NCBI GenBank assembly: GCA_040290255.1
Contig: PSMU01000005.1
Span: 1-59,948 of the forward strand
Source: Nitrososphaerota archaeon
GTDB taxonomy: Archaea; Thermoproteota; Nitrososphaeria; PSMU01
DNA length: 59,948 nt
Direction: 5' to 3'
Positions 1 through 59,948 of the stretch are shown in pieces; the first letter of the stretch is position 1, and every line of letters starts with the position of its first letter. The notes under the pieces are model-generated. The model worked only from the letters and a program-made list of their open reading frames with translations, had not been told where the DNA came from and made no database searches. The translations under genes and the position numbers were made by a program.

Positions 1-1511
1 AAGCCTTTCTTCCAGAGCTCGAGCGTGAGCGCAATGCCCAGCGCATCCTCCCGCCACGAGTACGAGAGCAGCTTCATGCCGTGTAGGTCCTCGGGCCATG
101 GCAGGCCCTGGGCCACCGCCCTCATCCAGTTGGTGCCGTCATCGATGTGAAGGAGGGGGGCAAAGATGGCGCCGTCATAGTGGTATATGAAGGGGCTCCT
201 TCTAGAGCTGAAGGGCTGCCACTCGTCCACCATGAGGTAGGCCGTCTGAATCCTGAAGGCCGTGCTGGTGACCGCGTCCAGCTCCCAGGCCTGCGAGGCA
301 TTCGAGGGCAGGAGCACGTTCAGCCCCGTCAGGGCGCCCAGCCAGGCCGAGAGTTTAGCGGGAGCGAGCAGGGCGCCTCGATCCGCGACGAATCCCGTTA
401 ACTTCACAGAGGCATCGTGAAGGGCCGCGAGCTCCCCCGGCCCCATGTAGCTGGAGAGCCTGGCGCCGTCGAGCAGCGCGGGAAGCGAAGAGAGCGACGA
501 GAGCAGTAGCCCCACGAGCGTCAGCGCGTAGGCGACCCTCTCCAGGCTCAGCTCCACCACGGCCTCCTCCTTCCGCCTTATCGGCGAGGCAAGCCCCTTC
601 AGCAGCGGGACAGAGCAGCTTCCCAGGGCCAGGGCCCCGGGGAGCGCTATGAGAAGGTATGAGGGCGAGAGCGGCGAGAGGAGCAGCCCGAGGAGCGGCC
701 AGAGCGCCAAGGGTGCCAGCGCCTGCCTCCTCGTGTAGTAGAGGCCGAGGAGCCCACCAAGGCAGAAGAGCAGCGAGAGCAGCAGGGCCGCTATCTGAGA
801 AGCAACAAAGGGCGCCAGGCTCAGCTCCCTGAGCGAAGCCAGCAGGGGCTGAGGCCTCAGGGGATAAAAGAGGAGCGAGGAGCCTACGCTCGAGAGGAGG
901 AGCGCGAGCGCGTAGTTGAGCTCTTCGGCGCTTTTCCTCATCAGCAAGAGCAGGGCCCAGGCCAAGAAGTAGGGGGCAAGCAGCAGGGCTATGCCGGGCA
1001 TCTCCCAGCCCAAAAGCGCCGAGAGCACAAGGGAGGCGGCGAAGGAGGCCCTGCTCCTGCCCAAGAAGCTGAAGAGCGAGAGGGCGAGGAGGAGCGTCGT
1101 TATGGCCAGAACGAAGAGCAGCCCATAGTCCCCCAGCAGTAGGGGCCCATACAGCGGCGGCAACAAGGAGGAGGCCAGGGCCGCGGCCAGCGAGGACCAC
1201 GCGCTTTTGGTGAGGGCGTAGCTCGCCGCCAGCGAGGAGAGCGCGACCAGGGCGAAGAGGGAGGGGGCGAGGAGCCTGAAGGCGTCGAGGGACTGCAGGC
1301 CCAGGCCCCAAAGCGCGAAGGCCAGCAGCGTGCTGGGCCCCTGCGAAAACGGCCGCATAGACCCGCGCAGCTCCTGCAAGAGCATTACGCTGTAGGGGGC
1401 CAACGGGCCCGGGAGAAGGGGAGAAGAGAGCTGCAGCCATGCGCCATAGCCCGCCAGAATGCAGGTGGCCAGCGCTAGGCCCAGGCCCAAGCGGCCTGCA
1501 ACTCTCTTCAT
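1..1511 (-). CDS. Multi-pass membrane protein with C-terminal soluble domain, partial (runs off the window start); possible GT-C-type glycosyltransferase or partner
   Basis: ATG at 1511 overlaps the upstream TGA (ATGA). Begins MKRVAGRLGLGLALATCILAG and the same frame is open at the window edge (..SWREDALGIALTLELWKKG). Many Leu/Ala-rich helices. Absent from the ORF track because there is no stop in the window. Confidence 0.7.
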   Translation of the reverse strand, partial: MKRVAGRLGLGLALATCILAGYGAWLQLSSPLLPGPLAPYSVMLLQELRGSMRPFSQGPSTLLAFALWGLGLQSLDAFRLLAPSLFALVALSSLAASYALTKSAWSSLAAALASSLLPPLYGPLLLGDYGLLFVLAITTLLLALSLFSFLGRSRASFAASLVLSALLGWEMPGIALLLAPYFLAWALLLLMRKSAEELNYALALLLSSVGSSLLFYPLRPQPLLASLRELSLAPFVASQIAALLLSLLFCLGGLLGLYYTRRQALAPLALWPLLGLLLSPLSPSYLLIALPGALALGSCSVPLLKGLASPIRRKEEAVVELSLERVAYALTLVGLLLSSLSSLPALLDGARLSSYMGPGELAALHDASVKLTGFVADRGALLAPAKLSAWLGALTGLNVLLPSNASQAWELDAVTSTAFRIQTAYLMVDEWQPFSSRRSPFIYHYDGAIFAPLLHIDDGTNWMRAVAQGLPWPEDLHGMKLLSYSWREDALGIALTLELWKKG

Positions 1512-3247
1512 GGCGCCGGCCTCGCCTTCGGGCCATGGAGCAGGAGGCCCAAGAGAAGGACGAGCAAGAGCGGGGGGACAAGGCCCCAGAGGAGGCCCTG
1601 CGCCGAGGCCGCCGGGGACGGGGAGGAGAGGGGGGCTACCTCAGGAATCTCCCAGATGGAGACCGGGGGGGCTCCCATGAGCTCGCCCCTGAGCCTAAAG
1701 CCCGCATCCCTGAGCAGCCCATCGTACGATGGATCGGCGGAAATCACGAAGCGAAGCCCCAGCCTTGAAGCGTTGGCCAAGAGCTGGGAGAGAAAGGCAT
1801 AACCGTTGGGGAAGAACTTGGCCGCATCGGCGCTCTCCACGCCGCTCTTGGCCAGCAGAGGCGAGGACTTCGCGAGGTTGTAACCTCCATCGAGCGTGGG
1901 GGCCGAGGTGAGCGCGCTCAGGAGAAGCCGGCCGTTGCCCAGGCCGAGCGTTATGTAACCATAGTCGCCTTGCTGGTCGAGAAAGGAGGCCAGCTGGGCC
2001 AGCTGCTGCTCGTTGAGCGGGCCCGTGGGGGCGACGCCGAAGAGCGCGAGGCCCGTGGAAGAGAGCAGGAAGCAGAGCGCGAGGCCAAAGATGAAGGCGG
2101 CCCTGAGCGGAGCCCCGGCGCTCCCTCCCCCGCCCTTCAGGCCCAAGTAGTACTCCCTCACGAATGTGGGCCCGTCCTTCAGCATGATGCCCAAGAAGGG
2201 CGCATAGAGCAGGGTAGCCCAGAAGCCGAACCTATCATAGGTCAGGAGCTTCCACAGCGGGCCGAAGAGGAGCTGAGGGAGGGGGGTCGTGCCTCCTAGC
2301 CCGAGCAGGAAGTAGAGCAGGAACAGAGCGAACAGAGCCCTCAGCTCCCTCTTCCTGTAGGCGAGCGCGAGGGCGTTGGGCAGCAGCAGCGCCGTGAACC
2401 CATAGATGCCCCAGAAGAAGGGGAGCGAGGCCCGGGCGCTCGAGAAGAGCTGCTCCCTGCTCGCATGAGGTATCTCGGCCCAGGAGGGGGCTGAGAGCAT
2501 GTAGGAGATGAAGGGGTATAGCGAGGCCAGCAGGAGAGGCGCGCAGAGGAGCATGAAGAGCGCGGCCTCGCGCAGGGCCCTCCTCAAGTCGCCGCCGAAC
2601 CTTATCAGTATGAGGAGGAGCGCTGAGGGCGCGAAGAAGAGCAGCGTGAAGTGATGAGCAAGGCCCGAGAGTGTGAGCAGGAGCACGGCCTGAAGCAAGG
2701 GCCTCGCCCCTCCGCCCCGAAGGTATGCGCCCAGCCGATAAGCGGCGAGGAGGACAAGGGAAGAGGAAAGGATGGTGGGGAGCTGGCCGAAGGCGTTCAG
2801 TGTGAGCCCCACCGAGGGCAGGAGCGCGGCCGCCAGCGCGGCCCAGCCCCCCTCCTGCCTGCCCAGGAAGAGCCTTGAGAAGAGGTAGCTGGAGTACGTC
2901 AGCAGGCCCGCCGAGGCCGTGGCGAGCAGCTGATAGGCCGGGATTAGGCCCAGGGGAAAGCTTAGCAGGGCCAGCAGCTGATGGGAGAGGGGAGGGTAGG
3001 AGGCCACGCTGAAGCCCCCATACCACCTCGGTTCCCATAGGCTGAACCAGGCCCTCCTATAGTGGTCCGCGAAGAAGATGTGCGTGTACGCATCGTAGCT
3101 GAATCCGTATATGCCCATTAGCTCAAGGGCCCCGTTCAGCGCCAGCGAGAGGGCCAGGGCGAGCGCCGGCCCCGGGGCCTCTCCGCGGCGTAACGTGAAC
3201 AGGAGCTGCCTAGCGCGGGCGTAAAAGGCCGGCGTATAGCCTCGCAT
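1508..3247 (-). CDS. Multi-pass membrane protein, PTPS-related/GT-C glycosyltransferase-like
   Basis: First loop SYDAYTH..WEPRWYGGF..YPPL followed by many TM helices; lies downstream of a GT4 and a nucleotidyltransferase. Start uncertain. Confidence 0.7.
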   Translation of the reverse strand: MRGYTPAFYARARQLLFTLRRGEAPGPALALALSLALNGALELMGIYGFSYDAYTHIFFADHYRRAWFSLWEPRWYGGFSVASYPPLSHQLLALLSFPLGLIPAYQLLATASAGLLTYSSYLFSRLFLGRQEGGWAALAAALLPSVGLTLNAFGQLPTILSSSLVLLAAYRLGAYLRGGGARPLLQAVLLLTLSGLAHHFTLLFFAPSALLLILIRFGGDLRRALREAALFMLLCAPLLLASLYPFISYMLSAPSWAEIPHASREQLFSSARASLPFFWGIYGFTALLLPNALALAYRKRELRALFALFLLYFLLGLGGTTPLPQLLFGPLWKLLTYDRFGFWATLLYAPFLGIMLKDGPTFVREYYLGLKGGGGSAGAPLRAAFIFGLALCFLLSSTGLALFGVAPTGPLNEQQLAQLASFLDQQGDYGYITLGLGNGRLLLSALTSAPTLDGGYNLAKSSPLLAKSGVESADAAKFFPNGYAFLSQLLANASRLGLRFVISADPSYDGLLRDAGFRLRGELMGAPPVSIWEIPEVAPLSSPSPAASAQGLLWGLVPPLLLVLLLGLLLHGPKARPAP

Positions 3248-4394
3248 AGGCCCTAGCCACTACATTCCATGACCTCGCGCGGGCAAAGGCCATTGAGCGG
3301 CTTGAGAGCTGCTCGGCCAGCCGCCTATCCTCCAACGCCCGAAGGATCGCCGAGGCCAGCGAGCGGGGCTCAAGGCTCGTGAGCAGGAGGCCGGCCCCCT
3401 CCCTCTTCAGCTCCCTTAGCTCGGGCGTATCGCTTGCCACAAAGGGAACCCCAAGCCCGCTGAGGAGGTGAAGGACGCCGCTCGTGCCCGTGGAGGTCCT
3501 ATAGGGCAGCACGGCCACGCCCACCCTGCCGATCAGCTCGGGAAGGTCCTCGTTCCTGACCCAGCCCAGGTAGGCTACCGCGCGCCTTTGCCTCAGCCTG
3601 GCCAGTGCCTGCCTGCCGTGCTCGGGGAAGTTGGGGTGCGGCACGCCCGCGACCAAGAGCTTCACCTCCCCTTGGCGTGAGGCCTCCTCCACCGCCTCCG
3701 CGAGGGCCTCCACGGCCTTGTAGGGGCCCAGGTAGCCCAAGAAGAGGACGGACCTTTTTCCCCAGGACCAAGCCCCCCCTCGCTCGGCGAACCAAGCCCC
3801 GTGGGGGATCCAGTGGACCCTCTTGGCGCCATAGGCCCTCTTCAGGAGGGCAACGTAGCTCCTCATCGTCACCACGACCGCGTGCGCGCTCCTGAGCAGG
3901 AGCAGCGCGGCGAGCCTAAGGCCCAGCCTGAAGAGGAGCCCGCTCCGCCAGCCCAAGGCCGTCAGGTCGATGGCGTCGGGCACGTTGTGAAGCGAGACGA
4001 GCACCCTCTTCCCGGAGAGCCTGGCTATTAGGGCCGTGGCCAGGCCCAGGAAGTTCACGAGCCTCCCCCTCCCGAAGACGGCCATGTGCACGTTGAGGTG
4101 GACCAGCCTGCTCTTGGAGCCCAGAATGCGGGCCCAGAGCGCCAGGATGCTGAGCGGCCTATCGGGCCTCCAGGTGGGTACTATTCGGATGAGGTCCGTG
4201 TCCTTAGAGGGGGAGTCCGTCAGCAGCTCGAGCCTGAAGGGGTAAGATGAGACTAGCCGCTGAAGAAGCTCGGAGGCGAATTCGCTGAGCCTCCCCCTGT
4301 CGGGGGGATAGGCGCTCACCACGCTCACCAGGAACCTGCCGCCAGGCGCGCGCTTGCCCGCGTCACGGGGCCTATGCGCGGACCGAGCGACCAA
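3210..4394 (-). CDS. Glycosyltransferase family 4 (GT-B)
   Basis: SAYPP N-terminal motif, IPHG, FLGYLGPYK, VLPY..GTSGVL..GVPFVASD. True start may be near 4330. Confidence 0.9.
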   Translation of the reverse strand: MVARSAHRPRDAGKRAPGGRFLVSVVSAYPPDRGRLSEFASELLQRLVSSYPFRLELLTDSPSKDTDLIRIVPTWRPDRPLSILALWARILGSKSRLVHLNVHMAVFGRGRLVNFLGLATALIARLSGKRVLVSLHNVPDAIDLTALGWRSGLLFRLGLRLAALLLLRSAHAVVVTMRSYVALLKRAYGAKRVHWIPHGAWFAERGGAWSWGKRSVLFLGYLGPYKAVEALAEAVEEASRQGEVKLLVAGVPHPNFPEHGRQALARLRQRRAVAYLGWVRNEDLPELIGRVGVAVLPYRTSTGTSGVLHLLSGLGVPFVASDTPELRELKREGAGLLLTSLEPRSLASAILRALEDRRLAEQLSSRSMAFARARSWNVVARAYARLYAGLLRPR

Positions 4395-4403
4395 GCACCC
4401 TCC

Positions 4404-5174
4404 TTATGCTCCCGCCCGCCTGTCCGCCAGCCCCATCAGCAGCCCCTCCAGCGCCGCGAAGTCCACCTCGCTGTTCAGCCTCTCGTACCTCTCCACCGAG
4501 CCCACGTCATACCAGAAGGCCTCCGTCTCGTATGCGCTCACTTTCTCGCCGCTCCTCAGCAGCTGGGGGATCAGGTCGGCCATGATGTCCGCGCCTCCCC
4601 TTTCCCTCAGCCTCCCCTCTATCAGCCTTATAGCGCGCCCCTCCAGCGCGAGAATGCCCATCGTGACCCTGAGGCCCAGCGAGGGCTTCTCCCTGAGCTC
4701 CAGCACGCGCCGGCCCCTGACCTTCACCACGCCCACGGGCAGCGGGTATCGCCTCGACACGGCCAGCGTGGCCGCGCCGCCGCAGCCCATATGGAAGCGA
4801 AGCAGCTGCGTGAGGTCTATATCGCTCAGGATGTCGCCGTAGTACACGAGCAGCGTCTCGCGCTCGCTGATCGCGCCCTTATGAAGGGCGTTGAGCAGGG
4901 CCCCAGCGGTCCCGCGAAGCTGGGGCTCATCTAAGATGTACCTGATTCGCAGGCCCAGGCCCTCGCCCCCGCCAAAGTAGTTCATCACCTGCTCCGCCCT
5001 GTAGCCCACCAGCAGCACCACCTCCTGAAGGCCATGCAGCCTCAGCAGCTGCAGGATGTACTCGAGCAGGGGCCTCTGGCGGGGGCCTATGGGCAGCATC
5101 GCCTTCTGGAAGTAGTATGTGAGCGGCCTCAGCCTCGTGCCCTCCCCTCCCGCCAGCACGACGGCCTTGGCCAT
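4404..5174 (-). CDS. Sugar-phosphate nucleotidyltransferase
   Basis: AVVLAGGEGTRLRPLT..KAMLPIG, GTAGAL, YGDI and WYDVG motifs. Confidence 0.93.
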   Translation of the reverse strand: MAKAVVLAGGEGTRLRPLTYYFQKAMLPIGPRQRPLLEYILQLLRLHGLQEVVLLVGYRAEQVMNYFGGGEGLGLRIRYILDEPQLRGTAGALLNALHKGAISERETLLVYYGDILSDIDLTQLLRFHMGCGGAATLAVSRRYPLPVGVVKVRGRRVLELREKPSLGLRVTMGILALEGRAIRLIEGRLRERGGADIMADLIPQLLRSGEKVSAYETEAFWYDVGSVERYERLNSEVDFAALEGLLMGLADRRAGA

Positions 5175-5384
5175 CTAGCTTCCGCGCGCGTGCTCCTGCC
5201 TCTTCTGGGCCAGCAGCCGCTCTATGGCCTCGGACCTGCTCTCATAGCGCCTGAGGGCGATGAGCTCATCTATCCAGGCGATCAGGGCCACGGAGAGCGA
5301 GATTGAGATCTTGGCCTTTGGCCCCGGCCTTTTTGGGCCGCTGCGCGAGGCCCTGCGCTTAAGCCGGCTTCGCGCGCCCCCCAT
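5175..5384 (-). CDS. Ribbon-helix-helix (CopG/MetJ-like) DNA-binding protein
   Basis: KISISLS..LIAWIDELI..YESRSEAIERLL is a typical RHH pattern. Confidence 0.8.
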   Translation of the reverse strand: MGGARSRLKRRASRSGPKRPGPKAKISISLSVALIAWIDELIALRRYESRSEAIERLLAQKRQEHARGS

Positions 5385-5733
5385 GGTAAAGCGTCAGGCC
5401 CAGCCACTCGAGGTAGTCAAGGTCATAGGGCCACAGATAGGCCTCGGGATGGCCCCAACGCGAGGCCAGCTCGGCAAGGCGCCGCGCGTGAGGGAAGGCC
5501 AGGGCCCTAAGCCTCTCCGCGAAGCCCATGAGAGCCCACTGTAACTTTTCGCAGATCGCCAGGAGCGCGTCGGCGAGCCTCTGGTTCCTCACCCTCTTCT
5601 TTATGCGGAGGACGAGGTCCACGAGCCCCCTCTCGACGCGGTTCAGCGCCTTGAACCAGACCCGCCTCCTGATCGCCTTGGCCCTCAGCGTGCTGAGGAA
5701 GGCGACGGAGACGGACAACGGTAGTACTACCAC
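5359..5733 (-). CDS. Basic helical hypothetical protein
   Basis: KAIRRRVWFKALNRVERGLVDL. First gene of the co-oriented cluster, with a TTATAA-like box just upstream. Confidence 0.7.
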   Translation of the reverse strand: MVVLPLSVSVAFLSTLRAKAIRRRVWFKALNRVERGLVDLVLRIKKRVRNQRLADALLAICEKLQWALMGFAERLRALAFPHARRLAELASRWGHPEAYLWPYDLDYLEWLGLTLYHGGRAKPA

Positions 5734-5793
5734 CCGATCCTTATAAGCTTAACCTGGAAAGTCCTGCCGAAAGATGATGCCCACGGAAAGGCG

Positions 5794-6072
5794 CTATCGG
5801 AACGAGTAGAGGCGCTCCAGCTCCCTATAGGTTTCGGGGCTGCAGAGGAAGGGCCCCTCGGGCACGCCCGTGACCCTTATGCGGCCATTGATCACCAGCG
5901 TGGGCACCGCCCTAATCCGATACTCCTTGGCCTTGGCCAGGTCCTCCTCCTTGGGCCTCGTAAGATCCCTTATCACCAGCCTGCAGCCCGCGCACTTGCC
6001 CAAGATGTAGAGCTCCCGCGCTCTAGAGCAGAGCGGGCAGCCGCCCACGAAGAGCTCCAGCAGGTTGTTCAC
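5794..6072 (-). CDS. Small thioredoxin/glutaredoxin-like protein
   Basis: CPLC active site and cis-Pro motif IRAVPTLVING; extra CAGC. Confidence 0.85.
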   Translation of the reverse strand: MNNLLELFVGGCPLCSRARELYILGKCAGCRLVIRDLTRPKEEDLAKAKEYRIRAVPTLVINGRIRVTGVPEGPFLCSPETYRELERLYSFR

Positions 6073-6111
6073 GCCTTATGCATGCGGCGGGGAATAAAAA
6101 TTACCTGCGGC

Positions 6112-7005
6112 TCAGGAGCCCTTCCCATGGAAGCCCAGCGCCGCGTAATGGCCGGGCCCCACCTCGATGAGCTCGCCCACCGGGAACTCCTCCCTTGAGG
6201 GGGGAGCGGGAGGGGCTCCAGGCCTGGGCTCGAGCACCGATGAGAGCAGGAGGCGGCTATAGGGGTGCGCGGGTTGCTCCAGCACGCGCAGCGTGGGGCC
6301 CAGCTCCACCAGCCTGCCCGCATGCAATACGGCCAGCCTATCGGCCACCTGCGTGACCACCGCGATGTCATGGGTTATGAAGACCTGGCCAAGGCCCAGC
6401 TCCTCCCTGAGCCTCCCGACGAGCTTCAGGATCTGCGCCTGGCTCACCACGTCCAGCGCGGAGGTGGGCTCGTCCAGCACGAGCAGCTTTGGCCCCGCGA
6501 CCAGGGCCCTGGCTATCGCGACCCTCTGGCACTGCCCGCCGCTCAGCTCGGGCGGATATCTGGCCAGCAGCTCTTCGTCCAGCCCCACCCGCCTGAGCGC
6601 GAGCAGCGCCGCCTTCAACGCCTCCTCCCGCCCCAGGCCCAGCAGATACCTGGCCGGCTCCAGCAGCAGCTCGCGCACGCTCAGCTTGGGGTTGAGCGAG
6701 AGGTAGGGGTTCTGGTACACGTAGCGCAGCGCCCTCCTTCGCTCCGCAGGCGGAAGCTCCGATAGGGGTTTGCCCTCCAGGTATACCATCCCTCCCGTGG
6801 GCTCCAGCATGCCGGCCATGATCCTCCCCAGCGTGCTCTTGCCCGAGCCGCTCTCGCCCACGAGCCCCAGCACCTCGCCCTTTAGCACCGAGAGGCTCAC
6901 CTCCCTCAGCGCGACGACGGGCCCCGCCGAGCGGGAGAAGAGCGTCAGCGCTGGCCTGTAGAGCTTCGTCACGCCCTCGACCCTGAGCAGCTCAGCGCCC
7001 GACAC
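6112..7005 (-). CDS. dppF: Peptide ABC transporter ATP-binding subunit
   Basis: GESGSGKST, LSGGQCQR, LDEPTSALD, HPYS. Confidence 0.92.
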   Translation of the reverse strand: MSGAELLRVEGVTKLYRPALTLFSRSAGPVVALREVSLSVLKGEVLGLVGESGSGKSTLGRIMAGMLEPTGGMVYLEGKPLSELPPAERRRALRYVYQNPYLSLNPKLSVRELLLEPARYLLGLGREEALKAALLALRRVGLDEELLARYPPELSGGQCQRVAIARALVAGPKLLVLDEPTSALDVVSQAQILKLVGRLREELGLGQVFITHDIAVVTQVADRLAVLHAGRLVELGPTLRVLEQPAHPYSRLLLSSVLEPRPGAPPAPPSREEFPVGELIEVGPGHYAALGFHGKGS

Positions 7006-7780
7006 GGGGCACCGCCTCCAGCAGCGCCTTCGTATAGGGATGCGTGGGCGCGCCCAGCAGCCGCTCCACGGGGGCCTCCTCCACCAGCTCCCCCCTCAGC
7101 AGCACGCCGGCCCTGTCGCAGTAGTGGGCCACGATGCCCAGATGGTGCGTTATGATCAGCAGCGTGAGCCCCAGGCGCTTCAGCGAAAGCAGGCTGTTCA
7201 GCACCTCCAGCTGCACCGTCGCATCCAGCTGCGTGGTGGGCTCATCGGCGATCAGCAGCTTGGGCCCGGGCGCGATGGCGGCCGCGAGCGCGGCCCTCTG
7301 CAGCATCCCCCCGCTCAGCTCGTGCGGGTAGCTCAGCAGCACGCGCTCCGCCTCCCTTAGGCCCGCCAGCTCCAGGGCCTTGAGGGCCCTCTCCCTGGCC
7401 TCCTTCCGTGTGAGGCCGGGGAAGCGGTGCCTTATCACGTCCAGCAGCACCTCCCCTATCCTGAAGGAGGGGTTCCAGGTGGCCGCGGGGTCCTGGAAGA
7501 TGATGGAGACCTCCCGGCCCCTGATGTGAGCGAGCTCCCCTTCCTCCAGCCCGAGCAGCTCCCTCCCCTCCAGCCTTATCGAGCCGCCCTCGATGAGCGC
7601 GTTGTTGGGCAGCTGGCCCACGATGGCCAGGGCCAGCGTGCTCTTGCCCGAGCCGCTCTCGCCCACCAAGCCATAGGCCTCGCCCCTCTCCAGCGTAAGG
7701 CTGACGCCCCTCAGCGCCGTTCTCCTGCCCTCGAGCGTGAGATAGCTGATCCTTAGGTCCTCGATGGAGAGCAGGGGCAT
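6992..7780 (-). CDS. dppD: Peptide ABC transporter ATP-binding subunit
   Basis: GESGSGKST, YPHELSGGMLQR, ADEPTT, HPYT. Confidence 0.92.
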   Translation of the reverse strand: MPLLSIEDLRISYLTLEGRRTALRGVSLTLERGEAYGLVGESGSGKSTLALAIVGQLPNNALIEGGSIRLEGRELLGLEEGELAHIRGREVSIIFQDPAATWNPSFRIGEVLLDVIRHRFPGLTRKEARERALKALELAGLREAERVLLSYPHELSGGMLQRAALAAAIAPGPKLLIADEPTTQLDATVQLEVLNSLLSLKRLGLTLLIITHHLGIVAHYCDRAGVLLRGELVEEAPVERLLGAPTHPYTKALLEAVPRVGR

Positions 7781-7782
7781 GG

Positions 7783-8670
7783 CTACCTCTTGAGCAGGAT
7801 GGTCCTCCTGAGCCGGGGGTCCAGGGACTCCCTGACGGCATCGCCCAGCAGGTTAAAGCCGAGGATGGTGAGCACGAGGAAGAGGCCGGGGAAGGCGGCG
7901 ACCCACCAGTAGTTCGCGAAGTAGAGCCTGCCCGTCGCGAGCATGAGCCCCCAGTCGGGCGTGGGCGGCTGCGCGCCCAGGCCCAGGAAGCTGAGCGCGG
8001 CCACCTCCAGGATCGCGCTGCCTATGTCCAGCATCGCCTGGACCAGCAGAGGGGGGAGCGCGGCCGGCAGTATATACTTAGAGAGGATCCTGGCCCAGGG
8101 CAGGCCCAGGTGCCTGGCGGCCTCCACGTACTCCCTCTTCGCGAGGGCCGTGGCCTGCACGAGCGAGAGCCGGGCGTACCAGGGCCACCAGGAGGCGGCG
8201 AGGGCCAGGATGGCCTTCTCCAGCCCCCTTCCCAGCGTCGCGGCCAGCACGATGGCCAGCAGGAGCGAGGGGAAGGAGAGGAAGGCATCGACCACCGCGG
8301 AGGCGACCCTGGCGTAGGCGCCCCCCGCATACCCCGCCGCCAGCCCTATGAACGTGCCCAGCGAGAAGGCGAGCGCCACGACGAGCGTGCCCGCATACAG
8401 CGAGGTCCTGGCGCCGTAGAGGATCCTGCTCAGCAGGTCCCTGCCCAGGTCATCGGTGCCCAGCGGATGCTGGGCGCTGGGCGGCAGGAACTCGTTGCCG
8501 GGATTTGGCAGGCCCTGGCCCTCGGCGGGGCTGGGCGAGAGTAGAGGGGCCAGCAGCGCGAGCAGGGCCAAGGAGAGCACCACGAGCAGCCCGAAGAGGC
8601 CCAGCCCGCTCCTGTAGACCGTCAGCAAGGTAAGGCGCAGCTCGCCCTGCGCCCCCAGCAGCCTGCTCAT
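7783..8670 (-). CDS. dppC: Peptide ABC transporter permease
   Basis: HPLGTDDLGRDLLSRILYGARTSL, EYVEAAR, LSFLGLG..PDWG. Confidence 0.93.
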   Translation of the reverse strand: MSRLLGAQGELRLTLLTVYRSGLGLFGLLVVLSLALLALLAPLLSPSPAEGQGLPNPGNEFLPPSAQHPLGTDDLGRDLLSRILYGARTSLYAGTLVVALAFSLGTFIGLAAGYAGGAYARVASAVVDAFLSFPSLLLAIVLAATLGRGLEKAILALAASWWPWYARLSLVQATALAKREYVEAARHLGLPWARILSKYILPAALPPLLVQAMLDIGSAILEVAALSFLGLGAQPPTPDWGLMLATGRLYFANYWWVAAFPGLFLVLTILGFNLLGDAVRESLDPRLRRTILLKR

Positions 8671-9695
8671 GCCGAGGCCCTCAGCCTGGGATCCAGGTAG
8701 GCCTGCGCCAGGTCCACGAGGAAGTTGGCCGCGATGTAGAAGGAGGCCACGACCACCGTGCTGCCCAGGGTCGCGGGGTAATCCAGGCTCAGGATCGAGA
8801 GCGCCATGTAGCTGCCCAGGCCCGGCCAGGCGAAGATCACCTCCACCAGGAAGGCCCCCGTGAGCGTATAGGAGAAGGAGAGGGCCAGCGAGGCCAGGGC
8901 GGGCGAAAGGGCGTTCCTCAGCGCATACTTATACAGCACGAGCCTCCTGGGCAGGCCCCAGGCCGTCAGGGCCTTCGTATGAAGCTCCTCCAGCACCTCC
9001 ACCATCATCGTGCGCACCATCCTCGCCGTGAGGCCGAAGGGATAGGCGGAGAGCGCCAGCGCGGGCAGCAGCAGGTGCATGAGGGCATCGCGGAAGCCGG
9101 GGAGGTTCCCCTCCAGCAGGGCGTCGAGCGTATAGAGGCCCGTGAGGGGCGTTATGGGGCTCAGTACGGAGGCCTCGGGGCTCAGCCGGCCCGCTATGGG
9201 AAGCGGGAGCCCGGTGCCCACCACGAGCAGCTGCAGCGCTATGCCCGTGAAGAAGGCGGGCAGCGAGGCCGTGACCGTGGAGAGGAGCCTTATCGAGGCA
9301 TCGGCGGGCCTCCTATACCTGGCCGCGGCCGCCACGCCCAGCAGCGCGCCCAGCAGCGAGGAGAGCGCGAAGGCGGCCACCACGAGCTCCAGCGTCGCCG
9401 GGAGCACCGAGGAGATGTCCTGCAGCACGGGGTTGTGCGTCCTGATCGAGAGGCCCAGGTCGCCCCTGAAGAGGCCCAGCAGGTACAGCAGGTATTGCTC
9501 GGGCAGCGGCTTGTCCAGGTTGAGGAACTGGCGCGCCCTCTCCACCTCCTCGGGCCTGGGCCTGGGCCCCACCCAGAGCGCGGCCGGGTCGCCCGGCACC
9601 AGCCTGGAGATGGCGAACGTTATGGTGAAGACGGCCAGCAGCGTGAGCAGGGCCCTCAGCAGCCTCAGCGCTGCGGCCTTAGCCCAGGCAGCCAT
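8667..9695 (-). CDS. dppB: Peptide ABC transporter permease
   Basis: PGDPA, LDKPLPEQY, GDLGLS, PATLEL, VEVIFAWPGLG. Confidence 0.93.
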   Translation of the reverse strand: MAAWAKAAALRLLRALLTLLAVFTITFAISRLVPGDPAALWVGPRPRPEEVERARQFLNLDKPLPEQYLLYLLGLFRGDLGLSIRTHNPVLQDISSVLPATLELVVAAFALSSLLGALLGVAAAARYRRPADASIRLLSTVTASLPAFFTGIALQLLVVGTGLPLPIAGRLSPEASVLSPITPLTGLYTLDALLEGNLPGFRDALMHLLLPALALSAYPFGLTARMVRTMMVEVLEELHTKALTAWGLPRRLVLYKYALRNALSPALASLALSFSYTLTGAFLVEVIFAWPGLGSYMALSILSLDYPATLGSTVVVASFYIAANFLVDLAQAYLDPRLRASA

Positions 9696-11320
9696 GCTGG
9701 AGCGGCCAGCGCCAGGGGCTCGGGCGGCGGGAGCTGCGAGGTGCCCGTCGCCTTGGTCAGCTGGTAGAAGAAGACGACCGTGGTGTAGGCCGGGTTATAG
9801 GAGAAGCCCTGAAGCGCCGCGCTGATCACCTTCACGTCCTGCTGGTCGTAGAAGAAGATGGCCGGCGCATCCTGCACCAGGATCAGCTCGGCCTGCCGGT
9901 AGAGCTCGAGCGCCTTCGTCCTGTTTATGCCCTCATAGGTCCTCGCCTGGTCGATGAGGTTGTCGAAGGTGGGGTTCGAGTAGTAGGCCAGGTTGAAGAA
10001 GGGAGAGGGCTCGGTGTGGAACATGTTCACCAGGAAGTCGTAGGGCGTGATGTAGGTGGGCCACCAGTAGAAGACGAGGATATCCTGGGCCTTCATGGGG
10101 TCGCTCTTCGCCAGGGCCCACTGCTCCTCCCAGGGCATGGGCCTTATGTCCAAGTTTATGTTCAGCTTCTGGAGCTCCGCCTTCAGCAGCTCGGCCGTCT
10201 TCTGCTCGTACACATCGCCGGCCGTGTAGGTCAGGACCAGCGTGAACCCGCCGTTAGGATAGCCCGCCCTGGCCAGCAGCTCCTTGGCCCTGGCTAGGTC
10301 ATGCGTGTACTGGGGCAGGTCATCGAAGTGGCCGAACATGCCCGCCGGCACGGGCCCGCGCGCCTGCGTGGCCAGCCCCCTCCGCGCTAGGTTGATGATG
10401 TCATCGTAGGGCACCGCGTAGGAGATGGCCCGGCGCACCAGCACATCGCTGAGCGGCGGCTTCTTGGTGTTCATGAGCCCGAGCAGGTTCTGGAAGCTGG
10501 GCGAGATGACCACCTTAACCCTCGCGTCGCCCTGAAGCCTAGCGACGCTCTCCAGCGGCACCACCTCCGCGATATCTATAGCTCCCGTCAGCGCCAGCTG
10601 CTCCTGAGTGGCCGCATCGGGCACGATCTTGATGATGGCCACGTCGGGCTGGCCCGGCCTCCAGCCTCCCCAGTAGTCCCTGAACCTCACCAGCTGCACC
10701 TCGCTCTTGGGGTCCCACTTCGAGATGGTGTAGGGGCCCGAGCCCGAGTCGTGGCCGGCGTTGAACCACTCGGGCGTATTGGGCGCGCTGGGGCTCATGA
10801 TGTAGGCCCCATAGGCGGAGGCGGCGATCTGAAGCAATGGGGCAGGATACTTGAGCGTGAACCTGACGGTATAGGCGTCCACGACCGTTATGTTCGCCAC
10901 GGGGTCCCAGATGAAGGCGGCCCCCTGGCCCAGCTGGATCGTCCTTTCGATGGAGTACTTTACCGCCGTGGCGTTAAAAGGGGTGCCATCGTGGAACTTG
11001 ACCCCCTTCCTGAGGAAGAAGGTCCACGTGAGCCCGTCCGGGGAGCTCTGCCAGCTCTCGGCCAACGCGGGGATCACCTTGTCGTGCAAGGGGTCATACA
11101 GCACGAGCGTCTCGTAGACGTTCGGGAGCACCTTCACGGAGTTGGAGAACTCGGTGCTGGGGTCGAGCGTGGTCATCTCCGAGAGCGAGGCGTAGGTAAC
11201 TATCACGGGCGCCGCGGAGGGCGCGGGCCTCAGCGCGTAGTAAACGCCCAGCCCTATCGCGGCCACGAGGACGAGCACTATGAGCGCGGCCAGCGCGCGG
11301 CCTATGGATCTTGTGCCCAC
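9665..11320 (-). CDS. dppA: Peptide ABC transporter substrate-binding protein (family 5)
   Basis: N-terminal TM anchor, TLDP, VYETLV, LRKGVKFHDG, GSGPY, VRRAISYA. Confidence 0.93.
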   Translation of the reverse strand: MGTRSIGRALAALIVLVLVAAIGLGVYYALRPAPSAAPVIVTYASLSEMTTLDPSTEFSNSVKVLPNVYETLVLYDPLHDKVIPALAESWQSSPDGLTWTFFLRKGVKFHDGTPFNATAVKYSIERTIQLGQGAAFIWDPVANITVVDAYTVRFTLKYPAPLLQIAASAYGAYIMSPSAPNTPEWFNAGHDSGSGPYTISKWDPKSEVQLVRFRDYWGGWRPGQPDVAIIKIVPDAATQEQLALTGAIDIAEVVPLESVARLQGDARVKVVISPSFQNLLGLMNTKKPPLSDVLVRRAISYAVPYDDIINLARRGLATQARGPVPAGMFGHFDDLPQYTHDLARAKELLARAGYPNGGFTLVLTYTAGDVYEQKTAELLKAELQKLNINLDIRPMPWEEQWALAKSDPMKAQDILVFYWWPTYITPYDFLVNMFHTEPSPFFNLAYYSNPTFDNLIDQARTYEGINRTKALELYRQAELILVQDAPAIFFYDQQDVKVISAALQGFSYNPAYTTVVFFYQLTKATGTSQLPPPEPLALAAPAWLPGLRPQR

Positions 11321-11344
11321 GCCAGGGCCTGCGCGGCACCGCTT

Positions 11345-12445
11345 TTAAGCCTGGCCCGAGCCCTCGAAGAGCTCCTCTATCGGCCTGTAGTCCAGCTCAA
11401 AACCGAAGTGCCGGGGGCCGAAGAGCTCCAGCCCGCGGGGCGTCCTCCAGATCCTGGGCGCGGGGAAGCCGAGGCCCTGCACCTTCATGCCGGGCTCGAG
11501 CTCCGCGTTGGTGAGCGGCAGCCCCTCGGGGCCCAGGAGCGTGAAGAGGTCGGGCGGCATGACCAAAGGCCTATCATCCAGCCAGACCATGATGTGCTCG
11601 TTCTTGATGTAGGACCTGAGCCTCCTGCCCCTGCTCCTCCCCTCCCCCTCGAAGCGCGCCTCCCCCACCAAGAAGCCCCCCTCCGTCCTGAGCTTCAGCG
11701 AGCTCACCCTTCCCTCGAAGAGGTACAGCCCGCCCAGCTCCTCCGCCAGCTCCTCGGCGCCTTTTCGCTGCCTGAGCAGGGCCCCGGCCCTTATGCAGTG
11801 GCTGAGCGTGCCGGGCACGAGCGCCCTGCCCGCCTCCTCCGCGCTCAGCGGCGTGTCCAGCACCAGGGCCTCCCCTCCCGCCAACACCGAGACCTGCCTG
11901 GCCAGCGCCTCATAGAAGTCCACGCCGGAGATGCTCCTCACGATCACCATGTCCCCGCCCAGCGTGCAGATGAGCGAGGGCGTCACCGGCACGCCCACCA
12001 CGTGGGCCGTGGACTGGTGCAGCTCGGGCCCCGCCCTTCCCATGAGGTCTCCATCCAGCGCCGGAAGGCCCAGGAGAGAGGCGCAGTAGAGCGCGACGGC
12101 GGTGTTGCCCCCTCCCAGCTCCGTGGCCACCGTGGCCCCTATGGGCGAGCCCAGCAGCGAGCCCAGCTGCTCCACCGCGCGCCCCAGAAGGGCCCTGAGC
12201 TCCTCCGGCCCGGGCCCCCTTCCCCTCTTCACGCTGCCCACGAAGTAGGGCGAGGCCGCATATCCCCGCAGCTCCTCGGGCCGCGCGAGGCTTATGCTGA
12301 GCCCTGCCGAGTAGAGCGCCTCGACCATCCTGAGCCCGGCCTCGGGCGGGCCCCCTCCCCCCGTAGCGAAGAGCGCCGCCCCCCAGACCAGGTCCTCGGC
12401 CTCCTGCCTGGTGAGCCTGCGCACGGCCGCGCCTGGGATGGGCAC
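11345..12445 (-). CDS. DUF917 family protein
   Basis: GAALFATGGGG, ELGGGN, DGDLMGRAGPEL, KNEH, MPPDL. Confidence 0.88.
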   Translation of the reverse strand: MPIPGAAVRRLTRQEAEDLVWGAALFATGGGGPPEAGLRMVEALYSAGLSISLARPEELRGYAASPYFVGSVKRGRGPGPEELRALLGRAVEQLGSLLGSPIGATVATELGGGNTAVALYCASLLGLPALDGDLMGRAGPELHQSTAHVVGVPVTPSLICTLGGDMVIVRSISGVDFYEALARQVSVLAGGEALVLDTPLSAEEAGRALVPGTLSHCIRAGALLRQRKGAEELAEELGGLYLFEGRVSSLKLRTEGGFLVGEARFEGEGRSRGRRLRSYIKNEHIMVWLDDRPLVMPPDLFTLLGPEGLPLTNAELEPGMKVQGLGFPAPRIWRTPRGLELFGPRHFGFELDYRPIEELFEGSGQA

Positions 12446-12465
12446 GCTTTAACGTTATGCGCCCG

Positions 12466-13518
12466 CTAGGGGGCAGCGGAGCCGGAGTAGGCGCGCAGGA
12501 TCCTCTCCTCGAGCGGCCTCAGCCTGGGGTGGACATACGAGCCCCCCCTTAGCAAAAGCTCGCCCCCCGCTTCCACCGTCGCCTTAAGGCAGATGCCATC
12601 GGTGTGGGAGGGCGCGGGGCCCGCGGAGCCCCGGAAGCTCGCCGCCTGGTGGCCCAGGCCCCACTGCACGCACCCCCAGACCCTCTCATCCTCGACGATC
12701 CTGCCCGTCAGCCTGGCGCCTGGGTTGCAGCCGTAGGAGATGTGCGCCACGTTGAACATGGAGGGGGAGTTGAAGCGCCTGAGCCAGGCCTCATACAGCC
12801 TCGCCTCCCGTCCCCCCTCGACCTCCACCACCCTGCCCCTGCGCACGTGGAGCCTTATCGGCTCCTTTAGCAGGCCCAACTCCTCGGGCGGCCAAGCTGA
12901 GCCGTCGAAGACGATGACGCCCTCCAGCGTCTCCTCCACCGGCGCCCAGTCCACCTGCCCTATCAGCATGTATTCGCCCGGCGCTTCGCCCACGACGCCC
13001 TCCCTGAAGACGGGCCGGCTGGGGTCATTTTGGAAGGAGATGTCGGTGCCCGCGGGCGTGGTGACCCTCATGGCCCTCGCCGAGAGCGTGAGCTGGGCCA
13101 GCTCCTCCTCGAACCTCTCCAGCAGGGCTATGGGCACCCGGCCTATCAGGCGCACCAGCATGTCCTCGTCCAGGCCCGAGAGGCAGAGGTACCTGGCCCT
13201 GCCCCCGCGCATCGCCCCCTCCCAGGCGTTAGAGTAGAGCAGGTACTGCCTTGAGAACTCTATGATCACGTCGGCCTCCCGCATCGCCGCCGCCAGCGGC
13301 GAGGGGAGCTCGGCATCGGCCTCGGCCCCCACGCCCTTTGGCGCCGGATAGTAGGCCAGCAGGGGCCTGGCGCCCAGCTCCCGCGCGGCCTCAAACGTGG
13401 CTTGCGCCGCGGGCGCGCTGCCGAGCGTATCGACATAAATGAGCACGTGCATGCCCGCCCTGAGCTTGGCCATATCCCTGCATAGGACGCGGGCCGCCTG
13501 CCTCAGCTCCTCCCGCAC
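12466..13518 (-). CDS. Leucyl aminopeptidase T / M29-like metallopeptidase (NicX-related fold)
   Basis: TTPAGTDI, EGVIVFDG, AHISYGCNPGA, EDER..G.G, SHTDG. GTG at 13518 follows a TTTAATA box. Confidence 0.8.
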   Translation of the reverse strand: MREELRQAARVLCRDMAKLRAGMHVLIYVDTLGSAPAAQATFEAARELGARPLLAYYPAPKGVGAEADAELPSPLAAAMREADVIIEFSRQYLLYSNAWEGAMRGGRARYLCLSGLDEDMLVRLIGRVPIALLERFEEELAQLTLSARAMRVTTPAGTDISFQNDPSRPVFREGVVGEAPGEYMLIGQVDWAPVEETLEGVIVFDGSAWPPEELGLLKEPIRLHVRRGRVVEVEGGREARLYEAWLRRFNSPSMFNVAHISYGCNPGARLTGRIVEDERVWGCVQWGLGHQAASFRGSAGPAPSHTDGICLKATVEAGGELLLRGGSYVHPRLRPLEERILRAYSGSAAP

Positions 13519-13766
13519 GCCCCCCGCGGAGCAGAGCGTATTAAAGGGCTTGGCGCCCCGCCAGGCTATGGCAAGGTAGGGCTTGACCTCGCGGCGGGCC
13601 ACGACCTCCTTAGGGAGCGACCACGCCATGCTTCACGAGGCGCTGCGCGGCCATGGATAGCTGGAGGAGCTTCCTCCTTAACAGGAACGCCTAGCCCACT
13701 CCACAATCCCTTGAAAGCCCTTTGCCCGCTCCTGCGGCCAAGGGTTAAGCATATGCCCGGGCAGAC

Positions 13767-14519
13767 GTGGCGAGCGTGGACCACCAGCGGCCAGCTCCCT
13801 CTGCGCCCCCAGCTTTGTCCCGAGGCCAAGGGGCCGCGGGCCGCCTTACGGTCTTTGAGGAGGAGCTGGAGGCCAGCTCCCTGGCCGTCGTGGCCGACCT
13901 GCACGTAGAGGCCAACAGGGCCGATCTAGCCTCCATAGGCAGGGCCATGGCTAAAAGGGGCATAGGCGCCTTGGCCATCGCGGGGGACCTCTATCATAAG
14001 CTGCACAGGCCCCTCAGCACCAGCTCCCTTACGGACCTTCTTAAATGGGCCCTCGCCAGGCTCATGCTTCCGCCAGGAGCCTCGGTCATATACACCCCCG
14101 CGCTCTTCAGCCACGACCCGATAGTTAGGGAGAAAGTGGCCACGGAGGTGGGGGGCCTAAGCGTAAAGGTGCTCCCTGGGGCGGCCCGGCTTAAACTTCC
14201 CTGCGGCCTTAGCGCCTGCGTAGCCCACGGCGACTTCCTGCTGAAGAACGGCCTTATGGCGGGGCTGTTAGAGCTCACCTCGCTCGCCCTGGCCAGGTAT
14301 CCCCTGCTGGAGGCCCTGCTGAGGAGGGAGCTTAGGGCCAGGCCCGGCGAATGGGCCTTCATGGGCCACACCCATCTCCCCCTGCTGGACGAAGGGCTCA
14401 GGGTCGCTAACCCTGGCCCCTGGCTTAATCCGGCGCCCCTAGGCCCTAGGGGCTACATGCTGGTGGCCAGGCCCGCCGGCGATGGGCTTAAGGTCCATCT
14501 GCTCAAGGCCCTGCCCTAG
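13767..14519 (+). CDS. Calcineurin-like metallophosphoesterase
   Basis: ADLH, AGDL, SHD (in place of GNHD), HGD, GHTH, NPG.W. Confidence 0.8.
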   Translation: MASVDHQRPAPSAPPALSRGQGAAGRLTVFEEELEASSLAVVADLHVEANRADLASIGRAMAKRGIGALAIAGDLYHKLHRPLSTSSLTDLLKWALARLMLPPGASVIYTPALFSHDPIVREKVATEVGGLSVKVLPGAARLKLPCGLSACVAHGDFLLKNGLMAGLLELTSLALARYPLLEALLRRELRARPGEWAFMGHTHLPLLDEGLRVANPGPWLNPAPLGPRGYMLVARPAGDGLKVHLLKALP

Positions 14520-14800
14520 GTGGGCCTGCCCTGGGCAAGGCAGAGCCACATGGCGTCATGAGTAGAGGGTAGAGGCCTGCCTCCGCAGCTAGCTGCGCTG
14601 AGGGCCCATGCTCTAGGCCCCCTTGCCCTGCTGGAGGCCCGAGCGCAGGACAGAGGCAGGCCCAAGGGGCCGGACCTAGAAGTGCTGGGAAAGGCCTTTC
14701 CCTTGCCAGCCTTAGCAGCCTGCTTAAGGGGGTAAGGCAGCCATAACGAACCATGAGCCGAAAAGCCGCGGCCGAACATGCCGCTTTACCCTGCTTTCCC

Positions 14801-16030
14801 CTAGCCCCGCTGCGGGCTGGCCTCTAGGCTTCGCTCGCCAATAGAGGGCCGCCTGCCCTTGGCCAGGCGGGCCTGCAGGCCCCAAAGCTCTATGAAGCCC
14901 ACCGCCAAGGCCTGGTCGAAGGTGGAGCCGGAGCCGTACGTTGCAAGCCCGTGGCTGTAGAGCGGGTGGGGCGACCTCCTGCCCACCACCCTGAGCGAGC
15001 CCTTGTACAGCTTCAGCCTCACCTTCCCCTCCACCGGCAGCTGCGTGGAGGCGATGAGCGCCTCCAGGTCCTCCCTCAGCGGCTCGACCCAGAGGCCCGA
15101 GTAGACGAGCCAGGCCCAGCGCTCCTCGGCCAGCTGCTTGAAGGCCAGCTGGCGCCTTGTGAGCACGAGCTTCTCGAGGTCCCTATGGGCCTCTATGATG
15201 CAGGTCGCGGCAGGGTACTCGTAGAGCTCCCGGCTCTTTATTCCCACCGTCCTGTCCTCCATGTGGTCGATGAGCCCCACGCCGTGCGCGCCTGCGAGGG
15301 CGTTGAGCTCGCAGATGAGCTCCACGAGGCCCTTGCGCTCCCCATCGAGCGCCACGGGCAGGCCCTGCTCGAATTCAAGCTCCACGTAGCGGGGCTCCTC
15401 CGGGGCCCTCTCGGGCGGCACGCACCACTCAAGCGCCTCCTCCGGGGGCTCGTTCCACGCATCCTCCAGCGCGCCCCCCTCCACGCTCCTGCCCCAGAGG
15501 TTCTGGTCCACGCTGTAGGCGCTCCTCTTGGGCCCTATCGGGAACCCCTTCTTGGCCGCATACTCCGCCTCCATATCCCTGGTCATCCCCCACTCCCTGA
15601 CGGGCGCGAGCACCTTCAGCTCCGGCGCGAGGGCCTTGATGGTCACGTCGAACCTTATCTGGTCGTTGCCCTTTCCCGTGCAGCCGTGGGCCACGGCGGC
15701 CGCGCCCTCGCGCCTAGCCACCTCGACCAGCTTCTCCGCGATCAGGGGCCGGGCCAGGGCGGTGCCGAGAGGATACTTGCCCTGGTAGAGCGCGTTCGCC
15801 CTGATGGCCCTGGCCACGTATTGGGCCGCGAACTCCTCCTTCGCGTCTATAGTATAATGCCTTACGGCGCCCAGCCACCTGGCCCTCCTCTCTATAGCAT
15901 CTAGGTCCTCGCCCTGGCCTATATCCAGCGTCACCGTCACCACGTCCAGGCCATACTTCTCCTTCAGCCATAGGATGCAGACGCTCGTGTCCAGCCCTCC
16001 CGAATAGCCCAGCACCGCCCTCTCGGGCAT
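14801..16030 (-). CDS. argG: Argininosuccinate synthase
   Basis: YSGGLDTS, HGCTGKGNDQIRF, YSVDQNLWGRS, GIKSRELYE. Confidence 0.98.
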   Translation of the reverse strand: MPERAVLGYSGGLDTSVCILWLKEKYGLDVVTVTLDIGQGEDLDAIERRARWLGAVRHYTIDAKEEFAAQYVARAIRANALYQGKYPLGTALARPLIAEKLVEVARREGAAAVAHGCTGKGNDQIRFDVTIKALAPELKVLAPVREWGMTRDMEAEYAAKKGFPIGPKRSAYSVDQNLWGRSVEGGALEDAWNEPPEEALEWCVPPERAPEEPRYVELEFEQGLPVALDGERKGLVELICELNALAGAHGVGLIDHMEDRTVGIKSRELYEYPAATCIIEAHRDLEKLVLTRRQLAFKQLAEERWAWLVYSGLWVEPLREDLEALIASTQLPVEGKVRLKLYKGSLRVVGRRSPHPLYSHGLATYGSGSTFDQALAVGFIELWGLQARLAKGRRPSIGERSLEASPQRG

Positions 16031-16052
16031 GCGCGCGCCCCCAGGCCAGCAA

Positions 16053-16090
16053 ATTTAAGAGTATTGGCCAAAACGGGCCAAAACAGGCTC
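16053..16090 (-). promoter_or_regulatory. argG promoter: TATA box plus upstream 10-bp phased direct repeats
   Basis: TTAAAT (minus strand, 16058-16053) 22 nt before the ATG. GGCCAAAAC at 16066 and 16076, with a partial GGC at 16086. Confidence 0.6.
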
Positions 16091-16171
16091 TATAAAGCCC
16101 ATTTTAGCTCTCTTGCCCCTTGCGGCGGCCGCTGGCACAGGCTTATAGCCCGCCTTTGCATCGGGCGCCCG

Positions 16172-16547
16172 ATGTCCGGGGCGCTGCGCGTGCCTGGGGT
16201 TCAGCTCCTCGCCCCCGTGGGTTCTGAGGGGGAGCGGTGCTCAGCGAAGGGGCCCTGGCGCCGGTGGCGGAGCTCCTCAGGGAGCTGGGCGTCCAGCGCG
16301 AAGGGCTGCTGGAGCGGAGGCGTCGCACGCTGGAGCTCATGAGGAGGGGCGTGGGGCCCGCACGAAGGAGGGCAGGGCCATCGACGCGCCCTATATCAGG
16401 GGCATCCTGGCGCAAGCGGCGGCCCTGCTGAGAAAGGAGCAGGGGCATGGGCCGCTCGATATCGCGGCGAAGTTGCTCGAGCACATGGTCGTATCCCCCG
16501 AGCTCGTGCCCTTCACGCCCGATGTGGCCTACGCCCTGCTGGACTGA
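16172..16547 (+). pseudogene. aceB: Malate synthase A remnant: N-terminal ~60 codons joined to C-terminal ~58 codons
   Basis: MSGALRVPGVQLLAPVGSEGER / VLSEGALAPVAELLRELGVQREGLLERRRRTL (frameshifted) resembles the AceB N-terminus. ARTKEGRAIDAPYIRGIL..AAKLLEHMVVSPELVPFTPDVAYALLD* resembles the C-terminus. The catalytic barrel is missing. Confidence 0.72.
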
Positions 16548-16562
16548 AGCGGCGCGGCTTCG

Positions 16563-16609
16563 ATAAAGTTAAATCCTTTGGTCAAAGAAGGTCAATATGG
16601 GCCAAAGAG
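16563..16609 (+). promoter_or_regulatory. Promoter of the HTH-ACT gene and argH, with three 10-bp phased repeats downstream of the TATA box
   Basis: ATAAAGTTAAAT at 16563-16574. GGTCAAAGAA (16580), GGTCAATATG (16590), GGCCAAAGAG (16600). Confidence 0.6.
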
Positions 16610-17298
16610 AGCCTTTTTTGGCTAAGGGGCTCCTCTCGAGGGCCGTGAGGGAGGCCGTCGAGGGCGACGATGCGCTGGCCGAGTGCCTGGCCAGGGGCGT
16701 GGCCAACTTGAGCGCCATGGCCCGCCACATCAGGCCCTCGCTGGAGGCGAGGCTGGGGCAGCGCGTAAAGCTTCAGAGCGTGGTCAGCGCGCTCAAGAGG
16801 CTCAGGGGCGCCTATGCGGAGAGGGAGAGGGGCCACCTCTCGGTGCTGGCGAAGAGCAGCCTCGACGTGAGGACGGACCTGGCCAAGCTCTCCGTGAGGG
16901 CCCAGGCCGCCTTGAGCGAGGAGCTACAGGCCAAGCTGCTCAGGCACTACCGCTCGATCCTCCAGATATCGTGGGGGCCCACCGCGCTGACGCTCGTGCT
17001 CGAGGGGGCAGCCTTCAGGGTGCTCAGGGCGCTCTTCGCCAAGGAGGACGTGCTCGAGGCCAAGGAGGGCCTCGCGGCCGTGGTGGTGAGGAGCCCCAAG
17101 GACATAATAGAGACGCCCGGCTGCATAGCCGCGCTCACGGAGCGCTTGGCCAGGGGAGGCACCAACCTGGAGGACATCATCTCCACCTACACGGACACCA
17201 TCCTCGTCGTCAGCATGAGCGAGGTGGTCAGGGCCTTTACGCTGCTGAGCGAGCTCATAGCCGGCGCCCGCCGGGCGCTGGAGGAGCGGCATGCCTAG
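16597..17298 (+). CDS. HTH + ACT-domain protein, putative amino-acid-responsive regulator (paralog 1)
   Basis: N-terminal ECLARGVANLSAMARHI..VVSALKRL; C-terminal ACT-like SP.DIIETPG..LARGGTNLEDIISTYTDTILVV. Overlaps the argH start. Confidence 0.8.
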   Translation: MGQREPFLAKGLLSRAVREAVEGDDALAECLARGVANLSAMARHIRPSLEARLGQRVKLQSVVSALKRLRGAYAERERGHLSVLAKSSLDVRTDLAKLSVRAQAALSEELQAKLLRHYRSILQISWGPTALTLVLEGAAFRVLRALFAKEDVLEAKEGLAAVVVRSPKDIIETPGCIAALTERLARGGTNLEDIISTYTDTILVVSMSEVVRAFTLLSELIAGARRALEERHA

Positions 17299-18754
17299 CG
17301 GCCTCTACAGGGGCAGGCTGCGGCGAGGGCCTTCTCCCACGGCGCTTCGCTTCGTCTCCTCGCTCGAGCAGGACCTGGCCTTCCTGGACGAGGAGCTGGA
17401 GGCGACCCGAGCGCATATAGTGATGCTGTGTGAGGGGGGCCTGCTCACGCGCCAAGAGGCGGGGGCCCTGCTTAAGGCGCTGGAAGCGGCGCGCGGGAGC
17501 GCCAGGAGGGCCAGGGGCTACGAGGATATCCATGAGCTCGTGGAGGCCGAGGTGACCAAGAGGGCGGGCGAGGTGGGCCTGAAGCTGCACATGGCCAGGT
17601 CCAGGAACGACCAGGTGGCGACGATCACGAGGATGAAGGCCAGGAGGGAGCTCCTGCGCCTCGCCTCGCTCTGCTGCTCGCTCTGCTCCACGCTGCTGCG
17701 GCTGGGCAAAAGGCATGCCCGCCTGCCCCTCATCTACTACACGCACCTGAGGCCGGCGCAGCTGGGCTCGCTGGGCCATTACTTCCTGGCGCAGGCCGAG
17801 GCGCTGCTCAGGGATGTGGAGAGGGCGCTGGAGGGCTATGAGCGCGCCAACCTCTGCCCCCTGGGCGCGGCCGCCTGCGCGGGCACGAGCCTGCCCATCG
17901 ATAGGCGGCGCACGGCGCAGCTGCTGGGCTTCCATGGGCCCCTGGCGAACTCCCTGGACGCGGTCACCTCCAGGGACTTTGTCCTCGATGCCCTGCACGC
18001 GGCCGCCTGCACGCTGGTCGACCTGGCGAGGTTGGCCGAGGACCTAGCGCTCTGGGGCGGGCCGGAGTTCGGGCTCCTCGAGCTGGGCGAGGCGACCTCC
18101 TTCTCCTCCAGCATCATGCCCCAGAAGAAGAACCCGGATGTGCTGGAGCTCATAAGGGCGAAGTGCGCCCTCATTTCGGGGCTTTATAGCTCGCTCGCCG
18201 GCCTGCTGAAGGGCCTGCCCAGCGGCTACAACAGGGACCTGCAGGAGGTGAAGCCGCTGCTGGCCGGGCTGCGGGAAGCGCAGCGCGCGCTGAGCGTGAT
18301 GAGCGAAGTGTTGAGGGGGGTCAGGCCCCACGACGGGCTGGAGCGCAGGGCCCGCGCCTCCGAGGCCCTGGCGCCCGAGCTCGTGGAATGGCTCACGCTG
18401 CAGGGCGTTCCCTTCAGGAGGGCCTACTCGCTCGTGGCCGAGCTGATGAGGGAACTGGCCTCCCGCGGAAGGGGCTTCGCTTCGCTGGGGGATGAGGAGA
18501 TGAAATGGCTGCTCAGGGAGGCCCAGCTGCCCGAGCGCCTGCTGAGTGAGCTCAGGCGCGCGCTGGAGCCCGGCTCGGCGCTGGCCAGGAGGAGGAGCGA
18601 AGGGAGCCCCAACCCCGCTGAGGTGGACCGATTGGCCAGGGCCCTGCGCGCTAGGCTGCGTGAGCTGCTGCGAAGCGTGAAGGGAAGGCAAGAGCAGGAG
18701 GCCCGCGCCAGGCTGGCGTTGGAGATGGAAGCCAGGGCCCTGCTGCAGGCCTAG
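17291..18754 (+). CDS. argH: Argininosuccinate lyase
   Basis: EDIHE, LHMARSRNDQV, YTHLRPAQ, SSSIMPQKKNPDVLE, GYNRDLQE. Confidence 0.97.
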   Translation: MPSGLYRGRLRRGPSPTALRFVSSLEQDLAFLDEELEATRAHIVMLCEGGLLTRQEAGALLKALEAARGSARRARGYEDIHELVEAEVTKRAGEVGLKLHMARSRNDQVATITRMKARRELLRLASLCCSLCSTLLRLGKRHARLPLIYYTHLRPAQLGSLGHYFLAQAEALLRDVERALEGYERANLCPLGAAACAGTSLPIDRRRTAQLLGFHGPLANSLDAVTSRDFVLDALHAAACTLVDLARLAEDLALWGGPEFGLLELGEATSFSSSIMPQKKNPDVLELIRAKCALISGLYSSLAGLLKGLPSGYNRDLQEVKPLLAGLREAQRALSVMSEVLRGVRPHDGLERRARASEALAPELVEWLTLQGVPFRRAYSLVAELMRELASRGRGFASLGDEEMKWLLREAQLPERLLSELRRALEPGSALARRRSEGSPNPAEVDRLARALRARLRELLRSVKGRQEQEARARLALEMEARALLQA

Positions 18755-18758
18755 GTCC

Positions 18759-20342
18759 TCAGCCCAGCGCCCTGGCCACGGGGCCGCGCCTGTCATGCTT
18801 CACGGCGCCCGCGTATATCCTGCCGGGCCTCGACCTATAGGCGGGCACGCCCACCGCCACCACGAGCAGGCACTCCCTTCCCTCGGCATGCGGCAGGAAG
18901 CACTCCCTGACGTCGTCATCGTAGAAGGTGAGGCCAGTGGCGCCCAGTGAGAGCGAGTACGCGGCCAGGTAGGCGAGGCCCGCCCTTATGCCCGCCTCGA
19001 GCTGGCAGGCCCTGTAGCCCCTGTTGCCCAGCCCCTCCACTATTTCGGCCAGGTCCCCCATCAGGAAGAGCACGGCGGCCGCATCCGCGCCCAGGGCCTG
19101 CTCCAGGCAGAGGTAGCCGGCCAGCTCCCTCATCTCTCCCTGGCGGAGCTGGCAGAGCTCCTCCCTCTCGGCGTCGTAGAAGTAGGCGCCCGGCGCGAGG
19201 TCCAGGACCGCGTTGGCGATCAGGTATATGTGCGCGAGCCGCCGGGAGGCGCGCAGGAAGTCGCAGGGCAGCGGCGCCGCCATAGTTCTAAGGATCGCGG
19301 AGAGCTGCGCGAGCGTTATGGGCCTGCGCGAGAACTCGCGCGCCGAGCCCCTCCTGAGGATGACCTGCCAGAGCGGCGGGGAGGGAGGGCTTACGCGGGG
19401 AAGGGAGAGGGCCGCCCTGATGCCCGGCCTCGGCCCTCCTTCCCTTACCCCCTGCGCGCAGGCCCTGGCCCACCTCTCCAGCTCCTCCCTGCTCACCAGC
19501 TTGGAGCTCTCATACGCCTCCTCCACCAGCGGATAGCGCAGTGAAGCGCGCGAGAGCGGAAGCGCGCTCGCCCTCAGCCGCCCTAGCGGGCCGCGGGGAG
19601 GGGCCCCCTGGCCAGGGCCCACCGTGAGCAGGGCGATGGCCGCCTCCTCCCTGCCATCGAGGCCCAGGAGCTCGTTGAGCCCATCATCCAGGAAGCCCAG
19701 CATCACGTATGCGCCCAGCCCCTCGGCCGCGCAGATGCAGAGCATGTTGGCCAGGATCGTGCCCGCATCCCAGAACCAGTGCCTGTACGACCTGGCTTCA
19801 TACTTCCACGCGTTTCTCCAGGCCATCGAGCTGAAGATGAAGGTGAGCGGCGCGGACGCGCGCTCCTTATCGGCCAGGGCCTCGGCCACCGCCCACCGGT
19901 GCTCCCCTTCCCTTAGCAGGTCGAGCCTGAACTCGCCGGGGTCGAAGTGATAGACGCCGGCGGGCAGCCCCGGAAGCGAAGCGCTCGCCGCATAAATCTC
20001 GGTCTCATAGAGCGCGCCCGTGGCAGAGGCGGCCCTGAAGTAGACCCTCATCCCCGGGTAGTCCTTTACCCTCGTTATGCCGGCCGAGTAGAAGAGCAGC
20101 TCCGCGACGCGCTCCAGGCCCAGGCTGCCCCCTCCCTGGCCCGTCAGCTGAAGGCCCAGCGCCGGGGCCTCGGGCCTCGGGAAGGACCTGGGCAGCTCCA
20201 GCCCAGGGGCCTCCCGGTAGACCTTGAAGGGATAGGGGTAATTGGCCCAGTCCAGCCTCCTGGAGCCCAGCCTCACGCTGACGTAGCTGTGCTTTGTCCG
20301 CTCATGGTACTCCAGCGCCTGGCGCGAGCCCCAGTTGCCCAA
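18759..20342 (-). CDS. Tandem-domain SagB/ThcOx-family nitroreductase
   Basis: YHERTKH, RAASATGALY, WRNAWKYEARSYRH..DAG; second domain RRGSAREF..RGYR..LEAG..ATGLTFYDD. Confidence 0.88.
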   Translation of the reverse strand: MGNWGSRQALEYHERTKHSYVSVRLGSRRLDWANYPYPFKVYREAPGLELPRSFPRPEAPALGLQLTGQGGGSLGLERVAELLFYSAGITRVKDYPGMRVYFRAASATGALYETEIYAASASLPGLPAGVYHFDPGEFRLDLLREGEHRWAVAEALADKERASAPLTFIFSSMAWRNAWKYEARSYRHWFWDAGTILANMLCICAAEGLGAYVMLGFLDDGLNELLGLDGREEAAIALLTVGPGQGAPPRGPLGRLRASALPLSRASLRYPLVEEAYESSKLVSREELERWARACAQGVREGGPRPGIRAALSLPRVSPPSPPLWQVILRRGSAREFSRRPITLAQLSAILRTMAAPLPCDFLRASRRLAHIYLIANAVLDLAPGAYFYDAEREELCQLRQGEMRELAGYLCLEQALGADAAAVLFLMGDLAEIVEGLGNRGYRACQLEAGIRAGLAYLAAYSLSLGATGLTFYDDDVRECFLPHAEGRECLLVVAVGVPAYRSRPGRIYAGAVKHDRRGPVARALG

Positions 20343-20396
20343 GCCCCGCCCCTCAGCGCCCGCCAGAGCTTAATATTGGCTGCCGCCTCAAGGGGC

Positions 20397-21083
20397 GTGC
20401 CTAGGCGCTCAAGCGTGGCGAGCTATGTGAGGGAGATGATCTCCTACAGGCCCGCCCTGAGGGAATGCCTGGCCTTAGGGCTGGTGAACCACAGCGCGCT
20501 CGCGCGCCTCCTGCAGAAGGAGATGGCCGCGCAGGGCCTAAGGGCCTCCCTCAGCGCCGTGAAGATGACGCTCATAAGGGCCGGCGAGGCCATGAGGGGG
20601 CAGGCGGCCTCCTACGAGGAGAAGATCCTGGCCGTGCTGGCGGGCTCCGTGCTGGAGCTCAGGTCGGACCTGGTCCTGCTCGTGGCCAGGAGGGCGGCGG
20701 TGCAGAGGGGGATGGAGGGCCTGCTGAGGCTCGCCAGGGGCGCCAGGTTCTTTCAGCTCACGCAGGGCGTGGAGGTCTTCGTCGTCACGCTCTCGAAGGA
20801 GAATGAGCAGGAGGCCCGGAGGCTGTTGGGAGGCGGCATCCTGCGCGCGATAGGGGAGCAGGCGGCGCTGGTCATCATAAGCCCCGAGGAGATCTACGAC
20901 ACGCCGGGCTTCATCGCCTTCGTCACCTCCCACCTCGCCTCGAGGGGCATAAACATCACGCAGATCCTCTCCTGCCACAGCGACACGGTGCTGGTGGTGC
21001 ATAGAGATGACGCGGCCAGGGCCTACCGCCTGCTCGATGAGCTGCTCGCCCACGCGAAGAAAAAGAAACGTTCGGAACAATAG
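20397..21083 (+). CDS. HTH + ACT-domain protein, putative regulator (paralog 2)
   Basis: GTG start at 20397. ECLALGLVNHSALARLL..AVKMTLIR; SPEEIYDTPGFIA..GINITQILSCHSDTVLVV. Directly upstream of lysW. Confidence 0.8.
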   Translation: MPRRSSVASYVREMISYRPALRECLALGLVNHSALARLLQKEMAAQGLRASLSAVKMTLIRAGEAMRGQAASYEEKILAVLAGSVLELRSDLVLLVARRAAVQRGMEGLLRLARGARFFQLTQGVEVFVVTLSKENEQEARRLLGGGILRAIGEQAALVIISPEEIYDTPGFIAFVTSHLASRGINITQILSCHSDTVLVVHRDDAARAYRLLDELLAHAKKKKRSEQ

Positions 21084-21087
21084 AGGA

Positions 21088-21122
21088 GTGAAATAAAGTT
21101 AAATGTTACAAAAATCTTAAAT
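21088..21122 (+). promoter_or_regulatory. lysW operon promoter
   Basis: AT-rich island. TTAAAT at 21117-21122 lies 21 nt before the GTG. ATAAAGTTAAAT at 21093-21104 is identical to 16563-16574. Confidence 0.6.
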
Positions 21123-21143
21123 CCGCACCGCCGAAGCCCGCGC

Positions 21144-21317
21144 GTGGCCTCGCTCAGCGCATCCTGCCCGGTCTGTGAAACGAGCCTGGGCTTGGCGAGC
21201 CCCCGCCTGCACGAGGTGCTCGAGTGCCCCACCTGCGGCGTGAGGCTCGAGGTCTCCAGCCTGAGCCCCCTCGTGTTGGAGGAGCTGCCCGAAGTGAAGG
21301 AGGACTGGGGCGAGTAG
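21144..21317 (+). CDS. lysW: Amino-group carrier protein LysW (57 aa)
   Basis: Manual translation: MASLSASCPVCETSLGLASPRLHEVLECPTCGVRLEVSSLSPLVLEELPEVKEDWGE. Two CxxC motifs and the C-terminal EDWGE. Confidence 0.97.
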   Translation: MASLSASCPVCETSLGLASPRLHEVLECPTCGVRLEVSSLSPLVLEELPEVKEDWGE

Positions 21318-21324
21318 CGCGCGA

Positions 21325-22152
21325 ATGACGCTCAGGATAGGCATCACCTACACCCTCCTGCGCAGGGAGGAGCAGATGCTTCAGGAGCGCGCGAGGGAGT
21401 TCGGCGAGGTGATCATGCTACATGAGGCGGAGGCCGTGCTGCCCCGCGCGAAGGAGCTGGACGTCGTCCTCATAAGAAACGTGGCCCACCATAAGGCGCT
21501 CTACCTGGCCAGGCTCTTCGAGGAGCTGGGGTGCGCCGTCGTGAACCCCTCTGCCGTCATTCATGAGGCGGGCGATAAGCTGCTGGCCACGCTGAGGCTC
21601 TCAAGGCGCGTGCCCGTGCCGAGATGGAGGGTGGCCATGGATAGGGAGGCGGCGCTCAGGGCCGCTGAAGAACTCGGCTATCCGGTGGTCATGAAACCCC
21701 TGGTGGGCAGCTGGGGCAGGATGGTCGTGAAGCTCAACGACCGAGATGCGCTGGAGGCGGTGCTGGAGCACCGGCAGTGGATGGAGAACCCGCTGCAGGG
21801 CATCTACCTGCTGCAGGAGTACGTGGAGAAGCCCGGCAGGGACATAAGGAGCCACGTCTTCGGCGGGAAGTTCATCGCGAGCATCTACAGGAGGGCCCAG
21901 CACTGGGTGACCAACACCGCCAGGGGCGCCATGGCGGAGCCGTGCGACTCGGAGGAGGTCAGGGAGCTGTCGCTGAGGGCCTGGGAGGCCTTCGGCCGCG
22001 GGGCCCTGGCCATCGATATCTTCGAGAGCCCGCGCGGCCTGCTCGTGGATGAGCTCAACCCGGTCATGGAGTTCAAGAACGCGGTGGCGGCCACGGGCGT
22101 GGACGTGGCCAGGAAGCTGGTGGAGCATGCCGTGGAGGTGGCGAGGCGCTGA
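21325..22152 (+). CDS. lysX: LysW ligase (ATP-grasp), LysX/ArgX family
   Basis: KPLVGSWGR, QEYVEKPGRDIR, WVTNTARG, MEFKNA. Confidence 0.95.
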   Translation: MTLRIGITYTLLRREEQMLQERAREFGEVIMLHEAEAVLPRAKELDVVLIRNVAHHKALYLARLFEELGCAVVNPSAVIHEAGDKLLATLRLSRRVPVPRWRVAMDREAALRAAEELGYPVVMKPLVGSWGRMVVKLNDRDALEAVLEHRQWMENPLQGIYLLQEYVEKPGRDIRSHVFGGKFIASIYRRAQHWVTNTARGAMAEPCDSEEVRELSLRAWEAFGRGALAIDIFESPRGLLVDELNPVMEFKNAVAATGVDVARKLVEHAVEVARR

Positions 22153-23144
22153 TCAGGGCCGCCGTGGTGGGAGGGGGAGGCTATGTGGCGGGCGAGCTGC
22201 TGAGGCTGCTGGCCAGGCATCCCCACGTGGAGATCGCCGCCGTCGTCTCGAGGACGCATAGGGATAGGCTCGTGCATAAGGTGCATCCCCATCTCAGGGG
22301 CCTGGGCCTGAAGTTCAGGGGCGATTACTCCTTCGATGCCGACGCGGTCTTCCTGGCCCTGCCTCATGGCCTCTCCATGAAGGTGGCCCGCGAGTTCGTG
22401 GGCCGGATGAAGGTCATAGACCTCAGCGCGGACTTCAGGCTCAGCCGCGAGCTCTATGAGCGCTATTATGGCCCGCATGAGGCCCCCGAGCTGCTAGGGA
22501 AGTTCGTCTATGGGCTGCCGGAGCTCTATAGGGAGAGGATAAGGGGCGCGGAGCTCATCGCCAACCCCGGCTGCAATGCCACGGCCGCGATAATAGCGCT
22601 CTACCCTGTGAAGGATGCCGTGAAGGAGGCGCTCGTGGACGTGAAGGCCGCTTCCAGCGCGGGCGGAAGGGGAGGGGGAATGGCCTCGCTGCATGCGGAG
22701 AGGGCCCATGTGGTCCGCGTCTACGCCGAGGGCTCTCATAGGCATGAAGCGGAGGTGCTGCAGGCCACCGGCATAAGGGCCCGGATCACGGCCCACGCCG
22801 TCGATATGGTCAGGGGGCTCATGGCCACCATCTACCTTCAGGCGCCCCTCGGCGAGGCGGAGCTCTTCAGGAGGTTCTCCATCTATTCGCGGGAACCCTT
22901 CGTCAGGCTCGTCAGGGAGAAGGGCTGGGGCCTGCAGCGCCTGCCCGACCCCAAGTATGTGCTGGGCAGCAACTTCGTAGATGTGGGCTTCACGGGCTCT
23001 CAGGGCGAGGGGGGCGCCACGCTCTACGCGGCCCTAGATAACCTCGTCAAGGGAGCGGCGGGGCAGGCGGTCCAGAACATGAACCTGGCCTTCGGCCTCG
23101 CCGAAGCGGAGGGCCTGGAGCAGCTGCCCCTCTTTCCGGCCTAG
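22149..23144 (+). CDS. lysY: LysW-aminoadipate/glutamyl-phosphate reductase (LysY/ArgC); probable CTG start
   Basis: (M)IRAAVVGGGGYVAGELLRLL, DLSADFRL, YGLPE, ANPGCNAT, DNLVKGAAGQAVQNMN. Confidence 0.95.
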   Translation: MIRAAVVGGGGYVAGELLRLLARHPHVEIAAVVSRTHRDRLVHKVHPHLRGLGLKFRGDYSFDADAVFLALPHGLSMKVAREFVGRMKVIDLSADFRLSRELYERYYGPHEAPELLGKFVYGLPELYRERIRGAELIANPGCNATAAIIALYPVKDAVKEALVDVKAASSAGGRGGGMASLHAERAHVVRVYAEGSHRHEAEVLQATGIRARITAHAVDMVRGLMATIYLQAPLGEAELFRRFSIYSREPFVRLVREKGWGLQRLPDPKYVLGSNFVDVGFTGSQGEGGATLYAALDNLVKGAAGQAVQNMNLAFGLAEAEGLEQLPLFPA

Positions 23145-23151
23145 CGCGGGC

Positions 23152-23883
23152 TTGAGGATGGTAAAGGTGGGGAGCGGCGTGCTCGGGCACCTCGACGAGT
23201 TCCCGGAGCTGCTGGGGGCGCAGCTGGTCGTGCACGGCAGCTCGGCGCGCGCCGATGAGCTCTGCAGGAGGCTGGGCCTGCCGGTCACAAGGCTCGTGAG
23301 CGCCTCCGGCCTGGAGTTCAGGTACACGCCCAGGCCCGTGCTGGAAGCATATGTGATGGCCACGCTGGCCGTAAACAAGGAATTGGTCGCTTATCTGGCC
23401 AGCAGGGGGATAAGGGCGCTGGGCCTCGCGGGCCCCGATGGCGCCGTCATAAGGGCGAGGAGGAAGGCGCTGCTCATAGCCGAGGTCGAGGGCGTCGAGA
23501 TGGCCATAAGGGACGACTTCTCCGGCGAGCTCGTGGCCGTTGATGCGGAGCTGCTGGGCCGGCTCATGCGCGCCTATGTGCCCGTTATAGCGCCCATCGC
23601 GCTGGGCGAGGAGCACGAGCTGCTGAACGTGGACGGCGATAAGCTCGCGCTCTTCCTGGCGAAGGCCCTGAAGGCCCAGGAGCTCACCTTCCTGAGCCGC
23701 AGCGCGCTGCTGCTGGGCGGGAGGGTGGCCGAGCGGCTCTCGCTCGGGGCCCTCGAGGAGGCCCTTCGGGAGGCGAAGGGGGGCATGAGGAGGAAGCTGC
23801 TGGCCTGCCGCGAGGCCCTGGCCTCGGGCATAGCCAGGGTGCGCATCAGGGGCCTTAACGGAGAGACGGAGGTGGTGCCTTGA
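23152..23883 (+). CDS. lysZ: LysW-aminoadipate/glutamate kinase (LysZ/ArgB)
   Basis: VKVG, VHG, FRYT, LNVDGD, GGMRRKL. Confidence 0.93.
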
Positions 23884-24977
23884 GGGAGCTGGGCGTCTAC
23901 GGCAAGAGGCTGAGGCTCGTGAGGGGCAAGGGCCCCTATGTCTGGGATGACCGCGGAAGGAAGTATATCGACGCGATAGCGGGCGTGGGCCTGGCCGTGC
24001 TGGGGCATGCCCACGAGGTGGTGGCGCGCGCGGTCTCGGAGCAGATGAGCCTACTTCCCGTGGCCGGCAACATGTTCCTTCATCGCCCGCTCGACGAGCT
24101 GCTGGAGGAGCTGGGCAGGTGGGTGAAGTATGAATTCGCGTTCTTCAGCAACTCGGGCAGCGAGGCCGTCGAGAACGCCATCAAGCTGGCCAGGCTTCAC
24201 ACGGGCAGGAGCGAGGTCGTGGCGATGGTGAACGGCTTTCACGGCAGGACGCTGGGCGCCCTGGCCGCGACGTGGAGGGAGAAGTACAGGGAGGGCTTCG
24301 GCCCCCTGCCGGGGGGCTTTCGCCACATCCCCTTCAACGATATCGAGGCGGCCCAGGGCGCCATCACCAACGAGACCGCCGCCGTGCTCGTGGAGCCCAT
24401 ACAGGGCGAGGGGGGCGTGGTGCCCGCGAAGCGCGAGTTCCTGAAGGCGCTCAGGGAGCTCTGCAGCGAGAGGGGCGCCCTGCTGATCGCCGATGAGGTG
24501 CAGACGGGCCTGAGGACCGGCAGCTTCCTGGCCTGCCAGGGCTACGGCGTCGAGCCCGATATCGTGGCCATGGGCAAGGGCCTGGCCAACGGCCTTCCCA
24601 TAGGCCTCACGCTCTCGAACTTCGATGTGCCCAGGGGAAAGCTGGGCAGCACCTTCGGCGGGAACCCCGTCGCCTGCGCGGCCGCGGCCGCCTGCCTTAG
24701 GGTGCTCAGGCGCGAGCAGCTGGTCCAGAGGGCGGCGGGGAAGTTCTTCGAGGTCAGGGCGGACAAGGCGCTCATGACGAGGGGGAGGGGGCTGATGATG
24801 GGCGTCGTGCTCAGGGAGCCCGCGGAGCCCTACATGCTGAAGCTTCAGGAGGGGGGGATCCTGGTGAACACGGCGGGCGAGAGGGTCCTGAGGCTCCTGC
24901 CGCCGCTGATCGTGGAGCAGGAGCTGCAGCAGGTCCGGGCCGCGCTCGAGGGGGTGCTGAATGAGGGAGGGCGATGA
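23880..24977 (+). CDS. lysJ: LysW-semialdehyde aminotransferase (LysJ/ArgD, class III)
   Basis: [41 protein letters not shown]. Confidence 0.95.
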
Positions 24978-25941
24978 GGCGGTGAACCTGCTCCGGCGCC
25001 TGCTGAAGGCCTACAGCCCCACGGGAAGGGAGGGCCGCGTCGCGAAGCTGCTCCTCGAGGAGCTGCGGGCGAGAGGCATCGACGCATACACGGACGAGGC
25101 GGGCAACGTGCTGGCGCATAAGAAGGGGCCCGGCCCGCGGATCCTGCTGGCGGGGCATATGGATACCGTCCGCGGCTACATACCGGTCCGCAGGAGGGGC
25201 GAGGAGCTCTGCGGGAGGGGGGCCGTGGATGCCAAGGGGCCCCTGGCCTGCCTGCTCTTCGCCTTCCTGGAGGGCGAGGCCGATATGACCTTCGCGGGCC
25301 TGGTGGATGAGGAGGGGGGCTCCAGGGGCGCGAGGGCCCTCACCGTGCCCCGGCCCGAGTACGTCATCGTGGGCGAGCCGAGCGGCTGGGAGGGCGTGGC
25401 GATCGCCTACAGGGGCAGCCTTACGCTCCGCATGAGGGCCAGGGTTGAAAGGTTTCACGCAAGCTCCAGCGCCAAGGGCGCGGCGGAGCTGCTCATCGAC
25501 AGGTGGCTGAAGCTCAGCGAGGGCTTCGGGCCCGGCTTCTACAGGCCCAGCGGGAGGATCCTGAGCTTTAAGGCCAGGGAGGGGCCCTTTGCCTATGAAG
25601 CCGAGATGGTGGTCAACGTCAGGATACCGCCCGGAGCCGCTATGCCCTCCTGTGGCGAAGTGCTGGAGTGGACGCCGCCCTATGAGCTCGCGCCCACGAG
25701 GCCGCTCGTGAGGGCCTTTGTAAGGGCGATACGCCGGCAGCGAGGCAGGCCTCAGCTGAAGAAGAAGCTGGGCACGAGCGATCTGAACCTGCTGGCCGCC
25801 CGCTTTGCATGTGAGGCCGTCGCCTATGGCCCCGGCGACTCGAGCCTCGATCACACGCCCCACGAGCGCATAAGCCTGCAGGAGTACCTGAGGGCCCTTG
25901 AGGTCCTGAAGGGCGCGCTGCTGGAGCTAAGGCGTGCGTGA
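24961..25941 (+). CDS. lysK: LysW-lysine/ornithine hydrolase (M20)
   Basis: [37 protein letters not shown]. Confidence 0.95.
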
Positions 25942-25990
25942 GCTCTCCAGGGCTTGCTAACCTTATATCTGGCCCAGGGCCCCTGCTCTC

Positions 25991-26064
25991 GGGCCGGTCG
26001 TCTAGCCTGGTAGGACGCGCGCTTGGCATGCGCGAGGTCGCGGGTTCAAATCCCGCCCGGTCCA
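25991..26064 (+). tRNA. tRNA-Ala(GGC), no intron, CCA not encoded
   Basis: Full cloverleaf: acceptor GGGCCGG/CCGGTCC with G3:U70, anticodon arm CGCGC-TTGGCAT-GCGCG, GGTTCAAATCC T arm. Confidence 0.97.
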
Positions 26065-26284
26065 CATTTTAACATGTCCTGAACGCCGTTCGAGCTCAGC
26101 CCATCGATCCAGGCCCCCTTCAATCCCCTCTGACACGGCCATGAAGCCGGCAAGGGCTGCTTGCTGTTCACGATGCTCCATGAGCCTGCCGCCAGGGCCC
26201 CCGGCGAGGGCAAAAAGGGCTTATGTGGCACACAGGCCGGTGCAGGGCATGGAGGGCTAAAGGGAGCCAGGGAACGCCCGGCCG

Positions 26285-26383
26285 ATGCTGCCACGCGGCC
26301 CCGAGCCCCTGCTCGTGGCGCGCACCTTCGATGCGCACGCCCATGACTTTGACCGATGGTATAAGAGGCATGCTGCCCTCTCC
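26285..26383 (+). pseudogene. N-terminal fragment of a class I SAM methyltransferase
   Basis: MLPRGPEPLLVARTFDAHAHDFDRWYKRHAAL has the FD..A..YD.WY pattern and runs straight into the oxidoreductase remnant. Confidence 0.5.
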
Positions 26384-27134
26384 ATGACCGGACCGGTGGA
26401 AGGGGGGCTGGCGGCGGCGTGGAGCTGAGGCTGGGCGAGAGGTTGGAGGCCACGAGGGGGAGGGCAGGAAGAGGGTCGTCACGGATAAGGGCGCTATGAG
26501 GCAGACCTCGTGCTCCTGGCCGTGGGCGTTAGGCCGAGGCCTCGCTGGCCAAGAAGCTGGGCCTGCGGCTGGGAAAGGCAGGGGCGATAAGCGTTGACCA
26601 GGGCATGAGGACGAGCGAGCAGGACATATTTGCGGCCGGGGACTGCGTGGCCACCAGGTCGCTGATCACGGCGATGAGGCGTACATACCGCTGGGCCAGA
26701 CGGCCAATAAGATGGGGTATCTGGCGGGCGAGAACGCCGCGGGCGGCGACCTGGAATTTCCCGGCGTCCTAGGGTCGGCCATCACTAAGTTCGGCGCCCC
26801 GCAGATAGGGAGGGTGGGCCTGACCGAGAGGGAGGCGCGGGAAAGGGGGCTTCGCATAACCTCACAGAGGATCGCCGTCCGCACGAGGGCGCACTATTAT
26901 CCGGGCCTAAAGGAGATTCACCTTAAGTTGATAGCAACACAGGAGGACGACCGCCTTCTCGGCGCCCAGCTGCTGGGCTATGAGGGGGTCTGGGGAAGGC
27001 TCAACGTCTTGGCCATGGCCATAGCCTCGGGCATGACGGCCAGGCAGCTCTTCCTCAGCGACCTGGCCTATGCCCCTCCCTTCGGGCCCGTCCGGGGTCC
27101 CATCATCGTGGGGGCCAGGGTGCTCCTAAGGTAG
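26384..27134 (+). pseudogene. CoA-disulfide reductase/NADH oxidase family, 5'-truncated and multiply frameshifted
   Basis: Fragments in shifting frames: GVELRLGE, VVTDKG, YEADLVLLAVGVRP, MRTS..DIFAAGDC, YIPLGQTANKMG, LLGAQ, DLAYAPPF. Confidence 0.88.
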
Positions 27135-27171
27135 CGTAAAACAATAAATAAGGCCCCCGCATCGCGCGCCC

Positions 27172-27840
27172 GTGCCCCTCCTCTCCGAAGCGCAGAAGGA
27201 GCTGGTGAGGGCCAAGCTGGAGAGGGAGCTCGCGGGGCCCGTCAGGCTGGTCGTCTTTACGCAGGAGTTCGAGTGCGACTACTGCCATTATACCAGGGAC
27301 CTCGCGGAGCTCCTCGCCTCCCTCAGCGCGAAGCTAAGGCTCGAGGTCTACGACCTCCAGGCCCATGCTGAGAAGGCCAGAGCCTGGGGCGTCGATAAGA
27401 TCCCCGCTTTGCTCATCTTCGGGAGCAGGGAGTACAGGCTCAGGTACTTCGGCGTGCCCAGCGGCTTCGAGTTCGGCGCCCTGCTGGAGGACCTGATAGA
27501 TGCATCGAGGGGCACCACGAGGCTGAGCGAGCCCACGAAGAGGGCGCTTAAGCAGGTGAACGCGCCCGTGCACATACAGGTCTTCGTCACGCCCACCTGC
27601 CCCTACTGCCCTAGGGCCGTGCGCCTCGCCCATCAGATGGCCATCGAAAGCGAGCATATCGCCGCCGATATGGTCGAGGTGACCGAGTTCCCCCATCTTG
27701 CCGAGAGGTATCAGGTCATGGCCGTGCCCAAGGTGGTGATTAACGATGTGCTCTCCTTCGAGGGCGCGCTGCCCGAGCCCCTCTTCCTCCAGCACGTCCT
27801 CCTCGCGGCCAGCGGCGACAGGTACCTAAGCCACCGCTAG
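27172..27840 (+). CDS. Protein disulfide oxidoreductase (two thioredoxin folds)
   Basis: CDYC and CPYC sites, GVPSGFEF, VMAVPKVVIN. Confidence 0.93.
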   Translation: MPLLSEAQKELVRAKLERELAGPVRLVVFTQEFECDYCHYTRDLAELLASLSAKLRLEVYDLQAHAEKARAWGVDKIPALLIFGSREYRLRYFGVPSGFEFGALLEDLIDASRGTTRLSEPTKRALKQVNAPVHIQVFVTPTCPYCPRAVRLAHQMAIESEHIAADMVEVTEFPHLAERYQVMAVPKVVINDVLSFEGALPEPLFLQHVLLAASGDRYLSHR

Positions 27841-27938
27841 CGCGGCGCTCTCGCGCTGCCTTGGCCGGGAACGCCCGCAGGCCTTATAGCGGGGCCTCGG
27901 CGCGCCCCCTTATTATGAGGAAGCGGGGGGCTCAACGC

Positions 27939-28272
27939 TCATTCGACCTCCTCCAGGCGATCTATGAACCTCCTATACCAGCCCTCGAACTCGGCCGCGG
28001 TCACGACGTGAAGCTCTAGTGGAGCGCAGTAATCGAAGGCCTTCAGGACTTGCGCCTTAAGCCTGACCGCCTCCTCCCTCGTTATTCCGCCGCAGACCAT
28101 CAACAGGTCTATGTGCTTGAAGCGGTGCACTCGCCCCTCAGCACTGAGCCGAAGATGTAGACCCTGGCATCAGGCCTGACCTCCCTGACGATCCGCTTTA
28201 CCTGTCCGGCGATGCTCTAAATTCCCTGAGCAGGTCTAGCGTCCTCCTCCAGCCCTCGTGGACCTCACCCAC
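27939..28272 (-). pseudogene. Minimal nucleotidyltransferase (MNT antitoxin), frameshifted
   Basis: MGEVHEGWRRTLDLLREF / ..PDARVYIFGSVLRGECTASS / IDLLMV..PLELHVVT..WYRRFID; the GS..RG...DID motif is split across frames. Confidence 0.85.
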
Positions 28273-28620
28273 CCTCGATCGCCCCCTTCAGCCTCTCCGA
28301 GAAAGATGGGAGGGCCTCCACCTCTTTCTTCTCATACCTTCGGGGGAGGTACCTGTGTAAGATTCAATATCTACGAATCTATGAATCCGGATGGCCCGCT
28401 CTCGGCGGTTATGCCGAGAGCTCCTTGAGAAGCCTCACCAAGGAATGCGTGCGGGGATAGGTGCCCGTCCTGAGCAGGGGATGATGCTTTACAAAGAGCT
28501 GGCAAGACCGCTCGATGCAGATGGCCGAGAGGTCGAACCCCCCCTCCTCATATAAGCTAGCTGCGTTCCGAAGAAAGGAGAGCGCCCTCTCCATCAGGAG
28601 CTGGCTTCCTCGGCCGACAC
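28265..28620 (-). pseudogene. HEPN-domain protein, disrupted
   Basis: MSAEEA / LMERALSFLRNA..QLFVK..GTYPRTHSLVRLL, then stops, then RYLPRRYEKKEVE. Overlaps the MNT start. Confidence 0.85.
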
Positions 28621-28725
28621 CTACCTTCCCGCCCAGGCAGACGAGGCTAGAAAGTGTGAGCGAGCCGCGCTAAATAGACCGATGGGCCGCCATATTCACC
28701 GAACTCCTATCTCCTGGGGGCCGCA

Positions 28726-28813
28726 TGCGGCGGGCGGGATTTGAACCCGCGACCACCAGCTTGGAAGGCCTCCGCGAGCCTTGGCGTCCTAATCCAGGCT
28801 AGACGACCGCCGC
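28726..28813 (-). tRNA. tRNA-Gly(TCC) with a 12-nt non-canonical intron at 29/30 (28770-28781)
   Basis: Acceptor GCGGCGG/CCGCCGC. Removing AGGCTCGCGGAG restores the arm CCAGC-CTTCCAA-GCTGG. Confidence 0.92.
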
Positions 28814-28865
28814 GCTCTTCCGAGAGGCCTCGCCAGGTTTTAAGCTTTAGAGGGCGTAGGGGCGC

Positions 28866-29192
28866 GTGGCCGGCAGGAGGCGCCGCTACATCTCGCTGAG
28901 GCGTCGGTGGAGGGAGCTCGCGGGCCAGAGGATGGCCCTCTTGGCGGAGCTCGCGCTGAAGAGGCTCAGGGAGGGCGAGCTGGCCCTGGCCCGCAGATAT
29001 GTGGAGCACATAAGGAGGCTGAAGAGCAGGTACAGGGTTAGGAGGGCGCCCATCGCCTGGTGCAGGGGCTGCATGACGCCCTATCTTCCCGGCGTAAGCG
29101 TTAGGATTAGGGTGAGCGCCAAGGGCTACATGACCTACACATGCCTGCTCTGCGGCCGCGTAAACAGGAAGCCGCTCGAGGGCAAAACGTAA
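28866..29192 (+). CDS. rnp4: RNase P protein component 4 (Rpp21)
   Basis: ELARRYV, CRGC..PG..RIR, TCLLCG..R.P. Confidence 0.9.
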   Translation: MAGRRRRYISLRRRWRELAGQRMALLAELALKRLREGELALARRYVEHIRRLKSRYRVRRAPIAWCRGCMTPYLPGVSVRIRVSAKGYMTYTCLLCGRVNRKPLEGKT

Positions 29193-29218
29193 AATAAGCC
29201 CGAGCGGGGGCCGGCAAC

Positions 29219-29680
29219 GTGGTCTCGGTTAAGGATGTGCCCGCCCAGGCCCTGATCGACAGGGTGGCGGCCTACCTGCAGGAGAGGGTGCCCAAGGTGA
29301 CCCCTCCCCCCTGGGCGGCCTTCGTGAAGACGGGCTCACATGCGGAAAGGCCCCCGCAGGACCCCGCCTGGTGGTATAAGAGGTGCGCCTCCCTGCTCAG
29401 GAAGCTTTACCTTCATGGCCCCCTGGGGATAGAGGGCCTGAGGGATGAGTATGGGGGGCGAAAGAGGAAGACCAAGCACAGAATAGCCCACCATAGGCCG
29501 GCGGGCGGCAGCATCATAAGAAAGGCCCTGCAGCAGCTGGAGGCGGCCGAGCTCGTGGTCAAGGACGGGATAAGGGGCAGGGCGCTCAGCCCCAAGGGGA
29601 GGAAGCTGCTGGACCGCGTGAGCACAGAAATCTTTAAAGAGCTGGCGAGAAAGAAACCAGAGCTCGCAAAGTATGCTTGA
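29219..29680 (+). CDS. rps19e: 30S ribosomal protein S19e
   Basis: PPPWAAFVKTG..ERPP..WWY.RCASLLRK, GSIIRKALQQLE. Confidence 0.98.
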   Translation: MVSVKDVPAQALIDRVAAYLQERVPKVTPPPWAAFVKTGSHAERPPQDPAWWYKRCASLLRKLYLHGPLGIEGLRDEYGGRKRKTKHRIAHHRPAGGSIIRKALQQLEAAELVVKDGIRGRALSPKGRKLLDRVSTEIFKELARKKPELAKYA

Positions 29681-29690
29681 GGCGATCTAA

Positions 29691-29963
29691 ATGGCCAAGG
29701 ACGAACAGGCAAGCCAGGAGGAGCTGCTGAGGAGGAGGCTCGAGCGGGAGCTCCTCCTGAGGCGCTATCTCACGCCCGAGGCGAGGGCCAGGCTGGCCAA
29801 CGTGAGGATGGTGAGGCCCGAGAAGGCCGAGCTGGTCGAGGAGTACGTCATAAGGATGGCCGCCGCGGGGAGGATAAAGGAGCCGCTGAGCGATGAGCAG
29901 GTAAAGGTGCTGCTGGGCGCGCTGGAGGAGCCGAAGAGGGAGTTCAAGATCAGGTGGGCCTAG
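29691..29963 (+). CDS. PDCD5-like DNA-binding protein
   Basis: LTPEARARLANVRMVRPEKAELVE; conserved position after S19e. Confidence 0.93.
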   Translation: MAKDEQASQEELLRRRLERELLLRRYLTPEARARLANVRMVRPEKAELVEEYVIRMAAAGRIKEPLSDEQVKVLLGALEEPKREFKIRWA

Positions 29964-29964
29964 C

Positions 29965-30120
29965 GTGGGCTCGATAAAGACCTCCGGCCTGAAGAAGAAG
30001 CTGCTCTCAAGGCTGCTGAGGAATACGCCCCTGCCCGCCTGGGTGATCCTGAGGACGAGCAGGAAGGTCAAGGCCCCCAGGCGCCGGAGGCACTGGCGCC
30101 GCGATAAGCTCAAGCTGTAG
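29965..30120 (+). CDS. rpl39e: 50S ribosomal protein L39e (51 aa)
   Basis: Manual translation: MGSIKTSGLKKKLLSRLLRNTPLPAWVILRTSRKVKAPRRRRHWRRDKLKL. Confidence 0.95.
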   Translation: MGSIKTSGLKKKLLSRLLRNTPLPAWVILRTSRKVKAPRRRRHWRRDKLKL

Positions 30121-30122
30121 GC

Positions 30123-30395
30123 ATGAGCGAGGCCAAGGAGGTCCAGCTGGTGCTCAACCTCAGGGAGGTTAAGAGGGCGCCCCCGCGAAAGAGGGCGAAG
30201 AAGGCCGTGCTGCTGCTCGCCCAGCGGCTGAGGCGGCTCTTCAAGAAGGAGCGCGTGAAGCTCGACCCAAAACTGAACGAAAGGCTCTGGGCGAGGGGCA
30301 TAAGGAGGCCGCCGAGCCGGATAAGGCTGAAGGTGAGGATCGAGGAGGATCAAGTGGTCGCCCTCCCGCCCGAGGAGGGGGCCGCAAAAGCATAA
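30123..30395 (+). CDS. rpl31e: 50S ribosomal protein L31e
   Basis: NLR..PPRKRAKKAV, LNERLWARGIRRPPSRIRLKV. Confidence 0.96.
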   Translation: MSEAKEVQLVLNLREVKRAPPRKRAKKAVLLLAQRLRRLFKKERVKLDPKLNERLWARGIRRPPSRIRLKVRIEEDQVVALPPEEGAAKA

Positions 30396-30420
30396 TAACT
30401 TCCGAAGCAAAAAGGCCTCG

Positions 30421-31500
30421 ATGCCCCCCGCGCGCCCCACCGGCAGGGAGGCGCTGCTCTACCGGCGCCTGCCCAACGGCAAGGTGCAGTGCCTAGCCTG
30501 CGCCAGGTACTGCCAGATAGGCGAGGGGCAGGTGGGGCTCTGCGGCGTCAGGGGCGTCTTCGGCGATAAGCTCTACCTGCTCGTATATGGCCGCGTGATC
30601 ACCGGCCAGATAGACCCCATCGAGAAGAAGCCCGTGCTGCACTACAGGCCCGGCTCCAAGATCTTCAGCGTGGCCACTACGGGCTGTAACTGGCTCTGCG
30701 CCTACTGCCAGAACTTTGACATAAGCCAGAGAAGGAAGGTGGAGGGCATAGAGGTGGAGGCCCAGGAGGTCGTCCGGCTGGCCCTTCGCTATGGCTGCCA
30801 GGGGCTGGCCTATACGTACAACGAGCCCACCATCTTCATCGAATGGGCCCACGATATAGGCGTTGAAGCGCGTAGGGCGGGCCTGTTCAACATCTTCGTC
30901 ACCAACGGCTTCGAGACGCCCGAGGCCATCTCGCTCATGAAGGAGTTTCTGGACTGCGCCACCGTCGACCTGAAGGGGAACGGGGAGCCCAACTTCGTGA
31001 GGAGGTACATAGGCATCGCGGGCCCCGAGCCCATCTTCGAAACGCTGCTGGAGATAAAGCGCAGGACCTCCATACACCTGGAGGTCACGGACCTCGTGGT
31101 GCCCGAGGTGGGCGATGACCTTGAGGCGGCGAGGAGGCTCTGCCGGTGGATCTACGACAACCTGGGGCCCGACACGCCCGTGCACTTCCTGCGCTTTCAC
31201 CCCGACTACAGGCTGCTGCACCTGCCCTACACGCCCATCGAGACGCTGGAGGCCCACTATAGGATCGCGAAGGAAGAGGGCCTCCGCTACGTGTACATAG
31301 GCAACGTGCCCGGCCATCCCGCCGAATCCACCTACTGCCCCGGCTGCGGGGAGGCCGTAATAAGGAGGAGGGGCTACAGCATCTTGGGCTGGGGCCTAGA
31401 TGGGCAGAACAGGTGTAGGGCCTGCGGCTACAGGCTGCCCATCGTAGGAGGCCTTGAGCCCACCGCCCACGAGTTCAGGTTCCTGCCCGTGCTATCCTAG
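30421..31500 (+). CDS. amrS: AmmeMemoRadiSam system radical SAM enzyme
   Basis: VQCLACARYC, DPIEKKP, GCNWLCAYCQN (CxxxCxxC), YTYNEP, FHPDY, YVYIGNVPG, CPGCG. Confidence 0.93.
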   Translation: MPPARPTGREALLYRRLPNGKVQCLACARYCQIGEGQVGLCGVRGVFGDKLYLLVYGRVITGQIDPIEKKPVLHYRPGSKIFSVATTGCNWLCAYCQNFDISQRRKVEGIEVEAQEVVRLALRYGCQGLAYTYNEPTIFIEWAHDIGVEARRAGLFNIFVTNGFETPEAISLMKEFLDCATVDLKGNGEPNFVRRYIGIAGPEPIFETLLEIKRRTSIHLEVTDLVVPEVGDDLEAARRLCRWIYDNLGPDTPVHFLRFHPDYRLLHLPYTPIETLEAHYRIAKEEGLRYVYIGNVPGHPAESTYCPGCGEAVIRRRGYSILGWGLDGQNRCRACGYRLPIVGGLEPTAHEFRFLPVLS

Positions 31501-32178
31501 GTTCACGCGCCTGCAGAGCTCGCCCGGCTCCAGCGCATAGAGCTCATCGGGCGGCCTGAGGAAGATGCCCACCTCCACCACGCCGGCCAGCTGCCTTAGC
31601 CTTTCGTACAGCCCGGCGGGATCCTGTATGAGGCCGAAGTCCGCCTCCACCAGAAGGTTGCCGTTCTCCGTGAGCCGAGGATAGCCCTTCTCCAGCAGCC
31701 GAAGGCTGGGCTTGGCGCCGAGGCGCCTCAGCTCGGCCAAAACAAGGAGCCTCGCGAAGGGCGCCACCTCCAGCGTAACGGGCGCGTTCAGCTGGGCCAC
31801 CAGCTTCACGGGCTCCACCAGGATCACCAGGCGCCGGGCCGCCGCATGCAGCACCCTCTCCCTCAGCAGGGCCCCTCCCCTGCCCTTCAGCAGGGCGCCC
31901 GAGGCGCTCACCTGGTCCGCGCCGTCCACCACCAGGTCCACCTCGGGGGGGCTGTGCTCTAGGGCGCTCAGCCCCTCCTGCTCCGCGACGAGCGCTATCT
32001 GCAGCGATGAGGCCACCAGCGCCGCCCCGCGGCCCTGCCTCAGGAGCGGGGCCAGGCCCCTCAGGAAGGCCTCGGCCGCCCCTCCGCTGCCCAGGCCTAT
32101 CGTCCTTGGCCTGTGGCGCTCCAGCAGCTCCCGGGCGAGCGCGCCCAGCGCGAGCGTCCCACTATCCTGCCTGCTCAA
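31492..32178 (-). CDS. rpiA: Ribose-5-phosphate isomerase A
   Basis: IGLGSG, DGADQV, KGRGGALLRE, TENGN, GVVEVGIF. Confidence 0.92.
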   Translation of the reverse strand: MSRQDSGTLALGALARELLERHRPRTIGLGSGGAAEAFLRGLAPLLRQGRGAALVASSLQIALVAEQEGLSALEHSPPEVDLVVDGADQVSASGALLKGRGGALLRERVLHAAARRLVILVEPVKLVAQLNAPVTLEVAPFARLLVLAELRRLGAKPSLRLLEKGYPRLTENGNLLVEADFGLIQDPAGLYERLRQLAGVVEVGIFLRPPDELYALEPGELCRRVNLG

Positions 32179-32776
32179 CCTGCTCCAGCTTCTCCAGCGC
32201 CTTTAAAACCTCCTCCCTGATCTTCCTGACCCTGCCCTCCACGCTGGGCTCCTCCGCTCCCCTCTGCTGGGGCGCAACGGCCTTGGGCGCGGCCCTCTCC
32301 TCCGGGGCGGGGGCCTCCGCGGCCGGCTTGGCGGGGGGCATCCTCCTCCTGAGCTCCTTTAACCTCTCCTCGATCTGCTCCAGCTTGCTCTTCAGGAGGC
32401 CCAGCAGCTCCTCCCGGAGCCTCTCGAGCTCCCCCACCTCGATGTAGAGGCTCAGCTCGCCCAGCCGGCTGTTGACGGCCTGAAACTGCTTCTCATATTT
32501 GGCCACGAGCGCCCTCCTCTCCTCGGGCGTTATCTCGCCCCTCGCTTCGGCCTCATAGAAGCCCGCGATGATCGAGGCGAGGTTCTCCTTCTCCAGGCTC
32601 AGCAGCCTCGCCTCCTGCTTGGCCTTCTCCAGCGAATCGGGCGGCTGAAGGGGGGCCCTGGGCGGGGCTGCCCGCTCAGGCGCGGGCTTTATCAGGCCCC
32701 TCCTCGCCAGCAGCAGGCCGAGGCCCAGGCCCGCGCCCAGGGCCAGGCCCACCTCCAGCGCCTGTACCCAGCTCAT
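32162..32776 (-). CDS. Membrane-anchored coiled-coil hypothetical protein
   Basis: N-terminal hydrophobic helix, then long E/K/L heptads; translationally coupled to its neighbours. Confidence 0.75.
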   Translation of the reverse strand: MSWVQALEVGLALGAGLGLGLLLARRGLIKPAPERAAPPRAPLQPPDSLEKAKQEARLLSLEKENLASIIAGFYEAEARGEITPEERRALVAKYEKQFQAVNSRLGELSLYIEVGELERLREELLGLLKSKLEQIEERLKELRRRMPPAKPAAEAPAPEERAAPKAVAPQQRGAEEPSVEGRVRKIREEVLKALEKLEQVEQAG

Positions 32777-32946
32777 CTGCGGCCCTTCTGCCTACTGGCC
32801 CAGGAGTGGTCGTACCTAGAGGGGCTCACGCCGAAGCCGCAGGCCGAGCAGCGGCGCTTGGTGACGTGGAAGGACCTGCGCCCGCAGCGCCGGCAGAGCA
32901 CGTGCACCGCCTTATTCCTCTTGCCCATCGAGGGGGTGCCCTTCAT
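32773..32946 (-). CDS. rpl37e: 50S ribosomal protein L37e (57 aa)
   Basis: Manual translation: MKGTPSMGKRNKAVHVLCRRCGRRSFHVTKRRCSACGFG... Confidence 0.97.
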   Translation of the reverse strand: MKGTPSMGKRNKAVHVLCRRCGRRSFHVTKRRCSACGFGVSPSRYDHSWASRQKGRR

Positions 32947-32990
32947 TTACCCTCGCCGCTCATGCGCTCTCAGGCTAGATAAGCTTATGG

Positions 32991-33221
32991 CTACGCCTGA
33001 GGGGGGCTGATCAGCACCACGTTATCCCCCCTCAGGATGATGAGGCCCAAGGGGTGCCCGCTGCCGTCCTCCGAGAGCTCCTCGCTCTTCTCCAACAGCA
33101 GGTTCATATGCTCGTCGTAGCCCCTCAGCGTGCCCCTCACCACCCTCCCGTTCTTGAGCTTGATGAGCACCTGCTTTCCCAGGCTCTCGTCGAGCACCTT
33201 GACCGTCAGGTCGGTGGACAT
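32991..33221 (-). CDS. Sm-like archaeal protein (SmAP/Lsm)
   Basis: VLIKLKNGRVVRGTLRGYDEHMNLLL, ILRGDNVVLISP; next to L37e. Confidence 0.96.
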   Translation of the reverse strand: MSTDLTVKVLDESLGKQVLIKLKNGRVVRGTLRGYDEHMNLLLEKSEELSEDGSGHPLGLIILRGDNVVLISPPQA

Positions 33222-33271
33222 GCCGGCTTCGCGGGTGCTAACCTTTAACTATAAAGCTTTCACCGGCCCGC

Positions 33272-33748
33272 GTGCCGAGGGAGCGCCACCTGTCGAAGCG
33301 CGAGGTCAAGCAGCTGGAGGAGAGGCTTCAGCAGCAGTGGGGCTCCGTGCCCGAGCTGGGCGAAGAAGTCAAGGAGGTGGAGCTGGCGGAGGCGGAAAGG
33401 CTTTTTATACTCGACGGGCTCACGCTGCTCGAGAAGAAGGGAAGCCTCATGCCCACGCTAAAGAGCGAGCCCCTGCTCTCGCGCTTTGCCTCAGTGTACG
33501 TGGACAGGGGCGCCATCCCCTTCATCATAAAGGGAGCCAAGGTCATGAGGCCCGGCATCAAGGCCTTCGAGCGCCCCTTCAGCAGGGGGGAGCTGGTCGT
33601 CGTTAGGGATGAGGTGCACAGGAAGGCCATCGCGGTGGGCAGGGCCCTCGTGGATCATGAGGAGGCGCTGAGGATGGAGAGGGGCCCCGTCGTGGAGACG
33701 CTACATTATGTGGGCGACAGGGCCTGGAGGGCGCTGGGGGGAGGCTAG
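33272..33748 (+). CDS. PUA-domain RNA-binding protein (DUF1947/MCT-1-like)
   Basis: VDRGAIPFIIKGAKVMRPGI, AIAVG, LHYVGD. Confidence 0.92.
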   Translation: MPRERHLSKREVKQLEERLQQQWGSVPELGEEVKEVELAEAERLFILDGLTLLEKKGSLMPTLKSEPLLSRFASVYVDRGAIPFIIKGAKVMRPGIKAFERPFSRGELVVVRDEVHRKAIAVGRALVDHEEALRMERGPVVETLHYVGDRAWRALGGG

Positions 33749-33749
33749 C

Positions 33750-34031
33750 TTGGGCGCGGGAGAGGCGAAGCAGGAGGCGATGTACTACGTCAAGGCCGCC
33801 CCCCTGCGCTCGCTCGAGGAGCTGGAGCAGCTAAAGAGGGAGCTGCTCACCAAGAAGGTGATCATGATCCTAAAGGTCACGCCGCTGGCGGAGAAGAGCA
33901 TCGCCGACCTGCTGAAGGTGGTCGAGGACCTGTATCAGTTCGTCGTATCGATGGGAGGGGATATCGCGCGCCTGGGCGAGGAGAGGATCATCATCACGCC
34001 CCCCGGCATCAAGATCTGGAGGAGCTTCTAG
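33750..34031 (+). CDS. sepF: SepF-like protein (DUF552)
   Basis: GGDIARLGEERIIITPPGIKIW; TTG start after the PUA stop. Confidence 0.85.
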   Translation: MGAGEAKQEAMYYVKAAPLRSLEELEQLKRELLTKKVIMILKVTPLAEKSIADLLKVVEDLYQFVVSMGGDIARLGEERIIITPPGIKIWRSF

Positions 34032-35945
34032 CTAGTAGGCCCTTATCGCATCGCCCACGTCGGGCGCCAGCGTCTCCACCTTGAAGAAGCGGCTCACCAC
34101 CTGGGAGAGGTTCTCCACCTTCCTCTTCTCCCCGTGGTTGATGACGACCTGCCTGAGCTTGGGCCTGAGGCGCCCCACGTACCTGATGAGCTGGTTGTAG
34201 TCGGAGTGGCCGCTGAAGCCCTCTATGCGCTCCACCTTGGCCCTAATGGGCACCACCTGCAGCTTCCCCTCCTCGTTCAGCAGCTGCACCTCGGCCGCGC
34301 CGTCCAGGATCCTCCTGCCCAGCGTCCCGCTCACCTGATAGGATACGAAGATGATCTTGTTCTTGGGGTCGCTCGCCAGCTCCCTGAGGTAGTGCAGCAC
34401 GGGCCCCCCCTCCAGCATGCCCGAGGTGGCCACGATGATGGCGGGCCCCTCCCTTATCGCCTCCCCCCTCTTGTCCGCATGCTCCACGAAGGTGAAGTAC
34501 TCGCTGAGAAAGGGGATCTCGCCGTTCATGAAGATCCTCTCGCGTAGCTCCCTCGAGAGGTACTCCGCATAGGAGACGTGGATGGCGGTGACGTCGTTGA
34601 GCATGCCATCGATGAAGGTGGGCACCTCCACCAGCTCCTTCCTCTGCATGTACTCCGCCAGCACCAGCATGATCTCCTGCGCCCTGCCCACCGCGGGCAC
34701 GGGCACGATGACCTTGCCCCCTTCGCTGAGCGTCTTGTTCAGCGAGGCGATGAAGGCCCTCTCGGCCTCCTCCCTTTCGGGCATGATGTCCTCCTTGGCG
34801 CCGTAGGTGCTCTCCATGATGAGCGTCTCGGCCCTGGGGAAGTTCCAGGAGGCGGGCTCCAACAGCCTGACCTTCGCGAACTTAAAGTCGCCCGTGTAGA
34901 CCACGTTGTGCAGGCCCTCGCCTATGTGCAGGTGGACGATGGCCGAGCCCAGTATATGGCCCGCGTTGGCCAGCGAGAGCTTCACGTCGGGCGTTATGTC
35001 CGTGACGCTGGAGTAGGGCAGCGTGATGGTGTGCCGTATCACCTCCCTCACGTCCTTCATGTCGTAGAGCAGCGCCCTCCCCTCCCCCAGGCCCACCTTC
35101 AGGTAGTCCATGAAGAGCAGCGTCATCAGCGGCAGCGTGGGCTCGGTGCAGTAGACGGGGCCCCTGTAGCCGTACTTGAACAGGACCGGCAGGAAACCCA
35201 CGTGGTCAAGATGGGCATGGCTGATGATGACGGCATCGATCTCGTCCAGCGTGAGGTTCGTCAGGTCCAGCCTCGGATAGGCCTCCTGGGGCGAGCTGGC
35301 GCCCGGCTTTATGCCGCAGTCCAGCAGCAGCCTGCTCTCGGGCGTGGTGACGAGGATGCAGGAGCGCCCCACCTCCTTTGAGGCGCCCAAGAAGTGTATC
35401 TGCACATAGCCCTCCTTCGAGAGGCGGGGCCTGAAGATGACCTCGCCCAGCTCCCTGTAGAAGGAGAGCCTTCCATCCTTCTCGGTGCCCAGGGCGTAGT
35501 TCACCTGCTGTATTGCCTGGGGCACCAGGTGCGCGGCCGGCCTTATGCGGATCCTCCAGCCCGTCTGCCTCGTGAGCTCCACCAGGTTCAGCTGCCTGTT
35601 CGCCTCCTCGGCCCTCTTGACCTCCAGCGTAGCTTCTCCCAGGACTTCGTCCAAGAAGATGTGCGTCAGCCCCACGTCCTTGGGGACCAGCTCCTCCAGC
35701 AGCCTTCTCAGCTCCTCGGAGCCCTTGCGGATGGCCTCGTCCGACCTCACCACCAGCCTCTTCCTGATCGCCGTGACGATGTCCGCCATCAGCTGGTTGT
35801 TGGCCAGCAGGAAGGCGGGATTTCTGCTGTAGATCGCCAGCTTGGGCCCCTCGTACTCGATCCTGGTGACCTCGGCCTCCTTGGGGATAAGGCTCAGCAC
35901 GCGCGCGGCGATGTTGGCGCCCTCCAGCGTCGCCCTTTGGCCCAA
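34032..35945 (-). CDS. Beta-CASP ribonuclease aCPSF1 / termination factor FttA
   Basis: N-terminal KH region (EYEGP), EVGRS, SHAHLDH, GHILGS, ESTYG, FSGHSD, HGE. Confidence 0.97.
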   Translation of the reverse strand: MGQRATLEGANIAARVLSLIPKEAEVTRIEYEGPKLAIYSRNPAFLLANNQLMADIVTAIRKRLVVRSDEAIRKGSEELRRLLEELVPKDVGLTHIFLDEVLGEATLEVKRAEEANRQLNLVELTRQTGWRIRIRPAAHLVPQAIQQVNYALGTEKDGRLSFYRELGEVIFRPRLSKEGYVQIHFLGASKEVGRSCILVTTPESRLLLDCGIKPGASSPQEAYPRLDLTNLTLDEIDAVIISHAHLDHVGFLPVLFKYGYRGPVYCTEPTLPLMTLLFMDYLKVGLGEGRALLYDMKDVREVIRHTITLPYSSVTDITPDVKLSLANAGHILGSAIVHLHIGEGLHNVVYTGDFKFAKVRLLEPASWNFPRAETLIMESTYGAKEDIMPEREEAERAFIASLNKTLSEGGKVIVPVPAVGRAQEIMLVLAEYMQRKELVEVPTFIDGMLNDVTAIHVSYAEYLSRELRERIFMNGEIPFLSEYFTFVEHADKRGEAIREGPAIIVATSGMLEGGPVLHYLRELASDPKNKIIFVSYQVSGTLGRRILDGAAEVQLLNEEGKLQVVPIRAKVERIEGFSGHSDYNQLIRYVGRLRPKLRQVVINHGEKRKVENLSQVVSRFFKVETLAPDVGDAIRAY

Positions 35946-35950
35946 CCCTC

Positions 35951-36607
35951 CTACGCCAGCACCAGCCCCTCGCTCTTCAGCAGGCCCTGCTTCTCCTCCT
36001 CGCTCAGCTCCCTATAGCCCTTGGGCGTGATCTGCACGATGTCGAGGCTATCGCCCGTGCCCGCGTTCCTCCTAATGGCCATCGCCAGCGCCGTAAGAGC
36101 GAGCCTCGTGCCCTCCTCCAGGCTCAGGTTCTCCCTGTAGCCCTTCTCCAGCACGCCATAGGCCACGGGCGAGCCCGAGCCCGTGGAGACGAACTTCTCC
36201 GAGGAGATGGAGCCCAGGAAGTCCAGGTTGTAGACGCTGGGCCCCTCCGCATCATGGCCCCCCACCAGCACCTCGGCGATATAGGGGAAGAGGCGGGAGG
36301 AGAAGAAGACGTTGGAGACGAGCCTGGCGGCGGCCCTCACGGGCATGGGCGTGCCCCTCTCCAGCCTGTACCAGTTGGCGTGCAGCCTGAGCACGTCCAC
36401 CACGTTCTGGGCATCGGCCACCTGGCCCGCGATGGTGACGCCCACGTGCTCGTCTATCATGTGAATCTTCTTGCCCCTCCTATGGGCGATGAAGAGGCCC
36501 GCCGTGACCCTCGTGTCGGCCGCCAGCACGACCCCGTCCCTGCAGACCAGGCCTATGGTGGTCGTGCCGCTGTAGCTGATGCTACCCTGGCTTCTCTTTG
36601 GGATCAT
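35951..36607 (-). CDS. psmB: Proteasome beta subunit (catalytic Thr retained)
   Basis: SG|TTTIG, AADTRVT, TGSGSPVAYGVLE. Confidence 0.96.
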   Translation of the reverse strand: MIPKRSQGSISYSGTTTIGLVCRDGVVLAADTRVTAGLFIAHRRGKKIHMIDEHVGVTIAGQVADAQNVVDVLRLHANWYRLERGTPMPVRAAARLVSNVFFSSRLFPYIAEVLVGGHDAEGPSVYNLDFLGSISSEKFVSTGSGSPVAYGVLEKGYRENLSLEEGTRLALTALAMAIRRNAGTGDSLDIVQITPKGYRELSEEEKQGLLKSEGLVLA

Positions 36608-36808
36608 GACAAATAGACGGCGCCTATAGAGGGGCGGCGGTTATAAAACTTTGCTCCTACAGGCCGCGGTGCGGGGGCGGGGCACCTTTAAGCGATCCCC
36701 TTGATAGGGGGCCACCTTCTTCGGAATAAATTTCAATCCCTCGTATGCTATGAAGGGGGTTCGTTTAGGGGACAGGGCTTTGGTGGCCTGCGCCGCATAT
36801 ACGCAGGG

Positions 36809-37360
36809 CTATATCCTGTTGCTCGTCCTGTAGATGAGCGCCCTCCTCACCACCATTGGCTTGAGCTTGCCCTCAAAGGCCATGGGAGAATGGCAGAAGG
36901 CGCAGAACTCCGGCGAGGGGCCCATGGCGAGTTGCCTGCTCCACAGGTTTTTCCGCGGGCAGCTTGGCGAAAAATTCTTCGTAGGACATGCCGGAGGGCT
37001 TCGATGGCCATATGCCATAGCGCAACAGGACAGAGGCAGGAGGGCCCCTTGATGGCCTGTAAAGCCCTCGCTTGCCGTTCCTGGCCATCCTCGCGGCCCC
37101 GTCGTGCAGCCTCTTCAGCCCTGCATCGCTCAGGACCAGCTCAGCGAGGGGCTCTAAAGCGTAGGAGCCCCTGAGGAAGTACCAGCCCTCATATGCCTCT
37201 CCATCCATGTGGCTCCAGAGGCCCTCGCCGCGATCGAACCCAAGAAGCCGTCGAGCCTCACCGCCTCATTAAGGTGCCTATGTAAATCGCTTAGGGCCCG
37301 CTCGTATTCTGCCCTTCCTTATTTCCCGGCCCTTTGATGCCAGAAGACGTAGGCCAGCAT
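36809..37360 (-). pseudogene. Disrupted hypothetical protein (one stop, two frameshifts)
   Basis: MLAYVFWHQRAGK*GRAEYERAL..GFLGS..ATW / MDGEAYEGWYF..HD..SKPSGMSYEEFFAKL / NLWSRQLAMGPSPEFC. Confidence 0.6.
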
Positions 37361-37548
37361 GGGAGGGTCGCCCCCCTCAACCTCCATATTAAGGCTTTTG
37401 ACCTAAGGCCCCCGCTGATAAGGCGTCGCCTGGGCATGCGCTGTAACCTCAAATTTTCATTTTCCCTGGCTTTTTCGCGCTTCCGTTTACACATATCGGC
37501 GCCGCCGGCTATGTTCAACCTTATTAACGCAAGGGCCGAGAGGCCGCG

Positions 37549-38598
37549 ATGGCCGAGCACTGGATGGAGCTCCCGAGGCTCGTCCTCATCTCAGAGGACG
37601 CCCTGGCGAGGCTCGAGGAGTTCCTGGCCCGCCTCGGCCTTCGTCCTCCCTACCTGATCGTCTCCGGCCCTAATGTGGCCAGGCTGGCCGCGCCGCTGCT
37701 GCCCGCCTCCATAAGGGACTCGGCCGGCTGGTACATCGCCGAGGCCTCCACGCTGGATGAGGCGAGGAGGGTGGGCGAGTATGCCCATGCAAGGGGCTTC
37801 GGGGCCGTGCTGGCCCTGGGCGGGGGCAAGACGGTGGACGTCGCCAAGATGGCCTCCAGGCTGGCCTCCTTGCCCTTCATCAGCCTGCCCAGCTCCGCCT
37901 CACATGACGGCATCGCCAGCCCCTTCGCCTCGCTCAAGGGCTCGGGCAGGCCCTACTCGCTGGAGGCCAGGAGCCCCCTGGGCGTGCTGGCCGACCTCTC
38001 GCTCATAGCCAGGGCCCCTCGTCGCTACCTGCTGAGCGGCTGCGCGGACCTGCTCGCGAAGCTCACCGCCGTGAAGGACTGGCAGCTGGCGAGGGACGAG
38101 AAGGGCGAGTACTACGGCAGCTATGCCGCCAAGCTGGCCGAGCTGAGCGCCAGGGTCGTCATCGCCAACGCCGAGCTCATCGCAGCGGCCGAGAGGGAGG
38201 GCGTGAGGTGCGTGGTGGAGGCCCTCATCAGCGCCGGCGTGGCTGCCTGCATCGCGGGCAGCAGCAGGCCCTGCAGCGGGGCGGAGCACCTGATAAGCCA
38301 TGCGCTGGACCTTTTGGCCCCGGGCAAGGGGCTGCACGGCGAGAAGTGCGGCGTCGCGGCCTCGCTCACGGCCAGGTTGCACGGGCTCGACTGGAGGCAG
38401 GTGAGCGACACGCTGAGGCTCATCGGCGCGCCCTCCACGTTCGCCGAGCTGGGCATAGATCATGAGACGGCCGCGAGGGCGATCGTGCTGGCGCCGAGCC
38501 TAAGGCCCGAGCGCTTTACGATCCTGCACAAGCTGAGGCCTACGAGGGAGCAGGCGCTGAGGCTTGTGGAGCAGCTGGAGGCTGAGGTGGCGATATAG
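37549..38598 (+). CDS. egsA: sn-glycerol-1-phosphate dehydrogenase
   Basis: GGGKTVDVAK, SASHDGIASP, GSSRPCSGAEHLISHALD, LHGE. Confidence 0.96.
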   Translation: MAEHWMELPRLVLISEDALARLEEFLARLGLRPPYLIVSGPNVARLAAPLLPASIRDSAGWYIAEASTLDEARRVGEYAHARGFGAVLALGGGKTVDVAKMASRLASLPFISLPSSASHDGIASPFASLKGSGRPYSLEARSPLGVLADLSLIARAPRRYLLSGCADLLAKLTAVKDWQLARDEKGEYYGSYAAKLAELSARVVIANAELIAAAEREGVRCVVEALISAGVAACIAGSSRPCSGAEHLISHALDLLAPGKGLHGEKCGVAASLTARLHGLDWRQVSDTLRLIGAPSTFAELGIDHETAARAIVLAPSLRPERFTILHKLRPTREQALRLVEQLEAEVAI

Positions 38599-39265
38599 AG
38601 AACTCCTCCACGAACCTGACCAGCTTGAGCTGCGGGATGTGGCCCTGCACCTCGTTCACGAAGGCCCTCTTGATGAAGGGAAGCGAGGAGCTGCCCAGCA
38701 GAGCCTGCGGCACGTGCACCGTGAGCACGCCCTCCTCCAGCTTCACCTCCGGCTCCTGCTCCGCCCCGCTGAGGTACTTAAAGAGCGCCTTGGCCTTCTC
38801 TTCGTCCGCCTCCAGCACCTTCACGACCTTATACCTGTAGACGACGCTCCTGCCCGCATACCTATGGTTGAAGTCCAGCTGCACCCTGCCCGAGCCAATG
38901 GCCCTTACGATGGCCACCCTCCCATCCACCTCCACCTGCTGCCCCACCCTTAGCTCCTCCGCGCCCTCGATCTTCCTCAGGGGCACGAGCCTGAGCTTGG
39001 AGGGGTCCCTCTCCCCAAAGGCCCTCTCCGGCGGTATCTCGACCTCGCCCTGCGCGCCCACCTCGCTCCTGAGGAGCGCCTCCTCCAGGCCCTTGATCAC
39101 CCAGCCCCTGCCCAGCGCCACGAGCCTGGGCTCATACCTCCTGGCCGCGTTATACACGCCCCTCGCCTTGGCCTCCTCCTCGCTGGTCGTCTCGATCATC
39201 TCGCCCGTGTCCTTTACCCAGCCCGTGAGGTCGACGTAGACCAGGCTTCCCTCCTGGAGCGGCAC
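38540..39265 (-). CDS. Long-type FKBP peptidyl-prolyl isomerase
   Basis: IETT, VIKGLEEAL, IPPERAFGERDP, GRVQLDFNHRYAG. Confidence 0.93.
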   Translation of the reverse strand: MPLQEGSLVYVDLTGWVKDTGEMIETTSEEEAKARGVYNAARRYEPRLVALGRGWVIKGLEEALLRSEVGAQGEVEIPPERAFGERDPSKLRLVPLRKIEGAEELRVGQQVEVDGRVAIVRAIGSGRVQLDFNHRYAGRSVVYRYKVVKVLEADEEKAKALFKYLSGAEQEPEVKLEEGVLTVHVPQALLGSSSLPFIKRAFVNEVQGHIPQLKLVRFVEEFSISPPQPPAAPQASAPAPS

Positions 39266-39288
39266 GGGGGGGCTGCGGCTCCCCCGCT

Positions 39289-40401
39289 TTAAGCCTTTGA
39301 GCCCGTGGCCAGGTGGGACAGGACCTCCTCGACCGCGCCCAGCGTGCGCCTGACGTGGTACTCGTTCACGATGCCCATGCAGCCCACGCGCAGCAGGCTC
39401 TCCCTCAGCGCGCCGAAGCCCGATGATATGAGGATCATGTGCCTGCTCCTCAGCAGGTCCCTCACCTGCGTGGCCCTTACCTCGGGCGGGCAGCGCAGCG
39501 CCAGCGACGTATAGGAGGCCACGCCATCCTTCGCCAGCGGCCTTAGCCCTAGGCGCGCGAAGCCCTCGTAGAAGAGCTGCGCGCAGCGCCTATGCCTCTC
39601 GATCCTGGCGGCGAGCCCCTCCTTCAGCAGGAGGTTCACGGCCTCGTCCAGCGCGTAGAAGAGGCTCAGCGCCGGGGTATAGGGCGTCTCGCCCTTCTCG
39701 GCGTATGCCAGGTAGGTGAGCAGGTTAAAGTAGCCCTCGCGCGGCCTATTCTTCTTCATGTGCTCCACGGCCCTCTCGCTGAGCGCGATGGGGCAAAGCC
39801 CCGCGGGCGCCGCCAGGCACTTCTGGCTGCCCGTAAAGCAGATGTCGATGCCCCACTCGTCCATCTTCAACTCCTGCCCTCCCAGATGCGAGACCGCGTC
39901 CACGATGTAGAGGGCGTCGAGCTCGCGGGCCAGCTCGCCCAGCTCCCTAAGGTAGGGCAGGCGCACGCCCGTGGAGGTTTCATTGGCCACGGCATAGAGC
40001 ACGGAGGGCTTCTCCTCCCGCGCCGTCCGCTCTATAACATCTAGCGCGGGCACATCCCCGAGCGGCGCGTCCAGCGCGAGCGCCTTGGCGCCCAGCGCCT
40101 CCGCAAAGGAGGCGGCCCTCTTGCCAAACTCGCCGTGGGCGGTGACCAGCACCTTCGCGCCGGGCCTCACGGCGGCCTCCAAGGAGGCCTGTATGCCGCC
40201 CGTGCCGGAGCAGGTCAGGATCAGCACGGGGCCCTTCGTATCGAAGACCGCCTGCAGTTTCCCCCTCAGCCTAGAATAAAGGGCCCCGAAGCGGTAGCCG
40301 CGATGGTTCACGATGGGCCTCAGCAGCGCCCTCATCACCTCGGCGGGCACGTTCGTGGGCCCCGGCAGCATCACCAAGTAGGGCTCCTCATACGTAAGCA
40401 T
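39289..40401 (-). CDS. Class V aminotransferase (serine/alanine-glyoxylate type)
   Basis: MLPGPTNVP, NETSTG, VDAVS, GSQKCLAAPAG, TPYTP. Start could also be 40425. Confidence 0.92.
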   Translation of the reverse strand: MLTYEEPYLVMLPGPTNVPAEVMRALLRPIVNHRGYRFGALYSRLRGKLQAVFDTKGPVLILTCSGTGGIQASLEAAVRPGAKVLVTAHGEFGKRAASFAEALGAKALALDAPLGDVPALDVIERTAREEKPSVLYAVANETSTGVRLPYLRELGELARELDALYIVDAVSHLGGQELKMDEWGIDICFTGSQKCLAAPAGLCPIALSERAVEHMKKNRPREGYFNLLTYLAYAEKGETPYTPALSLFYALDEAVNLLLKEGLAARIERHRRCAQLFYEGFARLGLRPLAKDGVASYTSLALRCPPEVRATQVRDLLRSRHMILISSGFGALRESLLRVGCMGIVNEYHVRRTLGAVEEVLSHLATGSKA

Positions 40402-40411
40402 CGGGAAGCCC

Positions 40412-40951
40412 TCATCCTCCTCCATGGCCTTGCTCCCCCCGCGCATAGGGCGCCAGGGCCTTAAGCCTATTCACGCCGTCCATTCTCTCCAGGAAGTCGG
40501 CCACCGCTCCCGGCACGAGGTGCCTCCAATGCTTTCCCTCGAGCATCCTGCGGCGCACGTTGGTGGCCGAGTAGAGCCTGCGCTTGTAAAGGGGTATCCC
40601 CTCCACCCTTACCCCCTGCTCCTCGAAGAGCCTGATCGTGAGCGGGTCGTTCGAGAAGACCACCTGAAACGGGGGCACAAGCGCCCTCACCAGGCTCACC
40701 CAGGCGGCGTGCTGCTCTACATCGGGTATGGGGATGGGAAGATAGCGGGAGGCCCCCACCTTGCCCCTGAGCGCGAGCCTTATCATCTGAAGCCTCTCGG
40801 CGGCCGTGAAGGGGTTCTTCGGCTCATGGCTCCTATTGGCGCTGCCTATGCCTATGTACAGGAAGTCCACGCGCCTGAGCGCGTATCTTATGGCCGCCAG
40901 GTGGCCCAGGTGAAAGGGCTGAAAGCGGCCCACGAAGAGCCCTTCGGGCAC
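40412..40951 (-). CDS. nadM: Nicotinamide-nucleotide adenylyltransferase
   Basis: GRFQPFHLGH, IGSA, NPFTAAER, SATNVR. Confidence 0.95.
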   Translation of the reverse strand: MPEGLFVGRFQPFHLGHLAAIRYALRRVDFLYIGIGSANRSHEPKNPFTAAERLQMIRLALRGKVGASRYLPIPIPDVEQHAAWVSLVRALVPPFQVVFSNDPLTIRLFEEQGVRVEGIPLYKRRLYSATNVRRRMLEGKHWRHLVPGAVADFLERMDGVNRLKALAPYARGEQGHGGG

Positions 40952-40991
40952 GGCGAACCCTCAAAAGGCCCCTATTTCTGCCTTCAAGGGG

Positions 40992-42041
40992 ATGGGCGAG
41001 CTTCGCATCGACGGCTCCTACGGCGAGGGAGGCGGGCAGATTCTACGAACCTCGCTCTCGCTCTCCATAGCGCTCGGCCGCCCCGTCGAGGTGTATAACA
41101 TAAGGGCGAAGAGGGAGAGCCCCGGCCTTCGGCCGCAGCACCTGGCCACGCTCAGGTGCCTGGCGCAGGTGAGCAACGGGGAGGTGGAGGGGGATGAGGT
41201 GGGCTCCTCCCGCGTGTTCTTCAGGCCCAGGACGGTGAGGGGTGGGAGGCTGGAGGTGGACATAGGCACCGCGGGCAGCATAACGCTCCTCCTGCAGGCG
41301 GCGGTGCCCGCGGTCAGCCTCGCAGGCGCGGAGCTCACGCTGCTGATAAGGGGCGGCACGGAGGTCAGGTGGAGCCCCACCATCGACTACTTCGCGAGGC
41401 TGGCCTGCAGGGCCTACGAGAGGATAGGGGTTAGGGCCAGCATCAGGGTGCTCAGGAGGGGCTATTATCCCAGGGGAGGGGGGCTCGTCGAGGCCGCGAT
41501 AAGGCCCGCGGAGCCGCTAAGGCCCGTCGCCTGGCTGGAGGGCGAAGACGTGCCCGTCGAGGTCATCAGCGCCTGCGGGGCCCTGCCCAGGCACGTCTGC
41601 GAGCGCCAGGCCGAGGCCTGCAGGAGGGCCCTGGAGGCCCAGGGCCTAAGGGTGGGCGGCGTGCTGCTCGAGAGCTCCGATACGCTCTCGCCCGGCTCCT
41701 CCGTGACCGCGCTGCAGTGCGATGGTCAGGGAACCTTCAGGGGGGCCGATGCACTGGGCGAGAGGGGGAAGCCCGCCGAAAGGGTGGGCGAGGAGGCCGC
41801 GCTGAAGCTGGCCAAGGAGGCCTCCACGGGCGCGCCCGTCGACAGCCACCTGGCCGATATGCTGCCCCCCCTTCTGGCCCTGGCCCCCTCGCTCTCCTCC
41901 TACCGCACGAGCGCCGTGACCGAGCACCTGCGCACAAATCTCTATGTGGCCTCGCTCTTCACGGGAGCCAGGTATGAAATAAGCCCCTATGAGCGCGGGG
42001 GCTACGTGGTCAGGATAGAGCCCGCGCCCGGAAAGGGTTAA
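40992..42041 (+). CDS. rtcA: RNA 3'-terminal phosphate cyclase
   Basis: IDGSYGEGGGQILR, PGLRPQHL, RGYYPRGGG, DSHLADM, HLRTN. Confidence 0.97.
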   Translation: MGELRIDGSYGEGGGQILRTSLSLSIALGRPVEVYNIRAKRESPGLRPQHLATLRCLAQVSNGEVEGDEVGSSRVFFRPRTVRGGRLEVDIGTAGSITLLLQAAVPAVSLAGAELTLLIRGGTEVRWSPTIDYFARLACRAYERIGVRASIRVLRRGYYPRGGGLVEAAIRPAEPLRPVAWLEGEDVPVEVISACGALPRHVCERQAEACRRALEAQGLRVGGVLLESSDTLSPGSSVTALQCDGQGTFRGADALGERGKPAERVGEEAALKLAKEASTGAPVDSHLADMLPPLLALAPSLSSYRTSAVTEHLRTNLYVASLFTGARYEISPYERGGYVVRIEPAPGKG

Positions 42042-42065
42042 AACCGCCCAGGCGGCGCCAAGGGC

Positions 42066-42665
42066 GTGGCCGAAGAGTACCTGGTGCCCTGGGGGACCGT
42101 CGTGGGCCTCGTCTTCAGGGAGGGCGTCGTGCTCGCCGCCGAGCGCAGGGTCGCCTTCGGCAGGTTCGTCGTGAGCCGCGTGGCCAAGAAGATCTTCAGG
42201 GTGAATGAGAAGGTGGGCGCGGCCTGCGCCGGCATGGTGGGGGATATGCAGGTGCTCGTCCGCCAGATCCAGGCCATAGGCACGGTGAAGCGGCTGGAGA
42301 CGAACGTGCCCCCCAGCGCACGTGGAATAGCGAAGCTCATGTCCAACCTTCTCTTCACCCTGAGGCTCACGCCGCTCTTCACGCAGGTCATCGTGGGCGG
42401 GTTCGATGGGCAGCCCCAGCTCTACATCCTGGACCCCATAGGCTCCGTCATCCCCGACCTCTACGCCGCGGTAGGCTCTGGGGCCGAGATCGCCATGGGC
42501 GTGCTCGAGGCGGGCTATAGGAGGGACCTGAGCGAGCAGGAGGCCGTGCAGCTGGCGATCGATGCGCTCAAGGCGGCCAGCCGGCGCGATGCCGCCTCCG
42601 GCGATGGCGCCGACATCCTGATCATCACGAAGGACGCCATGAAGGAGGACAGCGTGAACTTCTAG
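42066..42665 (+). CDS. psmB: Second proteasome beta subunit (Thr1 position replaced)
   Basis: PWGTVVGL, AAERRV, GSGAEIAMGVLE, RRDAASG. Confidence 0.92.
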   Translation: MAEEYLVPWGTVVGLVFREGVVLAAERRVAFGRFVVSRVAKKIFRVNEKVGAACAGMVGDMQVLVRQIQAIGTVKRLETNVPPSARGIAKLMSNLLFTLRLTPLFTQVIVGGFDGQPQLYILDPIGSVIPDLYAAVGSGAEIAMGVLEAGYRRDLSEQEAVQLAIDALKAASRRDAASGDGADILIITKDAMKEDSVNF

Positions 42666-42755
42666 CGCGCTGAGCCAAAGGGCAGCGGCCGCTGACAAAA
42701 AAGTTTATAAATGGCCTTTTAGGCTTTACTATTGCTTCTCTGGGAGGTGGATGCT

Positions 42756-43772
42756 TTGGCTTTTGTTACGAAGGTGAAAGATGAGCTAGAGGGCCGTTGC
42801 CCTCGCTGCGGGAGCAAGGTCCTGCTGACGGACAACGCCACGGGCGAGGTCTTCTGCGGCATCTGCGGCTTCGTCATAAAGGAGAGGCTGCAGGAGGAGG
42901 GGCCCGACTGGCGCACCTTAACCAAGGATGAGCGCGAGGATAGGCGCCATGCCGGCCTGCCCTACTCGCTCACTCTACACGACATGGGCCTTTCGACCAT
43001 CATAGCAAAGGAGGACAGGGATGCGGCGGGCAGGGCCGTGCCCGCGAGCCTCAGGAGCGCCGTGAGCCGGCTCAGGCTCTGGGACAGCAGGAGCCAGCTG
43101 CACGAGCCCGTCGACAGGAACCTGAAGCAGGCCTTCATCGAGCTGGATGCGCTGGCCGATAAGCTGGGCCTAAGCGGGCATGTGCTGGAGCAGGCCGCGT
43201 ATATCTACAGGAAGGCGGTGCAGAAGGGGCTCATCAGGGGCCGCTCGATCAGCGTGATCATCACGGCCGCGCTTTATGCGGCCTGTAGGCTCACGGAGAC
43301 GCCCAGGACGGTGAAGGACATCGCGAAGGTGAGCAGGCTGCCCAAGAAGGAGATCGCGAGGGCCTATAGGCTCCTGCTGAAGGAGCTGGACCTGCAGATG
43401 CCCGTGCCCGACCTAATAAGGCCCGCCAACAGGATCGCCTCGACCGCGGGCCTCAGCGAGAAGGTGAAGAGGAGGGCGATCGAGATCCTGAGGAAGGTCG
43501 AGGAGAACATGGCCAGCGCGGGCAAGGATCCCATGGGCCTGGCCGCCGCGGCGCTCTACACGGCCTGCCTGCTCGAAGGCGAAGTGAGGACGCAGAAGGA
43601 GCTGGCCCAGGCCGCGGGCGTAACGGAGGTCACGATCAGGAACAGGTATAAGAGCCTCAGGGCCCTGCTGAAGGAGATCAATTACCCCGGCATAGAGAAG
43701 CTGGAGCTGCTGCAGCAGGAGGCCCAGGCGCGGCAGGGCGGCGAAGTGCTGAGCGCGGCGGCCCAGCCCTAA
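42756..43772 (+). CDS. tfb: Transcription initiation factor B
   Basis: Zn ribbon CPRC..CGICG, GPDWR, two cyclin repeats (RGRSI, GKDP..LAAA, VTEVTIRNRY). GGAGGTG precedes TTG at 42756. Confidence 0.97.
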   Translation: MAFVTKVKDELEGRCPRCGSKVLLTDNATGEVFCGICGFVIKERLQEEGPDWRTLTKDEREDRRHAGLPYSLTLHDMGLSTIIAKEDRDAAGRAVPASLRSAVSRLRLWDSRSQLHEPVDRNLKQAFIELDALADKLGLSGHVLEQAAYIYRKAVQKGLIRGRSISVIITAALYAACRLTETPRTVKDIAKVSRLPKKEIARAYRLLLKELDLQMPVPDLIRPANRIASTAGLSEKVKRRAIEILRKVEENMASAGKDPMGLAAAALYTACLLEGEVRTQKELAQAAGVTEVTIRNRYKSLRALLKEINYPGIEKLELLQQEAQARQGGEVLSAAAQP

Positions 43773-43805
43773 GCTTTTATATCCGGCCAAGGAGCGAAGA
43801 CGTCC

Positions 43806-44951
43806 GTGGGAAGGACCTACGACGTCATCGTAGTGGGCGCGGGCCCCGCCGGCACCGCGGCCGCTAAGGCGGCTGCAGCGGCGGGCGCCAGCACGCTGCT
43901 GCTCGAGAAGTTCCCCACCGTCATGGCCAACAAGCCCTGCGGCGAGGCCTGCAGCAAGGAGACCTTGGAGACGGCGGGCGTGAAGCCGGAGCCGGGGCTC
44001 ATCGTCAAGGAGGCGAAGGCCCTCGTCTACTCGCCCAGCCTGAAGTCCATAGAGATAAACCAGGTGGGCTATAACATCAACAAGAGCCTCCTCATCCAGC
44101 AGCTCGCCGCGCAGGCGGCGGAGAAGGGGGCCAAGATCCTCGTCAGGGCCGAGGTGGTGGCCGTGGCGAGGAGGGACCATGAGATGGTCGTGAAGACGAC
44201 CAAGGACGAGTTCACGGCAAAGGTGGTGATAGGGGCGGACGGCTTTCACTCCACGGTGGCCCGCTCCCTGGGCATAAAGGAGAGGCCCGAGCCCATCCCC
44301 ACCGTCCAATACGTCATGGTCAACTGCCGGCTCAAGTACACGGACTACGTGAGGTTCTACCTGGGCAATAAGGTCGCGCCGGGAGGGTATGCCTGGATCT
44401 TCCCCAGGGGCGAGAGGGTTGCCGAGGTGGGCGTAGGAGCAAGGGGCGTGCCCGCCAAGCAGTGCCTGGATCGCTTTGTGGCCATGTTCTCCGATGAGCT
44501 GGGCAGCGCCGAGGTGATCGACTTCAGGGGCGCACCCGTGCCCATAGGCGGCATGATAAGGAACCCCGTGACGGATGGCTGCATCCTCGTGGGCGATGCC
44601 GCGGGCACGGTCGTCCCCCTGACGGGCGCGGGCATACATGCCTCGCTGGCCGCGGGGCTGGAGGCGGGCAGGGTGGCCGCCGAGGCCGCGCTCGAGGGAG
44701 ACGCGAGCAGGGCCCGGCTCGAGCGCTTCCTCGCCAACTATAACGCGCACTGGGGCGAGAGGATCAGGAGGAGCCTGAAGGCCATGAGGGCCATCGAAAG
44801 GCTCAGCGACGAAGAGCTCGACCTGCTGGCCGATATCCTGGAGGCCTCCGACATCCTGGACCTGGCCAACGGCTTCGATGTCATGAAGGTGGCCAGGAAG
44901 CTGCTCTCGCACCCCACGCTGGCGGTGAAGCTGGCCAGGGCCCTGCTGTAG
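43806..44951 (+). CDS. Digeranylgeranylglycerophospholipid reductase (GGR family)
   Basis: GAGPAG, KPCGE, IGADG, PGGYAWIFP, VGDAAG..PLTGAGI. Confidence 0.92.
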   Translation: MGRTYDVIVVGAGPAGTAAAKAAAAAGASTLLLEKFPTVMANKPCGEACSKETLETAGVKPEPGLIVKEAKALVYSPSLKSIEINQVGYNINKSLLIQQLAAQAAEKGAKILVRAEVVAVARRDHEMVVKTTKDEFTAKVVIGADGFHSTVARSLGIKERPEPIPTVQYVMVNCRLKYTDYVRFYLGNKVAPGGYAWIFPRGERVAEVGVGARGVPAKQCLDRFVAMFSDELGSAEVIDFRGAPVPIGGMIRNPVTDGCILVGDAAGTVVPLTGAGIHASLAAGLEAGRVAAEAALEGDASRARLERFLANYNAHWGERIRRSLKAMRAIERLSDEELDLLADILEASDILDLANGFDVMKVARKLLSHPTLAVKLARALL

Positions 44952-44953
44952 GC

Positions 44954-45187
44954 TTGAGGATCTCCTGCAGCCGCTGTGGGAAAAGGGCCGAGGCCGCCGA
45001 GGAAAATCCATACAGGGGCACGCCGCTGGGCGAGAGGATAGCCAAGCACGTCTGCGTGAGCTGCTGGAGCGAGTGGTCCGAGTACCAGCTCATGCTGATC
45101 AACGAGCACAACCTAGTGCCCGCCGTGAAGGAGCACAGGGCCTTCCTCGTGGAGAGGATGAAGGAGTTCCTGCGCCTGCCCTCCTAG
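44954..45187 (+). CDS. YggX-like Fe(II)-trafficking/oxidative damage protection protein, four-Cys variant
   Basis: CSRCG..PY...LGERI...VCVSCW.EW...QLMLINE..L....HR.FL..MKEFL. Confidence 0.85.
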   Translation: MRISCSRCGKRAEAAEENPYRGTPLGERIAKHVCVSCWSEWSEYQLMLINEHNLVPAVKEHRAFLVERMKEFLRLPS

Positions 45188-45891
45188 CCCTTCAGCGCCC
45201 GGGCCGTCTCCCTGTATTTGGCGGGGTCCGAGTAGAGCACATTGCCGACCACGATCGTGGCATGCGGGGCCATAAGGCGCGCCTTTTCGGCCGAATCGAT
45301 GCCCCCGCCGTAGAAGAGGTGGGCCTGCCTCAGCGCCGCCCTCACCTCCTTCACCAGCTGCGGGTCGCCGAAGGTCCCGCTGTACTCTAGGTAGACGATG
45401 GGCAGCCTAAGGTACCTGTCCGCCAGGAGCGCGTAGCCCAGCACCTCCTCCCTGCTGATGTTGGTCCTGCTCCTCGTGAGCTTGGCCACGGCGGCCTCGG
45501 GGTTCAGCACGATGTACCCCTCCGCCACCACCCTCTCCCAGGGCAGCCTCTCCGCCAGGCCCTGGCGCACCAGCTGGGTCATCCAGGCCGCATGCTCGCC
45601 CCCCGCCCACCTGGGCTCCAGCGCGTTGAGCACGAGCGGGACGAACAGGTAATCCGCCCCCTCGTAGACCACGTTATCGGCGCTCGAGGGCTCCAGCACG
45701 ATGGGCAGGCCCAGGCCCCTGACCATCGCCAGCAGCGTGGCCACGTTCTGCCGGTTCACGCCCTGCGTGCCGCCTATCATCAGGGCATCCGTGCCGCTCT
45801 CCTCGATCGCCCTCAGGTGCGCCGGCGTATGCGCCCGCGCGGGGTCAAGCTTGGTTATGTGGCGCCACGAGAGCCAAGGCCTGCTCAACAC
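45184..45891 (-). CDS. Geranylgeranylglyceryl phosphate synthase, group I (PcrB-like)
   Basis: WRHITKLDP, IGGT, LEPS, EGYIVLNP, YLEYSG, LFYGGGI, IVVGN. GTG/TTG start at 45891 or 45888. Confidence 0.93.
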   Translation of the reverse strand: MLSRPWLSWRHITKLDPARAHTPAHLRAIEESGTDALMIGGTQGVNRQNVATLLAMVRGLGLPIVLEPSSADNVVYEGADYLFVPLVLNALEPRWAGGEHAAWMTQLVRQGLAERLPWERVVAEGYIVLNPEAAVAKLTRSRTNISREEVLGYALLADRYLRLPIVYLEYSGTFGDPQLVKEVRAALRQAHLFYGGGIDSAEKARLMAPHATIVVGNVLYSDPAKYRETARALKG

Positions 45892-45940
45892 GAGCCCGCG
45901 GCCCGCTGCGCTTTTTACCCTATCGCACGGGCAGGCGCGC

Positions 45941-46585
45941 ATGAGGATAGCCCTGATAGGGGGCACGGGGCTGCTGGGCAGGGCCCTGGCGCTGGGCTGG
46001 GCGCCGCGCCATCAGGTGATGATAGGCTCCAGGGATAGGGCCAGGGCCGAGCAGGGCGCTAGGCGCTGCGCGCGCCAGCTGCGCAGCAAAGGGCTCAGCG
46101 CCGAAGTGGGCTATGGCTCGAATGAGGAGGTGGCCTCGCGCTGCGACCTTCTCGTGCTCTCGGTCCCCTCCAGCGTGGACGAGCGCCTCCTGAGGGCGCT
46201 CAACGAAGCCGTGCCGCCCGGAGCGATCTGCCTCTCGCCCGTCGCCCCCTTCACCAGAGACTCCTGCTACCTGCCGGCCGAGGGCCCCTCCTTCGCGGAG
46301 AAGCTTGCGCGCCTCATGACGAGGGCGCGCGTGGTGGCCGGCCTGCACACCTTCCCCGCCGGCCGGTTCCTAAGGGAGGGGAGCGTGGAGGGCGACGTGC
46401 CGCTGGCCTCGGACGATGAGGCGGCGCTGGCCGCGGTGGAGGGCCTCATCTCCGAGCTCCCCTCGCTGAGGGCCGTGAGGGCGGGCCCCCTGGCCGCCGC
46501 GAGGCTGCTGGAGGCCCTGACCCCCCTGCTGCTCAACGTGGCCTCCTTCGCGCGCATAAGGGCGCCCACGCTGAAGTTCCTCTAG
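45941..46585 (+). CDS. npdG: NADPH-dependent F420 reductase
   Basis: IGGTGLLGRALA, IGSRD, AGLHT, GPL...LEALTPLLLN. Confidence 0.85.
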   Translation: MRIALIGGTGLLGRALALGWAPRHQVMIGSRDRARAEQGARRCARQLRSKGLSAEVGYGSNEEVASRCDLLVLSVPSSVDERLLRALNEAVPPGAICLSPVAPFTRDSCYLPAEGPSFAEKLARLMTRARVVAGLHTFPAGRFLREGSVEGDVPLASDDEAALAAVEGLISELPSLRAVRAGPLAAARLLEALTPLLLNVASFARIRAPTLKFL

Positions 46586-46620
46586 CAAATCTTATTTCGC
46601 CCCGGTCCAAGGGGCGGCAG

Positions 46621-47289
46621 GTGTCGCTGAGCTACTACAGGGTCTACAGGAACCCGAACATAGGCATGTTCATCAGGGCGAACGACAGGTATGCCTTTGC
46701 GCCCAGCAACATCGCGGCCACCAAGGCCAGGGAGCTGGCGCGAAAGCTGAACGTGCAGGTGATAAGGCTCGCGCTCACCTATTCGCTGCTCATAGGGCCC
46801 TTCATCGCCCTCAACAACAGGGGCCTGCTGCTGCCCCGCATCGCCTTCGAGGAGGGCGTGAGGGAGCTGAAGCGCAGGCTCGATATGCACGTCGAGGTCC
46901 TGGACATTAGGCCCACCTGCCTGGGCAACCTCATCGCGGCGAACAGCAGGGCGGCGCTCGTATCCAAGGAGGTCGCGCGTGAGGCCTTCGCCAAGATAAG
47001 GGATGCGCTCGAGGTGGAGAGCGTGGAGCACTTCAGCGCGGCCGGCTACCATCAGGTGGGCTCGGTCCTCGTCGTGAACGATGCGGGCGGCGTCATACAT
47101 CCCGAGGCCACGAGCGAGGAGGTGAGCAGGGCCGAGGAGCTGCTGGGCGTGAAGCTCGAGCCGGCCACGGTGAACGGCGGCGTGCCCTTCGTCTCCTCAG
47201 GGCTGGTGGCGAACAACTCCGCAGCGCTGGTGGGCGCGCTGACCACGGGCCCCGAGCTGGCGGCCATCTCCAGGGCCTTTAGGTTTTAA
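46621..47289 (+). CDS. eif6: Translation initiation factor aIF6
   Basis: NPNIG, LGNLIAAN, VGS, HP, TVNGG..VSSGLVAN, TTGPEL. Confidence 0.96.
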   Translation: MSLSYYRVYRNPNIGMFIRANDRYAFAPSNIAATKARELARKLNVQVIRLALTYSLLIGPFIALNNRGLLLPRIAFEEGVRELKRRLDMHVEVLDIRPTCLGNLIAANSRAALVSKEVAREAFAKIRDALEVESVEHFSAAGYHQVGSVLVVNDAGGVIHPEATSEEVSRAEELLGVKLEPATVNGGVPFVSSGLVANNSAALVGALTTGPELAAISRAFRF

Positions 47290-47311
47290 AGGGAGAGGAG
47301 GAAGCTTCGGC

Positions 47312-47743
47312 GTGGGGCAGGCGCCTTCCCTTCAGGACCTGGTGGCCAGCCTAAGGGCCGCGGAGGACCAGCTGCTGATGATCGAGAACAGGGAGCTGCT
47401 GCTGAGCAGGGCGCTGGATGAGGCGAGGAAGGCGCAGGAGGCGGTCAGCAGCCTCCCCGAGAGCGGGTCGCTGGAGCTGCTCGTGCCCATCGGAGGGGGC
47501 GTGCTCCTGCCCGTGGTCTATATGGGCGGCAGGAGCCCCCTGCTGAGCGTGGGCGCGGATGTCTTCGTCGAGGGCGCCAAGGCCAAGGCCCTCAGCTTCC
47601 TGAGCCAGAGGGATAAGGAGCTGGAGCAGCTGCTACAGCAGGTCAGGGCGGAGAAGGCCAGGGTGCTCGATATGGTCGAGCGGCTGAGGCAGGAGATCGC
47701 GAAGATGATCCAGGAGCAGCGGGGCCATGCTCGAGGGGCTTAA
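47312..47743 (+). CDS. pfdA: Prefoldin alpha subunit
   Basis: Coiled coil - LLVPIGGGV..SVGADVFVE - coiled coil; sits between aIF6 and ftsY. Confidence 0.9.
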   Translation: MGQAPSLQDLVASLRAAEDQLLMIENRELLLSRALDEARKAQEAVSSLPESGSLELLVPIGGGVLLPVVYMGGRSPLLSVGADVFVEGAKAKALSFLSQRDKELEQLLQQVRAEKARVLDMVERLRQEIAKMIQEQRGHARGA

Positions 47744-48626
47744 GAGGGCCGTTCAGCGCCTCGCCGATGCGCTCAGCGGGAGGCCCTCCTGGGCCGACAT
47801 AGAGCGCGCGCTCGAGGAGTTCAGGCTGGCCCTGCTCCAGGCCGATGTGGCCTATGATGTGGCGGGCGAGGTCGTGGAGGGCATGAGGGCCCAGCTGAAG
47901 CAACGGGAGGCCAAGGGCGATGCCGCGGAGCTCGTCTGGAGCGCCTTTCAGGAGTACTTTAACCGCGCCTTCTCCTCCGTCCCCAGCTTCGACCTCATGC
48001 AGGAGATAGAGCGCAGCCCGCCCTGCGCCATCCTCTTCCTCGGGGTCAACGGCGTGGGCAAGACGTCCGCGGTGGCCAAGCTCGCCCACTACCTTAAGGC
48101 CAGGGGCAAGTCCGTGCTCCTGGCCGCCGCGGATACCCATAGGCCCGGGGCCATCGAGCAGCTGGCCGAGCACGCGGCGCGCCTGGGCCTTCGCATGATC
48201 TCCCAGGGCTATAACGCGGACCCCGCCGCGGTCGCCCGGGATGCCGTGGAGCACGCGAGGGCCAAGGGCTACGCGGCCGTGCTCATTGATACCGCCGGCA
48301 GGCTGCAGACGTACAGGGGGCTCATGGAGGAGATGGCCAAGATCATACGCGTAGCCAGGCCGCAGGTCAAGCTCTTCGTCTGCGATGCCCTCACGGGCAA
48401 CGATGCGCTGAGGCAGGCGCAGGACTTCCTCAGGTACACGGACTATAACGGCATCGTGCTCACCAAGCTGGACAGCGATGCCAAGGGCGGCGTCGCGCTG
48501 ACGCTGGTCAAGGCCACGGGGCGCCCCATCCTCTTTGCCAGCCTGGGCCAGCGCTATGAGGACTTCAGGCCCTTCGAGCCCTCGCTCATCCTCGAGAGGC
48601 TGGCCGAGGTGAAGCCGGGGGCTTGA
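47727..48626 (+). CDS. ftsY: SRP receptor FtsY
   Basis: GVNGVGKTS, DTHRPGAIEQL, DTAGR, TKLDSDAKGG, GQRYEDF. Confidence 0.96.
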   Translation: MLEGLKRAVQRLADALSGRPSWADIERALEEFRLALLQADVAYDVAGEVVEGMRAQLKQREAKGDAAELVWSAFQEYFNRAFSSVPSFDLMQEIERSPPCAILFLGVNGVGKTSAVAKLAHYLKARGKSVLLAAADTHRPGAIEQLAEHAARLGLRMISQGYNADPAAVARDAVEHARAKGYAAVLIDTAGRLQTYRGLMEEMAKIIRVARPQVKLFVCDALTGNDALRQAQDFLRYTDYNGIVLTKLDSDAKGGVALTLVKATGRPILFASLGQRYEDFRPFEPSLILERLAEVKPGA

Positions 48627-49579
48627 TGCACTTCCTCACGGGCGATGAGCTTAGCCCTCAGGAGCTGGAGGGGCTGCTGGCCCTGGCCCAGAGGCTGAAG
48701 GAGGGAAGGGCCAAGGGGCTTGGCAGGGGGCTGCTGGAGGGCAGGAGCCTTGTGGCCATCTTCGAGAAGCCCTCCACCAGGACGCGGGTGAGCCTTCAGG
48801 TGGCCGCCCATGAGCTGGGCGCGCTTTGCCTTTCCACCTCGCCCCAGGAGCTGCAGCTGGGCAGGGGAGAGAGCGTGGAGGATACCGCGAGGGTCCTGGG
48901 CAGATACGTGCACGCCATCGTCGCGCGCGTCTTCTCTCACCGCCAGCTCGAGGCCCTGGCCAGCGCCTCGCCCGTGCCCGTCATAAACGCCCTATCCGAC
49001 CTCTACCATCCCCTGCAGATGCTGGCCGACCTGATGACGGTGAAGGAGCTCAAGGGGGGCGTTAGGGGCAAGCGCGTGGCCTGGGTGGGGGATGGGAACA
49101 ACGTCTGCAATAGCCTCATGATCGGCGCCTGCAAGCTGGGGGCCGAGGTGCGGGTGGCCACGCCCGTTGAGTATAGGCCCCACCCGGAGGCCGTGGAGGC
49201 GGCGCGCAGGGCCTGTGAGGCCTCGGGAGGGCGCCTGCGGCTGCTGCAGGAGCCGGAGGAGGCGGCGCGGGATGCGGACGTCGTGGTGACGGATACCTTC
49301 GTATCGATGGGCCAGGAGGCCGAGGCGGAGAGGAGGCTGAAGGCCTTCTTGCCCCGCTATCAGGTGAACGAGGCGCTCATGGCCCTGGCCAGGCCCGACG
49401 CGATCTTCATGCACTGCCTGCCGGCCAAGAGGGGGTATGAGGTGAGCGCGGGCGTAATAGATGGGCCCCGCTCCGCGGTTCTCCAGGAGGCCGAGAATAG
49501 GCTGCACACCACGAAGGCCCTCCTGCTCCATCTGCTCGCGCCCTGGGCGGCCCGCGAGCTGACCCCTCCTATGCCTTGA
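48623..49579 (+). CDS. argF: Ornithine carbamoyltransferase
   Basis: FEKPSTRTR, HPLQ, GDGNNV, SMG, HCLP, AENR. Confidence 0.97.
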   Translation: MMHFLTGDELSPQELEGLLALAQRLKEGRAKGLGRGLLEGRSLVAIFEKPSTRTRVSLQVAAHELGALCLSTSPQELQLGRGESVEDTARVLGRYVHAIVARVFSHRQLEALASASPVPVINALSDLYHPLQMLADLMTVKELKGGVRGKRVAWVGDGNNVCNSLMIGACKLGAEVRVATPVEYRPHPEAVEAARRACEASGGRLRLLQEPEEAARDADVVVTDTFVSMGQEAEAERRLKAFLPRYQVNEALMALARPDAIFMHCLPAKRGYEVSAGVIDGPRSAVLQEAENRLHTTKALLLHLLAPWAARELTPPMP

Positions 49580-50378
49580 CCAGCGTCAGCCCCCTCTCCT
49601 CCGCAAGCGAAAGCAGCAGGGCCCTCTGCGCCGCCCTCACGCCCTTCCAGTCCACCAGCAGGTGCGTGACGGGCTCCACCGAGCGAGAGAGGGCGTGCAG
49701 GAGCATGGCCCTATCCATCAGCCCAAGCGCGTGCTTCGAGGCTATTCCCGCGGGCCTGAGGCCTCCCTCCACCACGAGCCTCGTGAACTTTTCGGGATAA
49801 TGGGGACCGCCCGTCATCAGCGCCACGGGCCCTTCGGGCACGGGTTCCTGGCCATGGCAGGCGCTGAGCACCGAGCGAAGCAGCAGCTCGGCCAGCCGAA
49901 CATCGCCCCACTGCTTGGGCGTGGAGCCGAGCTCCACGAACAGCGCGGGCCTCGGCAGCGAGGTGGGGCCATGGTGCGTCGCCTCCAACACCACGGGCAG
50001 GCCCCGCTCGCGCTGGGAGAGGCGGTGCAGCGCGCGCAGCAGCATGGCGAAGAGCGTGGGGTTGACGAGCGCCACCTCCCGCGGCCTCCCTCCCAGCCTG
50101 GCCTCGGCGGTGAGGTTGCCCGGCTGGTGCACGGTGAAGACCGGGAGCCCGCTCTCGGACGAGTGCTTGTGTAGGAAGATGATGTCGGTCGCATCGCCCA
50201 GCTGCCCCTCCTCCAGGGCCTCCAGATAGAGCGGCGAGCCGGAAAGCGCCAGCAGCCTTACGCCCATGCCATCTTCATAGAGGCCCTCGCCCAGGGGCCT
50301 AAAGGAGTGTCGCTCGAGCAGGCCCAGCAGCAGGAGCCCCACGGGGTCCTGCCTTGAGAGCACGAGCAGGGGCCTCAT
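49569..50378 (-). CDS. dtdA: Archaeal D-aminoacyl-tRNA deacylase
   Basis: KHSSESG, TVH.PGN, EATHHGPT, FVELGS, GGPHY, VDWKG. Confidence 0.92.
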   Translation of the reverse strand: MRPLLVLSRQDPVGLLLLGLLERHSFRPLGEGLYEDGMGVRLLALSGSPLYLEALEEGQLGDATDIIFLHKHSSESGLPVFTVHQPGNLTAEARLGGRPREVALVNPTLFAMLLRALHRLSQRERGLPVVLEATHHGPTSLPRPALFVELGSTPKQWGDVRLAELLLRSVLSACHGQEPVPEGPVALMTGGPHYPEKFTRLVVEGGLRPAGIASKHALGLMDRAMLLHALSRSVEPVTHLLVDWKGVRAAQRALLLSLAEERGLTLVKA

Positions 50379-50429
50379 GGAGCGCGGCCGCGGCGAAAAG
50401 TAAAAAAGGTTGTCGCCTCATCCCCCACC

Positions 50430-50597
50430 ATGAAGGGCTTCCTTTCAAGGCTCCTCCATACTTTACGCTTTGCCAAGAAGGTGAGCGCCGAGGAGTATAA
50501 CCTGTACCTTAAGCTCTTCTTCTTTGGGCTCCTGCTCGTGGGAGGGATAGGCTTTCTGGTAAAGGTCATCGCATTCGTGCTGCAGCTAGGGCGATGA
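50430..50597 (+). CDS. secE: Protein translocase SecE/Sec61-gamma (55 aa)
   Basis: Manual translation: MKGFLSRLLHTLRFAKKVSAEEYNLYLKLFFFGLLLVGGIGFLVKVIAFVLQLGR. ATGA overlap with spt5. Confidence 0.88.
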   Translation: MKGFLSRLLHTLRFAKKVSAEEYNLYLKLFFFGLLLVGGIGFLVKVIAFVLQLGR

Positions 50598-51088
50598 GCC
50601 AGACAGCCCCGCAGAAGAAGCTCTTCATCCTCAAGGTGGTGGGAGGCCAGGAGAAGAACGTGGCCCGCCTCATGGCCAACAGGGTGGAGCTGAAGAAGGC
50701 GCAGGGCGGAGACGCGGACATTCAGGCCATCCTGGCCCTCGATGAGATAAAGGGCTACCTGCTCATCGAGGGCAACTCCGTCCAGGCCGTGCTCTCCACC
50801 GCGCAGGGGCTCAAGCATGTAAGGGGGCTGGCCGCGGGCACCATCCCCCTGAAGGACGTGGAGCACTACTTCATACAGAGGCCGCTCGCCGAGCTCTTGG
50901 AGAGGGGCGACCTCGTGGAGATCGTCGCGGGCCCCTTCAGGGGCATGACCGCGCGCGTCGAGAGGGTAGACCCTTCGCGCTCCGAGGCCGTGGTGGTGCT
51001 GGTCGGCTCCGAGGCCAGGGAGATACCGGTGACGCTTTCCCTCTCCTACCTCAAGCAGCTTCCTAAAGAGAAGGCGGCCGGCGCGTAA
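50594..51088 (+). CDS. spt5: Transcription elongation factor Spt5
   Basis: GGQEKNVA, KGYLLIE, KHVRG, KOW motif GDLVEIVAGPFRG. Confidence 0.96.
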   Translation: MSQTAPQKKLFILKVVGGQEKNVARLMANRVELKKAQGGDADIQAILALDEIKGYLLIEGNSVQAVLSTAQGLKHVRGLAAGTIPLKDVEHYFIQRPLAELLERGDLVEIVAGPFRGMTARVERVDPSRSEAVVVLVGSEAREIPVTLSLSYLKQLPKEKAAGA

Positions 51089-51884
51089 CCCTCGTGGCCT
51101 CCTTCAGCCTGGCCACAAAGCCGGTCAACGAGCTCAGGCTCGCCTCGCCGCTCGCGATGCGGGCCACGAGCTCCACCAGCGCGCCGCCCACGATCGCCCC
51201 ATCGGCCCCCGCCCTGAGCACGGCGCCGATATGCTCGGGCCTCGAGAGGCCGAAGCCCACGGCCAGCGGGGGGCCGTTGCCCAGATAGCGCTTCACGTTG
51301 GCTATGAGGCGCGACACGCCGGGGCTCAGCCGGGGCCGGGCCCCCGTGACGCCCCTCAGCGAGACGAGATACAGGAACCCGCTCGTGGAGCGCGCTATTC
51401 TGAGCAGCCGCTCCTTGGGCGTCTCGGGCGTCGCGAGCAGGATTAGGTCCAGGCCCCTCCTCTTCGCCGCCCGGAGCAGGGGGCCCGCCTCCTCGAGGGG
51501 CAGGTCGGGCACGATCAGCCCGTCCACGCCCGCGAGCCTCGCCTCCTCCAGGAAGAGCGCGGGGCCCCTGGCGAAGAGCAGGTTGTAATAGCTCATGAGC
51601 GCCAGCGGCACGCCATGGCGCAGCTTTGCCTCCTTGGCCAGGGCCACCACGTCCGGGGGCCTTATGCCGGCGCGCAGGGCCCTCTCGCCCGCCGCCTGGA
51701 TGGCCCTGCCGTCGGCTATTGGATCCGAGAAGGGGATGCCCAGCTCGAGCAGGTCCGCGCCCCCCTTCACCACCGCCTCTATCACCTCTACGCAGAGCGA
51801 GGGGCTCGGGTCCCCGCCCATCAGGTAGGCTATGAGCGCCCCCCGGCCGTTTAGCCGCGAGAAGGCGAGCGAGATCTCGCTCAT
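51063..51884 (-). CDS. trpA: Tryptophan synthase alpha chain
   Basis: [29 protein letters not shown]. Confidence 0.97.
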
Positions 51885-53047
51885 GGGCCCGTACCCAGGA
51901 CGGCCTGCAGGTCCTTATCCCCCCTGCCCGAGAGCGTCACCACGATATCCGAGCCCCGTCCCAGCTTGGGCGCCAGCTTAAGGGCATAGGCCACCGCGTG
52001 CGCGGCCTCCAGCGCCGGTATGATGCCCTCCAACCTGGAGAGCAGCCGAAAGGCCTCCAGGGCCTCCTCATCTGAGATGGCCACATACTCGGCCCTCCCG
52101 CTCTCCTTCAGGTAGCTGTGCTCGGGGCCCACGGCCGGGTAGTCGAGGCCGGGCGCTATGCTGTGCGCCTCCAGGACCTGTCCATCCTCATCTTGGAGCA
52201 CGTAGGTGAGCATGCCGTGCAGCACACCCCTCCTGCCGTACAGAAGCGCGGCGGCGTTCTCGCGGCCCTTCCCCCCCGCCTGGACGCCGATGAGTCGCAC
52301 CCTCTCATCCCTTATGAAGGCGGAAAAGGAGCCCAGGGCGTTGCTCCCCCCTCCCACGCAGGCCACCAGCGCATCGGGCAGCTTCCCCAGCTGCCTCAGG
52401 GCCTGGCGCCTTATCTCCTTGCCTATGATGCTCTGAAAGTCCCTGACCATCATGGGATACGGATGCGGCCCAACCACGGACCCCAGCAGGTAGTGCGTGG
52501 CGCGCAGGTTCGTCACCCAGTCCCTGAGCGCCTCGTTGATCGCATCCTTGAGCGTGCCCGTGCCGCCCTCCACGGGGTGCACCTGCGCCCCCAGGAGCCT
52601 CATCCTCTGCACGTTGGGGGCCTGCCTGCGCATATCCCTAACGCCCATGTACACCTCGCATGAGAGGCCCAGGACGGCGCAGGCCATGGCCGTGGCGACG
52701 CCGTGCTGGCCCGCCCCCGTCTCGGCGATCACCCTGCGCTTGCCCATGCGCTGCGCCAGCAGGGCCTGCCCCAGCGTGTTGTTCAGCTTGTGCGCGCCCC
52801 CGTGGAGCAGGTCCTCCCTCTTCAGGAAGATCCTCGCCCCGCCGGCGTAGCGGGTGAGGTTGGCCGCAAAGTAGAGAGGCGTGGGCCTGCCCGCGTAGTC
52901 CCTGAGCAGCGAGGCGAGCCTGCCCTGGAAGGCCCTATCCCTTCGGCTGCGTAGGTAGGCCGCCTCCAGCTCGCGCAGGGCGCGCATGAGCGTTTCGGGC
53001 ACGTATTGGCCGCCAAAGGGGCCAAACCTGCCCCGGGCCCGGCTCAG
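51881..53047 (-). CDS. trpB: Tryptophan synthase beta chain (TrpB1); probable CTG start
   Basis: [15 protein letters not shown] lies upstream of the tracked [41 protein letters not shown]. Confidence 0.97.
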
Positions 53048-53853
53048 GCCCCCCTCCCCTCCGGGGCCGTGAAGAGCCTCAGCGTCCCCTCGACGTCCGC
53101 CGCCTTCATCAGCGAGGTACCGATCAGGAAGCCACTCGCGCCCAGCGCGCGCAGCTCCAGCAGCTCTTTCCTGTCCCCCAGCCCGCTCTCGCAGACTATG
53201 GGCCTGCCCCTGGGCACCAGGCGCAGCAGGCGCCTCGAGACCTCAAGCGAGGTCCTAAGCGTCGAGAGGTCCCTGTTGTTGATGCCTATCACCTCCGCCT
53301 CGCTCGCCAGCGCCCTTCGCAGCCCGCGCTCATCGTGCACCTCCAACAGCACCTCCAGGCCCAGCGAATGCGCAAGCGCCACCATACCCTCAAGCGGCTC
53401 GGCTGTGAGCCCCCTGCTGAAGAGCTCCTCGATGAGCAGCACGGCATCGGCGCCCAGGGCGGCCGCGGCCCCCAGCTGCCTGGGGTCCACCACTACATCC
53501 TTCATGAGGAGCGGAAGGGAAAGAAGCCTCCTGGCCAAGGGGAGGTGCTGCAGGCTGCCGCCGAAGTGGTCCGGCTCCGTGAGCACGGAGACGGCGCAGG
53601 CCCCTCCCCTCTGAAAGGAGAGCAGCAGGCCCTTGACGTCTACCTCATCCCTCAGGGGCCCTTCGAGGGGGGACCTCGGCTTAAGCTCGGCGATCACCGG
53701 TATGCCCGGGTAAGCCAGCAGCGCCGCCAACAGGCTTCTCCTGGCATGCGGGGCCCTGCTGGGCACATCATAGTAGCCCCCCTTCAGCCGGGCCCAGGCC
53801 GCCGAGGCCAGTGCCCGCAGCAGGTCAGCCGGCCCAGCGCCAGATCCCCTCAT
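53044..53853 (-). CDS. trpC: Indole-3-glycerol phosphate synthase
   Basis: [38 protein letters not shown]. Confidence 0.96.
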
Positions 53854-54866
53854 GCCGGGCCGCTATAGCGAATGAGCGCCCTGAGCTTCTCCAGCGCCGC
53901 GCCCTGCTCCAGCGCACGTGTGGCCAGCTGCATGCCCTCCTCAAAGCCGCCGGCCCTCCCCGCCAGCACGAGCGCGGCCGCCGAGTTCACCAGCACCACC
54001 TCCCTCAGCGCGCCGCCCACCGAGCCCCTGAGCAGGGCCAGGGCCACCTCGGCCGCGTGCTCCGGCCCCTCGATGGCGGGCAGGGCCTCATACCTCCGCG
54101 CGCCCAGCTCCTCGGGCAGGACCTCCCTTATGCTCACCTGTCCCTCCCTCACCCAGGCGATGAGCGTCTTGCCCGTCACCGAGATCTCATCCAGGCCCTC
54201 GAGCCCATGCACCACCATTGCCTCCTTAACGCCCAGCTCCTTCAGCGCCTCGGCCATAATGGGCACGAGCCTGGCGCTGTATACGCCCACGAGCTGCACC
54301 TCCACGGGGGCCGGGTTGATCAGGGGCCCCAGGAGGTTGAACAGGGTCCTGAAGCCCAGCTCCCTCCTGACCTGGGCCACATGCTTCATGGCCGGATGGT
54401 AGGTGGGGGCAAATAGGAAGCCGATGCCCACCTCCTCTATTGCCCTCAGCATCGCCGCGGGCGAAGCCGCCAGGTTGAACCCCAGGCGCTCGAGCAGGTC
54501 GGCGCTGCCGCAGCGGCTCGTCACCGACCTGTTGCCGTGCTTCGCCACATACGCCCCCGCGCCCGCGGCGACGAGCGCGGCCAGCGTGCTCACGTTCAGC
54601 GTCCTGGCGCCATCGCCCCCCGTGCCGCAGGTGTCGATCAGCCTGCTCTCTACCCTCGGCGCGATCGCTACGCGATAGGCCCTCAGGACCCTGGCGAAGG
54701 CCACCAGCTCCCGTGTCCCCTCTCCCCTCATGCTCACGGCCGTCAGCAGGGCCGCCATCTGGGACGGAGAGGCGGTGCCCTCGGCCATCTCCCTCGCGCA
54801 GGCCTCCAGCTCCTCCTGGGCCAGCGCGCCGCCGTAGACCAATTTCTGCAGCGCCGCCCGGATCAC
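53850..54866 (-). CDS. trpD: Anthranilate phosphoribosyltransferase
   Basis: DTCGTGGDG, NVST, KHGNRSVTS..GSAD, RTLFNLLGPL, GLDE. Confidence 0.97.
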   Translation of the reverse strand: MIRAALQKLVYGGALAQEELEACAREMAEGTASPSQMAALLTAVSMRGEGTRELVAFARVLRAYRVAIAPRVESRLIDTCGTGGDGARTLNVSTLAALVAAGAGAYVAKHGNRSVTSRCGSADLLERLGFNLAASPAAMLRAIEEVGIGFLFAPTYHPAMKHVAQVRRELGFRTLFNLLGPLINPAPVEVQLVGVYSARLVPIMAEALKELGVKEAMVVHGLEGLDEISVTGKTLIAWVREGQVSIREVLPEELGARRYEALPAIEGPEHAAEVALALLRGSVGGALREVVLVNSAAALVLAGRAGGFEEGMQLATRALEQGAALEKLRALIRYSGPA

Positions 54867-55450
54867 GGCCTTACCCCCCTCCTGATGAAGTTCCTCAGGA
54901 TCCTCATGCCCTGGCCCGTCATGATCGATTCGGGATGGAACTGAAGCCCCTCGATGGGATACCTGGTGTGGCGCAGGCCCATGACCTCCCCATCCTCCAC
55001 CGAGAGCGCCGTGACCCTCAGCTCCTTGGGCAGGCTCTCCCTCTCCACCACGAGCGAATGGTAGCGCGTCGCGCTAAAGGGGTTGGGCAGGCCCGTGAGC
55101 ACGCCCCTGCCATCGTGCAGGATCTCGCTGAGCTTGCCGTGCATCACGCGCGCCGCCCGGCCCACCTTGGCGCCGAAGGCCTGCGCGATGCCCTGATGCC
55201 CAAGGCAGATGCCCAGCAGCGGCACTTCGGGGCCCAGCTCCTGTATGACGCGCCCCGAGATGCCGAAGCTCCTGCCGCCCGGGCGGCCCGGGCCGGGCGA
55301 GATTATTATCCTGTCGGGCGCAAGCCGCCTGGCCTGCTCAAACGTTATCTCGTCGCTCCTCTTGACGATGGGCTTCGCGCCCAGGGCGCCCACGTACTGG
55401 GCCAAATTGTACACAAAGGAGTCATAGTTGTCCAGGATGAGCACCCTCAT
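54863..55450 (-). CDS. trpG: Anthranilate synthase component II
   Basis: DNYDSFVYN, SPGPG, GICLGHQ, RYHSL, QFHPES. ATG at 55450 overlaps the trpE stop. Confidence 0.96.
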   Translation of the reverse strand: MRVLILDNYDSFVYNLAQYVGALGAKPIVKRSDEITFEQARRLAPDRIIISPGPGRPGGRSFGISGRVIQELGPEVPLLGICLGHQGIAQAFGAKVGRAARVMHGKLSEILHDGRGVLTGLPNPFSATRYHSLVVERESLPKELRVTALSVEDGEVMGLRHTRYPIEGLQFHPESIMTGQGMRILRNFIRRGVRP

Positions 55451-56817
55451 GTCCCCTCCGCCTCCCTCAGCGCCTGCTGCAGGGCCTTCAGCTTGTGCTC
55501 CGTCTCCAGCCACTCCCTTTCGGGCACCGAGTCGGCCACGATGCCCGCGCCGGCCTGAAGCAGCGCCCTCCCGCCCTTGGCCACGAGCGTGCGTATGGTG
55601 ATGGCGAAGTCCGCGTCGCCGGTGAAGGAGAGGTAGCCGACGGCGCCCGCATAGGGCCCCCTCCTCACGGGCTCGAGCTCCTCTATCAGCTCCATCGCCC
55701 TGACCTTGGGCGCGCCGGAGACGGTGCCGGCAGGGAAGAGGGCCCTTAGCGCATCCAGGGGGTCGAGCCCGGGCCTGAGCTCCCCCGTGACCAGGGAGGT
55801 GATGTGCTGCACATGGCTGAACTGCCTTATCGCGAAGAGCTCCGGCACGCGCACGGTGCCATACCTGCAGACCCTGCCGCAGTCGTTCCTGGCCAGGTCG
55901 ACGAGCATCAGGTGCTCGGCCCTCTCCTTGGGGTCGGCCAGCAGCTCCTCCCTGAGCCTCCTGTTCTCGCCAACGTCGGACGTCCTGGGCCTGGTGCCCG
56001 CGATGGGATACGTCTCCACCCTCCTTCCCCTTACCCTCACGAGCATCTCAGGGCTCGAGCCCACCAGGAACCTGTCCTCAAACTTCAGGAAGTACATGTA
56101 GGGAGAGGGGTTGATCCGGCGCAGGACGCGGTAAAAGGCCAGCAGGTCCCCCTCGATGCGGGCCTCATACCTCCTCGATAGCACCAGCTGGAAGACCTCG
56201 CCGGCCGCGATGTAGCGCTTCGCTTTTGCCACGAGGGCCTCGTACTCGCCCCGGCTTAGGTTACAGCGCAGCTCCCCATGCTCGAGCCCCCCTATCTGGG
56301 CACCGCGCGCGTGCTCGGCCAGCTGCGCGCTCCTGTCCTCGCCCGACGAGAAGTAGTACGCCCTGCCCCCTCGCGGATCGAAGGCCACCCCGTCCTCGTA
56401 GAGGCCCAGCTCGAGCTCAGGGAAGAAGAGGTCGTCCTGGGCCAGGCTGGGCAGCTGCTCCCAGTACCTTACCACATCATAGGAGAAGTAGCCGACGGCC
56501 CCGCCCATGTAGGCGAAGGGGCCCCTCGCGCGCCTCGTGCCCATCAGCTCCCTGAGCCTCGGCAATGGGTCGTAGCAGGGCAGCGTGCTGATGCCGTCAG
56601 CGCGCTCCAGCTCCAGCAGGCCGCGCCGAACCCTTACCAGCCCGGAGGGCCTAAAGCCCAGGAAGGAGTAGCCCCCCGAGGCCTCGAACAGGAAGGCCGC
56701 TTTGCCCTCGCGCTGTAGCGCCGAGAAGAGCTGCAGCGGCGAGCAGGATAGCTCCAGCCTCCTCACCAGGGCCCGGGGCCTCTCCCTCCGTGCCTCCAGG
56801 CTGAGCCGCTGCCCCAT
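55447..56817 (-). CDS. trpE: Anthranilate synthase component I
   Basis: NPSPYM, SSPE, PIAGT, KERAEHLMLVDLARND, PAGTVSGAPK, GAGIV.DS. Confidence 0.97.
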   Translation of the reverse strand: MGQRLSLEARRERPRALVRRLELSCSPLQLFSALQREGKAAFLFEASGGYSFLGFRPSGLVRVRRGLLELERADGISTLPCYDPLPRLRELMGTRRARGPFAYMGGAVGYFSYDVVRYWEQLPSLAQDDLFFPELELGLYEDGVAFDPRGGRAYYFSSGEDRSAQLAEHARGAQIGGLEHGELRCNLSRGEYEALVAKAKRYIAAGEVFQLVLSRRYEARIEGDLLAFYRVLRRINPSPYMYFLKFEDRFLVGSSPEMLVRVRGRRVETYPIAGTRPRTSDVGENRRLREELLADPKERAEHLMLVDLARNDCGRVCRYGTVRVPELFAIRQFSHVQHITSLVTGELRPGLDPLDALRALFPAGTVSGAPKVRAMELIEELEPVRRGPYAGAVGYLSFTGDADFAITIRTLVAKGGRALLQAGAGIVADSVPEREWLETEHKLKALQQALREAEGT

Positions 56818-56835
56818 GCCCGCGAGGCGCGAGCA

Positions 56836-56870
56836 TTAGAGTCTCTTAATAATCATTATTGTATAATTAT
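56836..56870 (-). promoter_or_regulatory. trp operon promoter with palindromic operator candidate
   Basis: AT-rich island. AATAAT-C-ATTATT (56848-56860) overlaps a TTATTAA box about 30 nt upstream of the trpE ATG. Confidence 0.55.
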
Positions 56871-56883
56871 GGCCACGAGCCGG

Positions 56884-57825
56884 CTAGGGGCCCGGGCTGA
56901 GCCAGGTCACATAGAAGCTGGTCCCGTCGCTGGATAGCGGCGAGGGCTGCGCCTTGAGCTGTGAGGGGTTCGAGAGGCTCACCATCGTCACCTGCCAGAC
57001 CGAGGAGCCGATGCCGCCCGTGATGCCGTTCACCGTAGCGTAGCAGGTCTGGGGCTGAAAGGTGTAATCGTAGCCGAAGTAGGCGACGCCAAAGTTGGCC
57101 AGGGGCAGCAGGCCGCCGCCCGAGGAGGAGGCCTCGACGATCCATTCGACCGAGGACCTCTGCGCGCTCTTCACCTTCACCGATGTGGTGAAGGAGGGGC
57201 CCGTCGTCAGGTCCGCCAGCGAGATGACGAAGGCCCCGCCCACATAGCTCACCTCCGCGCTGACTACATCGCCCGCCGAGATCGCCAGGGAGGAGATGAT
57301 GTGCATGGGCCTGGGATAGAGCTCGTACCATGCCACATATGTCGGCGCGCCGCCCACGCACTCGCCCAAGATGCCCGTCTGTTCTACGGTCGTGCTCGTG
57401 AAGCCGTCCATGCCCACCCAAAGGGCAACATAGGAGGACGAGGACGTGCAGCTCAGCGAGGGCACCACCCAGGAGCCCCGCACATCCGTCACAGAGCCGG
57501 GCGAAGCGGCCACCATGTATCCGCTCCAGTTGTAGCTCTGCGCGCCCCCCTTTCCTGCGCCATAGGTGAGGGCAGCGCAGAGCGCCAGCGTCAAGAAGAG
57601 CAGCGAGGCGGCGTGGGGGAAGAGGGCCGTGGAGAAGGGCCAGAGGGAGGTTCCGAAGGAGAAGGCCAGCGAGGCAAGGGCGCTCGCCTTTGGGGGCGCG
57701 TACAGCCGGCAGGTCGTGTACAGCACATAAGAAGCCAGTGAGGCGGCCAGGGCCAAGAAGAGCTCATCGAGCAGGGCCGCAGAGCCGAACATCGTGAAAG
57801 CGCCGCCATCGAGGTAGAGGCCCAA
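56884..57825 (-). CDS. Peptidase G1 (eqolisin, glutamic peptidase) domain fused in frame to three TM helices
   Basis: SYNWSGY, WVVP, WVGMDG, EQTG (catalytic Gln), AWYE, GD, SVEWIVE (catalytic Glu), LANFG. The domain starts near 57545. Confidence 0.85.
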   Translation of the reverse strand: MGLYLDGGAFTMFGSAALLDELFLALAASLASYVLYTTCRLYAPPKASALASLAFSFGTSLWPFSTALFPHAASLLFLTLALCAALTYGAGKGGAQSYNWSGYMVAASPGSVTDVRGSWVVPSLSCTSSSSYVALWVGMDGFTSTTVEQTGILGECVGGAPTYVAWYELYPRPMHIISSLAISAGDVVSAEVSYVGGAFVISLADLTTGPSFTTSVKVKSAQRSSVEWIVEASSSGGGLLPLANFGVAYFGYDYTFQPQTCYATVNGITGGIGSSVWQVTMVSLSNPSQLKAQPSPLSSDGTSFYVTWLSPGP

Positions 57826-58072
57826 CGCGCAAAGGGCAGGGAAAGGAGCGCCAGGCCCGGGGCCACGGCGCTGTATATGTGCCCCCGGAAGAGGGCCACG
57901 TCAACCCCGTCCACCTCGGGGCTCAGCTCGAAGGAGCCCCGCGTCAGGAGCGCGTGCTGAAGCCCCGGGAGGGCCCTATCCTCGCCGTTCATCGCTACAG
58001 AGGCGTTCAGCGAAAGCGAGTAAAGGCAAAGGGGCAGCAGGAAGCACAGGAGCGAGAGGGCTCGCCGCGCAT
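57560..58072 (-). pseudogene. 5' part of a GT-C-like membrane protein gene, frameshifted and truncated
   Basis: ALSLLCFLLPLCLYSLSLNA..GSFEL..DVALFRGHIYSAVAPGLALLSLPF / LGLYL..FGTSLWPFSTALFPHA. The frame changes near 58070 and near 57826. Confidence 0.6.
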
Positions 58073-58123
58073 CGCCCCGCTTGCGCGGTTGAGTAAAAGA
58101 AGCCGTTGCTGGTCTGGAGGCCC

Positions 58124-58217
58124 TGGACCGGCGGGGATTTGAACCCCGGACCCTTCACGGCGCCTACATCGCTCTCGCGTGCAAGGCGAGTGCTCTACCA
58201 GGCTGAGCTACCGGCCC
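58124..58217 (-). tRNA. tRNA-Ala(TGC) with a 20-nt non-canonical intron at the variable-loop junction (best fit 43/44; 58154-58173)
   Basis: Acceptor GGGCCGG/CCGGTCC (G3:U70), arm CTCGC-CTTGCAC-GCGAG, then 25 nt where 5 are expected. Confidence 0.92.
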
Positions 58218-58257
58218 AGCGGCAAGCCCTCCTGCGCCGTTTTAAGGTTATTCGGCG

Positions 58258-59262
58258 CTAGAGCCTCAGAAGCTGCAGGATGGGAAGCAGGGGCACCTCG
58301 AGCCCGTAGCGCCGTCGGTTGCGGTAGAGGTGAAGGTAAAGCCGCAGCCCGGCGGGGGCGAGGCCCAGCCATGAAGCATCCTGAAGGACCTTACTCTTGA
58401 TTACGCTGTAGGCCAAGTCGTAGATCCTGAAGCGCCTCCTCAGCAGCCCCCCGTAGCGGTCAGGGTCAAAGCCCGAGAGCAGGAGGTCCTCGACGCTCTG
58501 AAGGCTGGGTATGATGCCCTCGCCCACGGCCGGAAAGATGGCCCCCGCCGCCTCGCCCACCGCCAGCGAGCGGCCCTGGGCCAGCGGGTCCACCCTCGTT
58601 GCCGGCGTGATCCTCACCGGCCTGCCGACCCTCCTGAGCGGCTCGCCCCCATATCTCCTTAGGAACTCATTCACCCAGCCGAAGTGGCGGCCCTTCATAT
58701 CCCCGGCCCCCACGTGCGCGAGCCCATCACCCAGGGGGAAGTACCAGGCATAGCCCGTAAGGCCGGGAAAGGGCTCCACATAGAAGTCATCCAGGGGGGG
58801 CTGGGAATACTTCACCAGGTACTCCACGGTGGGCACCCAGAGGTCATCGCCCATCTTGGGCAGCAGCTCCCTCACGAAGCCCGTGGCATCCACCACCAGG
58901 TCATACTTGTGATAGGGAAACAGCGCCCTCTCGGCGATGGCGTTCACCTCACGGGCCCCCCTTCTCAGGTCGAGGACGAAGCGCGTCTTATCGAAGGTCA
59001 CGAGGCCCTCGAGCCTGACATATAGGTCCTTGGAGCCGTAGCGCACCTGCATCTCCCTCCCCTTATGGAGCACGTAGTCGTCGAAGTTGAGGCCCGCCCT
59101 GGAGGCCAGCTCCCTCATGGGGTAGAGGCAGGTGCCCCAGGCGCAGACGGCCGTGTACTTTTCCGCGGGCGTCTTTTCGATGATGGTGAGCTCGTGCTCG
59201 CCCTGAAGCCTTGCATAAAGGTAGGAGCCGGCCAGCCCCCCGCCCACGATGGCGAGCCTCAC
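58258..59262 (-). CDS. FAD-dependent oxidoreductase, geranylgeranyl reductase family (divergent)
   Basis: IVGGGLAG, CAWG, VDATG, GYAWYFP, VGEAAG..P..GEGI. Confidence 0.85.
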   Translation of the reverse strand: MRLAIVGGGLAGSYLYARLQGEHELTIIEKTPAEKYTAVCAWGTCLYPMRELASRAGLNFDDYVLHKGREMQVRYGSKDLYVRLEGLVTFDKTRFVLDLRRGAREVNAIAERALFPYHKYDLVVDATGFVRELLPKMGDDLWVPTVEYLVKYSQPPLDDFYVEPFPGLTGYAWYFPLGDGLAHVGAGDMKGRHFGWVNEFLRRYGGEPLRRVGRPVRITPATRVDPLAQGRSLAVGEAAGAIFPAVGEGIIPSLQSVEDLLLSGFDPDRYGGLLRRRFRIYDLAYSVIKSKVLQDASWLGLAPAGLRLYLHLYRNRRRYGLEVPLLPILQLLRL

Positions 59263-59313
59263 GACACCGCACCGCCGCAAAAGGATTTAAGGCCTGAGGG
59301 CCGCGCGGCGGCG

Positions 59314-59823
59314 TTGTCGCTGGAGCTGTACTGCGCGTATGACCATCCCCCCTCCAGGATGCAGCCCTCCAAGAGGCAGGGCTTCGTGCAGGCCTTCCTG
59401 TGCCCCTCCTGCAGGAACGGCGTAGATGTGGTAGGCAATGGGCTCTACTGCGGCCGCTGCGGCGACAGGATGAAGAGGATTGTCACGGCGACCTACTGTC
59501 CCACGTGCAAGTACGAGATAACGGTGCCGGAGCACATCAAGGTGAGCGTGAGCGGGCTGTACAACGCCAGGGCACCCCCTAAGCCCGCCCCACCGCCCGC
59601 GGCCCCGGCGCCCCCTGCACCCTCGGGCGGCGCCCTCGACCAGGCGGCGCTGGAGGCGATCATCAAGCTGCTGGAGGCGAGGGGACAGGTGGAGCTGCAG
59701 GTGGTCAGGAACCTCCTGAAGGCCCGGCTGAAGCAGGAGGTGGACCCCGAGCCCTATGTGAAGAGGCTGGCCGAGCTCGGGAGGGCCCGCAGGGAGGGCG
59801 AGAGGCTCGTCAAGGCGTCGTAG
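59314..59823 (+). CDS. Multi-zinc-ribbon protein with Pro/Ala linker and C-terminal winged-helix-like domain
   Basis: CAYDH, CPSC, CGRC, CPTC; PPKPAPPPAAPAPPAP linker; helical C-terminus ending LAELGRARREGERLV. TTG start 23 nt after a TTTAAG box. Confidence 0.75.
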   Translation: MSLELYCAYDHPPSRMQPSKRQGFVQAFLCPSCRNGVDVVGNGLYCGRCGDRMKRIVTATYCPTCKYEITVPEHIKVSVSGLYNARAPPKPAPPPAAPAPPAPSGGALDQAALEAIIKLLEARGQVELQVVRNLLKARLKQEVDPEPYVKRLAELGRARREGERLVKAS

Positions 59824-59838
59824 CTGCAGCGGGCGCCA

Positions 59839-59948
59839 TCAGCACACAGCTGTACTGTAGCAGCCCCCTCTTCAGCCAAAGGGGCCTTAGGCCCGCCCTC
59901 GCCGCCAGCGCCAGCACCTCCTCGGGCCTCGAGCCATGGCCCAGCAGG
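59839..59948 (-). CDS. C-terminal end of a gene entering from beyond the window, function unclear
   Basis: Open frame ..LLGHGSRPEEVLALAARAGLRPLWLKRGCYSTAVC*. Confidence 0.4.

Follow-up and report, generated by a model that had tools for sequence, protein, structure and literature searches.

Two proteins encoded in the window, by which is meant the whole stretch of 59,948 nucleotides that was analysed, are likely to be one-component transcription regulators that sense an amino acid and control arginine synthesis; the archaeal family to which they belong is uncharacterised. The proteins, the products of genes A and B, are probably the arginine gene switches of this archaeal group. The two proteins are paralogous and share a predicted tandem ACT fold, the synteny of the family with arginine genes is conserved, and the motifs that lie next to the promoters differ between the subfamilies. 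The coordinates of the features are collected in Table 1.

BLASTP aligned A and B with 38% identity over 216 residues (E 3e-30), which confirmed the paralogy claimed in an earlier note on this DNA. The residue patterns that this note had described as shared, ECL..G..N.SA.AR and SP..I..TPG ... G.N...I.S...DT.LVV, were both legible in the two translations. In the tree, gene A was a member of a 33-row clade (support 100/100) and gene B was sister to the homologue L120 (support 98/85). This placement in different subfamilies rules out a recent duplication as the origin of the pair; judging by the tree, A and B are ancient paralogues. The reading frame of gene B is open from 19947 to 21083, with two codons as likely starts (Table 1), and a metagenome homologue that is 96% identical to B (P0035) carries 13 extra N-terminal residues.

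Both gene contexts given in the earlier note were found as described. Gene A is translationally coupled to argH, with an 8-nt overlap, and lies on the opposite strand to argG, from which it diverges, and gene B directly precedes lysWXYZJK, whose six members were each identified by NCBIfam models. The cluster from lysW to lysK (21144..25941, forward strand) represents the LysW-carrier pathway. Since a search of the genome (91% complete) for dapA and homocitrate synthase gave neither, and since the lysW cluster accompanies argG and argH across relatives, this pathway is probably the ornithine branch of arginine synthesis. For the same lack of dapA and homocitrate synthase, the lysine half of the regulatory idea in the earlier note received no support. 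Further along the window, argF (48629-49537) comes after an ftsY-like gene and has no promoter of its own. A reading of the segment 16237-16548 as what is left of a malate synthase gene was dropped, since its MS_N match was weak and under the cut-off (E 0.0036); the segment is treated as a remnant without assignment.

Table 1. Genes, promoter elements and candidate operators in the window
Feature	Position	Strand	Remarks
argG (argininosuccinate synthase)	14801..16030	-	Divergent from gene A; Pfam Arginosuc_synth 5e-72, Arginosuc_syn_C 5e-86
argG TATA box (TTAAAT, minus strand)	16053..16058	-	22 nt before start codon
Inverted repeat TGGCCAAAACGGGCCA (TGGYC-N6-GRCCA)	16065..16080	.	BRE side of argG TATA; candidate A-type operator
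ATAAAGTTAAAT, copy 1	16563..16574	+	BRE/TATA of gene A-argH operon; TTAAAT 16569-16574, 22 nt before ATG
TTTGGTCA then GGTCA, GGTCA, GGCCA	16577..16604	+	10-bp steps (16580, 16590, 16600); candidate autoregulatory operator
Gene A	16597..17298	+	233 aa; predicted N-terminal four-helix domain (residues ~10-85) and tandem ACT module (~88-232)
argH (argininosuccinate lyase)	17291..18754	+	8-nt overlap with gene A end; Pfam Lyase_1 3.4e-43, ASL_C2
Gene B	20415..21083	+	222 aa (start GTG 20415) or 235 aa (start TTG 20376); architecture as gene A, other subfamily
ATAAAGTTAAAT, copy 2	21093..21104	+	BRE/TATA-like box, 18 bp upstream of lysW core TATA box
GTTACA hexamer	21105..21110	+	Between two TTAAAT boxes; candidate B-type operator half-site
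lysW core TATA box (TTAAAT)	21117..21122	+	21 nt before GTG 21144
lysW	21144-21317	+	TIGR01206, 9.5e-20
lysX	21325-22152	+	TIGR02144, 1.3e-105
lysY/argC type	22164-23144	+	NCBIfam TIGR01850
lysZ	23152-23883	+	NCBIfam NF010660
lysJ	23880-24977	+	NCBIfam NF003087
lysK	24961-25941	+	NCBIfam NF003367

In the AF2 model of A (pLDDT 88.4) four helices are followed by two beta-alpha-beta-beta-alpha units. A Foldseek search with this model returned 90 matches at E <= 1e-3, the top ones among the matches listed being all aspartokinases or their regulatory subunits. The C-terminal ~150 residues matched aspartokinase regulatory subunits with E values of 3e-8 to 1e-6 and TM to target of 0.62-0.72 (3tvi_B, E 3e-8; 2dt9_A, rmsd 2.9 over 148 columns and TM to target 0.72). 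The Pfam model ACT_7 (PF13840; gathering score 27 bits) was matched by B with 37.7 bits, marginally by A with 27.8 bits and by 19 of 20 family representatives (E <= 0.01). NCBIfam aspartokinase models scored 27.7-37.7 bits against A and B, the cut-off being ~380, and only the C-terminal ACT part aligned; no aspartokinase kinase domain was found in either protein (222-235 aa). Sequence searches of the PDB with A and with profile A1 gave a marginal aspartokinase ACT match (E 0.0032) and chance matches. The C-terminal part of A and B is read as a tandem ACT module of the aspartokinase regulatory-subunit type, in line with the tandem ACT that the earlier note had proposed to confirm by structure prediction. 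Prediction of a homodimer of A (2 copies, alignment A1) gave a median score of 0.36, the mark being 0.42 and all controls 0.00, which speaks neither for nor against a dimer.

The S-P-x-x-I-x-x-T-P-G loop of the second ACT domain is kept in the arginine-linked members of the family and lost in the Hsp20-linked ones. The TPG and TDT loops are common to A and B; in the Hsp20/CDC48-linked relatives both are gone and the N-terminal domain is kept, a pattern which fits a common DNA-binding module with an exchangeable sensor.

In the same model, the N-terminal helices of A (10-22, 25-33, 38-53 and 59-85) form a four-helix bundle with HTH-like topology. Foldseek found no match to this domain in its pdb set at E <= 1e-3. 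The best VIA score (Z 6.2) was too low to distinguish true relatives from commonplace arrangements of helices, and the VIA matches included many three-helix DNA-binding domains with weak Z values of 4.6-5.8, such as those of ARR1 (Z 5.7) and of M. tuberculosis ArgR (3ere_D, Z 4.7, rmsd 2.2 over 51 residues). A Pfam search over 51 N-terminal domains revealed no recurring family, HTH included, save DUF7523 (10/51). Hence, of the label HTH-ACT used in the earlier note, the tandem ACT part stood; the HTH part had no significant match to a known HTH by Foldseek, VIA or Pfam, and the modelled topology suggests that the domain may be of this kind.

DUF7523 (PF24367) is a family of unknown function whose model has 158 positions, and the first ~60-80 residues of most homologues align to its positions 1 to ~65-79. 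It was matched by 16 of the 20 family representatives at E <= 0.01, 10 of them over the cut-off. Protein B reached 23 bits over model positions 3-35, the cut-off being 27 (17.3 bits for the B region in the genome search), and A gave no Pfam match to the model. As A lacks a match and B stays under the cut-off, and homologues pass, both were regarded as divergent relatives and not as scored members of DUF7523. Among 14 control genomes searched, the domain was present in Haloferax volcanii. Helices 3 and 4 carry distinct signatures in the two subfamilies, approximately ANLSA.AR and LKR.R in the A-type and VNYS.LAR and KMAL.R in the B-type.

The family comprises 870 cluster representatives at 50% identity and is present in 92 of 201 sampled Thermoproteota genomes. 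The association of homologues with arg genes, proposed as a check in the earlier note, was clearly observed. Of the 80 Nitrososphaeria loci returned by a scan of genome contigs, most of which come from one class and are kin to each other, 79 had the A-type gene divergent from argG within 300 bp; the remaining locus was too short for a decision. In 62 loci, the run of genes on the opposite strand begins at argG and reaches through lysX, lysY, lysZ and lysJ, with argH inserted in some, and in relatives one protein stands opposite the complete argG-(argH)-lysWXYZJ operon. A second A-clade paralogue is divergent from carA-carB in four genomes of one family (f6), and in another family (f3) a B-type protein stands alone at argG-argH (L119, L120). 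Outside this class, 11 of the 18 strong members from other Thermoproteota flank arginine genes (argG/argH or carAB): 5 are divergent from carAB, 4 from argG-argH-carA-carB and 1 from argGH; the last one is found upstream of argGH in the same orientation. The other 7 have no adjoining arginine genes, and amino-acid or peptide ABC transporters flank 5 of the 18. A small ORF after the B-type gene of one locus (L143) was considered as lysW and dropped, as it had no NCBIfam match at E <= 1e-8.

The earlier note had located a 12-mer, ATAAAGTTAAAT, at 16563 and 21093. Both copies were exact, and no other was found in the window even with 1 mismatch; none of 100 shuffles contained at least 2 matches (shuffle mean 0.02). 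In the whole 1,213,694-base genome the same two copies are the only ones, and the two sites have no similarity outside the 12 bases. Of 158 sites of TTAAAT with an A-rich BRE in the genome, 83 have an ORF start within 5-59 nt, the commonest distance being 22 nt (17 sites). The 10-mer AAAGTTAAAT is also found upstream of mdh. The 12-mer was rejected as an operator, because TTAAAT with an A-rich BRE is the general promoter of this genome and because of the copy of AAAGTTAAAT at mdh; from its sequence context it reads as a BRE/TATA core promoter and not as a regulator site. The candidate operators are the sequences next to it. At argG, the spacing of the TATA box from the start codon implies a leaderless mRNA.

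The inverted repeat at the argG promoter is one of 19 TGGYC-N6-GRCCA sites in the genome and the only one within 40 nt of TTAAAT. In relatives, TGGTC-N6-GACC occurs with the position and geometry seen here. At gene A, TTTGGTCA and the GGTCA-type units after it follow the TATA box and extend over the start codon; this promoter has direct GGTCA repeats instead of a strict inverted repeat. Across 86 argG/A intergenic regions, a TATA box followed by TTTTGGTCA-N5-6-TGACC is kept. TGGYC-N5-9-GRCC was found in 12 of 33 diverse A-clade genes (control rate 1.4%) and TTGGYC in 20 of the 33 (control rate 5%). In a Nitrososphaera genome (G042) in which lysYZ is split from argG-lysX, the exact core TGGTCAGATATGACC recurs upstream of lysY, preceded by a TATA/T-run as on the argG side.

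Around 15 B-type genes, GTTACA was the most enriched of 2080 hexamers (9/15 regions, 1.46 expected, p 2.3e-6); it lies near 9 of the 15 B-type and 7 of the 33 A-clade genes (p 0.019), and TTGGYC near 23 of the 33 and 0 of the 15, respectively (Fisher p 3.4e-6), p-values which overstate the evidence since the TGGYC-type and GTTACA motifs were defined and counted on the same loci, many of them kin. At the sequence level, protein subfamily and promoter motif co-vary, TTGGYC with the A-type and GTTACA with the B-type, and the signatures of helices 3 and 4 change in step. The genome of the window has 84 copies of GTTACA, a single one of them in the lysW promoter; another copy, with matching geometry, lies ahead of an operon of unrelated content at C3:357740, which runs from a small ORF to gatD and gatE. 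A regulon search of this genome for TTTGGYC or GTTACA near TATA boxes gave a few further sites and no other arginine gene; the carA promoter has neither motif.

On these grounds, the A-type protein probably binds the TGGYC-N6-GRCCA and TTTGGYCA sites adjoining the TATA boxes at argG and at the A-argH operon, to which its own gene belongs, and the B-type protein probably binds GTTACA-type sites beside the lysW promoter. The signal would most likely be the end product arginine or an intermediate, held at two conserved loops in the second ACT domain, S-P-x-x-I-x-x-T-P-G and T-D-T. The ligand-bound protein may then cover the start site or sit beside the BRE/TATA and keep TBP, TFB and RNA polymerase from assembling, and the outcome would be feedback repression together with autoregulation. 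A circuit of two sensors, A and B, is plausible.

Alternatively, A and B might be free-standing allosteric subunits of a pathway enzyme such as LysZ, ArgG or carbamoyl-phosphate synthase, with N-terminal helices that dock onto the enzyme and bind no DNA. The resemblance of the ACT module to aspartokinase regulatory subunits could be so explained, the model being the aspartokinase beta subunit in complex with its catalytic partner; LysZ and aspartokinase are members of one kinase superfamily. TIGR00656 also aligns weakly back to residue 48 of A (E 0.0073), and Foldseek, VIA and Pfam leave the N-terminal domain without a proven DNA-binding fold. However, the proteins have no constant enzyme partner, their neighbours being argG, carA, lysW, ABC transporters or Hsp20; the prevailing layout is of two genes transcribed away from each other across 50-93 bp, with conserved repeats next to TATA, as is typical of autoregulated transcription factors and not of enzyme subunits, and the motif shifts with the protein subfamily. 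This explanation is accordingly regarded as unlikely. Still more improbable is that the linkage reflects inherited gene order without regulatory meaning, the AT-rich intergenic conservation a shared core promoter, and amino-acid binding an unrelated role. The kinship of most of the 80 loci, drawn from one class, would agree with it, and TATA and BRE account for part of the conservation; yet the linkage recurs in several classes with varied operons (argG-lysW..., argGH-carAB, carAB alone), the GC-containing TGGYC...GRCC is neither TATA nor BRE and is rare in controls, and the repeat core was copied to the new lysY promoter when the operon split.

Within the preferred reading of A and B as transcription regulators, the division into two signals can itself be doubted. 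It is quite possible, though not our first choice, that both proteins sense arginine, B having been recruited as a second copy when an ancestral argG-lysW operon broke, or that the main targets of one of them lie at other places in the genome. The relatives in which one protein faces the entire operon, the solitary B-type protein at argG-argH in family f3, the loops common to A and B and the GTTACA site before gatD-gatE are consistent with this. On the other hand, A and B are deeply diverged into separate clades and their promoters hold different candidate sites, as expected of two inputs or outputs.

How archaea control arginine biosynthesis is poorly understood. ArgR is bacterial and, to our knowledge, the example characterised in archaea is LysM of Sulfolobales, a regulator of Lrp type. 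No description of a regulator of arginine biosynthesis in Nitrososphaeria was found in the literature searched. In agreement with the earlier note, ArgR and Lrp-type LysM are absent from the window: ArgR (PF01316) had no match in the genome at E <= 1e-3, and the 6 Lrp/AsnC matches (PF01037) are all on other contigs. These six regulators could be the real arginine regulators. Lrp-type regulators have ~150 aa and one RAM domain, unlike A and B with ~225-235 aa, two aspartokinase-type ACT domains, an N-terminal domain of DUF7523 type and different candidate operators; neither protein matched HTH_AsnC or AsnC_trans_reg (PF01037) at E <= 0.01. The likeness to LysM lies in the plan of a small archaeal one-component regulator, with a DNA-binding and an ACT-like (RAM) amino-acid-binding domain, that controls a LysW-pathway operon and adjoins its target. 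LysM of Saccharolobus solfataricus is described as the activator of lysWXJK (PMC3597687).

With bacterial ArgR, A and B would share the end-product control of arginine genes and autoregulation via palindromes overlapping promoters, and a weak fit was seen between the N-terminal domain and the DNA-binding domain of ArgR (3ere_D). In contrast, neither protein has an Arg_repressor (PF01316) match or a sequence relationship to ArgR, whose sensor is a C-terminal oligomerisation and arginine-binding domain and not a tandem ACT module. The aspartokinase beta subunit (2dt9, 2zho, 3ab4) has the same tandem ACT fold with the conserved Pro-Gly loop after the first strand; A and B differ from it in lacking a kinase domain, in their extra N-terminal helical domain and in a context of arginine genes instead of asd, lysC or thrA. 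No characterised member of the family was found in literature or PDB searches, as the earlier note had supposed: no paper on it was retrieved, a full-text search for the name DUF7523 found none using it, and the accessible portion of the GapMind 2026 preprint names other ACT proteins and not the DUF7523-plus-tandem-ACT family.

A broader proposal, offered tentatively, is that this family might be the missing arginine regulator of Thermoproteota, including the ammonia-oxidisers, a functional analogue of ArgR with an unrecognised DNA-binding fold and an aspartokinase-type sensor. A and B, with different operators and perhaps different ligands, would split the lysW-K ornithine branch from the argG/argH citrulline-to-arginine branch, and the loop-less sister subfamily would be an Hsp20/CDC48 heat-shock regulator of Nitrosopumilaceae-like genomes. 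In the ammonia-oxidising lineages a family member lies almost invariably opposite argG, and the family provides a concrete candidate with predicted operators, ligand loops and specificity residues. It may define a new DNA-binding domain and, if the reading is true, regulons could be predicted in uncultured archaea of importance to the nitrogen cycle.

The archaeal genome of which the window is contig C6 (1.21 Mb, 91% complete, roughly 66% GC) has its relatives in the Nitrososphaeria (Conexivisphaerales, Nitrosocaldus and Nitrososphaera). Gene A is divergent from argG and its end overlaps argH by 8 nt. Downstream of gene B lie lysW, lysX, lysY, lysZ, lysJ and lysK, all with LysW-pathway or arg-type NCBIfam matches; the cut-off was exceeded by lysW, lysX, lysY and lysJ and narrowly missed by lysZ and lysK. 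Two starts can be read for gene B, and the metagenome homologue P0035, 96% identical to its product, has an N-terminus 13 residues longer. Beyond about 16365 the open frame between argG and gene A continues in another frame, whose end is TGA 16546-16548. Its reading frames make it look like a frameshifted gene remnant, and its sole match was a weak one to the N-terminal part of malate synthase (E 0.0036). This putative remnant accounts for the length of the argG/A intergenic region, 566 bp. Of the 86 such regions in relatives, only that of L119 (105 bp) falls outside 50-93 bp.

Features of the window and of related loci (contig C3 belongs to the same genome; L numbers are loci of relatives)
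Feature	Position	Strand	Remarks
argG	14801-16030	-	divergent from gene A
TGGYC-N6-GRCCA site	16065-16080		BRE side of argG TATA box
Putative gene remnant	16237-16548	+	between argG and gene A
12-mer, first copy	16563
Gene A	16597-17298	+	233 aa
argH	17291-18754	+
SagB-type double nitroreductase	18759-20342	-	527 aa, two nitroreductase halves (TIGR03605, 5.8e-49, 2 stretches); between A unit and B unit
Putative gene B promoter	20369-20385	+	TTAATA, TTGGCT
Gene B	start GTG 20415 (222 aa) or TTG 20376 (235 aa); frame end 21083	+	ORF reading
12-mer, second copy	21093
Second TTAAAT of lysW	21117-21122		21 nt 5' of GTG
argF	48629-49537	+	TIGR00658, 4.7e-115
GTTACA site on C3	357740-357780		GTTACAAAAGCTTAAATCC
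Hsp20/CDC48-linked relative, L114	7885-8550
Hsp20/CDC48-linked relative, L115	8052-8717
Hsp20/CDC48-linked relative, L116	7716-8396
Hsp20/CDC48-linked relative, L111	8330-9022

Proteins A and B share 38% identity across 216 residues (E 3e-30). This paralogy, the argG, argH and lysW neighbours and the two 12-mer copies had been described in the earlier note and were all borne out, and the residue patterns it listed are present in both proteins. The only Pfam match over the cut-off (27 bits) was a C-terminal ACT_7 domain, with 27.8 bits in A and 37.7 bits in B; DUF7523 (PF24367) gave a sub-threshold match at the N-terminus of B. The AF2 model of A (24 sequences, pLDDT 88.4) displayed helices at residues 10-22, 25-33, 38-53 and 59-85 and, C-terminal to them, two beta-alpha-beta-beta-alpha units. 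With Foldseek, the C-terminal ~150 residues matched aspartokinase regulatory subunits (E 3e-8, TM to target 0.62-0.72), and the predicted tandem ACT arrangement was therefore confirmed. The N-terminal domain was modelled separately (51 sequences, pLDDT 83.9) and gave nothing in Foldseek at E <= 1e-3. An exhaustive VIA search gave a top Z of 6.2, a range in which helical matches are below the informative level; many three-helix DNA-binding domains (Myb-type, ScpB, M. tuberculosis ArgR, the sigma-54 RpoN domain, homeodomains) were found at an equally uninformative Z of 4.6-5.8. No HTH Pfam family recurred among the 51 N-terminal domains, where only DUF7523 did (10/51). Given these scores and the lack of a recurring HTH family, an HTH is compatible with the model rather than demonstrated. 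The residues of helix 3 and helix 4 differ by subfamily.

A HMMER search against 1.84 billion cluster representatives returned 870 relatives at E <= 1e-3, 289 of them at E <= 1e-10. Nearly all have 200-245 aa and match over their full length; a few forms reach ~480-510 aa. In three of these long forms (P0078, P0083 and P0112) the query matched in two or three stretches; P0112 carries two DUF7523 stretches with ACT matches in its first half, and the Pfam matches of P0078 and P0083 are confined to the C-terminal half. When 20 representatives were scanned at E <= 0.01, ACT_7 was found in 19 and DUF7523 in 16, the DUF7523 cut-off being exceeded in 10. The family has exactly two copies in the window's genome. 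Sampling of the class gave a match in 37 of 41 genomes, and sampling of the whole phylum in 92 of 201 (in the good-quality subset, 87 of 174); Haloferax volcanii has a DUF7523 match too. PDB sequence searches found no solved structure of the family, and full-text searches found nothing on it in the literature. In a maximum-likelihood tree of 52 rows, A fell inside a 33-row clade (support 100/100), along with those members from the class sample and from families f14, f22, f23, f35 and f39 that are divergent from argG or carA. B fell outside this clade, its sister being a protein of a relative's genome (G022) that precedes argG-argH (98/85). The paralogy of A and B is therefore ancient.

The linkage to arginine genes was pronounced. 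In a scan of genome contigs, argG was divergent from the A-type gene at less than 300 bp in 79 of 80 loci, the remaining one being too short to judge. An opposite-strand run from argG through lysX, lysY, lysZ and lysJ, in some cases interrupted by argH, was present in 62 of the 80, and argH followed the regulator gene, as in the window, in 4. Genomes of family f6 have a second A-clade paralogue, which is divergent from carA-carB. Among 18 strong members from other classes, 5 are divergent from carAB, 4 from argG-argH-carA-carB and 1 from argGH, and 1 is co-directional with argGH and 5' of it; 3 are divergent from an ABC transporter with a family-3 solute-binding protein and 2 from a family-5 (peptide) one, and 2 have other neighbours. 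Hsp20 and CDC48 adjoin the distant relatives found in Nitrosopumilaceae-like genomes, and also a second copy carried by genome G001. In the Nitrosopumilaceae-like genomes this subfamily (about 221-230 aa), which may regulate the heat-shock response, is always adjacent to Hsp20 and CDC48 and is without the ligand loops TPG and TDT.

The 12-mer ATAAAGTTAAAT has two exact copies and no other in the window or the whole genome, and at least two copies occurred in 0 of 100 shuffles of the window. It contains TTAAAT, the TATA box of this genome. An ORF start (>=100 aa) lay 5-59 nt away at 83 of 158 TTAAAT sites, the distances peaking sharply at 22 nt (17 sites), with 30 sites at 22-24 nt. This spacing before start codons implies that the mRNAs are mostly leaderless, and its regularity can help to assign start codons in this genome. 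Genes A and argG are alike in having TTAAAT, 22 nt and ATG. Since TTAAAT is the TATA box at a preferred distance from the start, the 12-mer is a BRE/TATA element, and a reading of it as a site of the regulators was not supported; its 10-base core also lies 5' of mdh. The sequence 3' of it is unlike at the two sites: at A it is TTTGGTCA with GGTCA/GGCCA repeats spaced by 10 bp, at lysW it is GTTACA.

The argG/A intergenic region of relatives has a conserved TATA box with TTTTGGTCA-N5-6-TGACC after it. TGGYC-N5-9-GRCC was found at 12 of 33 diverse A-clade genes (control 1.4%) and TTGGYC at 20 of 33 (control 5%). In one Nitrososphaera genome, where lysYZ is split from argG-lysX, the TGGTCAGATATGACC repeat recurs 5' of lysY with the same preceding TATA/T-run, along with a second GGTCA...TGACC pair. 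The window's genome has 19 TGGYC-N6-GRCCA sites; the only one <=40 nt from a TATA box is that beside argG, in the same position as in relatives. In the putative gene B promoter, TTAATA is directly followed by TTGGCT, which resembles the A-type half-site and is placed as that half-site is in A's own promoter, a hint that A may control B.

Near 15 B-type genes, GTTACA ranked top of all 2080 hexamers (9/15 regions vs 1.46 expected, p 2.3e-6, ~0.005 corrected). TTGGYC lay near 23/33 A-clade and 0/15 B-type genes and GTTACA near 7/33 and 9/15, counts from partly kindred, hence not independent, loci on which the motifs were also defined. In these counts, motif identity tracks protein subfamily. The site on contig C3 has the geometry of the lysW promoter, GTTACA touching BRE/TATA, and precedes a 48-aa ORF, a 171-aa ORF and gatD- and gatE-like ORFs (identified by eye); the match could be fortuitous or could mark a second target of protein B.

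The lysine component of the earlier proposal was not upheld. Neither dapA nor homocitrate synthase gave a match in the genome, which at 91% completeness does not prove their absence, and a LysA-like match was below the cut-off; lysine auxotrophy, or the use of enzymes missed by these models, may be the reason. Given these missing matches, and because the lysW cluster is constantly linked to argG and argH, an ornithine/arginine role of the cluster is the economical reading. The start of argF coincides with the stop codon of an ftsY-like gene (identified by eye), and argF lacks its own TATA box; it is therefore probably under different control from argG, argH and lysW. carA lies on another contig (C4), and neither the A-type nor the B-type motif is present in the argF and carA promoter regions.

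It is proposed that A and B would sense a ligand and regulate both arginine operons and their own genes by binding beside or over the core promoters, end-product repression being the most likely mode. The proposal is built on fold, context and motif evidence, from which DNA binding, the ligands and the direction of regulation are inferred. Alternatively, and less probably, A and B could be regulatory subunits of an enzyme; the aspartokinase-like fold of the ACT half speaks for this reading and the motifs at the core promoters speak against it. Least probably, the linkage could reflect inherited gene order; most of the argG loci are kin from one class, which favours this, and the carAB and argGH neighbours in other classes tell against it. 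Finally, control by A and B could be redundant and not split; the motif difference between the subfamilies speaks against this, and the two-sensor circuit suggested in the earlier note is plausible. As a lead to an archaeal family of probable regulators that is uncharacterised and linked to arginine biosynthesis, A and B are real and well supported.
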